A stretch of DNA of 64,000 nucleotides from Marsupella aquatica (taxonomy: Eukaryota; Plantae; Marchantiophyta), in NCBI GenBank assembly GCA_973895155.1, contig OZ316896.1, forward strand, positions 18,774,754-18,838,753, in the 5' to 3' direction. Below are positions 1 to 64,000 of the stretch, piece by piece; the first letter of the stretch is position 1, and each line of letters begins with the position of its first letter. The notes beneath the pieces are model-generated. The model saw only the letters and a program-made list of their open reading frames with translations, was not told where the DNA came from and ran no database searches. The position numbers were made by a program, and so were the translations under genes.

Positions 1-57
1 AAAACAGAAATATTTGAACCTCCAAAAGTAACATAAGCCTGCTAGCACGGCACTTAC

Positions 58-2785
58 CCGAGTCAAACATGTCAAGAATTAGCACTTCCACAAAATACCC
101 GAATGGCCAGTGCCCATCTCCATCTGCTTCATTGCTGTCTTCATCTACTGCAGCTTCCATAACAAGCTGCATGGGCCAGAAAAGGTCAAATACAAAAATC
201 AGCGACTGCGTAACTTTAGGACTGACCTACCTAGGGAAGCCACCTTCTCACCTCATACAGGCAAAAGTTCGCAAGCTTTGTTCAGTTTATTTTTCACTGG
301 AGGATGCCCCAATATTATCAGAACTACCCAGAAAACCAGTGCCTTCCAATTTAGAGGTCACACCATTCAACTGCTTGCATTTACGAAGATATAATATGGA
401 AGTTAACTAGTGCTCCAACAGTGAAAATGCTCAATGACCTACTTTTACCTTGTCACAAGCGTGTGGCTGCTCAGTGATGACAGCCTTCGTATTCTTGACC
501 CTTTTCAGCGATGGCTCTTCAACATCTTCTTCCTCTTGCCAATCCTTTGTTCCTTCCTTCACAACGCCTTTCGCTTTCCTTTTGAGTAGGTTTTTCTCCC
601 TGGCACTAAGAGTTCTCGACAGTGACCCAGGTACCATGTTGGCCACTAAGTCTTGAACTTCTTGCTTAGCTCCAGCTGGAGAATGAAAACCCTGGCGACG
701 ACCATCCCCATTTGTATACGGTCCTTTTTGTACGACTATATCTTCATCGTGGATGATATCATTCACGTCCATAAATTGCTCACAGCCATCCAAACCTGCA
801 CAACAGCAAGCACACTACATTGTGAAACAATGCGAGCTAACGTTTATCCCTGCCCTTTGAGGAAACAAGAGCCAAAATGACTGAATTGAAAGATTTTAAA
901 ACACCCGAGGCCTGTCAGCTAAAGTTTAGTAACATCGGTGGCATGCAGTAAGAGAACCCACGAAGCAGGAGAGCACTGACCCAATCGGCGGCGAAGATTC
1001 TTTTTTTGCCGATCAAGACGTTCCGCTGCAGTCTTAGTAGTGTCCACACTTACATCATACTCCTAATGATAAACATTCCAAATAATCAATACCGTATACT
1101 GCTCTATCATTCCCGAAAGTCTTTCTCCAAAGAATGTTCTGTTTTGTTTCTAAAAGAATGCCATGAAGGTTTCTTCACATCCTACTGAACCAGCTCTTTT
1201 CAGATTCTATTTCAATAAGATTCTTTCTTATCTACAATTCTCGGGTTCACAATGCATAGATTGGACAAAATTGATTCCCGCCATACTGAACTGGGTCATT
1301 TAACTCAGTCTATCGCATTCTACGTCTGAGCTCCAATTTGTGACATACTTCATTGTGAATCTACTAGATCTCTCAGAAGAACATCTCATTTCGCAGAAGC
1401 ATTCAGTGAAGACATCATGACATCCTGTGGCGATGTGAAAAGCTTCCGAAGTGCAAGTGCACAATTCACTCTACGTCGACGTACATAATTAAGCCTTACA
1501 AAGTGAATGCCAGTAAACGTAAACAAGCGCCAATCTATGACGTACCTGGCCAGCTGAAGCGACAAGGGAGGCTCCAAACTCCAGAACTCTTTGTATGTCA
1601 AAACTGTATACACCGGTCCCAAGTTCATCATCAGCGCGTGACATGAAAAAAATTGGAATTAGGAAAGTAAATCGATCTACCTAAGAAGAGTCTTAAATAG
1701 AAATTTAAAAGATTACTAGAAGCAGCATTTACTCTCCCATTTTCCGTGTGAGGTAAGCACATGAATTCTCACTAATCAAGCCGGGCAACATACCTGCTGA
1801 AGGTCAGGGAAGTTGCAGATTGAGAAGCCCCTGTAGAACCCAGTTCTAGTAGGTTCGACAGATTTAAGACAATTCCAGCTTTTGCAAGCTCTGCCTCCGC
1901 CTTGGAAAAGAGTTCCTTCACAGTTACATGCTTCACGTTTTCTGCAATAGCACCAATAGCCTGTGCTGCTGCAACTCGTGTATCCCAGTTTTTGCTTCTC
2001 AGGAACTGACGAACCTGCAGGGTAACGATCAACCTTAATGATCAATTGGAAAACATGCAACAGCATGTTTGCCATAATTACAGCTACCACCAAGTTATGA
2101 AGTACGAGCAAAGCCGTATGAACACCAAACCCTAAGACATGCTCTGCGAATAGCTATGCGGTTAGCGAGTCGATATATTGCACAACAATCAATTTCAAAG
2201 GATTTGAGCTTTATTGAAAGCCCACTTTCCGCCAAGATATCTATAGATCGCAGTGGTCTCCGAAGCATCAGTATTGTCAAAAAGCGTGCTTTTACGTAAT
2301 GTAGAATATACAATGAAACGCTTCGACCACGGAATGTGACTTTATCCACCAGAGACGAGCTCGCCCAATCAAATAGCAAGACGAAGTTTTCTACGATTCA
2401 TATATAAGGCGAATGGGAGCTCACTCGTCTGAGAAGAGGACGTAGCTCTGTAGGGTGCTGTTTTGCAATTTCACCAATCTGTCTGGCTGCTGTTCGTCTA
2501 GTGGTGGACGTCGATCCAGCTGCAAAAGCGGAGTCGACCAGAAACAAACACACGAAGCGATGATCCAAAATCCTCTCATAACGCAGATAGTATGAAGGGT
2601 AGAATCATGACAGTGCAGCAAAACGAAATACTGATAAAATCACATAATTTAAAAACTGCGTCAACTCGAAAGAAATGGAGCAAAAAAAACAGGAGAGGAG
2701 AGGGGCAGTATGTCAGAGAGGGTGCTAGTAGCATACAGTCAAGAAGCGTAAGGAGACGGTGAAGTCGAGAAGTCTGTTGCGCCAT
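58..2785 (-). CDS. BTAF1: TATA-binding protein-associated factor BTAF1/MOT1 (SNF2-family ATPase), N-terminal HEAT region; gene continues beyond the left edge
   Basis: GT-AG exons 2785-2737, 2519-2425, 2014-1794, 1603-1546, 1062-981, 795-449, 166-58 join in frame: MAQQTSRLHRLLTLLDSGSTSTTRRTAARQIGEIAKQHP...VRQFLRSKNWDTRVAAAQAIGAIAENV...FDIQRVLEFGASLVASAGQEYD...QKKNLRRRLGLD...LSAREKNLLKRKAK...WPFGYFVEVLILDMFD. These are hallmark Mot1/BTAF1 N-terminal motifs. Confidence 0.95.
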
Positions 2786-5439
2786 CTCTGACGCCGCTCA
2801 CAGCAAGCACACGGTCTCATGTATCTTTAACCGTTCCTCTTGTCCGATGTTGGATCCTCCTCACTGACACTATATATCCGCACTCTCACGTCTGACAGAA
2901 GGACTAAATAGAGCCAAGTCGCTACTCCTCCAAAGTCGGCTCGTTGACGATCACAAATCGTCATTCCATCGTGCACCACTCTTCCAAACAACCACGCCGC
3001 CATGAGTGAGGGATGTTCTACCACGACGGACCTCCTGAGAACGCGACATACTTATGTCCTGCTGCGACATTACCGACGATTAACCTAAATCTCTAATCGT
3101 GCTCTTTCCACTCTGTCGCTTCCCCCGACCGAAGTCCCACACGCTCCTCGCAGAACTCGTCCCGATTTGTACAAATTCCTAGAAAACAAACAAGATTGAC
3201 TTCGGAGTCCCATAAGTCGAATTCCTCGACAAAAACATTCATCTAGTCGGCCAGTTCCAACATCCTCGCCCTCCCACTCCAGCATCCTCGAAACCGATGC
3301 TCGATCCGCCAAACTTCATCCGAGTCCTCCACTCCTTCCTCGTCCGAGATCCTCGTTGTCTGCCTGTCGATCAAATTTCTTTGGACAGCACCGGCCTTTA
3401 CAGAAGCTCGGCAAATCTGCCAGCAGTTCTCCATCGAAACTCCATCTCTCGGCCGAACGCGAGCTCCCCCTAGACCAGCGAAAACACGCGAACAGCAACC
3501 TCCCCGAGAGGTCAGAAACTCCCTCTACCGAAATCTGAAATCTGCAAGAAATCGACACACACAACTCCGAAAATCTGAGGGAAGATGAGTTCAAGCTTGC
3601 GACGGATGTCGCATAAATAAATGATCTTGCAGGTTTAGGAGCCGCGGAAGTGCAGGCTCTTCGCACTTTCTGCGGATTAGCAACTAATTACGAGCAATTA
3701 GGACGTTCCGGGCACTAATCGCACCGGCGAAATGAGGCGTGGAGAATAATTAACATATTGATCATACACTAAGTGAGTTTACTCGCCTGTTTAGTGGCCA
3801 CAATCAATAATAGTCTGTAATTTTTTCTCATGTTGGAAATGTTACTTGCTTTATAGGGTTTTGACAGCCAGTGAATCAAAGTAAACTGATATTCGTGAGA
3901 ATGATGCTCTGAACGTTGGTCTTTGAAAACCAATGGACGACATTTTTCAAAAGTTGACTTAATTGTAACAACTTCATGTTCATAATGTTTTAATATTTTG
4001 TAGTTTCATAATAATTGTTTGACCAATTCCAATCCAATGTATATAAATAAGTTGTGGACCCTTATGCTTTATATTGTCACGAAGCTACACTTCCTCCTGT
4101 TTGTTACTTTTTAATTTCAAAAGGAATAATACACCACTGAGTCAATTATGTCAGTATCAATATGCTCAAAACATTCTTAAAACATGCATCATTATTTTCA
4201 TGTTTCATAAGCACTCTAAACCATTTTGTTGATCACTTACTTATAAAATTCTCAAAATTATTTTGTTTTTTGTATTTTCTAGGATTAGGATGACATTACA
4301 ATAGTAATTGTTGTTGCTAGTGATACTTTAATTGACTAACTATTGTCAAAATCTTACCTTCTCCAACTCCTAGGGAAATGATTCAAAGAAAAATAAAGGG
4401 AACAAATTTTCATACAACACTCCCTACTAGAGTCTCCCTACTAGACTTCAATCCATTCAGTCAATGAATGTATCAAATCTCAATAATTAGTGGCTACGAC
4501 TAAAAGAACGCCCAACAAAACTGGAAAGTTCAACATCGCCGACCCTAATCTTTATAATTCTTTCTTTTGTCCCCAAAACCTATCTTCATTTTTTATTTTC
4601 TTTCAATCCCTTTTATATGATTGGTTTGATGAGGGTCATCAGAAAACTTTGGAACATCTAGTTTTCTTCAGATTGATCTAGTAAGCTGTCCCCAAGCTAG
4701 GTAGTGACATAAAAAAACTCAGCCCAAATGGAGTCAAAGCCCTACTGTCCAAGACAAAACCTGCATCCACCACTTTTCTCTATTTTTGTGACTTTTTCCT
4801 GAAATTGTAGAGCAAAGTCTCACCATAAAGGAGCTGAATGTGAAAACGAGAGAAGTCTTGGACACTCCTTTTATATGACCAGTTGTGGTTTAAGACAATA
4901 AAGTTGTGGTGAAAAAAACTATTCCCATGCTAATGTACCTAAACATAAATGATACCCAAAAAGAGCAACTGACTATGTAAAGATGATCAATTTATAAGTG
5001 CACCCTTGTCCTGGGTATTATCAAGATTGATCTCATTCGTTGATTTAAAAAATATCCATCATTTCTTTTGACTGATCTTGACCATGGTGTGCCGTCATCC
5101 TCTCTTTGTCAGCCAGTGAATTATAAAATATGTCAATCCATTAGATCTATTGACTAAAAGTTAGTCATTGATATTTTTAAGTAAATGAATACATATTAGG
5201 AAATTATTTATTAATTATCAAAAAGTCACTGATGTTATTTGAGGAAAGGAATAAATTAAAATGATTACCCTGGTGTGGCAGCAAGGCACAGACCATGCAG
5301 TCTGGTGTGTAAAAACCACCCCCAAAAGCCCAAAGAACATGAACTCCAAAGCAAGCAGTGGTGATAGATAGGGTCATGCATGTTTGGGTGAGCAGGTGAA
5401 GGTCTGCAAGTTTCTCAAGGCACTGCAGCCTTCCCCTAT

Positions 5440-5965
5440 TTTTCCCAATGCACCTAAGAATAGTCCTCATGTCAAAGAAAGCAGCACCTCCCTCCTCCTA
5501 TCTTCATCATAGGAGATGAGCTTTGGCTAGCATGGCGGACAGAAGACCAACATACTCCTTGTAACCATGTATCCCAATGCAGATGAGAAAACCCCACATG
5601 TCAACGAAATGCAGCACCTCCAGCTTATCCCAAGTCAAACAAAGCAACCACCTCCAGCTTCTCCCAAGTCAAACAAAGCAACCACTCCTCGTCTTATCTT
5701 CATCATAGGAAATGAACTGTGGCTTGCTTGGCGGAACGTCGTTAACACAAGAACCATAGAGATGGCAAACAACAATTGTAATCCAAAGATCCCCTTGGAA
5801 CCTACCTCTTGCTCCTACCAAAACCCCTAACAGTGCAACCATCTCCCTCGTATTAGCTTCATCAGAGGAGATGAACCGTAGCTTGCATGGCTGAACGTGG
5901 TTGACACGAGAACTACAGAGATGGCAAACAACAGCTGTAAAGCCACAAACCTCCTTGGAACCTTG
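5440..5965 (+). pseudogene. Decayed repeat-containing coding sequence of unknown family (3 copies of an FIxG(D/N)ELWLAWR-like motif)
   Basis: Copies near 5500, 5695 and 5855 translate PPIFIIGDELWLAWRT, PRLIFIIGNELWLAWRN and PRISFIRGDEP*LAWLN. Copies 1 and 2 differ mainly at third codon positions. Frameshifts and a stop are present. Confidence 0.4.
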
Positions 5966-7576
5966 TAAGACGTACTCCGCTCTATGCATATTTATTAGAT
6001 GTTGTTTACAGAGACTTCTCCATTGCATCAAAATAATGGAAAAGTTTGTAAACAGAAGATCGAGGAGGTGATAGCACGGAGCGACTCATTTGTACTGAAG
6101 AAGCACTACAGTCACTTTCCAATTCTGTCCCAATTGAGATAAGGAGTCTGCCAGGTAGATTTATTAGCCATCTAAACGAATACAAGAGTTTGATCCATTT
6201 GGCAGATTTCTGTTGTTTCAAATGACCATTTAATCTCTTGCAATTGTAGGGTCCAGACAGTCCTAGTCCATTGATGGTCCCATGACCCCATTGGGTCACA
6301 TCCTGGCAGGCTTTCATTTCAGGTCTGATCGGCCACGATCTCAAATGCTTGAAATGACTCTCTCAAACTCTTACTAGAACCGAATCAACTGTCTGAATTC
6401 CAGTAATAAATTCTTCTGTTCACATGCCAGAAGAGAAAGACATAGCTTCGGGACGGAATTTCACCTTTCTTTCGAAACTGACAAGAGGGAAATATATACC
6501 AGACATAAAGCTTGAGGAGGACAGTGCCAAGAGAAGCGCACAGCTAGAACAAACGTACCAGATACTTAATTAATATACAGCATATACAACAATTATTTCT
6601 CAGCTTTAACACGGTATCTGTCAAACCAGCCAGAGGTCTAATAGAAGCAACAGAAAGTCGGCCAGCTAGTCGAGTCAACTCGCATCCATTGAGAACATGA
6701 AGTAACGCGTGGGCAATGGGCTGATTTCAAGTCTCACACCCACCTCAACATAATTTGCCAGTGAACTTTGCGACAAAACCGACTTTCAGCACTGATATGT
6801 GCCGGGCCCAAAGTGAACTTCGCAACATCAAGAATCTCTTCTTTGGCCTTACAAAGACCACATAGCCATCTAGAAAGAACATGCACGACCAGAGACTCAA
6901 ATATAAAAGAACGGGACAGACAGAGTAACCTTACGCAATGGACTAGTGCCTCCCGCCGACCCACACAAGAAGAGGAAAACAGAAAAAGAACAATACAACA
7001 CAATTAGTAAGACCTAGACTGATAACTGCGACTTGTTGACCTGGACGCATAAATCAGAATCACACTGACGCACAAAACACCAGTTGTTGTGCAACAAGAA
7101 TGTAAACCAAATCACACGAGTTAAAAAAATGACGACATCTTCCTGCAACCGGCAAAATAAGAAACAAGCGCCTTCTTAATCGTGTTGCTGCTATCTTGAT
7201 AAATGGGAGCTTCAACAATCATCCACTGTTCCGATGGTTGACAGGAAACTCTAAGATATTATTTTCGGCATTGTGAAGTGAAATGCAAAAACATCATATA
7301 CTTCGAAAGTATATGAAAAGTTATCGTAAGTGGCTCGCAGTATCCACCTACAACATCAATGTTGAACTACTCGAAACTTGATCATCAAACTGAAACTTCG
7401 GCCGCATCCATGGCTTGTCCTGAGAACATAAATCTGCTGAGAACATAAATCGGGCTCGTACTGACAAGCGAATCAGTGCAATCAGCACAAATTCTAGTAT
7501 ACACGTTAGAAGTAGCTGTCCGTTCCGAGCTAGGTCAGCATGTATTAATTATAGAAACCACCAAAGCACCGGGCTC

Positions 7577-9110
7577 CTAGCCAATCAAGAGCTTGCCCTC
7601 CTCCAAGAATTTGTAAGTCGGAACTTCTAAGTTGTAAGGAGCAGGTCCCTTGCGAGCACGGCCGGAAATATCATAGTGACTACCGTGGCAAGGACAGAAC
7701 CAGCCACCGTAGTCACCAGCATTTGGAAGGGGTACACATCCAAGATGGGTGCACACTCCTACAACAATGAGCCATTCAGGATTTTGTACCCTGTCAGAAT
7801 CAGGTTCGGGGTCTCTTAGTTCACCAAGGTTAACCGTGTTTGCACGCTTGATGTCATCCTCAGTGCGATGCCGAATGAATACAGGCTTTCCGCGCCACTT
7901 CACAGTGACCGTGGACCCGGGCTCAATGCTTCCCAAATCAACTTCCAAGGAAGCCATAGCGAGAACGTCTCTGCTAGCAGACATACTCAGAATAAACTTT
8001 AGCACCAAGAGACGGAGTGCAGAAGCATAGATAAACCGCCCTCCTGTAAGAACGAAGTAAGTAAAGGCTCTCTTGCTGGGATCACCAGGAGGATATCGTT
8101 CGTGAACAACCTCATCGTAAGCAATCTGATTCGTGGGGTTCTTCAGGGCCGCCAGCGTAGGAGGAAGGTGATCCCGGGTCGAGCTCAAAGCATCTGTCGC
8201 AAAACCTGAGAATTGACGGGATTTCCACTTCAGGGAAGCTCACAAATACCTTTTGCAAAGATACCAGATCACAAAACAACGTCACAAGAGCTGGATTTAC
8301 AATTTGAGGCTACAGGAGGGAAATCAGTTTAAATTACTCTTCCGTTAACTCCCATAAGTAAGATCAGAGCTTGCAGCGCATATTTACAAATTACATAGAA
8401 GCTATTCGCAATAGATGTTTGTATTTGACTGACACAAAAAACGACAAGTAACAGTAGCACGTCCATTTTCTGAGGAGAAATACATTTGTCGATAGGTGAC
8501 AACCCATCCCTACATCTACTTCGAAGCCGATGTCGAGTCATAAAAATTGAACCGCAGAAAGACTCATCGACTACATCAAGTATCCAAGCCCTAAAGACAG
8601 GAACAAGACCGAGCGGGTCTGAGTGCGCTCCAAGAGCAGGAGTCGAATCGAAGGGAAATTTGACCTAAAACAACACTCATCGCCTACGTCAGGAGCGACT
8701 AATTGCCCACGACAACCCCCAACCGTGACAACCTAACATGATTGCCGTGTCCAAACAAACTGGAAACTCTCATCATCCGCGAGGAAGTGAAACTCTAACA
8801 CAACCACCAGCGACTCATGCTCGGGTAATACAAACTTGCGGCATCGGCACACCACTGTTTCAAGTGAGGAAGACAACAAAAACAGGACTGCACAGAAGCA
8901 TTTACACACACCTCGAGAAAACCCTGAAATTCCATCTCTCGTTACGATGCCTGCCAACGGACTCCGCTCGCTGCTCTGCTGCTCCTCCTCACCACTCCTC
9001 GCAAATGTGAACAGAGGTGAATTGCTCCTCCCCGCCACTGACGACGCCGATGCGGAGTAGAGCCGGAAGAGCGAGGTGGGCACCTTGCGCCCCGCCCCTC
9101 GGATCATCAT
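7577..9110 (-). CDS. UCR1: Mitochondrial cytochrome bc1 complex Rieske iron-sulfur subunit (275 aa)
   Basis: Exon 1 9110-8912 (Arg/Ser-rich presequence [10 protein letters not shown]...GFSR), GT-AG intron, exon 2 8205-7577. Rieske boxes CTHLGC and CPCHGS, TM segment [31 protein letters not shown]. Confidence 0.97.
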
Positions 9111-11039
9111 GTTTCTTGCGCTCTCGTTACCGAACAATATCGGGCCCGGAGAGAACCAGAGTACTCGCAAATCTCCGATCGACCGATCCCTCAGACCTCC
9201 GATCGAGTGACGCAATTTTCTCGTTGCCTCTCGATGCAACACAGAAAATCGATCGAGCAGAGCGAATCGATCAAAGGACAAGAAAGAGGCCAAAGGAAGG
9301 GAAAGAGAAAGGGGAGAGTCGCCAATCGCAATACTTGTTCTGCCTTTCGAGAGGACAGGCAGATGCCGGGGATCTCCTACGGACCACCGCCAATAGCCGG
9401 GAACCGGGGTCTTATCTGCGAGGGATTCGAGTTCGAGCAAGGGGCCACCGGACGCCCCGGTAAGCTATGGTTCTGTGGGGTCCTGGTTGGTTGGCTCCTG
9501 GACGCCGCGGTAAGCTGTTATGTGGTTCCGTGGGGCCTCCCCATTACTCCTAATTAGCGCCAACACTAGGAGGGCAGTGCAGTTATCTATCAATAGTCTC
9601 ATTACCTATCTAGACCAAATATGTACCTCGAGCTTCATTTTATATTTTCTTTCCCCTTGTTATTTGATATATTTGAGTGTCTCACCAGTTTGTTGGGTTT
9701 ATCTTGAGTTTCATTTTATATTTTCTTTCCCCTTATTATTTGAGATATTTGAGTGTCTCACCAGTTTGCTGGGTTTGTTCAACAGGCTGTTTGTGATCCC
9801 GCTCGTGATATTCATGGATGGATGGGTCCCTCTGGACACCCACTATCCACCTTGACCATGCACCCTTTGTCAACACATTTCAATTGGCCTGAGAGCATGC
9901 TCAAGCTCAAACAATTTATCGTCAATCCCTCACAGTGGCCGCTATTGTGCTTCCGTACACACTTGCCCCCCTCCAGTACATTCATGTTGCACTAGCTAAT
10001 TTAGTTAGTACACCAAATGTGGACCATTAGCTCTTCCCACATTCGCTTCTGATGTGGACACTTCAATGTTCCATTTTTGTTAGTTTCTTTTCCCCAATAT
10101 TTTCAATAATTACTTTTATGTATAGGATATTTTTATTTTTTTAATCTCTATCAAATGCTTCAATAAATTTTCACCACAGTATAATTTAATTTTTGCTAAT
10201 GTCAAATTCCAAACTAAAAAATATAGTTATGCTTGAAATTTCTTAACTCACTACTAGCTATGTAAATTTTGTTTGGCTCCCTTTTTCTTACATTGGAGAA
10301 CATCCCCAAATCCTTCCCCCAAGACTCTTGTCTGCATACATTTTCTCCCAGTTCAACTTTGTAGCATATATTCCTAGCCAGGAGAACATTACAAACACCT
10401 AAGCAACTTGCTTAGGTAAGTTGGCCAGGGGATTAGCCTAGCTGAGAGGTCCCAAGGCTCAATGCCCCCTTTAAACTCAAGGGGTGTGGATATAGGTGTG
10501 TGTGTGGGCACCTGGTGTAGTGGTGGGAGTGTTGGTTTTTCTTGGGTCCCTTCCTGGCGGCTTTGGGGCCCTAGTTCAACTCTCCTCTCTCTCGCTCCTG
10601 GTATGGTGACCTATAGGATCGATGGGTATCATCCACGTGTGGCTACCGACTAGGTGCATGCTCTAAAGTATATTGTCTATTCTGTGATGATGGGTATATG
10701 TTGCTCTTCAGCAGGCTCAAGCATTCACTACTCTTTGTAGGGGTGAGGCAGTTGGGGTTAGGGTTTTTGTTGTAATTAGATTCCGTTGTTTGACCCTCCC
10801 ATGCAGTTCACCACAACTTTACCAGGTTCTTGACTTTGTAGATTGGTAGTGTTTTGGTTTGCTTGTTTCTGCTCTAGAAGTGGTTTGCTTTTACAAAGGT
10901 CCCTCCCCTTGCTTGAGTTTTTTGCTAGTGGTATTGTGTCTCCAGGTTGTCTGTCTGTTATTTTGTTGGCAGTGTAATATACAGTCTATTGTATGTACAT
11001 AAATACAGTGTATAGATGCATTCCTTGGGTAACTGCAGG

Positions 11040-12893
11040 TCGGGGTCTGGGTATTACCAAATCCGCATGACTAAGGGAGATGAGTATAAGATCGCAATGC
11101 GCACAAGGTTTGGATACTATGAGTTTTTGGCTATGCCGTTCGGGTTGTGTAATACAACCGCAACATTCATGAAAAATAATGTTGAATACCATATTTCATG
11201 ACTTGTTTGACTAAGGAGTTGTAATTTTTATTGACGATATCCTAATCTACTCAAAAATGTTGGAGGACCATGAGCAATTGCTCAGGGAAGTATTCTCTTG
11301 CCTTTGTAAGGCTTGCCTCTTTGCTAAACCTAGCAAGTGCAAGTTTGCAATGAACAAGATTTAGTTTCTCGGCCATACCTTTCCCCCAGAGGGGATTACG
11401 CCTAGACAGGACAAGCTTAAGGAGGTCAAAGAATGGGAATGCCCGTCCAATGTGAGGCAGGTTAGGGCCTTCTTGGGATTTATGGGGTTCTATTGGAGAT
11501 ACATGAAGGACATTGCAAGGATTGCGAGACCCCTTAATGGGCTATGAAGAATAAAGTGTTTGTGTGGACACAAGATTGCTAGTTAGCATTCCTAAAACTT
11601 AAGGGGCTTATGATAACACCGCCGACTCTAAAGTTACTTGAGATGGAGAAGTCACTCGAGATTTGGACAGTCACAAGTGATTATGCCATTGGCACCTGTC
11701 TACACCAAGACAGACATCCTGTGGCCTTTGAGTCATATAAGTTGGAAAATCATTGGATCACCCCAGAAAGAGAAATGCATGCATTGAGAGATTTACCTTA
11801 AGAACGGTTCCAAGGTGATAATACACATAGATAGCTTGCCGACAAGGTATTTTAGTTCTAAGCCAAGACTGAACTCTAAGGAAATGCGTTGGCAGATGTT
11901 CTTGGAGAATTTTGATTTTGAAGTTTGTCACGTTCCTAGGAAGACAAACATGACAGTTGACACTTTATAATTGCTTAGGGACCATCAACGTGTCAATGGG
12001 ATCACGATGCTTGAATCCAAGGTGCCAAAGGTTCTGGGCACAGCGTATGGGGATGACAGGTTAGTCAGGGAATGACAAAGCAGTGGGGGTAGCCAAGACA
12101 AGGTTAGGCATGTTTCATTGGGGTTGGATATCACACAGTATGTCCAATTATGGCGATACAAGCAAAGGCGTGTATACATCCCAGAATCTCTGGGAGTAGA
12201 GGTTTTGCAAAAGTACCACAACTCGTCCTGGGGAGGGCAGGGCGGACAAGCTCCTACATACCGCAGTATGTCACGAGATGTGTATTGGCCAAACATGAAG
12301 CAATCGGTTCTTTGCCACGTGCAAAGTTGTTACTCGTGCCAAAAGAACTGAACGGTCTATAGGGCAAAAGGAAGACTATTGCAACCATTACCAGTAGCCG
12401 CGGCGCCATGGGAGTCAATCTCCATGGACTTCATTGTTGGGTTACCTGAGTCTCACGACAATAACTCCATCTTGACAATTGTTGATCATTTTTCCAGAAT
12501 GATGTATTTCCTGCCTACTACAAAATGCGTTCGGCCCAAGAGGTTGGCGGTCTAGTGTTTGACAATCATGTCTTTCGACAATGGGGATTGTTGTTGCACA
12601 TCGTGTCCGACCACGACACCAAGTTCACTGGCCACTTCTGGAAGGTGTTGTCCCGGTTATCCAACACAAACCTTACCAAGGGATCAACGTATCATCATGA
12701 GACAATTTGCCAAACGGAATGGTTGAACGGTATTGTGGAAGATTATTTGCGTCATTTTATGACGACCAATCAGAAAAATTGGGCCAAACACTTAACAATG
12801 GCTGAGTTTTGGTATAACTTGACAAAACATTCAGGGAAAGGGTTTGCGCCATTTGTGTTGGCCATGAGGAGGACTCCAAGAGCACCCTCCTAG
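11040..12893 (+). mobile_element. Degenerate Ty3/gypsy LTR-retrotransposon pol fragment (RT-RNaseH-integrase)
   Basis: RT motifs [34 protein letters not shown] and VVIFIDDILIYSK; RNase H-like TSDYAIG..LHQ..HPVAFES; integrase YWPNMK..V..C..CQ, PWESISMDFIVGLP, IVSDHDTKFTGHFW, QTEWLN. Domain order RT-RH-INT is gypsy type. Many stops and frameshifts. Confidence 0.92.
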
Positions 12894-13109
12894 TTCATAA
12901 ATCCGGAAGCTTGGCGGACGTAAAACAAGGTTCCTTTGCAGACAAGTTTACGCATGCACTTATGACATAGTGCATAACATGAACATGGATAAGTGCTGGT
13001 TAGGGGGTGTTTTCCCGGGAGCATGCACTTAGAGATGGTCGACTGTGAATGTTTCGATTTCGAGCACCGTACTCGAAGCCATTTCGATAGAACGAAGGAG
13101 TTTGCAGCT

Positions 13110-14452
13110 ATGGCAGCAGCAGGAGCAGCAGCGTTGTCGTCGCTGGCGTGTTCCACCTCCACCACCACAGCTCTGGCTCTCATCGGCAGCAGCAGTAGGA
13201 ATGTCTCGTCGAGGCAGCAGAATGGGTTCCTCGGCGGAGCCATGGACTTTGTGGCGTCGAGGAGAATTGCGGTGGTCTCGAGCAGACGGGGCGGCATTGG
13301 TATTCGAGCTGTTGCCACAGCAGAGGCGGACACTGAGGTCCAAAGGAGGCCCCTGCCCAGGCTCAAGAAGATCTACCTCGAGAAGGTAGTTCCGGCATTG
13401 AAGGAGGAGTACAAGTATAAGAATGACATGGAGGTAAGTACGCAGCGAGCTGGAATTGGCTATGTCGGTTAAGATGCGAGGTTCATGATTTCTCTCTCCC
13501 TTATCCTTTCATGTTGGACTGTCTGTCGCGTTTGAATGCCGAGGAAGGGATCAGATTAGGGGTCTGGGATTTTGGGGCCACCGCTCAGCTAATTTCGGCG
13601 ATGGTGGGATTTGAGTGAGGGCAGGTCCCATACGTTAAGAAGATTGTTGTCAACTGTGGTGTCGGGGCGGCCGCTCAAAATGCGAAAGCGCTGGAGTCGA
13701 CAGTTCGGGATTTGATGCTGGTCACGGGCCAGAAACCAATTACAACGAGAGCGAAGAAGGCTATTGCAGGATTCAAGCTTCGGGCGGGTGTTCCTGTCGG
13801 TGTCACCATCACCCTTCGCGGAGAGGTATCTCAACTGAGCTGCATGACTGGGTTTTCTTTCTGATGGTTTTAAAGTGGCATACGAATGTCTAGTTCTTTG
13901 ATGTCAAGTGCTCAATTTTGATCCCGACGAAGGCCTTGAGGAAGACTTCTGTGGATTCTGTGGTTTGAAACGCATTCTTCGTATTACTCATCTTCATTGC
14001 ACCTTCATTTGAGAGTAATGTTAAAAAATGCTTAATTCCTTGAGTTTTGTGAGTATAATCCCGGTCATTCCTCTCTGTGAAAACTCATGTCTGTCTTACA
14101 CAAGGTTTTCTTGGTCGTTTAGGTCATGTACTCGTTCCTGGATCGGTTGGTGAATCTAGCACTTCCTCGAACTCGAGATTTCCAGGGTGTGAATCAGTAT
14201 AGTTTTGACGGAAAGGGAAACTACACCCTCGGATTGCCAGAGCAGAGTGTGTTTCCTGAGATTCGTTTCGAGAACATAGACAAGGAGCGTGGTATGGACG
14301 TTAATATCATCAGTACAGCAACGAATGACACGGAAGGCCAAAAGCTTCTAGCTTTGTTGGGCATGCCGTTCAAGGAAGGTGGTGGCAGATCAGCAGCTTC
14401 AGGCAAAAAGAGGGCCAAGGATGTTTACAAGGGACAGAGAAGGAGAAAATGA
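13110..14452 (+). CDS. RPL5: Chloroplast 50S ribosomal protein L5 (uL5c), nuclear-encoded with transit peptide (284 aa)
   Basis: Exons 13110-13433, 13625-13825, 14123-14452 (GT-AG, in frame). Ala/Ser-rich transit peptide, then [92 protein letters not shown]. Confidence 0.96.
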
Positions 14453-15266
14453 GATCTATATTCCCTGTCAGTCACATTGGAAACCATGTTCCAATTGGAC
14501 TCATGATGGTTTTACAGCATTGTAACATCTTCTAGCAATGGCCCGCAATCTGGCCAGTGGTGAACAAACTTGCCCTGCCACAGATCAGGATTGGGATGTG
14601 CTGGTAGTGTAAGCAACTCAGTGTAGACACGAGGTTGTGAAATTGGGTTGACACAGGCTGAAAACGTGGACATTGTAGTGAGAGAGATAGTGTTTCCGCA
14701 GTTGTCACTACCTTTGCAGGGGAGTTTCTAGAAGTTGACGAAGCTATTCTTGCAAAACCTTGCATTTTTTTACCATAACGTCAGATCCCATTGGTGATTG
14801 TCTCCAGGCAACTTTTTCAGGAGCAAAGCAATCCTCAATGTATCTTGCCATGGTCTTTAGAAGAAATGGTTGCTTTGCCCTAGAGTTTATTTTAACTATC
14901 AAAATATCTCAGTTGTAACCTGAAAAATGCATCCCCAAAGAGCCATGTCAAACTCAAAACCCCTGCCACAATGGCATTAAAACCAACAACTCAACACTTT
15001 GGATTTATGGCAGACCTAAGGAGTCCATGGTTATGGGATAGTGCTTTGAATTAATTCAACATGTATTTTTCTCATGGTCTCTTAATGAAATATCAGGTTA
15101 TAGAATGGCGCAATGAATTAATTTAGACACTATAAGAAGTAATCTTTCTCAAGGTCTGTTTCGGAATTATCTTTCTGGCTTGGCATGACATCACTTTTGT
15201 CAATTTTGGTGACGTTTACTCCCAACAATGAGATGGACCTACTGATGTCATGTGCCCCTTTCCTTT

Positions 15267-15385
15267 GTCAAACTTGTCACTCCCCTTGCAACTTGCACAC
15301 TCTTGAAAACCAATGGAAGTGTTCCCCTCAGTTCGTTGCCCCTTTCCATTGTCAAACTTGTCACTCCCCTTGCAGCTTGCATACC
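15267..15385. repeat. Imperfect direct repeat (about 35-bp core, 84-bp period)
   Basis: gtcaaacttgtcactccccttgca(a/g)cttgca occurs at about 15267 and 15351. Confidence 0.7.
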
Positions 15386-16333
15386 CTTGAAGGCAAGTTG
15401 CCATTTGTTCCCCTCCCCCTTGATGTTTAATTGCCTCGTCATTTCATGTTTGCCAAAGATCACTTACTATATATATTGCAATGCATGGGCTGAATGACAT
15501 TGACCGTATACTTCTCTCGCATGCTGTCTTTATGAGTGATCTATTTTGACATCAAGTTGTGACAATATATGTTACAATATAGCATATTGTAGTAATGTCA
15601 CCCTAAATGCCCATTCTTTGAATGGTAATAGGGATAAGACAAAAAAAAGCCTAGTAAAAGAATCTATGTTGTTCCCTTCAGCTTTGCCCCATCAGTATGT
15701 TTGGTATACAGTTTCAGTTTTGTCCCTATTAATTTTGTCTTTATCCAGAGTTACGGTAAGGCTTCCCTTTAGAAGTCTAGACCTTTAGCCCAACTGTCTA
15801 CACAAAGAAAGGAATAACTTCAGCAATGAAGCCAAGATGGGTTGTGCACCAGATTGTGATTGGATACCATTGTGTGTGAAGTGAATTTCCCCACGTTAAT
15901 ATCCCTTCTGCACGAGGTCTTCTCACCATCTAAGACTCTGTTGTGGCAGCTGGTCCAGGTTTTTCCTGTGAATATACAACATTGGGATATTAATGGAGGC
16001 CAGCTATGTTGGCTATGGATGGGTTAATAGAGCCCCAACATGTTGGTCCAGTTATAGTAGTCATCTATGGATGGTTGGGATTTAATTAGTATGGTGCCAA
16101 TATTTGGTACTGCATGTCCTTTCATGGGATCTTTTCCACTCCCAAGAATAGCACTATTCACTACTTAGATATTTACTCTTAGGTCAAGTAATTTTGTAGT
16201 CACAGTTAGTCTAGCTGTAGGCAGGTGTTTCGTTACAATTAGATGTGCAACTACTACTTACAATATATAGCAAGACTTAGTTAGTGGGTAGCACTTAAAT
16301 TCATTGTTACAGAGCCAGTTGGTAGATAGGAAG

Positions 16334-17143
16334 TGTTGGGAAAATTGTCAACCAGGATTGACACAAGAGTCACATCAATAATGCGCACGCCAACAGTTTA
16401 TGCACATTCACCATGAGACTACACAACATATAAGTGGTTCACCTGGATGGGCTACGTCCACTGTCGTCGAGGAAAATCACTAATAATCAAATCATACATG
16501 GTCCACCATAGCCTCCTCCGCGGATCCGCGGAGCTCTAAGGCGTATCTCCTCTCTAGGTCTTTCACCGAAGACCTCACTGTGAGTTCCACACTGGAACTC
16601 TCTAAGGTATTATGCCTACTCGAGTGAGCCACTCCACAAACTGTGCTAGTGTCTAACTAGAGCTAATGCTAACTGCAGTTAGCTGAGTACAAGGTAGAGG
16701 CAATACCTAACAAGAAGAGCTTAGTCTACGAAGACTCGGTATGAGGAAGGCTTATTCTATGAAGACTCGGTATGAATGATGAGCTGAGAGTTCCGTCAAG
16801 CTCTCTTGTGTGTTCCCATGATTGGACGTAAACTCTAGTGAGATGAACCATATCTCTTGTGTCGACTACTTCTGTATTAGGTGCATGGGTTTATGGAGTG
16901 ACGTAATGTAACATATATTGTCACAACTTGATGTGGAATTACTGAGACGCCCCCTACTCACTTTCTTTTCAACTCCTTTCAGCTTTTCATTGATCACACA
17001 TGTGAAAACATGTGAACCATTCTGACTACCCAATCAGTACACGAGCTCCTCCCCTTCTGAACTAGTCAGTTCTGCATTATCTGAAGACATACCACTTCTA
17101 TTGATTGTTACTGTACCCCCTTTTATTCCTCATGCTGTCCAAT
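16334..17143 (-). mobile_element. Probable solo LTR / LTR remnant (copia-like)
   Basis: Begins TGTTG (16334). Contains gtggttcacc...ggctacgtccac, the reverse of the GTGGACGTAG...GAACCAC motif common in plant copia LTRs, and internal short direct repeats (gaagactcggtatga x2). Right end and TSD not clearly resolved. Confidence 0.45.
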
Positions 17144-17838
17144 ATAGTGTTCTAAACAACCTCTACCGCTATTTATCTTCAAATTAAAGGTACTCAGGCT
17201 AGTAAAACAAAATCCCCTCAAGACAAAGCAAGCTAGGGTTTTGGCTCCACTCATGGGCTAAGAAAGATTAAGAGTAAAATAAAAACGCGAGGAGATGCAA
17301 AGCAAAGGCGATCCAAACCCAAAGCTGAGAAAAGCGAATGACCGAACTGAGGGTCTTGTGGGTGCCACATCTGCAAAATCTAAGAATGGCCCTGGCACCA
17401 GCCAGCACTGTTATCTGCTCCGGAATTCTTCTATCCACTCTCCTTCGCTCATTGATTGATTGGTAGCACAACACGACCAGTCCAGTTGTCTGACGCTACT
17501 GCTTTCCAAGGGAACGAACAGATATCCCGCCAAGTAGGAGGAGCTTCACAGGAGTGTGGCTGCTCATCAGGACACAGGTCAGAATATGGCAAGCAGCAGC
17601 TGAGGATTGCTTTCGTGAATTGCCGTTTGGAGTTCGACTGTGGATCCCCACTCCCAATGCCAGGATTTCTTAATTCCTGCAGTGGGATGAAAGGATCACC
17701 GTTTTGATCTACTGCCTGGCTTCACGGCACTACTGTGCATTGATAGATGATGGTCTGGACAGACGGCTGAGGGACAGACGGTTGCCTGAGAGCCAGCTCA
17801 ACTGAAGTGAGGGAAGAGTGGTGGAAGGTTTAGCAATC

Positions 17839-20800
17839 ATGGCAGCAGTGGCAGCAGCAACGGTGCCGAGCTTTGGGCTCGTTGCCTCATCTCCATCTCC
17901 TGCTGCTTACGCTGGCTCTACGACCATGTCCTCTGGAGTCGCTGCTCGCTCTCATGCTCTGGTGTTCAGAGACAGCACTCGTTGTGGGAAGAATGTGGGT
18001 CCGTCGTCAACGTTATCGTCCAGGCAAAATGGCTGCTGGGGCCGGCAACAGCATCTTTCCTTCTCTAAGGTGTGCACCACCATATTTGTGAGTCGGTAAT
18101 GATTTTAAGTAGGATGGGTCGGATGTAAGCGCAGGGAATACACGAATTATGCGTTCTCATTCAATCCTCTTTTATTCCTGCCTCTTTCTCTGTCATCCCT
18201 TCTTCTTTGTCCGAAGGCATTCCACAGCCGTTATAAACAACGGCAATGCACTGAATATTGTCTCTCCTTAAAATGGATGCAAAGGATTGTCAGCTTCAGT
18301 GTTGGGCATTCTGAAGACTACGCCAGATTTTCCATAGAAACCAAAAAATTTGGAATCCTTTTGTGGTCTATAATGTTTTGGAATCACTGTAGTTAAAATA
18401 CGAACCTAAGTAATTTCGAGTTAGGATTCGAGAGGCGAATTCGGTCAAGGGTTACTGATAGCCACCAGTAAGTCCTGAAGTCTACTGGACAAGTTTGGGA
18501 GTTATCAATCCAGATATACCGGAATGAGTCAGTAAACGTCTATAGATGCCCAATCAAAATGGACGGAAAGTACAAGATGGAAACTGTGGCATACTGTTCT
18601 ATAGTTAGAGACCCACAATGGAGGACGTCCCTCTCGGGCATTAAGTTTGCAAGCTACTTTGTTTACAATGTAAACTTGAGATCGAGGATTTCTCAAATTT
18701 TCAAACTCCTACTGAAGTTCACCAGGGTAGCCCATCTCTAGGAAAGTTTCCTATTAGTAGAGGGGTTGATCGGGTTTTCTAGTTGGTTTTCCGTATTGTT
18801 GGCACCACTTTCTTTCTGTGATTGCTTTGTGCTACTCTGGTTCCGCTGTTGAAGTTTTAGCCCCTGTCAGCACTAAAATTCAGCTGAACGTTTTTCATTG
18901 TTTTCCTCATAATTGGGGATCTTAGCACCTCGGGATGAACCCACTCATGGATTTATTTTCCTGTTTTTATTTAGATTCAGCACAACGCATCAAGGCGGCC
19001 AACAATGATAATTTTTGCACAAGCTACAGAGCAGTCCACCACTTCAAAAGGCAAGGTATGTCAAGCCGGGGCTATCTTAATACCTTGTTTGTATCCGATT
19101 GTTAGTTTGCAGTTACATTAAGATTGAGGGTTTCAGCTATTTGATGCGGTTGTTTTACTGGATGTTCTTGCTGTAGTGTATTACATTTACCGTTAAGAGA
19201 TTACCGCGAGTCTTTTCCACTTTTCTTTCGTCCGATGAAAGCATATAGGGGATTTGAATGATTCTGTTGGCACTAATTTGGGTAATTGCTAATTTGCAGC
19301 CGCAGCAAACAATAGCAATAACAGGGGCGACAGGGTTTGTTGGGACCAAACTCGTTCACAGACTAGTTGGTGGTAAAAGCTCAATTCATGTTCGGGAGAT
19401 TCATTTAAAACTTTTCCAGAAATTCTCCTCTGTATTTCGAGATAGATCTGAGACATAGTGAAGTTCAACCTTCATGTCTTTGCACCTTTCTTTCCTAGCG
19501 TTGGCATGGATAATGTGTCGTGGATGAGGCAAACCCGGTTCTGTGTTTTCCACCGACCAGGGCTCAAACAAAGTCATTTATTGATTGCGTCTTTGAATAT
19601 TCGCTTTGGAAATTTCAAAAGACGTCTCGCATTGTGCATTGCAGAGGGCCATAAAGTCCGGGTGTTAACGCGGTCAGCTTCCAAGGCACGGTCTATATTC
19701 CCACGTAAGTTTGCATTATCAAATATTGTAATTCACCCGGGAATTCACCGACTGTACTCATTAAGAAGCTTCTCCTGTAGACTTTTGGACATACAGCTGA
19801 CGGATAAACATGGTGGTGGTATGGTATCCACTCTCGCATTTTCGCAGATTCTGGAGGAATCGCATATTTGCGATAGATTAACCTTTCGCATTCGGTTCCA
19901 TAGCACTGCTTGGTTTCAGAGAGAATTGCAGTCAAGGTTATTATTCAAAAGTTTAGCAATGAATGATGGCGTTTCTTTCCACTGGCAGCAACGAAGTTTC
20001 CAGGTATTGAGATTGCAGAGCAGCCAGACTGGGCAAAATATATTCAGGGAACAACCGGAGTTGTGAATCTTGCCGGGACCCCTATCAGTGGTCGTTGGAC
20101 GGAGGAGGTTATTTCCTTTACCAAGTAGACACATCTGAAATAGGATTTGCATTATTTAAGCTCGAAAGTTGTCGGTGTCAAGTTTTGGCAGATTTACAAC
20201 TTGAAATGTGCCACCTCCGTTGTGATCTTGCCCCTGTAGTGACGCCTTTTATTCTGCCCTTTTCTGCGTGCCTGTACGTTCATTGCAGCCCTTAGGTAGA
20301 AAATGTTGGGTCAAATGAAGGACAATCGGAAGCTCTTTCTCATCTTTCTCAATCCTTTGCAGATAAAGAAGGATATTAAAGCCAGTAGAGTCTCTGTAAC
20401 CTCAAAGGTAAGTGCTTTCCTACTTTAGTAGACTAAATATAGTAACCCTTTTCGACTGCAAAATGCGAATGGGAATTTTCTTGTTTGGCATCTCAAGATA
20501 ACTTCAAGGTAGTTCGTTACCCACAATAGAGAGATCCTGTCTGTTATTTTTGATATAGGACAAGAGGGAATATTATGGCTAGCACCCTTCGAGTGTTCAC
20601 CATGTCTTTCTCCATTGCAGGTTGTCCAAGCAATCAACGCTGCTCCCAAAGATCTTCGGCCTTCAGTATTTGTTACTGCAACTGCGATTGGCTTTTATGG
20701 TATCCATTGTTAATATATGGCTTTTAGTCTTTAATTATTTGTTTGACCTTCGCAACCTCGAATTGGGTTCCAATTTGGTATTCAGAAATTTCCAAGCGTT

Positions 20801-22241
20801 GCTCGATAAAGAAACATTCAATCTTTATTGTTTAGGATGTACTTAATCTTAAGCCTTGCGACAAAATGATTGACTAAGACAATTGTGCATTTTGCTCAGG
20901 CACCAGTGAGTCGTCAGAATTTGATGAATCAAGCCCTTCTGGCAAGGATTATCTTGCAGAGGTACGTCTCAGTTGTTGGCCGTAAGTGAAGGACGGTTTG
21001 TTTTTTTGGGGAATAAAGAAAGTAACCTTTGGATGAGGCTGACGGGCAGGCAGAAGTTTAAGATAGCAAGTGCGTGCGTTCTTCCAGGTTTGCAGAGATT
21101 GGGAGGCGAAGGCTCAATTATTGGACAAAAATGTTAGGACAGTCCGCCTTCGTTGCGGAATTGTTCTTGATAAAGATGGCGGTGCCCTAGGTATGTCCAG
21201 ATTCGTGTCTCTGCAGCTTGGTACTTTTTTCTCATTCTCCGGCTTTTGGCTAACTAACCAGTATCATGAACACGTCAGGTGAACAGAGATCATTCATCTG
21301 TCGCCAGTAATGGCTTTTTTTTTGTTTCACTGGTCCGGTTCTGTAACAATAATATCTTGTGCGTGTTTCCTGTTTCAGCCCAAATGGTTCCCCTTTTCCA
21401 GGTCTTTGCTGGTGGTCCATTTGGTTCGGGGAGGCAGTGGTAGGATCTTTGAGACCATTCCTTTCATAAGAGTCAGAAAGTGTGACCAAAGATCTTATTC
21501 TTAAAGCTTGTGGGAAATTGGCCTAGGTTTACAACGAACGGATCAGATTCCTGTGATGAATAACCTTTTATTTCATGCCAAGTCGATGACCTCTACCGAA
21601 AGATTTCCTGTTCGTTGTTGAAGATCAAAGTACGAGAAATTCCTTGTTTGCTAAATTCCTATTGATGGTGCACTGATTTTTTGACTTGCTACTCAATCAG
21701 GTGTTCATGGGTGCACCGTGAAGATTTGGTTTCCTTGATAATGGAGGCTCTTGTAAACCCAGCATACGACGGTCTGAATCCTGAACTCCCTTTTGTCACT
21801 TAGTTCTTTCCTCCACTTCACTAATGATTTTATTTCCGAGCTGGCGTTTCTGATCCCAAGTGCACTGATGACAGGTGCGATAAATGGTACTGCACCAAAT
21901 CCGGTCCGGTTTGCTGAGTTCTGTGACAGACTAGGAGCTGTGTTGGGTCGGCCGTCATGGCTGCCTATTCCCGACTTCGCGCTCAAAGCTTTGCTTGGGG
22001 ATGGTGCCATGGTGGTATGTCATTCACCTTTGGGAAACAGCCTGCTCAAGTCTGTTTTAACAATTTTGGATTGATTGCTTTTGCTTGAGTATGATTGATT
22101 CCTTAAGATTTGTTTCCGGTTTGTCCACTGATCCAGGTGCTCGAAGGGCAAAGGGTGATACCAAAGAGAGCTCAGGAATTGGGTTTCAGATTTCAATACC
22201 AATACGTCACAGATGCTTTTAAAGCGATCCTCGCTTCTTAA
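17839..22241 (+). CDS. GC1: Epimerase family protein SDR39U1 homolog, chloroplastic (GIANT CHLOROPLAST 1 / SulA-like), about 407 aa
   Basis: 13 in-frame GT-AG exons: 17839-18069, 18981-19055, 19300-19372, 19645-19704, 19989-20107, 20363-20407, 20621-20699, 20900-20961, 21088-21190, 21379-21439, 21701-21771, 21875-22014, 22137-22241. Motifs ITGATGFVG, VVNLAG.PI..RWT, AIGFYG, YLAEVCRDWE, R.GIVL.KDGGAL, GGPFGSGRQW.SWVHREDLV, NGTAPNPV, LGRPSWLPIPDFALKALLGDGA.VVLEGQRV.PKRA.ELGF.F.Y. Confidence 0.95.
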
Positions 22242-22463
22242 ACGGATCATTGCCTATACAATTGAGGAGGCACAGCAAACGTTTTGATTGCTCGATCAGA
22301 TTTTGCGGTTGGAACTGTCAGCAACGTAGTCTCCTGCCCTGGGACGTCCAAGAAGGCAGTTCATCCCTTCCCCTTCAATTTTGCTCTAATAGGTGACAAA
22401 ATGTCGGCCCGTCTCGGGCCAAATGTAATCAGCAGCTATTGCTTTTTCATTTGTGTATCAATA

Positions 22464-22749
22464 GGGCGTCTCAAAGTTTTGAGGGTTTCGAAATTAAGGA
22501 GGGTTTCGAAATTACGGATGATGGCATTTGGCCATAAAGGAATGGTCATAATTTTTTCACAAGTTCATGTAAAAGGTTGTTGTTGTTGTCTCTCACCAGT
22601 CTCTACATTGACTAATGATAATGGCTGACTAATGATAATGGCATAGTACCAATCCTTATGGAAATGTCAGGGACTATGAATAATTTTTTGTGTCCATAAC
22701 CCATAACTAGGGAGTTCACTTACATCAAATTGTCAACTTTGAGATGCCC
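22464..22749. mobile_element. Tourist-like (PIF/Harbinger) MITE just downstream of the GC1 stop
   Basis: TIRs GGGCGTCTCAAAGTT ... AACTTTGAGATGCCC (14/15 match), flanked by ATA / TAA. Internal short duplications. Confidence 0.7.
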
Positions 22750-24199
22750 TAATAATCTTTGTCATGGAGTCTGGAAATAATTTCACACTTGCTGTGGATA
22801 CTGTCATATAAAATGACATATATATAATTGGAGTGTACCAATGTTGTGTCTACACACAGTCCAACCTCAATCATTGAACTGGTGGTCTGCACTCAAACAT
22901 TGATACCAAAAACTCGTCCATGGGTTTCCAACCACACTGGTGGTGAGTGCACTTTGTATTGCATTGTGTATCAAGGGATGCGTAGGCTAACCAATGGCCT
23001 GGAGGTGATTATGGGCTTTTAATTATGAGCCCAAGGGGTTTACAACCATGACCCTTGAATAGGCATAGGGTTAGCACGGGTAACTCGTGCACTCTTTTTT
23101 CACATACAATTTTGAGACTCTGCTAGGCTGGCTGGGGATATGTGACTTGGAACCCCTGGCCAGGCTTGCAAGGGGTTTTACAGCTGGGGACCTCCCCTAA
23201 ACTACAAAGGAAAAATGAGAGGAGGTGGGGACCTCCGCCAAATTACAAAGGAAAAAACAGAGGAGCTTGTTGGCTTCTCAAAATGTGTTGGGAAGATCTA
23301 AAAGTTGACAGTAATGCTTACACTCTAGAGGTAGAGGCATTCTCACAAGGTTGAGGTTGTAGGGTTTAGTGTACGTATGATTGGCCAAATATCCAACCAG
23401 GAGCGACCTCTTTGTGTGGTCAGACTGGTCACCAGGTGGACCTAGGTGTAATAATAACAACTACAGTTATAAGGGGTGCATAATTACGAAAAAAACCAGG
23501 GGAATAATGTGAATTCCAAAATAAGTATGTTTTACCGGGTTTAGCAAAATTGTCATGAAATCACAGGAGGTAAGACAAGGAATTACACTCACCTGGGTGC
23601 ATATCAAAGGCTCAATCACAAAAATCTGATCAAAGCAATGATGGAGACTTTGTTCCATCTCCAACCTGTCACTCTCTCAAGGGGTCTACCATGGAAATCT
23701 GTGGGAAACACGGGTGAGTAAAAACAGGTATAATGAGTAATATTGCCATAACTTCTAACAGAATAAGAGGTATACACCCATAGACTACAATATTCATTAA
23801 TTCATACTCTTGATAAACTAAAACAGGTTACTAAAAGTTAAAATATAGAATATGATAAGGCTACTGTCTTCCCCCGAGTGCACATATCACCCTATGCTGT
23901 GGCCAAAAATGGAATTTTTTTGGTCCCAATAAGAGAAAGGTAGCTCAACTTGAACACAATGCCATTCTAATGCAGCACTCTGTTTGAATGAGGAGGTGTA
24001 TTTTAATAAGATGTTGTGTTTGAGCTTGAGGCTGCATTTAGAGTCCAGTCAAAGCATATGAGACGAGACATGCATGATTGGTACCGGTGTCATCTTGCTT
24101 GCATCTGCCTCAGTTGCAGTTTATTGCCGGTCAACCTGGCCAGTCTAGCATCCACAGATGAAGCATTTGATTCTACTGTAGCTTTTGCAAGCTTATCAT

Positions 24200-26340
24200 G
24201 ATTGTAGTTTATTTTGGACGGAGTCATGGAGTTGCGGAACTCGACTACCTTAACGCTTAGCTCCGACGTCGTTGACTCCAACGCCGAGCTCCCCTATGGT
24301 CCAGGCCCGGAACAACCATCCAGGGAGAACTTAGCATGGGGAGATTGTGGGCAATGGCACTGGGGAAGGCAAGACGCTAAGCTGGTGACACACATTAAGG
24401 ACTTAAACTAGCTGAGGGTTGGTCCGGTCAAGGGGAAAAGGCCGGGCTCAAGGTCGACTGTTCGGACCCCAGGACGGACTTTGAGTTCTGAGGGCTTGAG
24501 TGAGAGCTCCTCTTGGGCCCAAGGCAAATGGAGTTTATTCCATGGGCAACGGACGCTTGGGGCATGAGTTACGGCCCGATCCGGGTTTGGCCGATCGGGG
24601 GTCCTGAGCGACGATAGGATTTGAGGGCCTAGGCATGAGCATTGGGTCGGCCCCAATCACAATGGGCTAAGGCACTCCGCTTACAGACGCCTAACTAGAA
24701 AGTTATGGGCATTGTCAATTGATGACGCACCCAGACATGCGGGTTGGGGTCCAGGTGGGGGGCCAAAACTTGAGGACCAAAGTAGGTCCGGGGGTGGTAG
24801 ATTTCCAGAAGCATATATGAGGGGAGTGGTGTCTCCCTGGGGGCTAAGGGTGAGCCAAAGTCGTGAGCCGGGGCAGTCACGACACTAAGTGAAAGCGCCA
24901 AACGGAAACGGCGATATCTTCCCAACGGGAAGTTTGTTGGAGAACTTCTTGGGTGTGTTGGAAAGTTCTTGAGGAGGGCTACATCCTCCTGAGCTCAGTT
25001 GGGTCTAGGGATTCTTGGGGTTTGCGGGGGCTAGCTCGCCCGTTTGCCAAATCTTGCCGAAACAGTAGCCAAACTGCGTTGAGTCTCCCAAGGGAGCTTG
25101 TGTTGGGGAGGCAAGGCCAAGTAGGCATGGAGGATGAATTTTAAGTGCACTTGGCCCCCCTAGGCTACCGGCGAGTGAGAACCGGGAGTTGGTTGCTAGA
25201 GTCGGGGCCGTTCTGGTCCCGACGTGTTAGGACAAACTTGGGACAAACTTTAGGGCAAGCTACGCTATTTGGGCCATAGGCATGTCTTGGGGGCAGGGGG
25301 GTCAGTTGGTGATGGATAGGTACGAGGGGAGACCTCGGAGGAGACCCGGTCGGGCTGCACCCAAGGAAGGAGCTGTTATGGACGAACAATGAGTGTTGGT
25401 TTTGGTTCCGACTTATGGCATCGGGAGGACCTATTGTTGACCTACTTACCAATGTTTGTTGAGCTTGAGTTAGGATGCTAGATTTGGGAGATCTAGATCC
25501 AGAGGGGTTACTTACCACAGTGCTTGGTTGCTTGTGCAAACAATGAGGACCGTTGAGCGACGGTTGTGCTAGAGAGCGAGTGCGGCTTCGTATGGGAGGG
25601 GTCACAGGTGGTGTTGAGGGCACCAAGTTGTTTGCTCGAGGAGTTCCGTGGAGGCGTCCGAGCACCAAGGGCACTTAGACGTGGGTGTTGGGACTTGGTG
25701 AGGGCGCTAGGTGGCTAGGTCCAGCACTTGTGGTATCATAGCGATTGCTGGCATAGACATCGGGCCGGAGTTGGGCTAAATCGGAATCCAAAAATCTTAA
25801 CAGAATTTTGCGGGGACTTAGTGCTTCAACGTGCCCGGCGGGTCGATTGCGGGCAGATTCAGTCGCTGATGACATGGTTAAGAACACTCGATCAAAGAGT
25901 GATAGGAAGGCTCTTCCCGCCAAGGGAAGGGTCCCAGTTCAGGATGAATAGAAAGAGGACGGGTCTACTTCTCTAGACAAACGCTACAAACAAGAAGACG
26001 AGGACATGGCGGCCGGACTGTCGGCTAACACGGAAAACATGTTGAGTGCAAAGTGCCGTCAACTTAAAGGGAAGGAGGTTGCCGACCCTCCGAGAGACGA
26101 GTCAAGCGAGGACAACACCGACTCAGATGAGAGCAACAACAATTCAAAGACGGAATCGGAGGGAGAGGGTCAGGACCTCGAAGAAGAACTGATCCGAGCC
26201 TTGAGAGGGTTGGATGCGGAACCAGAGGATACTGTCAAGCCAAACATCATAGTGGATAATTTGACCAAACCAAACCAGGGTGACGAGGGTGGTGCCACAG
26301 CCCCGAGAGGTCATGGTTGTCGTAGAGGGCATGCACAAGT
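24200..26340. other. GC-rich, probably retroelement-derived decayed sequence
   Basis: Higher GC than the flanks; broken ORFs with Pro/Ser-rich and acidic KGKEVA...ESSEDNTDSDE low-complexity segments of the kind seen in retroelement gag/ORF1 regions. No diagnostic catalytic motif recognised. Confidence 0.3.
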
Positions 26341-28038
26341 TTGAGTGTGTCATGGTTGTCGCAGAGGGCATGCACAAGTTTGAGTGTGTCCCTATGATAG
26401 TGCATTCTTTGGCATTGCACTAAAAAGAACCCACCATTCAATAATATCTAACTATGGGATACTTGGGATTTTAGTTCTCACTCATATTGTGGATATTATA
26501 AAATAATAACATGTGAAACATATAGAGGTGAATTAAAGAAATGCAGGTGAAACAAGGAAATGTTCTCATTTAGGCTAGGTTGTGCGTGCAATCATGTTGT
26601 CGTAGTGTATAGTAGTCTGAGCTGGGTGATTGTTGGGGCAAAATAAATATAGTAGTCTCAGTTGGTGGGGTGGTTGTTTTTACAAAAATGTTGTCATTTT
26701 GGTTGATATTGCTATTAAAAAAATCAGGATGGAGAGGGCAAGGGCCCACGAGGGCAGACCTGAGATGGGCTAAGGCGTACGAAGTGGCATGGGGTCCAGG
26801 CACGGGTGGGCCACGCTACATTGACGGAGAACAATTGGTTGAGTGTAGTGGTTGCTCTGAAATTCTTCCATTATCGAGCACCATTCCAAAATCTTCACTT
26901 CCATGAGAAATTGGAATGGTGAATTCCTCTCTACATCTCCAGATCAAGAATTCTATCACAGATTTTGAGAGCCTCGCTGGTAAATTACACTGGAATCGAA
27001 TGCCGAGAGACAGTCATAGACATTAATTTGGATAAGTTCAAAGGGAGCGACTGCAGAACTGTCATCGATTGTTGACAACAGGAAATGAATGCAGGTCATG
27101 GACTGTTCGCAGATTGGTATGGAGCTGACTGGATCAAGCCACTCGAACGAGTGCCAGTAAGCTTGCAAAGGGAGCAATCAGCAAAGTTCAATGAAAGCTT
27201 TTATCCACTGGCCTCTATTTTTCGGAACATCGTTGGGAGACGAGTCACCTTCACGCATCTGCTCTAACGAAACATATATATTTTCCCCTCGAACTATGGC
27301 TTTATCATTTCGATCCCTCAACTGCGGCTTCTGCATTCTTTTATTTAACCATTGAAGCCTCGCCGGAATACTAGTTCCGCTGAGGATGGTCTACAATTTC
27401 TTCTCAAAATCGTGGAAGACAATGTGCACGAGTGTCTGAAATATCTCTCACCCAAGTGTGGGAGATGAGATCCGACGACCATGCCAGGAAGAAGCACGGA
27501 ATATGCTATGGTTCAAATGTGACTCGTCTTTCCTTTGCCAATGCTGTGATATCCGATTTCTTATTATAAAGGAGGGAGAAATCACGTCAAAACCATATCA
27601 TAAAATCACCGTCCTCGATCCGTCCGACGTGACGTATAAGTAGCATGCAAGGGAAAACATTCCTGTCTGGTAGTTTTCCCTTGCATGCTACCTTGCACGC
27701 GCATGGAATGAGAATTTCCCACGATACCAAAGGAATTAACAAACAGTGTAGACAGCTTTACAGCCAGGGAATTAAAAATGTTACATCCGATCCCATGCTT
27801 GTCGCTTTGTTGTACAGTGCGGGAATTGGCATCGACGTTTAAAGTAAGATTTAGATGCGTAGGCATTGCTTTTCCCCGTTAAACTCTTCGATTGGTACCT
27901 CCGCCGTTCAACGGCACAAACGAGTGTGATCGATATGACACAGTCACATCAGTCTTGACAGAATTGAATTTGACTCACCTTGATTAAGAGTCTTGACGAT
28001 GGCCCACGCTGGTGGAGAATCATAACGGAAGCTTTGCC

Positions 28039-29343
28039 ATGGCTGCCAGCACTGGAGTTGCCAGCTCCATCTTCACCGCGGCGTCGTCGCCCATTGCATC
28101 TCAATCGAAGGCCTCGCGCAGCAGAGAATCCTCTACACGAGCGCTGTGCAATGAGCTCTCTTCCTCCTCGTTCCACACCGCGTCACCGTCGCTGCAGCTG
28201 CAATTGAGCAACTTAGCCACGACCCATGTCGGTGAACGGTCATCACGAGGCAGAGGAGGGGCAGCAAGAGCAGCAATTGCGGTGACCACTACTCCAGCCA
28301 AGGTGCCGAGGAAGAAGAGCGCCTACGAGTTGGAGACTTTCACGCACTGGTTACTGAGGGAAGAGCAAGAGGGAGTCATCGACAAGGAATTGACCATCGT
28401 GCTCTCCAGCATCGCCGTGGCTTGCAAGCAGATTGCCACTTTGGTGAAACGAGCGAGCATTTCCAATCTCACCGGCGCGCAGGGAGCCGTCAACGTGCAG
28501 GGCGAGGACCAGAAGAAGCTCGACGTCATCTCCAACGAGGTCTTCTCCAGCTGCCTGAGGTCGAGCGGGAGGACAGGCATCATTGCGTCCGAGGAGGAGG
28601 ACTCGCCAGTGGCAGTCGAAGAGAGCTACTCAGGAAACTACGTCGTCTTGTTCGATCCCTTGGACGGCTCTTCCAACATCGACGCTGCAGTTTCGACTGG
28701 TTCGATTTTCGGCATCTATGAGCCGACCGAGGAGTGCCTTCTAGACCTCGACGACGAAGACAATCTCGGTAAAGCTGAACAGAACTGTATCATAAATGTG
28801 TGCCAGCCCGGAAGCAATCTTCTGGCGGCCGGGTATTGCATGTACTCGAGCTCGGTCATCTTGGTGCTATCGGTTGGAAATGGAGTTTACGGGTTCACCC
28901 TTGACCCTCTCGTTAGGGAGTTCGTCCTCACGCACAGGGACATCAAGATCCCGAAGACAGGAAATATTTACTCATTCAATGAAGGGAACTACGAGCTCTG
29001 GGACGACAAGCTGAAGAAGTATGTGGATTCCCTGAAAGTCCCGGATGCAAACGGGAAGCCATACACGTTCCGGTACATAGGCAGCCTCGTGGGAGATTTT
29101 CACAGAACCATGCTTTATGGTGGAATTTATGGCTACCCGGCTGACACAAGGAGTGTAGCTGGAAAGCTGAGGTTGCTGTATGAGTGTGCTCCCATTAGCT
29201 TTTTGGCGGAGCAGGCTGGTGGGAAGGGGTCTGATGGCAGTAACAGAATTTTAGACATTCAGCCCCACGAAGTCCATCAACGAGTGCCGCTCTATGTTGG
29301 CAGTCAAGAGGAGGTGGAGAAGCTTGAGAGGTATTTGGCTTGA
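28039..29343 (+). CDS. CFBP1: Chloroplast fructose-1,6-bisphosphatase (redox-regulated class), single exon, 434 aa
   Basis: Ser/Ala-rich transit peptide from the ATG at 28039; GEDQKKLDV, ASEEE, FDPLDGSSNIDAAVSTGSIFGIY, regulatory loop EECLLDLDDEDNLGKAEQNCIINVCQPG (three Cys), RYIGSLVGDFHRTMLYGG, GKLRLLYECAP, HQRVP. Confidence 0.97.
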   Translation: MAASTGVASSIFTAASSPIASQSKASRSRESSTRALCNELSSSSFHTASPSLQLQLSNLATTHVGERSSRGRGGAARAAIAVTTTPAKVPRKKSAYELETFTHWLLREEQEGVIDKELTIVLSSIAVACKQIATLVKRASISNLTGAQGAVNVQGEDQKKLDVISNEVFSSCLRSSGRTGIIASEEEDSPVAVEESYSGNYVVLFDPLDGSSNIDAAVSTGSIFGIYEPTEECLLDLDDEDNLGKAEQNCIINVCQPGSNLLAAGYCMYSSSVILVLSVGNGVYGFTLDPLVREFVLTHRDIKIPKTGNIYSFNEGNYELWDDKLKKYVDSLKVPDANGKPYTFRYIGSLVGDFHRTMLYGGIYGYPADTRSVAGKLRLLYECAPISFLAEQAGGKGSDGSNRILDIQPHEVHQRVPLYVGSQEEVEKLERYLA

Positions 29344-29896
29344 AATCAACTCAACTTACTGCCAAACTCACCTTGCAAACAAGTTCGAAACACCATTATC
29401 TCCTTGGATCGTTTCTCAATGCGTGCGAAATTACAGGGCTCAGCTCAGGCCTTCCATTCTCACGTAGTCGTACTAGTACAGCTTCACTGCTGCAAACCCC
29501 TGCAAGTTCTTGAGCAAGAGTGCTACATTATTTTGCGTTATATTAGACATTCCTCGATATGGCTGCTTCATGTGAATCTATGTGTACCTCGATCTCACAA
29601 GTTTTCAGCCTCGATCTCACAAGTTTTCAGCTCAGACTGATAATATTCAGCGGATTTCGTCTCGACATTTGGGATGCTGTACTGTACATTGATCGAGCGC
29701 TTTCAATACCAACGCAGCTTCCCATTAACTACAGCCAAAGTCTAGATCGATATTACAAGCTATGAGTAGTTCATATCTTAATTTGTGATCACAGAAAATT
29801 ATAGTTCAACTTCTAGGAAACATTGATTTGATGTGAATATGGTGTATAATGGGTACATTGCATTGCAGTGTGGAAGCCCAGTACACCTCAATTCTC

Positions 29897-30105
29897 GATT
29901 AAAAAATTTGTTTAAGTAAAATCATTGACACATTTTCATCGTAATTGCACACTTTCTCTTTGGTAATTGGGCCCTAAATGCCATGATATATTGTGTACTA
30001 TGTCATTCCATACCGTGCTAAGATTAAAAAATTTGTTTAAGTAAATCATTGACACGTTTTCATCCTCTTTTCGGTAATTGCACACTTTCTCTTTGGTAAT
30101 TGGGC
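29897..30105. repeat. Tandem duplication (about 125-bp period)
   Basis: gattaaaaaatttgtttaagtaaa..tcattgacac..ttttcatc..gtaattgcacactttctctttggtaattggg at 29897 and 30022. Confidence 0.75.
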
Positions 30106-32751
30106 AGTAAAATATGATAATATTAGCGTACTTTGTCATTCCATATCATGCTAAATCAATACCTTGTTAAAATCCAATCATTCAGGATAAACTCGTTTCC
30201 ATCCTTTCGTTATGAGTCCCCGGTACCTCACATTAAATGGTATGTGGTGTACTATGTCACTCAATACCATGATAAATTCAATTATTATGTGTAAATCATT
30301 GAGTGTTAAATACTTATCTGGCTGTGTGTTTTTGATGTGAAATTACTGGGACTACACTATAACGTGTGAATCAGACACAATGAGTGTAAATTCTCTCTGA
30401 TTGATTGCGAAACAGAGGAACCCTTTCTTTCTGCATCGTTGGAAAAGTATCAGTAGGCCATTTGAACAATCGTCTTTCAACTTTGAGACGTGATGGATGG
30501 TCGTCATGGATTGAGGTCGTGACTGCTCTGACTTGACACTTTCACAATGGACAGTTAGCCCTCTCAATGTTCAACATTTCACACTGTCTACCATAACTTG
30601 GTTCCCTGTCTTTGATGGCTAAAAGTTATTCTAACTTGCTTACAAACTTTTTTCTCAATGACCAAAATTTGGGCTATCATACTTGGGTCTATCATACTTT
30701 GGGCTATTTATTTTAAGTTGCTTATAGATTGAGAACTAAAAGTACTTTTAACTAGCTTGCTGATAAATGTCTTGGGGTGATCACTATAATTTCCCCCACT
30801 CAAAAGTTTTCTCAATCTACACTTTGTCAGGATGTGATTGATATTTGACCAAAACGGCCCACATATTTTTCCAGCCACAAGTACCTTTTTGGGAACCTCA
30901 CATTTTTATTCTGGGCACCCAAAACCAATTTCCACTGCTATCGTTGTTGGCAAATCAATGGTAGCAGTGTGTTGCACACATTGTATTTGCCAGATTGTGC
31001 ACACGTTGTTGACGTCTGGCTGCTAGAGTCTCACGTCCTAGTATCTGCACATAAAAATGAAGCAGCCACAAATGTAGAAGGAACAACACTCACTAGTATA
31101 ACCGCACAACCAAGTTTATCATGGTAAATTTGTCAAACCTATGGGCACATGTATGCTGAAAATTAGTTCAACCTGTGGGCAAATGTCACTTGGCACAGTT
31201 TTGATGTGCATTTACTAGAAAGGATTTCTCATTGGTGTGTCAAAGCCTGAGGACATAAAAAATGAAAAAGCAGAAGGTTACATAAAAAAGCCTGGGGGAA
31301 TTGGCTGATGATCAGCTTCTTCTTTATCAGCAAAGTTTCCCCAAAATCCTTCTCCTAATAAGTCATCCAGAGCTACCTTCATCCCCTGAGCACATTGTGA
31401 CCCCTTGAATAGTGAGAAATAGGACGCTCTCTTTGTATAATAGTGTGTTAAATCAACACTTAGATAAGGCTTCCCAGCCTTCTTGGCTCCCGTACCCTGC
31501 CAATCCTTACTTCCAATGCATCCTGCCAAAGACTGGTATCGATTGTTAAAGCCTCGCCATGGATTTAGACATGTACAATAGCACTCTGTTGGTGATGTGA
31601 TTTCACACTTGAACCCTATACACCTGCATGCCAAAGAGGCATACGCATGAACCTGACATTAAATGATTAGCACAACCTAGCTTGAGATGCTTCAAGAGTA
31701 TCTATCCAGCTCATTCTCTGGAACGAGGACACTTGTTTGGTGTGCCTAAAGCTTGGGAGTGCTGGACACTAGGCTAATTGATTGGTCTACGACATTAATT
31801 TTTTGGGTTTGGTTTGTTACTAAACTTTTGCCTATGGTTCGGGAGTGTTGGACAGTAGGCTTTGATTAGTTACAGCATAAAAATAAATAAAAATTGATTC
31901 GGCACTTTGTCCAATCAATACTAATAATGTACCAAAAATAGGTCCTCCAAAAAGAATGTGTCCTTGCCGAGTGTTTCAATTCGTTAGATGGTCAAGCCAA
32001 AATCTTTTCTGACCTTGCTCTTTTCCAAATACCACTGTGAATATATTTTTCTTTCTTCTCATTGTGAATAGAAGATTACTCCTTCAGGAATTTTGATTTG
32101 TGGGATTGGCCCAAGGGAAAAATTACTAAAGACAATACTGCACTGAAAAGCTGGATGAGCGCTTGAGAAGGTCAAATGGCTTTCCCTCTCCTAATGCTTG
32201 TTTAGTTTGCTGCCTCTAAAGATTCATTGAATCCCATTCATATAAGCCTTGCTGGCTGTCTGGCGTTTGGTCGCTTTTTCCTTTGGCTCCTCGGGGTGGT
32301 TTCCTTGCTTCCACCGGTTTTGTCATGGTGAGCCTTGAAATTCATTTGGTGAACTGTCACGTTTAATTTCAGGTTTGGTTTCCCAAAGCTATAATAGTCC
32401 CAACTACTCCCAAAACCTAAGTGTCATAACATGGAAGTGTAAGAGGTTGCATAATCAAAAAACACAGTAACCAAATGAACCCAACTCCTTCGGTGAATGG
32501 GAATTGAGCCCCTAGCAAACAAAATACCAGATAAATATACTTAAAACCTACTTGAGATTTTAGGTCCGTTGATTTAGGTCTAGCTGAGATTTCCTTTGGG
32601 CTTTCAAAGAAGGATAAAAACTTTTAGAGTTTGGTCCCCAAACTAAAGAGTATTGACTAAATATAAGACTTGTTAACCAACAACAGTATCTGGAAACAAC
32701 AATTAGTGGATACTGGTATTGTCACTACACAGCGAGCTGAGGCGGATCGGG

Positions 32752-32816
32752 GATTCAGGGGTGTAATGTAAAGAGGCTCCGTGGATTCAGGGGTGTAATG
32801 TAAAGAGGCTCCGTGG
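32752..32816. repeat. Perfect 32-bp tandem duplication
   Basis: ggattcaggggtgtaatgtaaagaggctccgt x2. Confidence 0.85.
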
Positions 32817-35800
32817 TATGCTGGGATTTGCGAAAAACCTACTTGAGATTTTTGGTCCGTTGATTTAAGGTTTACCTGAGATTTTAGGTCAGTGATTTAA
32901 GGTCTAGGAAGGGTATAAATCACTCATGGGGTCCATCAATTGGAGCTTCATCAAGAATATATCTCTCCATTTTCGGATGGATGAGAGTGTTGAAAGATGA
33001 CGATGGACACGCACGACCGCGGAGACCATGGCCTTTGGAATGTTTGCAATACTGTAGTACTGTAGTTTCTCACCCGGAGCTCTAGCTATTGTCCAGATCT
33101 TAATGACCGCACGCACGCAGGAGCTTCGGTTCTACACGATGAGCCTTTTTCCACTCTCTACCGATGATGAAGAACAGTTCCTATCTCATCTTCGACTGAT
33201 GATTTCGTCTTCGCTGCATGATGAGGTGCGTATGTTTGCTTCTGAAGTTTTCGATAACTGCGCTGCCCCGCGTTTATAGGTTCAGGGTAAAACATGGGAA
33301 CAGTAATTTCTTGTAGTGAATCGAATCTCATTGTAGGTCGCAGAATACTGCTAAAAGAATAGAATGTAGCGTGAAATCCAAATACTTCTGGAGCGATTCT
33401 ACGTCACGTAAGTGGTCGTCATAGCCCTCGTGTACTCGATTCTGAGATCTGCACGATTGGGCTATCACAGCTAAAGTTGTGAAATTACTGCTCGAGAATG
33501 TCTGCCTCTGAACCTTTGTTCTGTCTACAAGACATTTACTGATAACTTTGCGAACTGAAATCACGCAGCGAGGCCTATCCGTCAAGTCTTTGGAGTCTCA
33601 GTGTTCGTGACTTGCTGCGTCGATCGCGGAGCTCAATCAAACTCTGGGAATGAGGCAGCCTGATATCGTTATCGATCTAAAGCATTCCTATCCAAATATT
33701 GTAGCTGGCCTGAGGGCGGCCCCACTGCATAAAACACTGCCTCGGCAATAATTGTTTGCAGTTATCTATCATTTATCGAAGATTTTGTTCTCGCCATCCA
33801 GCTTCTCAAAGGGCAAGATGAAGGACGTTGTCTTATTCCTGTTGAAAGCCGAACTTCTATTATTTATACTTCATATGCGGCATCCCGAAAACTATGGCTA
33901 AATTGTAGATTTGCCCTGAGTGTAGAGTGTAGACCCGCGTTTCAATTCGAGAGTCAACCGGTTGAACTCTCGACTGGGGAAAGCTTTTCTTGGATTCAAG
34001 AAAACATTTACTGGCATCCGTAGCGGTGATTGATTGATTGATTGCAAACAAAGAGCGGCACCAAACTCGGTAAAGATAGAGATAGACGTCCTTCCCCAGC
34101 GATCACGGAGACAGATAGCCGGAGTTCTTTCGCTCTTATAGCGATCTTAGATGACAATTAGCCAATAACGCTAGGATGCCGGTATGGCTTGAATTCACAC
34201 GCACGCGTACATATTGAAGACTAACGTTCTATCCATGGGATGGCTAGCTTGATGTAGAGAGAAAGTGAGCAACAAAGATGTCGTCGACACCTTCCAGCGG
34301 CTTACGAATTTCCTTGTCAGATGTCGATCCACATCAGTTTGCATCACCGTACTGAATAATACCACTTGCTCGCAGAATTCGGCGGCAACATTCAAAGACA
34401 GCCTTACAGATACTCGTCACGGGGTTCCTAACGATCTATGAACTGAACTTGCATTCAATGCTCCGCGTTAGATTCTCGGTATACCTGGTAGGCGGGACAA
34501 CCACACGTGACATAAAAACAAGTCGCACCAAATCGACTCAGTGAACCTGGTGGTCACAAGAATAAAGTTCTACACAAAGTTGCTCGAGTGAAGTGGAAGT
34601 ACAATCTCCCATTGACTGTACATTACCTGGTTTCCCTGTTTACTGTAAAACTGCTATCTCAAATGGAAGTTTAATGTGCACTTCAGTACTATAATTGATC
34701 TGTTGGCGGGGTTGTTGCTACAGTGCTGTATGGGTCTTTGGGACTGTCTGTCCTGTCTTGACCTCTTGTCTGTGATTCTGTTCTTGAAATGCAAATCGAC
34801 GTCTAGGAAACGAATTGTCGAGGATGTATGACTTATGCACAGCCCTCAAGATAGCTTTGTTGTGGGAACATTAATTTCTACTACCACAGGAGGATCTGTA
34901 CAGTGGTGGAGCTCAACCATTTCTTGTTGGTTTGAAGGAAGCAACCTGGACGGAAGAATGTACCCTAATGTGACTGGCGAAAGGTGAAAACGCAGTTTAA
35001 TCTTCAGACTCCAATTCGAGTGAGACCAGTTCGCAGTGCGGTGGGTGTCTGGGTGTTGAAGGATGTTTCAGCAGTGACGACCAGTGACACTACCCGAAGC
35101 TTTATTTCTAGACGGGAAATTGAAAGTCAGTCGGTTCACAATCAGGTGCAGTAGGTCCCATCCTTGTACGGTGGACCTGCCTGCCTAGATCTCCAATTCT
35201 AGTATTCTACTCTCACATTTCACAACCTCACTGTCAGGTATGGGAACTTCAACGTACTGTACTTTACAAAGCCTAGCCATGCAGAGAATATGCTGTAGCT
35301 CATCATTGTGAATCCAGCTGGGTAAGGGCATCCCCCGTACTCATTGTTTGCGCGTGCTAATTTGCTTGCTTGCCAACAGATATCATTGGGCCATCTACAT
35401 CATTCTGGAGCTAGAGAACCTTCATCGTTCAAACGTCTGCTGGAATGATAAGCCCACAAGCGGGCACAAAGGCGACGATTATGGAAAGCATGCGTATTGA
35501 GCGAGTCACTGCGGCGTACTGAGTGCAGAATTCCCAATGGTGGTGCCAGCCGATCCAATCTACCACCAACAAAGCTAATAATCTATCCTTCAATCTGCAC
35601 GTACGGCCGTGCTATGGTAGACTCAGAGGTACAGTCTAATCGTGATAAGTGCAGAGCGTACAAGTGCATTTCTCGGGTAAGTGCAAGATGGTCGTGTAAT
35701 CCCTCATTATTACAACAAATTCTTTTATAAATATACCAAAAAAATAAATCGTTAAGTGTAGGTTACCCATCACTAAATGAACTATACATAAGTGCATTTT

Positions 35801-36242
35801 TTTGTCTATAAGAATATGGAGCACTAATCAATTATTGCAACACATGTGTTAGAAGTGTTTATTGATAGTGTAAGAGACAACTGCACATTGTAGTTTCATG
35901 CATTTATCAAGTTAACTTGTGCACCACCAGGATTCTGGGTGTGCGAAATAGATGCATAAGACATGACAATACATTTGTGTAAGTACATAAGGATTTCATA
36001 TTTAATTATTGGAAAGTGCAACAGGCGCTATGGAGAAGTGCAGCACTTATGATGAAGTGCATAAAGTGAATAACTGTATACTTGGGGTGTCTTATTGGGA
36101 GCCTGCACTTAGACACGTTAGACTGTGCTTTATGCCAATCCAAATGCTAGCATCAAGGAGAAGGACAGCATATACAAGCCTACTCTATTTCCTCCACTCC
36201 CCTCCTCTATTCATCAAAACTAGCAGCCGATGGTGTAGTGGC

Positions 36243-36358
36243 AAGCATCCAAAGGGATTTTACATGATACCATGATAAATCCATGATTGATTTTAAATCA
36301 ATGAGTGTATAATACAATCATGGATTTATCATGGTATGTAAAATCCCTTTGGATGCTT
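36243..36358. repeat. Near-perfect inverted repeat / foldback (about 44-bp arms, about 25-nt loop)
   Basis: aagcatccaaagggattttacat(gat)accatgataaatccatgattg ... caatcatggatttatcatggtatgtaaaatccctttggatgctt. Confidence 0.85.
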
Positions 36359-39300
36359 TGGATGGTTTACCATGGTTACCATGTCTTAAGTGCCTGGACC
36401 GGGCCAGATTCCTATGCGCTTTTTGGTGGGTTTCCTTAACCTTTCCCAAAGTTGCCCTGCAGCAGGTTAGTTTAGCAAATAAGAGTTTAGGGGTTCACAT
36501 GTGTAAACCTAGTACTGGGGTTACGAAGCAGCTTGATCTTGTGAAACAGCACACATAACAGGGGAGTAGCTCAATCTCAGGAAGCAGCTTGCATCAGATA
36601 ATTCTGCCAGCTTGCAGCTTGTAGCCTGATAATTCTTAGCCAGCTTGCAGCAATGTAGGGAAATGTCTAAGCATGCAGTGATGGAGGCAAAGAACCTCTG
36701 GCCTGGCAATGCAGCTCGTGGCTATGGAGGGCCTAGGCAGGGATGCACTACATATATTGGGCCTTGGGAGTCATGGGAGGGAAATGTGGGGCCTGGGCCT
36801 AACTTGTGGTGAGAAGGGCCCAAGACACTGTTGGGAGACAAGAAAAACAGGTTTCACCTTGTTCTTGCCCTTGCATGAGTAGTGTAAGTTTTTGTTTGGT
36901 GTAACTCACCCAACATTTTATGGGAAAGTCATAACAAATCATCCTTAATCATGCACATTATGGATAACTTTAGCATTTTCTTTATATCTACAAGATTAAG
37001 GATTTTCATGTCCAATCACAGGGACTCCTCTCTCACCATCTTTTATATCATTAGAGTGTTTAACATCAAAAATAGCAGATGTCACCACTTTTTATGTCAT
37101 TGAGTAATTGATTGCACATCAAAACTATATATATACATACCAGGTTATAGCATTTTGATGTCCTCCTCTCCCACTGACCACCGTTTATATCATTAGTGTT
37201 TAACATCAAAAACTAGCAGCAGATGGTGTACTGCACTACTTGGCAAGCACCAGAGGTATTCTCCATACTATAATAGACTCCATTATCACTGAGTGTTTTC
37301 TTTATATTTATGAGGTTGTAACATTTTGATGTGTAATATAAAATCCAGCAGTCTTTTAAATCACTTTAGTGTTTTCTTTATACTTATCATGCTGCAACAT
37401 TCTGATGTGCAATTACAGAGACACCTCTCTCACCAACTTTTCTTCTCACTGAGTGTTTTCTTTACACTCATCAGGCTGCAACATTTTGATGTGCATATAA
37501 TGCTTCTTTACACTCATCAGGCTGCAACATTTTGATGTGCATATAGCATTATAGCATGCTCATCCTGGAACATGCTTGAGTTTTTGTCTTGTAATGTTTT
37601 GAAAATAAATAAATATGAGAACATAACTAGAAAGATTGTTGCACAGTGACCAATGAAAAGTACAATCAAGGATGTTACAATGTGTGCATTTAATTCAATG
37701 TCTTCGTGAATGACACTCATTTCAATAAAAATCATAAACTTTGGAAAGAAAGATATGAGGGGAACTTAAGACACAATAAGAAATTCTCTCACACATGAGA
37801 ATATTTTGTTCAAGTGGTGGAACCTTGCGTTCATCTCTAATAAATTACAAACCTTACAATTTATAAGGAGACTGCCAAAATAAGTTCAAAATACTCTAGA
37901 ATCCTAAAATAAAAGGTGTCCATAAATTAAATAAATATGTATATTATACACAGGCTGCCCCTTGATAAGACACATTGAAATAAAAATATATATGACACCA
38001 AAACTATGAATATGACAAAATCTGGTGGATTCACCATATTTCAATTATACTATTATAGGGAGGTCTCTCGCACCAACCTTTTCATACCACGAGTGTTTTC
38101 TCTATACGTATCAGGGTGTGCAATTACCGGGTCGCCTCTCTCACCACCACCACCACCACCGGTCGCACTTCTTAATAAGAATGAATGTAACAACTACGTT
38201 AACAGACTCTGAGAATTGCATGTGATTGATTCGATGTTCATCGATCGATGTGCTGCTCGCTTGTGCGAAGATCATGAGCCTATCGTTCTTCGATGCGCAA
38301 GCAGGTCAAGATCTTTGTCAGTGTTCCATGGACACTGGATCCTGCCAGACTCTTTGAGAGTTTGAGAGTTGAAATATACTCTAAGCTACAGTGGCAAGCA
38401 GCACGAATCGCAAGGGAGCCCACACCTTGTCACGAGAGGGGTGCCTAAGATAAAATATATTGGGAAAGTGCTGTGAAACTCCCAGCGGTATCCGTCAAAT
38501 TGAGCGCATGCAGACAAGGTGGGCCCCGAAAGAAAGAACGGCCACAGAAAATGTCAAGAGGATCGTGGTGGGGCTGCCTTCTCGACCTGTGGTGGGCTCA
38601 TCCTTTGCTGGATCGATTCACCAGCCACACTTCTACCTTTCGAGAGTTTGCAAATCTTCGAGAGGCGAGTGCAACCATCAATGCGCCGGGCCCTGCAGTA
38701 TTTCTGTGATAAGGTCCTTTGCTGGTAACGCTTTCGTCCCATTACTGTAGTTGATTGGTGATAGAGATCGATCACCCTTCTACTGTAGTACTGTACGTTC
38801 GGATCAATGTCTATCTCATGGACATTCGACATCACTACTGTGGTAGAGAGTGGCTCACTCCTTAATGAAGCACGGGAAATAAGTCTTTGTGGTTGTAGGG
38901 GTTATCTTCTGATATGTACCATGAATTGAGAGGTTTCTACTATCTCTCCATGATGAGACGCTGATTACCGTGATGATGTAGAAGAGCTCCGAAGAGTGAA
39001 ATTTTACGTAAAAGACAATGCTGCCAAACAAGCCTACAACAGTAGACCATTAGGGTGAGTCTCCCCTGCTTGGATTCCTTCAGGGAAATCTAATTCAGGA
39101 GTATACTATGTTGTCCAGCCTGGTGGTATCGAATCTAATGCCCTAATCCGCCGGAGAGAGATCATGTCATATACTTGGTCTGATGACTTTGATGTTCGAC
39201 AATCTTCCTTACTGTAGGTGGTCACAGATTTGGTGTTCTGCTCGTCCTCTACCAAATCCGTGCTTACGACTCATGACCTCGTCGATGAGAAGATGATGGA

Positions 39301-39675
39301 GAAGCTTGGAATAGTGACTGCAGACCCATGTGTCGTACAGGGAGGAAGGTAGAGAGGTCTTTCGTTTCACGGTTTTGTACGGACGGATCTGATGTAGCCC
39401 CGCGAGACTGTTGTTCTCACTACCAAGTTTGTAGTTTCTTTATTCACCTGCAACCAAGAAAGCTTGAATTCGGTCACAGAGGATCGTTCAACATTTGAAC
39501 TCTTCTCTGAACTCTGAATCGGACAGTTCCAGCTGGTTTTGGGATCCGCCTGTGTTGCTCATGGTTGCTGACGGTCAACAGCGGTCGAAGGTCGTTTATT
39601 GAGGAGTATTCCTGATCGAGTTCCTGATTAGGTGGTACCGGTAGCTCTGGTTTTTGTCGAGCTTGTCTATCATCA

Positions 39676-40128
39676 ATGGCAGGGAGCAGGATGTGTACAC
39701 AGTGCTGGGGCTTGCTGTTGTTGACGGTGTTGTTCATCGGGACTTCACATCATCAAGTGCATGGCCAAACGTTGCTCAGCGACAATACTTGGGCAATCGT
39801 CAGCGTGCAATGTTTTGCTTTCGCCGGCCAGACTTTGCAGAGCAATTACGGAGTATGGTGGATGCAGGTGAACGGGTTGTCGTCGCTCATGTTCAATGCC
39901 GTAGACGTCGCCACGACCGAAATTGATTGCCACTTCGTCTCGCTGGCTAATGGTGCACACCAATGGTTCCCCGTCTTCAAAACAGCTGGTCTAGTAGTTG
40001 CCTGCGGAGCGAATTGCCATTGGACCATACATGACAGGGGATTCTTTCTCCACGATCCCGTCGCGAACACTGATGTGCAACTCTATTCTTGGCTGGCTCC
40101 TCCGGACAATTGGACTGAACCGCACTAA
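39676..40128 (+). CDS. Small secreted protein, S-protein homolog (SPH / self-incompatibility S1-like) family, 150 aa, intronless
   Basis: Hydrophobic signal peptide (WGLLLLTVLFIG...VHG), then SPH-like pattern: VSVQC, T.IDCHF, WFPVF, C-x3-C-x-W-x-I-x3-G-FFL, terminal Y-x-W. Confidence 0.7.
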   Translation: MAGSRMCTQCWGLLLLTVLFIGTSHHQVHGQTLLSDNTWAIVSVQCFAFAGQTLQSNYGVWWMQVNGLSSLMFNAVDVATTEIDCHFVSLANGAHQWFPVFKTAGLVVACGANCHWTIHDRGFFLHDPVANTDVQLYSWLAPPDNWTEPH

Positions 40129-41870
40129 CCAGCCGGTGCGTGTGACCATGAACAAACCTTAATTTGCTTCTCATCTGCCTCTATGTTGAAGTTGTCTCCT
40201 GAGTCGTCGCGCATTACCTCCTAGTGATCGGGCGACTCTGAGGGGTTAGTTAAACGTCTCGACTATCGGTTGACACGACTGTTTCAACTTTCCATTCGAG
40301 CTGTCTCTGCGTCCAACTTATGATTGTCCATTGCCAAGCATTCGCGTTCAGGGTTGCAATTTTTGGCCTTCTCGCGATTAGCGTATTTGGCCTGCATTGT
40401 CACCCTAAATTCTCAATTTAATACTCGATGTGACTTTCAAAGACACTTGCCTTGGCTTGTGTCATTGACTGTACCAATGAGAGTTGGATGCTTTGTCTTA
40501 TCGTTTTAGCAACAGAATCCAGCTTTCTGTGTCTTAGATAGTAAGATTTGCGCCCCGTTTTTGTTGTTGATTGTCTGGGCCGGGGTGCAGGGTGCGAAGC
40601 TGTGGACGATTGAACGCTCTCTGCTGTTACACTTCAAATTTCAGTGTTGGTCAGAGGCGCTCAAACTCTCTCAGCATCGTGCCTTCAGTGTGGAGGTTTA
40701 AAAAGTACAACGTGCACGCCGCAGGCATCTCCCCTTCGAATAGTTGACTGCCACTTTCTCCAGCCTCAGAATGTCGCTGCAAAGGCGAGAAAGCTGGTTA
40801 AATTCTGGCAGGCCAGAGCAGGATGTAAGCTAGAGGACGTTGTTTCAAAGGAGAGGAGAAGATCTCCCCCAATCAGTCGCTTTGGCCGTAGCTCTCCTCT
40901 CCCCGGTAAATGTACTGCTCATGTTTTTCCGAGGATCGAACCTGTGTTTTGGGAAGAGGTGTATCGAAGGAATTTCCGCCGTCTTCTCATTTCACGTCAA
41001 GGTCCATGCACATGATCATAGACTATCAACATGATTGTAAGCAATGTCCGAGGCTCATGTATTACTACGAGGAAGGAAGTTTTGTTCCTTCGAGTGGATC
41101 TTCAAGCTCGGTAATCCTCGTTTTCGTTTCGTCGTCACTACTAGCGTGAGCTAGTCGAAATGGTTCGTCTTCCCGCTGTACGTGTAGCAACGGGTTCTGT
41201 CCAAGGAGTACGGAGCTCCTGCAAGGGAGCATCAAGTCAAATTGGCTGTTAGAAACTATTGTCCAGTGCATCATGATCACCGTCTCTATCCGAGGCCTTG
41301 ATCATGATTTCTAATGTTTCCGATAGGATGCCCATTGTGTAACTTCATCATGACTGTCTAGAGGTGCACAGATTCTTTGACGCGGGTGGTCGGGATAATT
41401 GTCTCGCTTCCCACTGTTCACTTGTATACAGTTATAATTCCAAGGTTTTCGTCATTCTGGATGGATTCGGTCGAGATCTTCATTCCAGCATGACAATTTT
41501 GTGTGAAGAAGGCTGTGGTTGGTTATAATAGCAAAAGGCGTCGTAAACGAATGTTGATGTTTGTAATCAATTTACCCACGGTCCTGTTACTGTCCTTTTG
41601 TCGTAGCATTCATTAGCTGCTTGCAGCTCACGTAGCTCTCACCGACTGTCAAATCACTGTAAAGGAAGCCATAGATACTGCCCTAGAGAGTGTTTCTCAA
41701 CCGTGGATGACTCGATAGTCTGAGCATCTATTTTTGCCTGAAACGAACGCTGCATTCGATTCAATGAGCATGAAAAGTCGGCGCATGTAGCAGTTCTGAA
41801 GGGGTGAGGGCATCGGTGACGGTCTGTTCTTCCAATGACCACAACCGAGCCTCAGTCAAAAAAATTTAGC

Positions 41871-42000
41871 TTTCAATTCTGGACGTGGAGATGAGGAGAT
41901 CACGGAGATGGTGATTCTCATGGGTGGATGGTCTGTTTCAATTCTGGACGTGGAGATGAGGAGATCACGGAGATGGTGATTCTCATGGGTGGATGGTCTG
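41871..42000. repeat. Perfect 65-bp tandem duplication, with a diverged third copy at about 42045-42100
   Basis: tttcaattctggacgtggagatgaggagatcacggagatggtgattctcatgggtggatggtctg x2. Confidence 0.85.
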
Positions 42001-42664
42001 TTGAACACAGCCGAGGGCAACTTTCACTTCAAAGTGCAATCCGAGTCTGAACGTGGAGATGGGGGGATCGTGGGACGGCGATTCTCGTCAGTGGATGCTC
42101 TGTACTCACAGTCACCACAGCCGAGCCTCGGGCAGAATTCCGCAGAAGTCGGGTACGTTCTCGCTCGACTGCTCCAGTGCTCCAGCCAAGCACATGCGGG
42201 CACGAACTTCCAGAAAAGACAACTCCTTCTGTGGCCCCACTCCCGAAGATGTTCGCCGTTTTCACCCGTTTTTGCGTCACTGAATCCAAGCTTGCCAGAC
42301 TGCCAGGCCAGGAAGAGAGCGAACGGCGGAGGAGTCATCAGGAAGTGGTTGCGAGACCCGCCAGGCGCCAAAATTGTGCTGTGGCCGCAAAGTACAGAGA
42401 CCGTTTTGCTTTCGACCAACTCTTGTCTGGTATGGCATCTCCACAGAGCGAGCTCTGGTCGGAGTGGTATAGACTAATAGACATCTGCGGAATAGATCAG
42501 GCCATGGCCTCAACAGCACCTCCTCTAGGGTGTCTCACATATACATATAGGGAGTTTGAGGAAATTTCTGCACCCGGGTGTAATAGGGAGTTTGAGTAAA
42601 TTTTGGCCCCCAGGAGTATTAACGCCCGGGCCTCCTGACAGGACTGGTCCGGCACCGATTGTGC

Positions 42665-43155
42665 TGCCCGACCAGTCACGCCCGCGAATTTTGACCGAAA
42701 TCCTGGTGCCCGACCAGTCACGCCTGCGAATTTTGACCGAAACCCGCACCCGATCGTGATTACAATAGGCAAACAACAAACAAAAGGCCAATAGACAAAC
42801 GACCTAAAGCCAGGAGGTATACGTCATTGGCATTTGCACCTTCGACCCGTCTCATAATTCACTACCCCAAAAAATGTTGGCTCGCATCGACCCTGTTGTG
42901 GTGTGCCGGACTGCGTCTCGGGCAGCCTGTGTATGCAACTTTCATACGTGAGATGCCCTACTTTGTCTGTCACCCTCAGAAAAGCTTGACCCTGTCATCA
43001 AGAGACAGTCATAGAATCTGATATTCTGGACGACCCTTCCTTGGTCTGAGCAAGAGTTTGATATTGTGGATGAGCCTTCCTTGGTCTGAACCAAGGGCGT
43101 CACAAAGCCTCAAAGAGTTTGATATTCTGGACAAGCCTTCCTTACTCTGAACAAG
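42665..43155. repeat. Cluster of short direct repeats
   Basis: tgcccgaccagtcacgcc.gcgaattttgaccgaaa x2 (42665-42742); gatatt.tgga..a.ccttcctt..tctga.caag x3 (43020-43155). Confidence 0.65.
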
Positions 43156-44121
43156 AAACAGTCTGATGAGTGTGTCTCTTCAGTAAGGGTTCAATTCACT
43201 GGTATGTATGGGTGACTTATGGTTATCTAGAGTGACTTATGACCAATCTTCATGGCAAAAAGTTATGGTCTATGAATTTGGTAGACCAATTTTTTTCTGT
43301 GGGTAAGCTTGACTAATTAGTGATTGTACATCAAATTTGAAGCTTTGAGAGTCCCTACTAGTCTTTCTTTATTATGAGTGTTGGACATTGTAAGTTGCCT
43401 AGTGTGCGCCCTAAACCTAAATCACTGTTTTGAGTGTCACTCAATGTTGCCTATCATTGTAAGCTGCCTATCATTGTAACTTGCCTATTACACACCCTAA
43501 ATCCTAGAGCACTTTTTTGAATGTCAATGCTTCCTATCATTGTAAGCTGCCTATCACGCACCCTAAACTCCAAACCATTTTTTTGAATGCTAAGTACCAT
43601 AAAGTAGTTTTTTTTAGTGCTACCTAGCTATGTACCCTAGTTGAGTTCACTTAATACTAGTCATCCCACCAAATGTAGACCAGGGCTCATCATTGTGACA
43701 AGTGAGCCTTTGAGCTGGAGCGTCATTAACTCACCAACGTTTACACAAACCTCTATCCCAGAGTGGGGTAGAAATTCTTTGCACAGATCCCCCTTCCCAA
43801 AAGGGAAGTTCACCCAAAAGCCCTTTTGCACATAAAGGACTTGACACTTGTGGTGGCTTTACAAAAGCAAGGTGGCAGGTATTTTTTTGTCCTCTGTCTG
43901 ATGTACTCCTAGCCGTTGAAGTGGGAACTACTACAAGAACTGGGCAGGAGTTTCAGGCTAAACCATTACCAATCCTAGTCCCTGTCCTAGTCATGCCCTA
44001 GTGGGCCCCTTTTACTGATCTGTACATCCTTAATTTTTTTGTGTTAGACTGAATGGACCATGCCTTTATTTGGTCTTGCATTTATTATCTTCAGACCTCA
44101 CATCCCAAAAAGAATTAGGCA

Positions 44122-44760
44122 AGCTTTTTATCAACCTGTCCCCCTAACTTGCCGAAATTCGTAAGCTGTCCCCCAAACTATTTTATTTACTTTCCTGCCC
44201 CCCATTCAGTATACGAACTGGTATGTTAGAAGTATGGTGCTCTGGATGCCAGGTGGCAAGGCGTCATTGGCCCGGATGATTCTGGCTTGTACTCCTTCCC
44301 CCCTCCCTGTCGGGCCCGTTTTCCTGATGCAAGGACCCAGGAGGAGGCCAAACGGCCCTGCCATGAACCTCCGCTCCCCCCCTAATTTTCCGCTGCCCCT
44401 GAACTCCGCTGCCCCTGCCCTCGCAAGCGCCAACCTCAGCGGACCTGAGCCTGAGCGAACCCCCAGCCTTTGCGTTCTGAGCCGAACCCTGGACCTCTGC
44501 TGCCCCTGCCTTCGCCAGGCTCAACCTCCATCGAGCCTGAGCCTGAGCGAACCCCCGGCCTCCGCTGCCCTTGAGCCCTTGCAAACCCTCAACCTCGGCT
44601 GCTCCTGAGCCCTCGCAAACCCCCGACCTCCGCTCCCCTAAGCCCCATTTTTAGTAAGGAAAAATGTCGCGATTGTTCACACATTCGCCTCCACGGTTTT
44701 GGCAGTGTGATATGCTTGCTCTCGATTGAACGCTGCTGCACCCTTCGCCCATAGGGTTTA
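44122..44760 (+). repeat. Left TIR of the MULE, including expanded subterminal repeats
   Basis: Reverse complement of 48433-48940, with extra copies of CTCCGCTGCCCCTG / CCTGAGCCTGAGC / GAACCCCC units at about 44460-44640. Confidence 0.9.
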
Positions 44761-45258
44761 TGCACAGAGCCGCAACAAAGTTTTTGAATGAGTGCGGGAA
44801 TCTGTGTCATCGTCTTCCCTGCATTTTCTTGCCCTGTTCTTACAAAGAAAACAACATTGGGCAAATTTTGGTTCCAGACTTCAGCCTGGTTAAGCTGCAT
44901 TCAACTTCACTCGACTTTGCTGCCTTGACAACACCAGGAATTCATGATCGGCTGCTGGCTAGGGGGCAGTTGGAGGGCGCTGCAGCTGCCATGGAACACA
45001 CGACAGCAACAGCCTAAACATTGAAGGTATCATTCTTGGAACAAATTGACTGAATCCAAGCTAGGATGTCCACAACACTAGCAATCTGATCCCTTGGACA
45101 GTGTCATTAGCGTGACAAGGTAGACTCAATTCTGCTTGAACTATTCTGAGCTTTGGCACTGTCTATGTTCATTTCAATCCCTGCCTGGAACATGTGAACC
45201 TGCTGTGAAACAGTTATGCTAAAATTTCAATTTCTATGTTTCTATGTTTGTAGGTATT

Positions 45259-47237
45259 ATGGATCCACAAACACCTATCAAGTTGCAAGTCGGGACAACA
45301 TTTGAGAACTGGGAGGACTTGAAGAAAGTCATTGTGGATGAGGGAGTAAAAACTGAGAGAGTTCTTGTCACCCAAAAGAAGGACCATACAAAGTGGAAGG
45401 TAAGATGTCGAATGAATGAGGACACCAATGAAAGGCAGTGCCCCTGGTGGCTGAGGGCAACAAAGAAGTCTAGAACCGAAACTATAACCATAACAGTAGC
45501 CAACTTGCACCACTCATGTGAAGCTGCAGATCACTACCACCGCAGGATGCATTCCAATTCAGACAGGCTTGCTGACCGCATAATGGATATTATCGGTAAG
45601 AATCGCCAAACCAGACCCTCATTCTTGAGGGACTCAGCCCAAGCATTAGTCCATCCAGATATAAAATACCACACTGCATATGCTGCAAAGCAAAGGTGTT
45701 TAAAACGATTAGATGGAGACCAGACAGAGTCATTCAAGTTCATCCCTGCCCATTGCCACCATATCCTTGAACGTGACCCAGGGGCATTTGCTAAGTACAG
45801 GGCTCCTGGTGGTCAATTGGATATGTTGTTTGTTTGCCCTTCGGCTTCCAAGGAAGCATATCGTCATTGCAGGCCCATGGTGGCCTTGGATGGCACCCAT
45901 ACACGGTGTATGTATCCTGGAGTTTTACTTTTGGCCACCACACTCGATGCCAACAACACTGTGATTATTCTTGCTTACAGTTGGGTGCCATCAGAAAATG
46001 AAGAGAACTGGATGTTTTTCCTGAATTTGTTACGAGATTCCATTCCTAACTTGAGCAAGATAGGCACTGTGTTTATTTCAGACAAGGAGAAGGGGTTGAC
46101 TGATGGGGTGCCACGAATTTTTCCTCATGCATATCCTGCATATTGCACATGGCACCTAGCAGAGAATGTGCATAAACACTACGGAAAAGAAATCAGGAAG
46201 TTGTTTGAGTCCTTGCCTTATGCAATGACTCCAACAAAGTTCAGTCTTAGATTGGAGAAGATCAAGGCTAAAAACCCTGCTGCTGCTCAGTACATTCAGA
46301 GAACAGCAGATCCTAAATATTATTCAAGAGCATTCTTCCCTGGTCGAAGGCAAGTCATTTTCAATTGCTATAATTGTTTTGTTTCTAGACCATGTTTTGT
46401 TGCTCAGAGATGCTGGATGTTTTTGTGATCTGAAATTGTGAGCATTGAACAATGGTTTGTGCCAGGTGGGGCCATGAAACTTCACAGCAAGCTGAAAGCA
46501 GTAATCGTGCTTTCAAACCCCAACGACAGGAGGTAACATTGAATATGTCTTCTCAGATTTGGGATTATATCATGGTCAAATATTTTGAAAAGCGGGAATT
46601 GGCTACCAGTGTCACAACTCCATTCCCACCAAACATTATGACATATTTGAGGGACATTGAAGAGGCAGCCACTCACCTGACTGCCCACCCTTCCAATGCA
46701 ATTGAGGTTCAGATAACTGATGATAAAAACAATCAGTATCTTGTGCAGTTTGAACCTGAGTGGTTTTGCAGTTGTGGCGATTTCCAGGACACTTTGTTAC
46801 CTTGTGTGCATGCATGGCGGGCCTTGACCAGATTGTGTTTAAGGCATTATTATTATGTTTCCCCATTGTATACAACTGACACATTCCGGGCGACATATAT
46901 GGCTCATCTCCCCGCATTATTGAGGACCGAATTGCTGCCAGACCCCCATTGTGGACCACCGTTGAAGAAGCGTAGGAAAGGACGTCCCACAGAGCGACTA
47001 AGGATGCAATTTCAAGGTGAGGAAGTGTGTAGATTGCCCAGGAAGTGTGGTGTGTGTGCTGAACGAGGCCATGACAAGAGGAGCTGCCCAGAACGATCAG
47101 CAGCAAGAGAAGCCCTTCGACAAAATGCTGAGAAGAGCCAAGACAACATGGACATGAACAACACTGATAGTAGTCAGGAAAGCTTGGACATTGGGACCTT
47201 CTCTCAATTGCTTGAGACAGTAGAATCACAGAGATGA
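45259..47237 (+). CDS. MuDR/Mutator-family transposase (about 620 aa), exons 45259-46349 and 46466-47237
   Basis: N-terminal MuDR domain (LQVGTTFENWEDLKK...C...CPWWLRA...HHSC); DDE core VALDGTH, FISDKEKGL, CTWH, AESSN; SWIM finger CSCGDFQDTLLPCVHA; zinc knuckle CGVCAERGHDKRSC. A GC-AG intron (46350-46465) joins the two ORFs in frame (PGR-R-WGHET). The start could alternatively be the ATG at 45244. Confidence 0.92.
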
Positions 47238-47551
47238 AACCTGTAGGCCAATTTTGTTCACAGAATGTGTGAGCTTGGAAGAGCACACCACCACTTTTTG
47301 TAATAGTCTAGCACCTGTATACAGGCTTTTTTGTAAACCATTTGCAATAAATTTCATAAATTCCAATAAGAGATATGTGGAATGAAATGAGGCCATGTTA
47401 CACACTATTGTTCAAACAGTCTCACAGACTCATGATTGTTTGTGCAAATTGTTTGTGCAAATTGGTATTTTTATTGCATGGAAACTCAATGTGCATGAAA
47501 GGTCAAAGTTGCTTGAATGATACTGGGAAAGTGAAGTATTGGTCAATCTAC

Positions 47552-48151
47552 TTATGTTGCAGTATGGGGCATTCCCCATGTACCTCGTGCCCTCAATCCA
47601 TTGTGCATGTACTCTACAGCCTCTGCCCTAGTCTTAAACGATTTGAATTTACAATCACTAAATCCCCAGACTTGCTGATTACATTCATCCCATGTCTCAT
47701 AAATTCCTGGCTGAAATCCACGAACAACAGCGTAGAATTTTCTCTTTTGCCCTGCTTTCCACACTGTTTTTGGACCATTCACATACTCCACCGGCAAACC
47801 AGTGCCCATCCCAGCTGAAACTGTCCTTGGTTCTCCTACTTTGCCACAAACAGCTGCTGCTACTATTGCCAAAGGTACTGCTTCAGGGGTTCCAACCTCG
47901 ACCTTCATCCTGTCACAAATATCCACAGGTCCTTTCCCGTGCTCACTCATGAAATCTGGAGGCATTTCAGGTGCAGAAGGTGTAGGATTGGGTAATGTAT
48001 GTATGTGCTCATAACGATTCACACAAGCATGCAGATAATCTGTGGCACTGTCCAACAAGTTTGAGATGAAACGAAAAATTGAGGCAAGCAATCTAACAGC
48101 TAGCCAAATGCATATTGCAAATGTGTTGAAAACAATGCCCCACTTTGCCAT
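47552..48151 (-). CDS. MULE accessory protein (199 aa): N-terminal hydrophobic helix plus C-terminal RNase H1 N-terminal hybrid-binding (Cauli_VI/viroplasmin) domain
   Basis: ATG at 48151 in gccATGG context. KFYAVVRGFQPGIYETWDECNQQVWGFSDCKFKSFKTRAEAVEYM (47740-47606) matches the FYAVxxGxxxG(I/V)(Y/F)xxWxECxxQVxxFxxxxFKxFxTxxEA consensus. No RNase H catalytic domain follows. Confidence 0.82.
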   Translation of the reverse strand: MAKWGIVFNTFAICIWLAVRLLASIFRFISNLLDSATDYLHACVNRYEHIHTLPNPTPSAPEMPPDFMSEHGKGPVDICDRMKVEVGTPEAVPLAIVAAAVCGKVGEPRTVSAGMGTGLPVEYVNGPKTVWKAGQKRKFYAVVRGFQPGIYETWDECNQQVWGFSDCKFKSFKTRAEAVEYMHNGLRARGTWGMPHTAT

Positions 48152-48432
48152 GGCCACAACGTCTCTCCCTGGAAGCTTTCCAAAATATAGAATCCAGAAA
48201 CGTGTCGAAAGAAAGTGCTACTGATAGTGCTCCACCTAGCAACGGCTTAATTGTCACCCTCGGCCAGCATTTGATCAGGTGCGCTACAGGAAACTAAGAC
48301 GCAGGCCGAACAGCTACCAGCATTGAAAAAAAAACATCAACCGGGAACATCAATCAACAAACCGCAGGATTGCAGGGTTGAAAGAGAGAGCAAACGATTG
48401 CAAACACTTACGACTTCGCAGTGACTTTCTGT

Positions 48433-48940
48433 CTAAACCCTAGGGGCGCACCAAGATAGCAAGCCTGCCAAACATTGCAGCTGATCAAAGGTCGAGAGCG
48501 AGCTGCCAAAAGTTGGGAGGCAAATGTGTCAACATTCCCTGCATTTTTCCTTTGTAAAAACGGGGCCGGGGGTTCGCGAGCGCTCAGGGTTCGCGAGGGG
48601 TAAGCTCAGGCTCAGGCTCCACGGACATTGGGGCTTGTGAGGGCAGGGGCAGCGGAGGTCAGGGGCAGCGGAAAATTAGGGGGGGAGCGGAGGTTCGTGG
48701 CGGGGCTGTTTGGCCTCCTCCCGGGTCCTTGCATCAGGAAAACGGGCCCCGGCAGGGAGGGGGGAAGGAGTACAAGCCAGAATCATCCGGGCCAATGACG
48801 CCTTGCCACCTGGCATCCGGAGCACCATACTTCTAACATACCAGTTCGTATACGGAATGGGGGGCAGGAAAGTAAATAAAATCGTTTGGGGGACAGCTTA
48901 CGAATTTCGGCACGTTAAGGGGACAGGTTGATAAAAAGCT
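48433..48940 (-). repeat. Right TIR of the MULE
   Basis: Inverted copy of 44122-44760, lacking the subrepeat expansion. Confidence 0.9.
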
Positions 48941-50040
48941 GTTTTAACTTTAGTCTAGGCCACTGATGCACCCCGGCGGCCCCCCTCCCCTCCTTTTGTT
49001 TTGGATGGAAACTCATTGAAACGCTGCCACAGTCTCGTAAAGCTCCCTTAGAAACGCAGGAGTTTCCTCTCTTACCACTAAAATAGAAATGGGTATCTAG
49101 TAGTGGGTGGGAAAGAATGACTTGCCCAACAAGAGCCACATAGGGGTTGCAATAAATGAGTTTCTTGACAAGAGTAGCATGAAAACTCAACGTACTGTTG
49201 CTCCATAAAATCAAGACTTCACTTCAGGAGCCCCTTTCATGGTTAGCTATCCAAGTATTGTTGGCTCGTAAATTCTGTCAGGAATTCAAGTTACTGGCAT
49301 GTAAACATTTCTGGAAATGATTCCTATTTCCATAATTGTTGCCCATAAATAAATATTTTTTAGAGCAGAAATTACTTATTATAATTCATATCTGGGCCCC
49401 GATCTGGGCAGGGTTCTAAACCTCCTGTAGCTCAAGGAAAGTTCAGGAAATATTCCTGCAGGATTTCTTCACTTTTTGGTTTTCTTCACATTCTCCTTTG
49501 TTACTAAATATTGTTCCTAAATATTGTTCCTAAACACTAGTGTGTGTGATACTAATTATGGTAGTCAGTGTAGCTCCAGGAGAGTTCAAAAAATCTTCTT
49601 GCAGGTTTTTTTCACTTTCTGGTGACAGGTTTTTTCCACTTTCTGGTCACAGAACCTTTGGTCCCGTGGTTGCAGGCTAGTAATTCTGGTCACAGGGTTG
49701 CGCATTATGCTATACAGAAGTAAGAAGAGCTCGAATCAATCTCGAGCACTGCGGAGTGTGGAAGTTCATCCCGTTTCTCGGTTTGCAATGCAAGTATTGT
49801 AGGCTCAGGAGTCAGACGAGCGCAAATCAATGTCAAGCACTGTGGAGTGTGTACTCTTCAGGGGATTCTCAACTGCAGACCACCTTGCACTTGTCGGCTA
49901 ACGGCTATGATTATTGAACCAGGTAAATTGTCGTAGCCTGCAGGAGAAGTCGAGGTGTCGGGTATCCTTACGCGCGTCAAGCGCAATAAATGTTGTCGAG
50001 TCCCGTCCCGTGCAGCAAAAGACCAAAAGTTATCGCCTCC

Positions 50041-50530
50041 ATTCTCTTTCTGGTCTATGAGCGGAATAGTGGATTGCAGCAACAGTTGTCTCCTTCATTC
50101 TCTTTCTGGTTTAATGAGCGAAATCTTTCCTTCTCTTTCTGGTTTAATGAGCGAAATTCTTCATTCTCTTTCTGATTTAATAAGCGAAATAGTGGGATGA
50201 TAGAAAAGGGGTTGCAGCAAACGTTTGTCGCCTTCGTTCGCTTTCTGATTTTAATGAGCGAAAGTGGTATATACGAGCGAAAAGGATTATTTTGTCCTTC
50301 CGTGATTGAAGCAAAAGTCGTGGCCTTAAAACTTGTTCTGGTTTAATGAGCGAAACAGTGGGATTGAGTAAAGATTTCACTGAACTCCATTCATTGAAAC
50401 AGAAATGATGTGATAAAAAATGATTCTTTTCTCCTCCCTTGAAGCAAAGTAGTCGCCTTCATTCTCTTTCTGGTTCATTGAGCGAAATTGTGGATGAAAA
50501 GGCGCTGTTTGGTGGTTTGATGAGCGAAAT
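50041..50530. repeat. Array of about 8 degenerate 25-bp repeats (TTCTCTTTCTGGTTTAATGAGCGAAA) with irregular spacing
   Basis: Copies near 50042, 50098, 50131, 50165, 50237, 50336, 50462, 50512. Confidence 0.75.
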
Positions 50531-51334
50531 CAACAACTGAAGTCGAAAACAATCTCTCCATAGCATTCAGCTGATTCCAATCCCCAACAGATTTACTCAC
50601 TGGTGCCATGAGTACCAATTTAAAAGGCACAGTTAATCACAAGCGCTGTCGATTTCTAATTCAGATTGAGCCCTTGCGTGCATCAAATACGACGTCTTTG
50701 CTCTCTAACTAAAGAGCCACAGCGGGAGCCACAGTAAGTACTGCGGTTCCATCTGTCGAAAAGTACATTGTAATGTGAATTGTGGAGCTCAATAGCTTGA
50801 ATTTCGCGTTCACACCTTCATTGAGAATCATCCATGCTCGTTCAGCTACAGCGATCATCCAACGCACGTGAAAGATCTTCGGGCCGGGTACGCGGAAAAT
50901 CTCAAGAGGACTCTACTACACACGAAACCTCTGATTCAATTCCAATGATAATCAGTATTAGGACAAGCAAGGTCTGGTCCAATTCAAACAAAGGCGTCGT
51001 GATTGAAAAAACGCACCGAGTGCAAGCATGAGGAAGCTCAAAGTGAAAAGTGGCCAAGGAACAATTATGTTGTAATTTCATCTCAAACACAACGTCATTC
51101 AGGTTTTCCCAACACATAGGGTAATGTCCTTCAAAACTGAACTCTATCCTTCAAAACTCCGACACAACACCCAGGTCGATCTTTTATTGGAGACACTGAG
51201 ATAGTTAAGGCTTTTAACCTTCTTAGGCTCACGTACTGTGCCTGGCCATGGCCTGATTGAGCCCTGAGGACAAGGCATGGAGGTCAAGCCCTGCTGGTAA
51301 TCACACATCAAAATGTGGTTGCATGGTTGCATTC

Positions 51335-51520
51335 ATTGATTGAAAGAAAAAAACTAGTATTATCATGATATGCAGGGGTGCCATACATAATATCTGTCAT
51401 ATATTTTGATCTGCAGTTACCTAGATGCATTGATTGAAAGAAAAAAACTAGTATTATCATGATATGTAGGGGTACCGTACATAGTATCTGTCATATTTTG
51501 ATGTGCAGTTACCGAGATGC
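51335..51520. repeat. Tandem duplication (about 94-bp period)
   Basis: attgattgaaagaaaaaaactagtattatcatgatatg.aggggt.cc.tacata.tatctgtcatat..tttgat.tgcagttacc x2. Confidence 0.8.
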
Positions 51521-52697
51521 TGGGTAATCACACTGGCTGCATCAAGGGCGAGGCATGAAAAGTGAGGCCCCACACAGGATTGTGGGCGGAGGCGCCGGGC
51601 ACACAGTAAGGTCTTGCAGGGCAGACAGTAAGAACTTTCAGGTCGATCAAAAAACATCAAAAATACATTTTTTTTCAGCAAAGAGTGAGGAATTCTTCGC
51701 ACACAAACCACAATTGACAAACTTAAACCCTTGGTAGTTTCCCCCATTGATTTTCAAGGCATTATTGGCGATTTGTATCAGTTCATTTTTTTAAAATGAA
51801 GCCCAGATAGACCTCCTGCTGGACATTGTTGGACGTGCTCCAGTGTACCACATTTTGGTGATGCATGGGGGTTTTGAGCTCATCTTCAGTCTAAAACATA
51901 ATTTTTAATCTTTGACCTGCAAACACCTGCAAGACAACTGCTGTAGAGGAGGAGACCAAAAAAAAACACAAACCCTAATATGTCATATTACACAATGAAA
52001 ACTAATATAATGGAATGTATCCTTCTGCATTCACATGATGAATAACTCAACCAAGACAACCAAAAATGCAATTTTATTTTGATGGAAATGTAGCCTACCT
52101 ACTCCTCTAGTACATGGTCAAAACTAAAAAATATTTGAATTTATGAGTATTCAAGTTATTATAATTCCTTGGAATGGTTTATCTTTTATATAATTTTAAC
52201 CTTGAAAACCCCATGGGAAAAGGGAAAACAAGCAGCTCAAGAAAGTTATAATTAAAATCATATTTTGGTAAATGTGGTCCATGAGGGTTTCAAAAGACCT
52301 ACCTACTGGCCCATGGGAGATTTATTTCTCATTTTCCTCTTCTACTTTTATCAAAATTAGTATGGAGGTCTTTTAACCAAAGCATTAAGGACAACAATAG
52401 CCTCTCAAGCGCCATTCCTGGTGCAAATGAACTTGTGCACTTTGTAATGAGAGTTATAAGTGCCTTCCTCAAACAGGATAGTTTAAGCAAGCATACATAG
52501 ACCAGAAATCCAGTAAAGAAAACAACTACGGTGTAGAAGATATTGGCAGACAAGACTACCTCAGTTGCTAGTCATGGATTTCCGCACTTTCTGTTGGTGT
52601 CTAATTCTGTCATTTAAAATGGGATTCCATTGAGGTTCGTGGTCCACATTTGAATACCAGTATATCGCCACTTTGTCAGGCTCTTACTAGTCACGAA

Positions 52698-52954
52698 TCA
52701 CTCAGGACTGCTTTTCGACTGAACAAGCTAGACCCCTTTTAACTTGAACCGACTGGGATACAGAAACTGCATGTAAAACTTCTCACTCAGGACTGCTTTT
52801 CAACTGAACAACCTAGACCCCTTCAATTTGAACCGATTGGGATACAGAAACTGCATGTAAAACTTCTCACTCAGGACTGCTTTTCAACTGAACAACCTAG
52901 ACCCCGTTTAAATTGACCCGATTGGGATATAGCAACTGCACATAAAACTTCTCA
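52698..52954. repeat. Three tandem copies of an 84-85-bp unit in the HINT1 3' region
   Basis: tcactcaggactgcttttc.actgaacaa.ctagaccc...gggata.ag.aactgca..taaaacttc at 52698, 52783 and 52867. Confidence 0.85.
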
Positions 52955-52979
52955 AGGAATGCAGCCTTCAGATTCAAAA

Positions 52980-55939
<2,960 letters not shown>

Positions 55940-56106
55940 ACCTGTCAAATGCTTGCGCAGCACCCCAATTCGCTTCGCTGATGGGTCCCCAATTGCTCGC
56001 TCCCGAAGTCTCTGCCGTCCCTGGTCTGCTGATTCACTCAGCTATGCCTCAATCAGTCAGCCTGGACAGAATCTCAATGGCCTCGACTCCAGCCTCGATT
56101 CGATGA

Positions 56107-56457
56107 TCGATCGATCGATTTCTCTGCCAGTCACGTTCCTGGCTGTCCTCTCAGTCGGCAGGCGTGGAAATCACTAAGACGAGAGAGCTACCGCTGATGC
56201 TGAGAAGGCGAGAAGCACTATGGGCTTGCACCACAATTTCCACGGAAGAATTGTACCATTCTTCTATATGTACTAAGCATCGATCGATCGATTTCTCCGC
56301 CCCTCGCGTTCCTGGCTGTCCTCTCAGTCGGCTTAGAAATCTCTAAAGGAACGAGAGCAGATGCTGACGCTGAGAAGGCGAGAAGCGCTTCGTGTGCTTT
56401 CTAGTCATAAATTACAATTTCCACGAAAGGATTGTACCATTCTTCGGTACCTGTACT
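56107..56457. repeat. About 175-bp tandem duplication of the HINT1 upstream/leader region
   Basis: cgatcgatcgatttctc...cgttcctggctgtcctctcagtcggc...gctgagaaggcgagaagc...caatttccacg..ag.attgtaccattcttc at about 56107 and 56281. Confidence 0.8.
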
Positions 56458-56652
56458 GTACGTGTACTGGAGCTGAGGTTCTTTTGTTCGACGGAAGCGA
56501 AGCAATTCGACTGTCACAGAAAGCGGGATTGACGGGCCCACTTCGCAATTAGTGAGTCGGTCGAAGTTGTTGTCATTATCAATTAAAAACTATATCATCT
56601 GATCAGTACCCAAATAGGGGATTAAGGCGTGTCAAAGCAAATAGGGGATTAA

Positions 56653-56962
56653 GGGCTGTCTTGCATGTGCAAGAGTCCTGAAAAATACTACCCTTAGCAG
56701 CCCACAGATGCCGAGAAAAAATGTGGACCCAGGATCTAAACACAATCAAGAACGGCTTACATGTGAAGTGTTTATTCAGTCAGATCTACTGCCATTTTGT
56801 TTTATTCAAAGTTCAAAATTTGGGACCTCAAGGGCCGGAAAATTGCCCTTGTATATCCTCCAAAGACGCCATCAGGACTGCCGGCTTGTCGTTTCACTTA
56901 GAGATGCCATGGGTTCATTTGAGGGCCAAAAATTAAAGGACCTTGCACATGCAAAACGACCC
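56653..56962. mobile_element. Tourist-like (PIF/Harbinger) MITE, 310 bp, TAA TSD
   Basis: TIRs GGGCTGTCTTGCATGTGCAAG ... CTTGCACATGCAAAACGACCC. TAA at 56650-56652 and 56963-56965. The adjacent repeat unit shows the empty site. Confidence 0.85.
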
Positions 56963-57190
56963 TAAGGCGTGTTAAAGCAAAGCTGTAACCTTACATTACA
57001 CTTAAGGCTTACCATATAAAACGTTGTTATGGTCAGGACAAAATCACTATGGGCAACCACAAAAATGTACTCTATAAGGATGATACGTCCAAATAAATAA
57101 AGCTGTAACACTTTGGTTACGGGAGAACTTTGACACGCCCTATTGTCTATTTATTTATGAAGTGTTGTTTGGGTTCAAGATATCGCATTA

Positions 57191-57913
57191 GGGTATCTCA
57201 AAGGAGGGTCCTTAGTGAAAATTATAGATTTGTGGTACATCCTGTAATTCTCAAAGGAGGGTCATTAGTGAAAATTATGGATTTGTACGTGGTACATCCT
57301 GTAACTCTGAAAGAGGGTGATTAGAGAAAACTTTGTATTTGTGGTCCATCCTATAGCTCTGGTTAGGGAACCTAGCTAAGGAATTTTTAGAATGTGGGAG
57401 CTAGCATTGACCCGCCCCATAAGGAAGGAGTTCTGGTCTTGCATTTGTCTCATTGCATATCTCATTTTTCCATCATTCTTGATTAGCTGCCACCTTAAAT
57501 GCAGCATGCATCATCACATCAAGCGCAAATCCCACATGCCTTCAGTCACGTGGCTTTCCAAGGTTCCAGAGTCCTGGATATCTGCCTAAAGTTGGGGGAA
57601 AATTACAGGTTGAGTCTTGAGCCAACGGGCGTTTCTTGCAATAGCCAAAGATTGGCTCCCATAACTTTTACAAGAGTTCCTGTAATCCTTTGAGTTTTGG
57701 GAGGGCCTTATCTTGTTAAGGTCAGGCTTGAGACGTCCTACTAGGAAGGGCATCTCAAACCTTGAAGTCTGCAGAGGAAAACTTGGCCTGAAACCACCAA
57801 TTTTGGTCACCAGTCAGGAATGTGCAGACCCACTTCTTTGTGTCTGTCACTTTTATTCCAGAAATTTGCCTTTGACGGCTGTCGAAGGCAAAAAGAAGAG
57901 ATTTTAGATGCCC
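57191..57913. mobile_element. Cluster of degenerate Tourist-like MITE ends
   Basis: GGGTATCTCAAA (57191) pairs with TTGAGACGTCC (about 57738); GGGCATCTCAAA (57748) pairs with TTTAGATGCCC (57913). Same terminal family as 22464-22749. Confidence 0.45.
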
Positions 57914-59841
57914 TGGCTATTGTAACTCCTCGAGCCCAATCTCGGGTCCAACTACTAATCTTCTCTCCTGGTAGCCCTCAACGCCCATTATTTTTGTAAT
58001 GCACCCACGAGCTTGTTGAGCTCAGCAATGGACCTTGGGACAATGACACCAAGGACAATGGACCTTGGAACAATGACACCGTGGGACGATCACGTTGGTA
58101 CCACGTACCACTCAATTTGGAAGTAAACCAACATCCCCTAATGTGCATGCTCTTATTATGCTATTCTCTGAACCCCTAGCATACTTTAGAGGAAGTAGCA
58201 ATGGATCTTAGCTAATCGCAGGTCAAAGATGATTTGTGAGGGTTCTTAGAACATAGTCTCCCCTTGTGTATTCTTTTACAAACCTGCCATCCAGACCAGC
58301 TTTGGTCCCGTGGTTTTGGCCTTCAACCTGTATTTAGTCAGAATCATAATTTCTGGCTCACGATTTAGTTGGCAATGCTACACATAATATCCCAATTTGG
58401 TCAACTGGGAGCTCATGGCCGGTGGTGTAAGTTACCATGGTGGTGTTACCAACAACCACTCATAACCACCTTTATTAAGGTGCATTCTCAGGTATCAAGA
58501 CGGGTACGCGACATTCATGGTCATAATTTGTTTCACTATTTGATTAGCCAAGAATACCTCTCCTGTGCCCATTGAATTTATTGTTGTCCATGACACAAGG
58601 CTTATCCATGCTGGACAACATGTTCTCTGGAGGACAAAGGCTGACCATTGTTCATAACTAGACCCTCATATGTCAGGGAGACTTTACCAAAACTAATGTT
58701 ACACTAGAGGGAAAAACTGATAGGTGTTTACTACACATGATCTACAGGTCCATTTAGACATAATTCGAGCAAGGGAGAGGTCCTTTCAAAACCACCTTCA
58801 AAGGTGGTCTAACTTATGCCAAAACTACATAGGCATTTTGGGGGAACCACTTCAGCCCATGTAGTAATGAGGGAAGTCCCCGGGAAGTCCAGTACAAGTA
58901 ATCTGTCAATTTCACGTAGCCAAAGTGAAATTGTCACTTGATATGAACAGTTGTGAATTGACCTCTCAAATAATTGTTGTCCTGGCTCTCTTACTTGTAA
59001 AGGCCCCCTAAGTTCCTGAAACTCTTAATGATTATTCCAAATTATGTTTTGTAAAGTTAAGCTGTTCCTTAGATAACAGCTTGTAGTGGTACAACAAGAC
59101 TCCCATACCCTTCCTTTTGAATGAGAGATTGAAATAGATTCCTTCCATCAATGCACCACTCAACACAAATGGTGTGGGCATATAATTTTGTTACAGGGTA
59201 ATGAGTTTTCACCATATTAATTATGGTGTATATAGGGATTAGTCAAGAGTAAGACCACAGCAATTCTTGTGCATTCCTAAAAGTAATTGACTTTAATACA
59301 TGTTAGAAATGATAGATGTTCCCATTTCTCCATGATGGTTTTGCCCTGGGTGTAGTAATTATGCTATTGGGCATAAAGAAAAAGAAACATAAATGAAAAC
59401 AGAAATGAAATGAGCATGAAATGGTGTAAAGATGGTATAATAATACAAAAATAGAACTGATATAAACACGATGAAATGGTGTAAGCATGGTATAACCAAA
59501 CAAAAAGAGAAATGATATACCATAGGACTACCAGGTGTGATGCAGCCATGCAATGCACAAAAATCTAATATTTTTACCTTTTCAATGACATGGCAATGCC
59601 ATAAATAATCAATCTGTGTTTCCTTTTTTGACTTTGAAAACAATGGATACACTCAATACATTATTGTTTTACATCAAACTGCTTAAAGTGATACAATTTA
59701 TCAAAATTTTAGGTGATATCTGTTTTACACCAAACTGCACTTTAACAATTTTTCCAAGCTTCACTAATATCACCTAAAATGTTGTCACATGATTGATATT
59801 TACAATAAAATTATTCTTGCACAAAATTTACAGTTTTTTAA

Positions 59842-60227
59842 GAGCATCTTCAACCCAACTTGGTTTTGCTACTGTAACTGGGTACGTGTTGACCAAACCC
59901 AGGGAAGACCATCTAAAAATCCAGGTCCAACCCACTCACTCTAATGCTATCTGGATTTTATGAATGGCATTTTTTGGTTACTCTATCTGTAGATGGGAGA
60001 TATTATACACTAGTTGATTCCTTACTGGGTTCATTGCCGGGTTTTCTAGATCTCAATTTAAGGCTGTCAGATCTTGATACCTACTCTTTAGGAAAGATTA
60101 CCCTGTTAGGGTTGGGTTGCTTTTCAGTTGACCCCTAAGAGACTTACAGTGAACTAAATATAAGACACTATGAGAGTGGGTATTTAATCTACCCAATAAG
60201 CCAAACCCTATTGGGTTGGAGATGCCC
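59842..60227. mobile_element. Tourist-like MITE with TAA TSD; a longer degenerate copy follows at about 60400-61085 as part of a local duplication
   Basis: TIRs GAGCATCTTCAACCCAA ... TTGGGTTGGAGATGCCC, TAA on both sides. Internal and flanking sequence (59857-60400) recurs at 60400-61233. Confidence 0.8.
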
Positions 60228-61510
60228 TAAGGTAGGCTGATGAATTGGTGTAAACATGCTGTAACCAGTATAAAATAGCCTGGTTAGCAAAATGTACATA
60301 TGTAGGCATCAAATGTCACCATGGAGCTGTCAAGAGTGTTGTTCTCCACCTGGAGAGCCCCTTTGAGTGCATTGCTGGAAGCTCTGCTGGAAAGAAGCAA
60401 ACTTGGTTTTGCTACTGTAACTGGGTGTTGACCAACCCCAGTAAAGAAAATCTAAAAAGTTAAGTCCAACCCACTCACTCTAATGTGAACTGCATCTTGT
60501 AGCTTCCTCTGTTGTTCCCCCATCAAATCAATTTGCCTCACCAGCCATGTAAACTCAATTGATTGCCACAACCATGGTGGAACTGTTCAACACGAGTAAC
60601 AAGTCATTCCAGACCCTTGTTGAAAGTCAGAAAGACTTTTGCTATTTTGCTATCCCTGCCATTATTGTGCCCAATGGAACATTCATTGCTGCCAATTTCT
60701 CCCTTTCCTTTGCTCGGCAAAGGCTCGGGCAAATCTGGATCTCGCGAATGGGGTTTTTGGTTTTTGGATCTGTATATGGGAAAGATTATACACTAGTTGA
60801 TCCCTCAGTGGGTTCATTGCAGGGTTTCAAGATCTCAATTAACAGCTGACATATCTTGATACCTGTTGTTTATGGAGGATTACTTGGCTGCTTTTCAGTT
60901 GGCCCCTAAAGATGGCTGTCAGATCTTGATACCTGCTGTTTAGGGAGGATTACCCAGCTGCTTTTTCAGTTGGCCCCTAAAGATAAGTACAGTGAAGTAA
61001 ATACATTCAGTTGGCCCCTAAAAGATAAGTACAGTGAATTAAATACAAGACTCTGTCAGAGTGGGTATTTAATGTACCCACTAAGTTTTTACACCAGTGT
61101 AAACTAGTCTGGTTATCGTAATGTACATGTGTAGGCATCAAATGTCACCATGGTGCTGTCAAGAGTGTTGTTCTCCACCTGGAGAGCCCCCTTCGAGTGC
61201 AGTACTGGAAGCTCTGCTGGAAAGAAGCGAACATTCATAAACAGGAGCCGATGAGCTATGGTGGATGTGAATGATGGTTATACCCAACCCCACATTCTAC
61301 TTGGAAGCAGGGAATGTGCAAGATGGAAAGCAGAAATTTCTGGAGGTGAAGAATTCCAGAATGCCTTGAAGATGAATTGAGTGCTGTCGAAGGGGACGAA
61401 TTCGGGAAAATTCTTCGTCCCAGGGCTTTGGGACTTTGAGGCTGTGAGTTTGATGAGAATCATGCTCGATTGCCGAACAAAGGGATCAGACTAGAAGTGT
61501 TTCACCAGCA

Positions 61511-64000
61511 ATGGCTTCATCTTCTGCTGCCGCTGCCGCTGCCGCTGCGACTGCTACTGCTTCTATGGGTCGTCAGACAGGGGAGGAGGAAGAGAAAGCA
61601 GAGGAGCGGGCGTTTACTGGGCTCTTGTCGGATGACACACTGCTGCACGTGATGCGGGGTCTCTCCACACGCGAGCTGCTGTCGTCGCTGTCCTTCGTTT
61701 GCCATCGTTGGCGTCGTCTGTGTGCTTCCTTTTCGGTTTCTCTCTCTCCCTATTCATTCGTTCATTCTCCTTTTGGATGGCGCTCTTTGGATGTACTTCT
61801 TTGAACTTCTACCATCGTGCGGTGTAATATCTGGTCAGCTGCTCAAATTAGGGTTCCGATGACTCTTGCATGAAGGAGATTTATCTCAATTCTTCCTCCT
61901 TCATGAATTGTGCTTCACTGGCGCCGAGCTGCATTTGTGGTTTCTCCACCTTGGACAGTAAAACTTCATTCCTGCAGTCGCCCTGACATGCATTCCCAGC
62001 TGCATTTGTACTTTCTCCGACTCGGACTGTAAAATTGATTCATAAGAATGCAGTCTCTGACGGACAGTTCTGGGTGGGACAGATATGTCTCTGGCTATTG
62101 CTGTTGTCTCATTCTCCCATATATTTCCTCCGATGGTACCATTCGATTTCGAATCCTTCCATTTGCTCTCTGACGAAGGATCATGGCAGAGACTGTTTAT
62201 TCTGTGCTTTGTATTTGTTCCCATTGCTCGCTTGCGCCTGTGAAAGTCGCAACTTTTGTGTTCTCCTTCATTGGGAGCAGCCGGTGAGAACCACCTGCTT
62301 TTCAAGGGTGAACAATAGAGAGTACAATGTGGCTCGTGTATATCACTTCTAATGCATTGCCTCGAAAACGTAAGAAACCCCCTTTGACTCCCACTATAGG
62401 AGGCTGATAACATTCAAATCAGCTTTTGGGCACGTTGATGTGGGAGAGGTGAAAGTTTGGTCCTCAGGGTATGAATTGTATCCATTGCTGTCCAAGATGT
62501 AAAATCTTTGTGCTAGCATCAATGACATTGGACGTTGAGTTGAAGTGTAACGGACCGGCTATCTTATCATTTTCCCCACCCTTGTTGCACAGGTCTACGA
62601 ACTCGTGCCCTTCCCTCTCAACCCAAGTAAAAAGCCATGGGGCAACATGGTAAATTCTAAATCTCAGCTGTAATTTTTGGGTCGGAAAAAGTTTGTGTTG
62701 AAATGACGAACAGTTCTCCGTTTTGAACATCAGAAATTGGTCGGCTTGCAGCATACATTGTATTTGGCCAAATAGGTTCTTAGACCCGTCCTCAATGAGG
62801 ATATGCATGGGATTAGAGAGTTGGTGTTTTGATTTACTGCATTATACTTTTTACCAGATAATCAAACATGTACGTAGTTGACAGTCTCTCATCCCCTGGT
62901 ACAGCGATTTTCTTGGTATCCAGGGATTTCGCAAGTTTTGATAAGGTTGTCTTTTGCTTGCCAGCGCCGAAAGAGGTTGCTCGCACTGGCAGTTACCCAT
63001 GCTCCAACGCTGGAGAGGGTCCATCTATACGGGTCAGTCTTTTGTCCTTGTTTCGTCCCGCGAGGTAGAGAGTTTCCAGTCACGGATTTTAGCATTTGTC
63101 GTACGGAAGTAGAACGAACTTACATGTTTTTCCTTGGTTTCCTCCTTGGACTGTCTGTAATGCTGCGTTGGTTTTCACCGTGGATGTTTGCAGTTTAAAG
63201 CAGGTTAAAAGCAAGGAAGTCATTGCCCTTTGTCAGTCTCTGCCAAAGCTACAAGACCTTTCAATTATTTCATGTCCTGATTTTGAGACGACAGATCTGG
63301 AATTAGTTTCGAACCAACTGCCATTGCAGCTAATTAGCCTCGATATTCACATGGCTAGTCTGCTTGCTTTCCCGTGCAAAGCTAATGATAAGATCTTAGC
63401 AAGTATACATCAAAGATGCCCACTTCTGCAAAAGCTGGACCTTGATATGAGCAATGAAATCACCCGGGAAGGCCTAGATGGTTTATTGCAAACATGCCAG
63501 TCGCTGACATCTCTTGATCTGCAGAGCGACTTACTTGGCTGGCCTGAGGTTGTCCAAGTCTTTAAGTGTTGTAAATCTCTTCGCCACTTCTCCTTAGTTT
63601 CACCCCTTCTGATACCGAGTTCAGGCTCAAGTGATGACGATGAGAGCATGGATGGGTCCTCTGAGATTTATAGCAGAGGGAGAGCCTCAAAATATTGGTC
63701 GAGGAATGCGTCATATTTATCACCGGCGATCTCTCTTGGTGACGAGATGCCAAAACATTTGACATCAATTCGACTTTATTCAACTCCACGTCGTTCAGTT
63801 CCACCTGAGTTGCCTCCAATGTTTGAAATGCTTCGATCCAATGGACATCAGCTCCAGCAATTACATGCCCAAGGGTTGTTCAACACCAGTTGGCAGATGA
63901 TCTCAGTTTGGTGTGCCAATCTGAAGTTAGTGGACTTGACACATTACAGCCAAACCTCTCTCATCCTTACAGGGGTTGGTATCTGTCCCTCTCTTGAGTG
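61511..64000 (+). CDS. F-box/LRR-repeat protein, 5' part (continues beyond the right edge)
   Basis: F-box LLSDDTLLHVMRGLSTRELLSSLSFVCHRWRRL. A long exon from 63194, apparently open to the window end, has LRRs (LCQSLPKLQDLSIISC, IHQRCPLLQKLDLDM, LLQTCQSLTSLDLQS). Middle exons (about 62054-62135, 62593-62626) are uncertain. Confidence 0.85.

Follow-up and report, generated by a model that had tools for sequence, protein, structure and literature searches.

A MuDR-type Mutator element from Marsupella aquatica whose second gene encodes a predicted RNase H1-type hybrid-binding protein

In maize MuDR, the genes mudrA and mudrB are arranged convergently. Hybrid-binding domains (HBDs), for their part, bind duplexes by shape, not by sequence. 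A function is known for only a few accessory genes of Mutator elements (MURB, VANC and PMD), and none of these has been described as recognising RNA-containing duplexes. Long terminal inverted repeats (TIRs) invite hairpin RNA and siRNA, hence the old question of how the elements that carry them sustain their activity; for long MULE TIRs, this link is drawn in passages of PMC6446971. An RNase H1-type domain appears in none of the 50 MULE groups in Table 1 of Dupeyron et al. 2019. The corresponding Pfam family, Cauli_VI, is tallied among accessory proteins in 1 of 1846 MULE clusters, 3 of 775 CACTA clusters and 1 of 217 PIF/Harbinger clusters in Table S6 of a 2025 study (PMC12973397), and is mentioned for capE of the Pleurotus Helitron helpo1.3 (PMC4289320). 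The element analysed here is not the first MULE with a Cauli_VI accessory domain: although the original remark that no characterised MULE with this cargo was known holds as far as literature searches reach, which returned no functional study of a transposon-borne Cauli_VI accessory gene, one MULE cluster stands in that tally.

Element boundaries and the two convergent genes

The segment 44122–48940 of the window, a 64,000-nt stretch of land-plant DNA from Marsupella aquatica, is a MuDR-type Mutator element (Table 1). The outer parts of its inverted repeats (44122–44322 and 48740–48940, 201 nt) are 96% identical and continue inward at 92% identity (44312–44443 and 48618–48749), giving long TIRs, characteristic of Mutator elements (MULEs), of about 320 nt at 92–96%. 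Beyond these cores, the inverted homology is patchy and extends to about 44780 on the left and about 48410 on the right. The left end at 44122 is backed by 12 contigs of the public sequencing run X4, which have unrelated flanks before this position. An Rfam scan of 43–50 kb of the window returned no match. The window is gene-dense.

Table 1. Features of the element (positions in the window)
Feature	Position	Strand	Evidence or remarks
Left TIR core	44122..44443	+	Inverted-repeat search and alignment; sub-terminal repeats 17–34 nt beyond
MULE transposase, coding exon 1	45259..46349	+	DBD_Tnp_Mut, MULE (Pfam); D211, D275, CxxH
GC-AG intron, inferred, 116 nt	46350..46465	+	Removal restores the frame
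Transposase, coding exon 2	46466..47237	+	E374, SWIM, basic patch, zinc knuckle
Spacer between convergent stops, 314 nt	47238..47551		AATAAA at 47346(+) and 47475(-)
Accessory gene ORF2, 199 aa, 22 kDa	47552..48151	-	ORF call, Pfam, shuffle test
RNase H1 hybrid-binding domain (Cauli_VI, residues 138–181), predicted	47609..47740	-	Pfam, PDB sequence search, model
N-terminal helix, hydrophobic then amphipathic (residues 3–36), predicted	48044..48145	-	Hydropathy, moment, model
ORF2 5′ UTR intron, predicted, 243 nt	48169..48411	-	GTAAGT...TTCCAG, T-rich
Right TIR core	48618..48940	-	Inverted-repeat search and alignment; patchy homology back to ~48410

No target-site duplication (TSD; 8–11 bp expected) was found at the TIR ends of this copy, and its mobility is therefore not demonstrated by its flanks; imperfect TSDs are described as common in maize Mu elements in the relevant part of PMC10401008. 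An 11-nt repeat (43944/49056) was rejected as a TSD, being far from the TIR ends. The element had been called intact, a description that is overstated in view of the missing TSD and of a 1-nt insertion at 48073 in near-identical copies (runs X1 and X3). The predicted MuDR-like layout, with two convergent genes between long TIRs, was borne out by the TIR alignment and the ORF positions. The original description placed both gene starts just inside the TIRs, which does not hold; the ATGs of the transposase gene and ORF2 lie 816 and 467 nt, respectively, inside the TIR cores. The spacer matches the roughly 315 bp originally given for it and is unalignable in some diverged copies.

Once the inferred intron is removed, the two transposase exons form a stop-free frame of 620 aa, in agreement with the earlier view of a complete transposase; Pack-MULEs, in contrast, are defined by having none. 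Pfam detected DBD_Tnp_Mut, MULE and SWIM, and the DDE residues D211, D275 and E374 are accompanied by CxxH and a zinc knuckle. At the intron site, a diverged copy carries a different sequence of 117 nt, and the ORFs of homologues P0002 and P0003 stop shortly after the same motif. Relatives of the transposase at 45–61% identity were found only on contigs of 1–3 kb, and a search of viral contigs with the transposase found nothing.

The hybrid-binding domain and the N-terminal half of ORF2

An ORF as long as ORF2 arose in none of 2000 shuffles. At E values up to 1, the sole Pfam family on ORF2 was Cauli_VI (PF01693; E 4.6e-19, 68.8 bits against a cut-off of 21). Pfam returned no RNase H catalytic domain, and the stop codon follows 18 codons past the HBD; reading frames of relatives, read by hand, end at the same place. 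This is the composition that had been predicted, a clear RNase H1 N-terminal domain with no catalytic RNase H. A PDB sequence search with ORF2 matched only 3BSU, 1QHK and 6VRD. The domain was modelled in the order beta-beta-alpha-beta-alpha (pLDDT 92–95), 0.7–1.0 Å from the human HBD-hybrid complex. Human W43, F58 and K59, which we take to be nucleic-acid-contact residues, align with ORF2 W154, F169 and K170. The human main-chain RNA contacts R52 and A55 correspond to G163 and D166 (G and N in Drosophila). Y29, given as a DNA-backbone contact of human RNase H1 in a passage of PMC7657459, is retained as Y140, and the DNA-backbone contact K60 is replaced by S171; among 347 homologous domains, this column holds S in 106 and K in 129.

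A HMMER search with ORF2 gave 4676 matches, of which the best 150 all match through the HBD, leave residues 1–110 outside the best stretch save for marginal extensions, and have no MULE domain among the top five Pfam families per protein. A word-index search for homologues among proteins of 109–349 aa and 30–108 aa yielded nothing. In the protein atlas, whole ORF2 resembles stand-alone Cauli_VI clusters of Basidiomycota (0.92), and residues 1–135 had no match. A metagenome scan returned three loci, and both of those examined (L001 and L003) are ordinary full-length RNase HI. Judged by sequence and model, the ORF2 domain is a genuine HBD without nuclease, and the ORF2 product probably binds RNA:DNA hybrid or dsRNA.

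The replacement of K60 by S171 would also suit a protein-binding or translation-control module that acts on a membrane, as the P6 domain does with TOR, and guards no duplexes. In part of a review (PMC5670102), P6 residues 136–182 are described as binding TOR and as suppressing both immunity and autophagy; HBDs are reported in dimerisation and protein contacts in part of PMC7657459, and with its N-terminal helix the protein would hold the domain at the cytosolic face of a membrane. However, the nucleic-acid-contact aromatics and K59 are retained, and the top sequence and structure matches are RNase H1 domains; we regard such a module as improbable.

The proposed membrane anchor has a hydrophobic N-terminus in its favour (Kyte-Doolittle 1.8–2.06, with a peak of 2.06), but Arg20 inside the helix and a high hydrophobic moment (0.6–0.69 over residues 15–44) make it marginal, and the helix may be amphipathic instead. 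One relative has Lys at position 9. Residues 3–50 were modelled as one long helix in a poor single-sequence model of the whole protein (pLDDT 50). The "Pro-rich linker" was overstated, amounting to 6 Pro within residues 50–70, and a basic W-K-x-G-x-K patch lies just ahead of the HBD.

Family copies and selection on ORF2

The element belongs to a multi-copy family, the diverged copies of which hold ORF2 at the same position. Contigs on 43–50 kb numbered 186–701 per run, flanking repeats included. The ORF2 region was covered by 64 contigs in X4 and 60 in X2, with identities below 90% in 39 and 38, respectively, and by 18 in X5 and 14 in X6. In two contig joints (47213–47563 and 47354–47565), the 3′ ends of the transposase gene and ORF2 are brought together, and in a third (48172–48492) the 5′ end of ORF2 meets the sub-terminal repeat; in this last region, that of the predicted 5′ UTR intron, a diverged contig aligns to 48172 and picks up again at 48492. 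Diverged copies retain the order N-terminal helix, Pro block and domain, with the stop at the same place; loose contig ends, read by hand, keep IWL (15–17), EYLNGP (122–127) and WKLGKK (131–136) and have the stop at codons 197–198. The summed contig depth is highest over the domain and second highest over the N-terminal helix, which diverged copies cover more than the non-coding flank, and is low over the linker and the non-coding flanks. In one copy that differs at 60 positions over 451 nt, the only gaps are of 6, 3, 3 and 3 nt.

ORF2 is thus present in diverged copies, where its absence or disruption would have spoken against the original prediction, and some copies are frameshifted. The 1-nt insertion at 48073 falls in ORF2 codon 27 and is found in near-identical copies of X1 (depth 214.6 of 310.1) and X3 (34.6 of 34.6). 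Among the diverged contigs, one carries a single inserted nucleotide at codon 173, and a second has lost 10 nt and gained 88 nt, staying in frame overall with a shifted stretch between the two changes; a listed change would create a stop at codon 147 if it stood alone. Such frameshifts in the near-identical copies of two runs, the absent TSD and the depletion of CpG in both genes (ratio 0.31–0.33 against 0.62 for the whole window) would be in keeping with a decaying family, whose ORF2 was once functional and is no longer needed. Against this, the TIRs are 96% alike and both frames are open in the 44122–48940 copy, X2 and X4 contain an open ORF2 allele, and an internally deleted derivative (joint 44276–48544) is found at high depth, so that we consider decay very improbable.

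Silent substitutions accounted for 19 of 31 in ORF2, 13 of 16 in residues 137–199 (p ~1e-6 to 1e-5) and 10 of 12 in the domain, against an expected share of 19–28% (p 2e-7 to 1e-4 for the three), in a count that takes 31 of 40 tool-chosen rows out of 224, pools paralogues and may include contigs of other HBD genes. In the N-terminal 137 residues, 6 of 15 were silent, an excess that is not significant (p 0.11–0.24). For the transposase, the figure was 16 of the 28 listed substitutions. A plus-strand ORF of 147 aa (47375–47818) was rejected as the selected frame; the best plus frame, with 10/17 silent against 14/18 for ORF2 over the same stretch, is an antisense shadow of ORF2. The silent excess runs counter to the dN/dS near 1 that had been named as a refutation. 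From the 13 of 16 silent changes in residues 137–199, we conclude that ORF2 is very probably a selected accessory gene of this Mutator family and no fresh capture. Its constant place in diverged copies, together with the excess of silent changes, upholds the earlier assignment of the second gene, in the mudrB position, as an accessory factor.

MULEs take up host fragments, as described in part of PMC6446971, and ORF2 might be Pack-MULE-like cargo derived from an RNase H1 gene, of the host or otherwise, and useless to the element, with the silent excess coming from the donor or from non-transposon HBD genes. The frameshifted copies and the restriction of significant selection to the surroundings of the domain would agree with capture. 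We nevertheless find it quite improbable: one silent site varies in 15–16 contigs per run, diverged copies keep the order of parts and the stop site, two contig joints link ORF2 to the transposase end, the nearest domain is 63% identical (347 examined, from the best 150 of 4676 matches), and the N-terminal residues lack a real protein match (1–110, best 150 of 4676) or atlas match (1–135).

Possible roles of ORF2 and comparison with known systems

We tentatively propose, and with reservation, that the purpose of ORF2 is shielding or anti-silencing. As in MuDR, transcription of both genes would start at the TIRs and run inward. Transcripts that continue into the far TIR would yield G-rich RNA (GC skew +0.25 to +0.32), which would be R-loop-prone and, because it is complementary to its own 5′ TIR part, could fold back as dsRNA. 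The HBD would coat these R-loops or dsRNA in competition with host RNase H1 or Dicer-pathway proteins, and its binding without cutting would hide the element's duplexes from host silencing. The N-terminal helix would tether ORF2 to a membrane (ER or nuclear envelope), to a partner or to itself, supplying the avidity missing from a single small domain. A membrane anchor fits awkwardly with nuclear R-loops. The overlapping convergent transcripts of the original prediction are doubtful, because the poly(A)-like signals in the spacer would end the two RNAs apart, and were rejected as the main source of dsRNA.

As ORF2 occupies the convergent second-gene position of mudrB, it could also be a MURB-like transposition cofactor: the helix would bind to the transposase or the nuclear envelope, and the HBD would guide integration to gene starts rich in R-loops or stabilise it there. 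According to parts of PMC12973397, MURB attaches to the N terminus of MURA, and transposition is inhibited when MURB is lost, probably at the integration step; Cauli_VI also occurs within PIF/Harbinger transposase proteins (3/217, Table S6), and a role beside the transposase is therefore indicated. The basic patch K132–K138, retained in relatives, could be a nuclear signal, and the gene density of the window would accord with such targeting. Yet Pfam gave no match of ORF2 to MURB, PMD, DUF1985 or DUF287 at E up to 1, and the marked hydrophobicity of the N terminus points to capture by a membrane. A complex prediction for transposase residues 1–205 with ORF2 (score 0.00) was uninformative for or against contact. 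On balance, we consider a MURB-like cofactor rather unlikely.

With a compact gene under selection, whose domain has well-described biochemistry, the question of how a long-TIR element stays active becomes directly testable. In plants, a nuclease-free hybrid binder of natural origin might also find use as a probe for R-loops.

Like maize MuDR, as portrayed in parts of PMC6446971 and PMC10401008, the element combines long TIRs with a MULE transposase and a single accessory gene that stands apart from it. It differs from MuDR in the absent TSD and in ORF2, whose product has an identifiable nucleic-acid-binding domain and begins with a hydrophobic stretch, whereas mudrB was described as of unknown function. 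Angiosperm PMD-MULEs (groups 42 and 45–50 in Table 1 of Dupeyron et al. 2019) likewise have a second, often antisense gene that is proposed to act against silencing, but ORF2 has no PMD match. VANC of Arabidopsis VANDAL elements is also a MULE accessory protein, with proven anti-silencing activity according to part of PMC5735166; unlike ORF2, it has DUF1985/DUF287, and it binds a short DNA motif. The HBDs of RNase H1 (human 3BSU and yeast 1QHK) resemble that of ORF2 in sequence (41–44% identity), modelled fold (0.7–2.0 Å) and most contact residues, whereas ORF2 lacks the catalytic domain, has its HBD at the C-terminus and has S for K60. Caulimovirus P6/TAV (~520 aa) shares the 40-aa duplex-RNA-binding motif and likewise has no nuclease. 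The analogy drawn from P6 to silencing suppression is unsupported in the form given, because this activity maps to residues 80–110, outside the common domain, while the dsRNA-binding domain (136–182) binds TOR; the same part of the review (PMC5670102) adds that other regions may contribute to other suppression types. The tallied Cauli_VI accessory proteins and capE have this Pfam domain too, again in a DNA-transposon gene other than that of the transposase, but the relevant parts of their sources give counts or a mention only, without species, architecture, selection test or function. The presence of Cauli_VI in accessory genes of several unrelated superfamilies suggests a recurring solution, so far only counted. 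With limited credence, this may be extended to the view that the nuclease-free RNase H1 head has been taken up again and again by unrelated eukaryotic DNA transposons (MULE, CACTA, Harbinger, Helitron and perhaps fungal KDZ) to serve as counter-silencing factors of a new class, ORF2 being membrane-anchored so as to sequester R-loops or fold-back RNA before the host reads them.

Boundaries of the element and its transposase gene

The MuDR-like element (44122-48940) lies in gene-dense land-plant DNA, whose contents include a gene for plastid FBPase, one for a Rieske protein and a plant S1-family gene. It is bounded by terminal inverted repeats (TIRs) of 201 nt (96%) followed by 132 nt (92%), inside which patchy inverted homology reaches about 44780 and 48410. 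We fixed the left end at 44122 because 12 contigs of the public sequencing run X4 carry unrelated sequence before this position. No target-site duplication (TSD) was found at the TIR ends or within 400 nt of them, where the sole candidates were one 11-mer and one 8-mer, both at a distance from the TIRs. TSD decay in Mutator elements is treated in PMC10401008. To the left of the element lie a very high-copy short repeat (43233-43290) and a 17/66-nt tandem array (43386-43589), and to its right another repeat ending near 49315; the absence of a TSD may be due to this position among other repeats. An exact 11-nt direct repeat at 43944 and 49056, which lie beyond the TIRs by 178 and 116 nt, may be a chance match or a remnant of some earlier insertion.

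The plus-strand gene encodes a MULE transposase of 620 amino acids in two coding exons, with D211, D275, E374, CxxH, a SWIM motif and a zinc knuckle; its frame is stop-free once a putative GC-AG intron is removed. At the intron position one diverged copy has 117 other letters, and the ORFs of two transposase homologues (P0002 and P0003) break off shortly past the same motif. Among the listed differences between contigs and the window, 16 of 28 in the transposase were silent. The sub-terminal repeats are possible binding sites for the transposase or the accessory protein. In contigs of runs X2, X3 and X4, positions 44276 and 48544 are joined at high depth, representing a derivative that is short, non-autonomous and MITE-like. 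At several positions within 44727-45075, every covering contig of these three runs differs from the window, reflecting either private changes or assembly differences of the window copy.

Features of the element and its surroundings
Feature	Position	Strand	Description
ORF2 (accessory gene)	48151-47552	minus	199 aa; Cauli_VI at residues 138-181, E 4.6e-19
Putative transposase intron	46350-46465	plus	116 nt; GC-AG, the rarer type
Sub-terminal repeats	44369-44640 and 48577-48692		17-34 nt; main motifs in 4 and 2 copies at the two ends
ORF with plant self-incompatibility protein S1 domain	39628-40128		E 1.2e-7

The accessory gene and its predicted product

ORF2, the gene convergent with the transposase, matched no Pfam family besides Cauli_VI (PF01693), the hybrid-binding domain of RNase H1. 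An ORF of such length never arose in shuffled sequence (0/2000), the start context is strong, and a 243-nt intron is predicted in the 5′ UTR. The reading frame stops 18 codons past the domain, with no nuclease domain. Sequence matches in the PDB were confined to the N-terminal domain of RNase H1 from human and from yeast. The domain structure, predicted from a 32-sequence alignment, had pLDDT values of 92-95 and superposed at 0.7-1.0 Å on the human domain-hybrid complex 3BSU. When the four human contacts named in PMC7657459 were compared, Y29 proved to be kept; the two main-chain contacts correspond to G163 and D166 (G and N in Drosophila), and K60 to S171, serine occupying that place in 106 of 347 homologous domains. 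PMC7657459 also reports opposite preferences: in human the domain has a high affinity for hybrid and a low one for dsRNA, and in yeast it is the other way round. Because of this opposition, the preference of ORF2 cannot be read from homology.

The original prediction had ORF2 anchored in a membrane. The N terminus is indeed hydrophobic (Kyte-Doolittle peak 2.06), but it is strongly amphipathic from residue 15, and residues 3-50 were modelled as a single helix. An N-terminal signal anchor is plausible.

Copies, selection and origin

Five public runs contain the stretch or part of it; six (X1-X6) were listed, all as contigs. Contigs aligning at 80% or more to region 47450-48300 numbered 64 in X4, 60 in X2, 18 in X5 and 14 in X6, mostly with less than 90% identity in each. 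Two contig types join the 3′ ends of the transposase and ORF2 (47213-47563 in X2 and X4; 47354-47565 in X1, X2 and X4), and joint 48172-48492 links the ORF2 5′ end with the sub-terminal repeat; the longest sides of the joints are 37-42 nt, and joints of low likeness can stem from repeats. An 847-nt contig keeps the domain, the Pro block and the N-helix in order. Median summed depth, which marks where relatives remain alignable rather than copy number, was 2089 and 672 (X4 and X2) over the domain, and 800 and 381 over the N-helix; it was 399 and 125 over the linker, and the non-coding flanks had 250-256 and 81-132.

One diverged copy has 60 differences in 451 nt, with gaps of 6, 3, 3 and 3 nt solely. 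Loose contig ends, translated by hand, keep IWL (15-17), EYLNGP (122-127) and WKLGKK (131-136), and their stop falls at codons 197-198. Another two ends, homologous but out of register, were left out. In X1 and X3, copies nearly identical to the window have gained 1 nt at codon 27, an insertion absent from X2, X4 and the 451-nt copy. Codon 173 holds a 1-nt insertion in one diverged contig, another has changes of -10 and +88 nt that are net in frame, an X5 piece has one gap, its place not listed, and one listed change would, if alone, create a stop at codon 147. Decay of this sort is common among transposon copies. The element had been called intact: both frames are open in the window copy, but the frameshifted copies in X1 and X3 and the lack of a TSD do not fit, and because such decay was seen in other copies the term applies to the window allele only. 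That ORF2 is a former helper, now decayed, seems very improbable.

The count drew on 40 of 224 differences, of which the 31 inside ORF2 were used and 9, upstream, excluded. Silent changes made up 19 of the 31. Residues 137-199 had 13 silent changes among 16 and the domain alone 10 among 12, against an expected 19-28% (p 2e-7 to 1e-4); residues 1-136 had 6 among 15, not significant. The count ratio for the domain part was about 0.05-0.08, the counts being pooled across paralogues and some contigs possibly representing other genes with this domain. ORF2, with its excess of silent changes, is very probably a selected accessory gene; that it is idle cargo is improbable.

No full-length relative of ORF2 was found among the best 150 protein matches, in a word index covering proteins of 30-349 aa or in a protein atlas, and the best domain identity was 63% (347 domains in the best 150 proteins of 4676 matches). 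Recent capture from the host is unlikely because diverged copies are widespread. In proteins P0056, P0100, P0104 and P0083, hybrid-binding domains stand in tandem and are fused to a PIF1 or UvrD helicase, with no RNase H; stand-alone Cauli_VI clusters occur in Basidiomycota (protein atlas).

Possible roles and relation to known elements

We tentatively favor a role for ORF2 as a non-cleaving binder that would shield the element's duplexes, at somewhat less than an even chance. Transcription would run inward from both TIRs, and AATAAA signals at 47346(+) and 47475(-) would terminate the two RNAs apart; for this reason, the main source of duplexes would be RNA reading through to the far TIR, where its sequence would be complementary to its own 5′ TIR part. 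On its transcribed sense, the far TIR is rich in G (skew +0.25 to +0.32). Long TIRs are associated with hairpin RNA and siRNA in PMC6446971. Less probable, at about one chance in four, is a role like that of MURB, as a cofactor of integration that would recognise R-loops at the target sites; binding of MURA to MURB, the maize MuDR products, is demonstrated in PMC12973397. By analogy with the TOR-binding domain of caulimovirus P6 (residues 136-182; PMC5670102), ORF2 might instead be a protein-binding module, which we consider rather unlikely. The likeness to P6 had been offered as an argument for silencing suppression, and it carries little weight: PMC5670102 places suppression at P6 residues 80-110, outside the domain.

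The main texts of the full-text literature, few subscription papers among them, yielded no report of a Mutator-like element with Cauli_VI or viroplasmin, none of the RNase H1 hybrid-binding domain in a plant DNA transposon, and no study of such an accessory gene. The 50-group MULE table of PMC6446971 lists no Cauli_VI-type domain, and the main text of PMC12973397 does not mention Cauli_VI. Table S6 of the latter records it in accessory proteins of MULE (1; 1846 clusters), CACTA (3; 775) and PIF/Harbinger elements (1; 217), and in PIF/Harbinger transposases (3); the captured gene capE of a Pleurotus Helitron also carries PF01693 (PMC4289320). Judged by its sequence, our element conforms to the MuDR type, accessory gene included, and has the features of a MULE save a TSD at the window copy. 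By its Pfam matches, ORF2 itself is not mudrB, PMD or VANC (PMC5735166), nor, being nuclease-free, an RNase H1 enzyme; it is an accessory gene, uncharacterised and very probably under selection, with a domain that turns up repeatedly in unrelated transposons.
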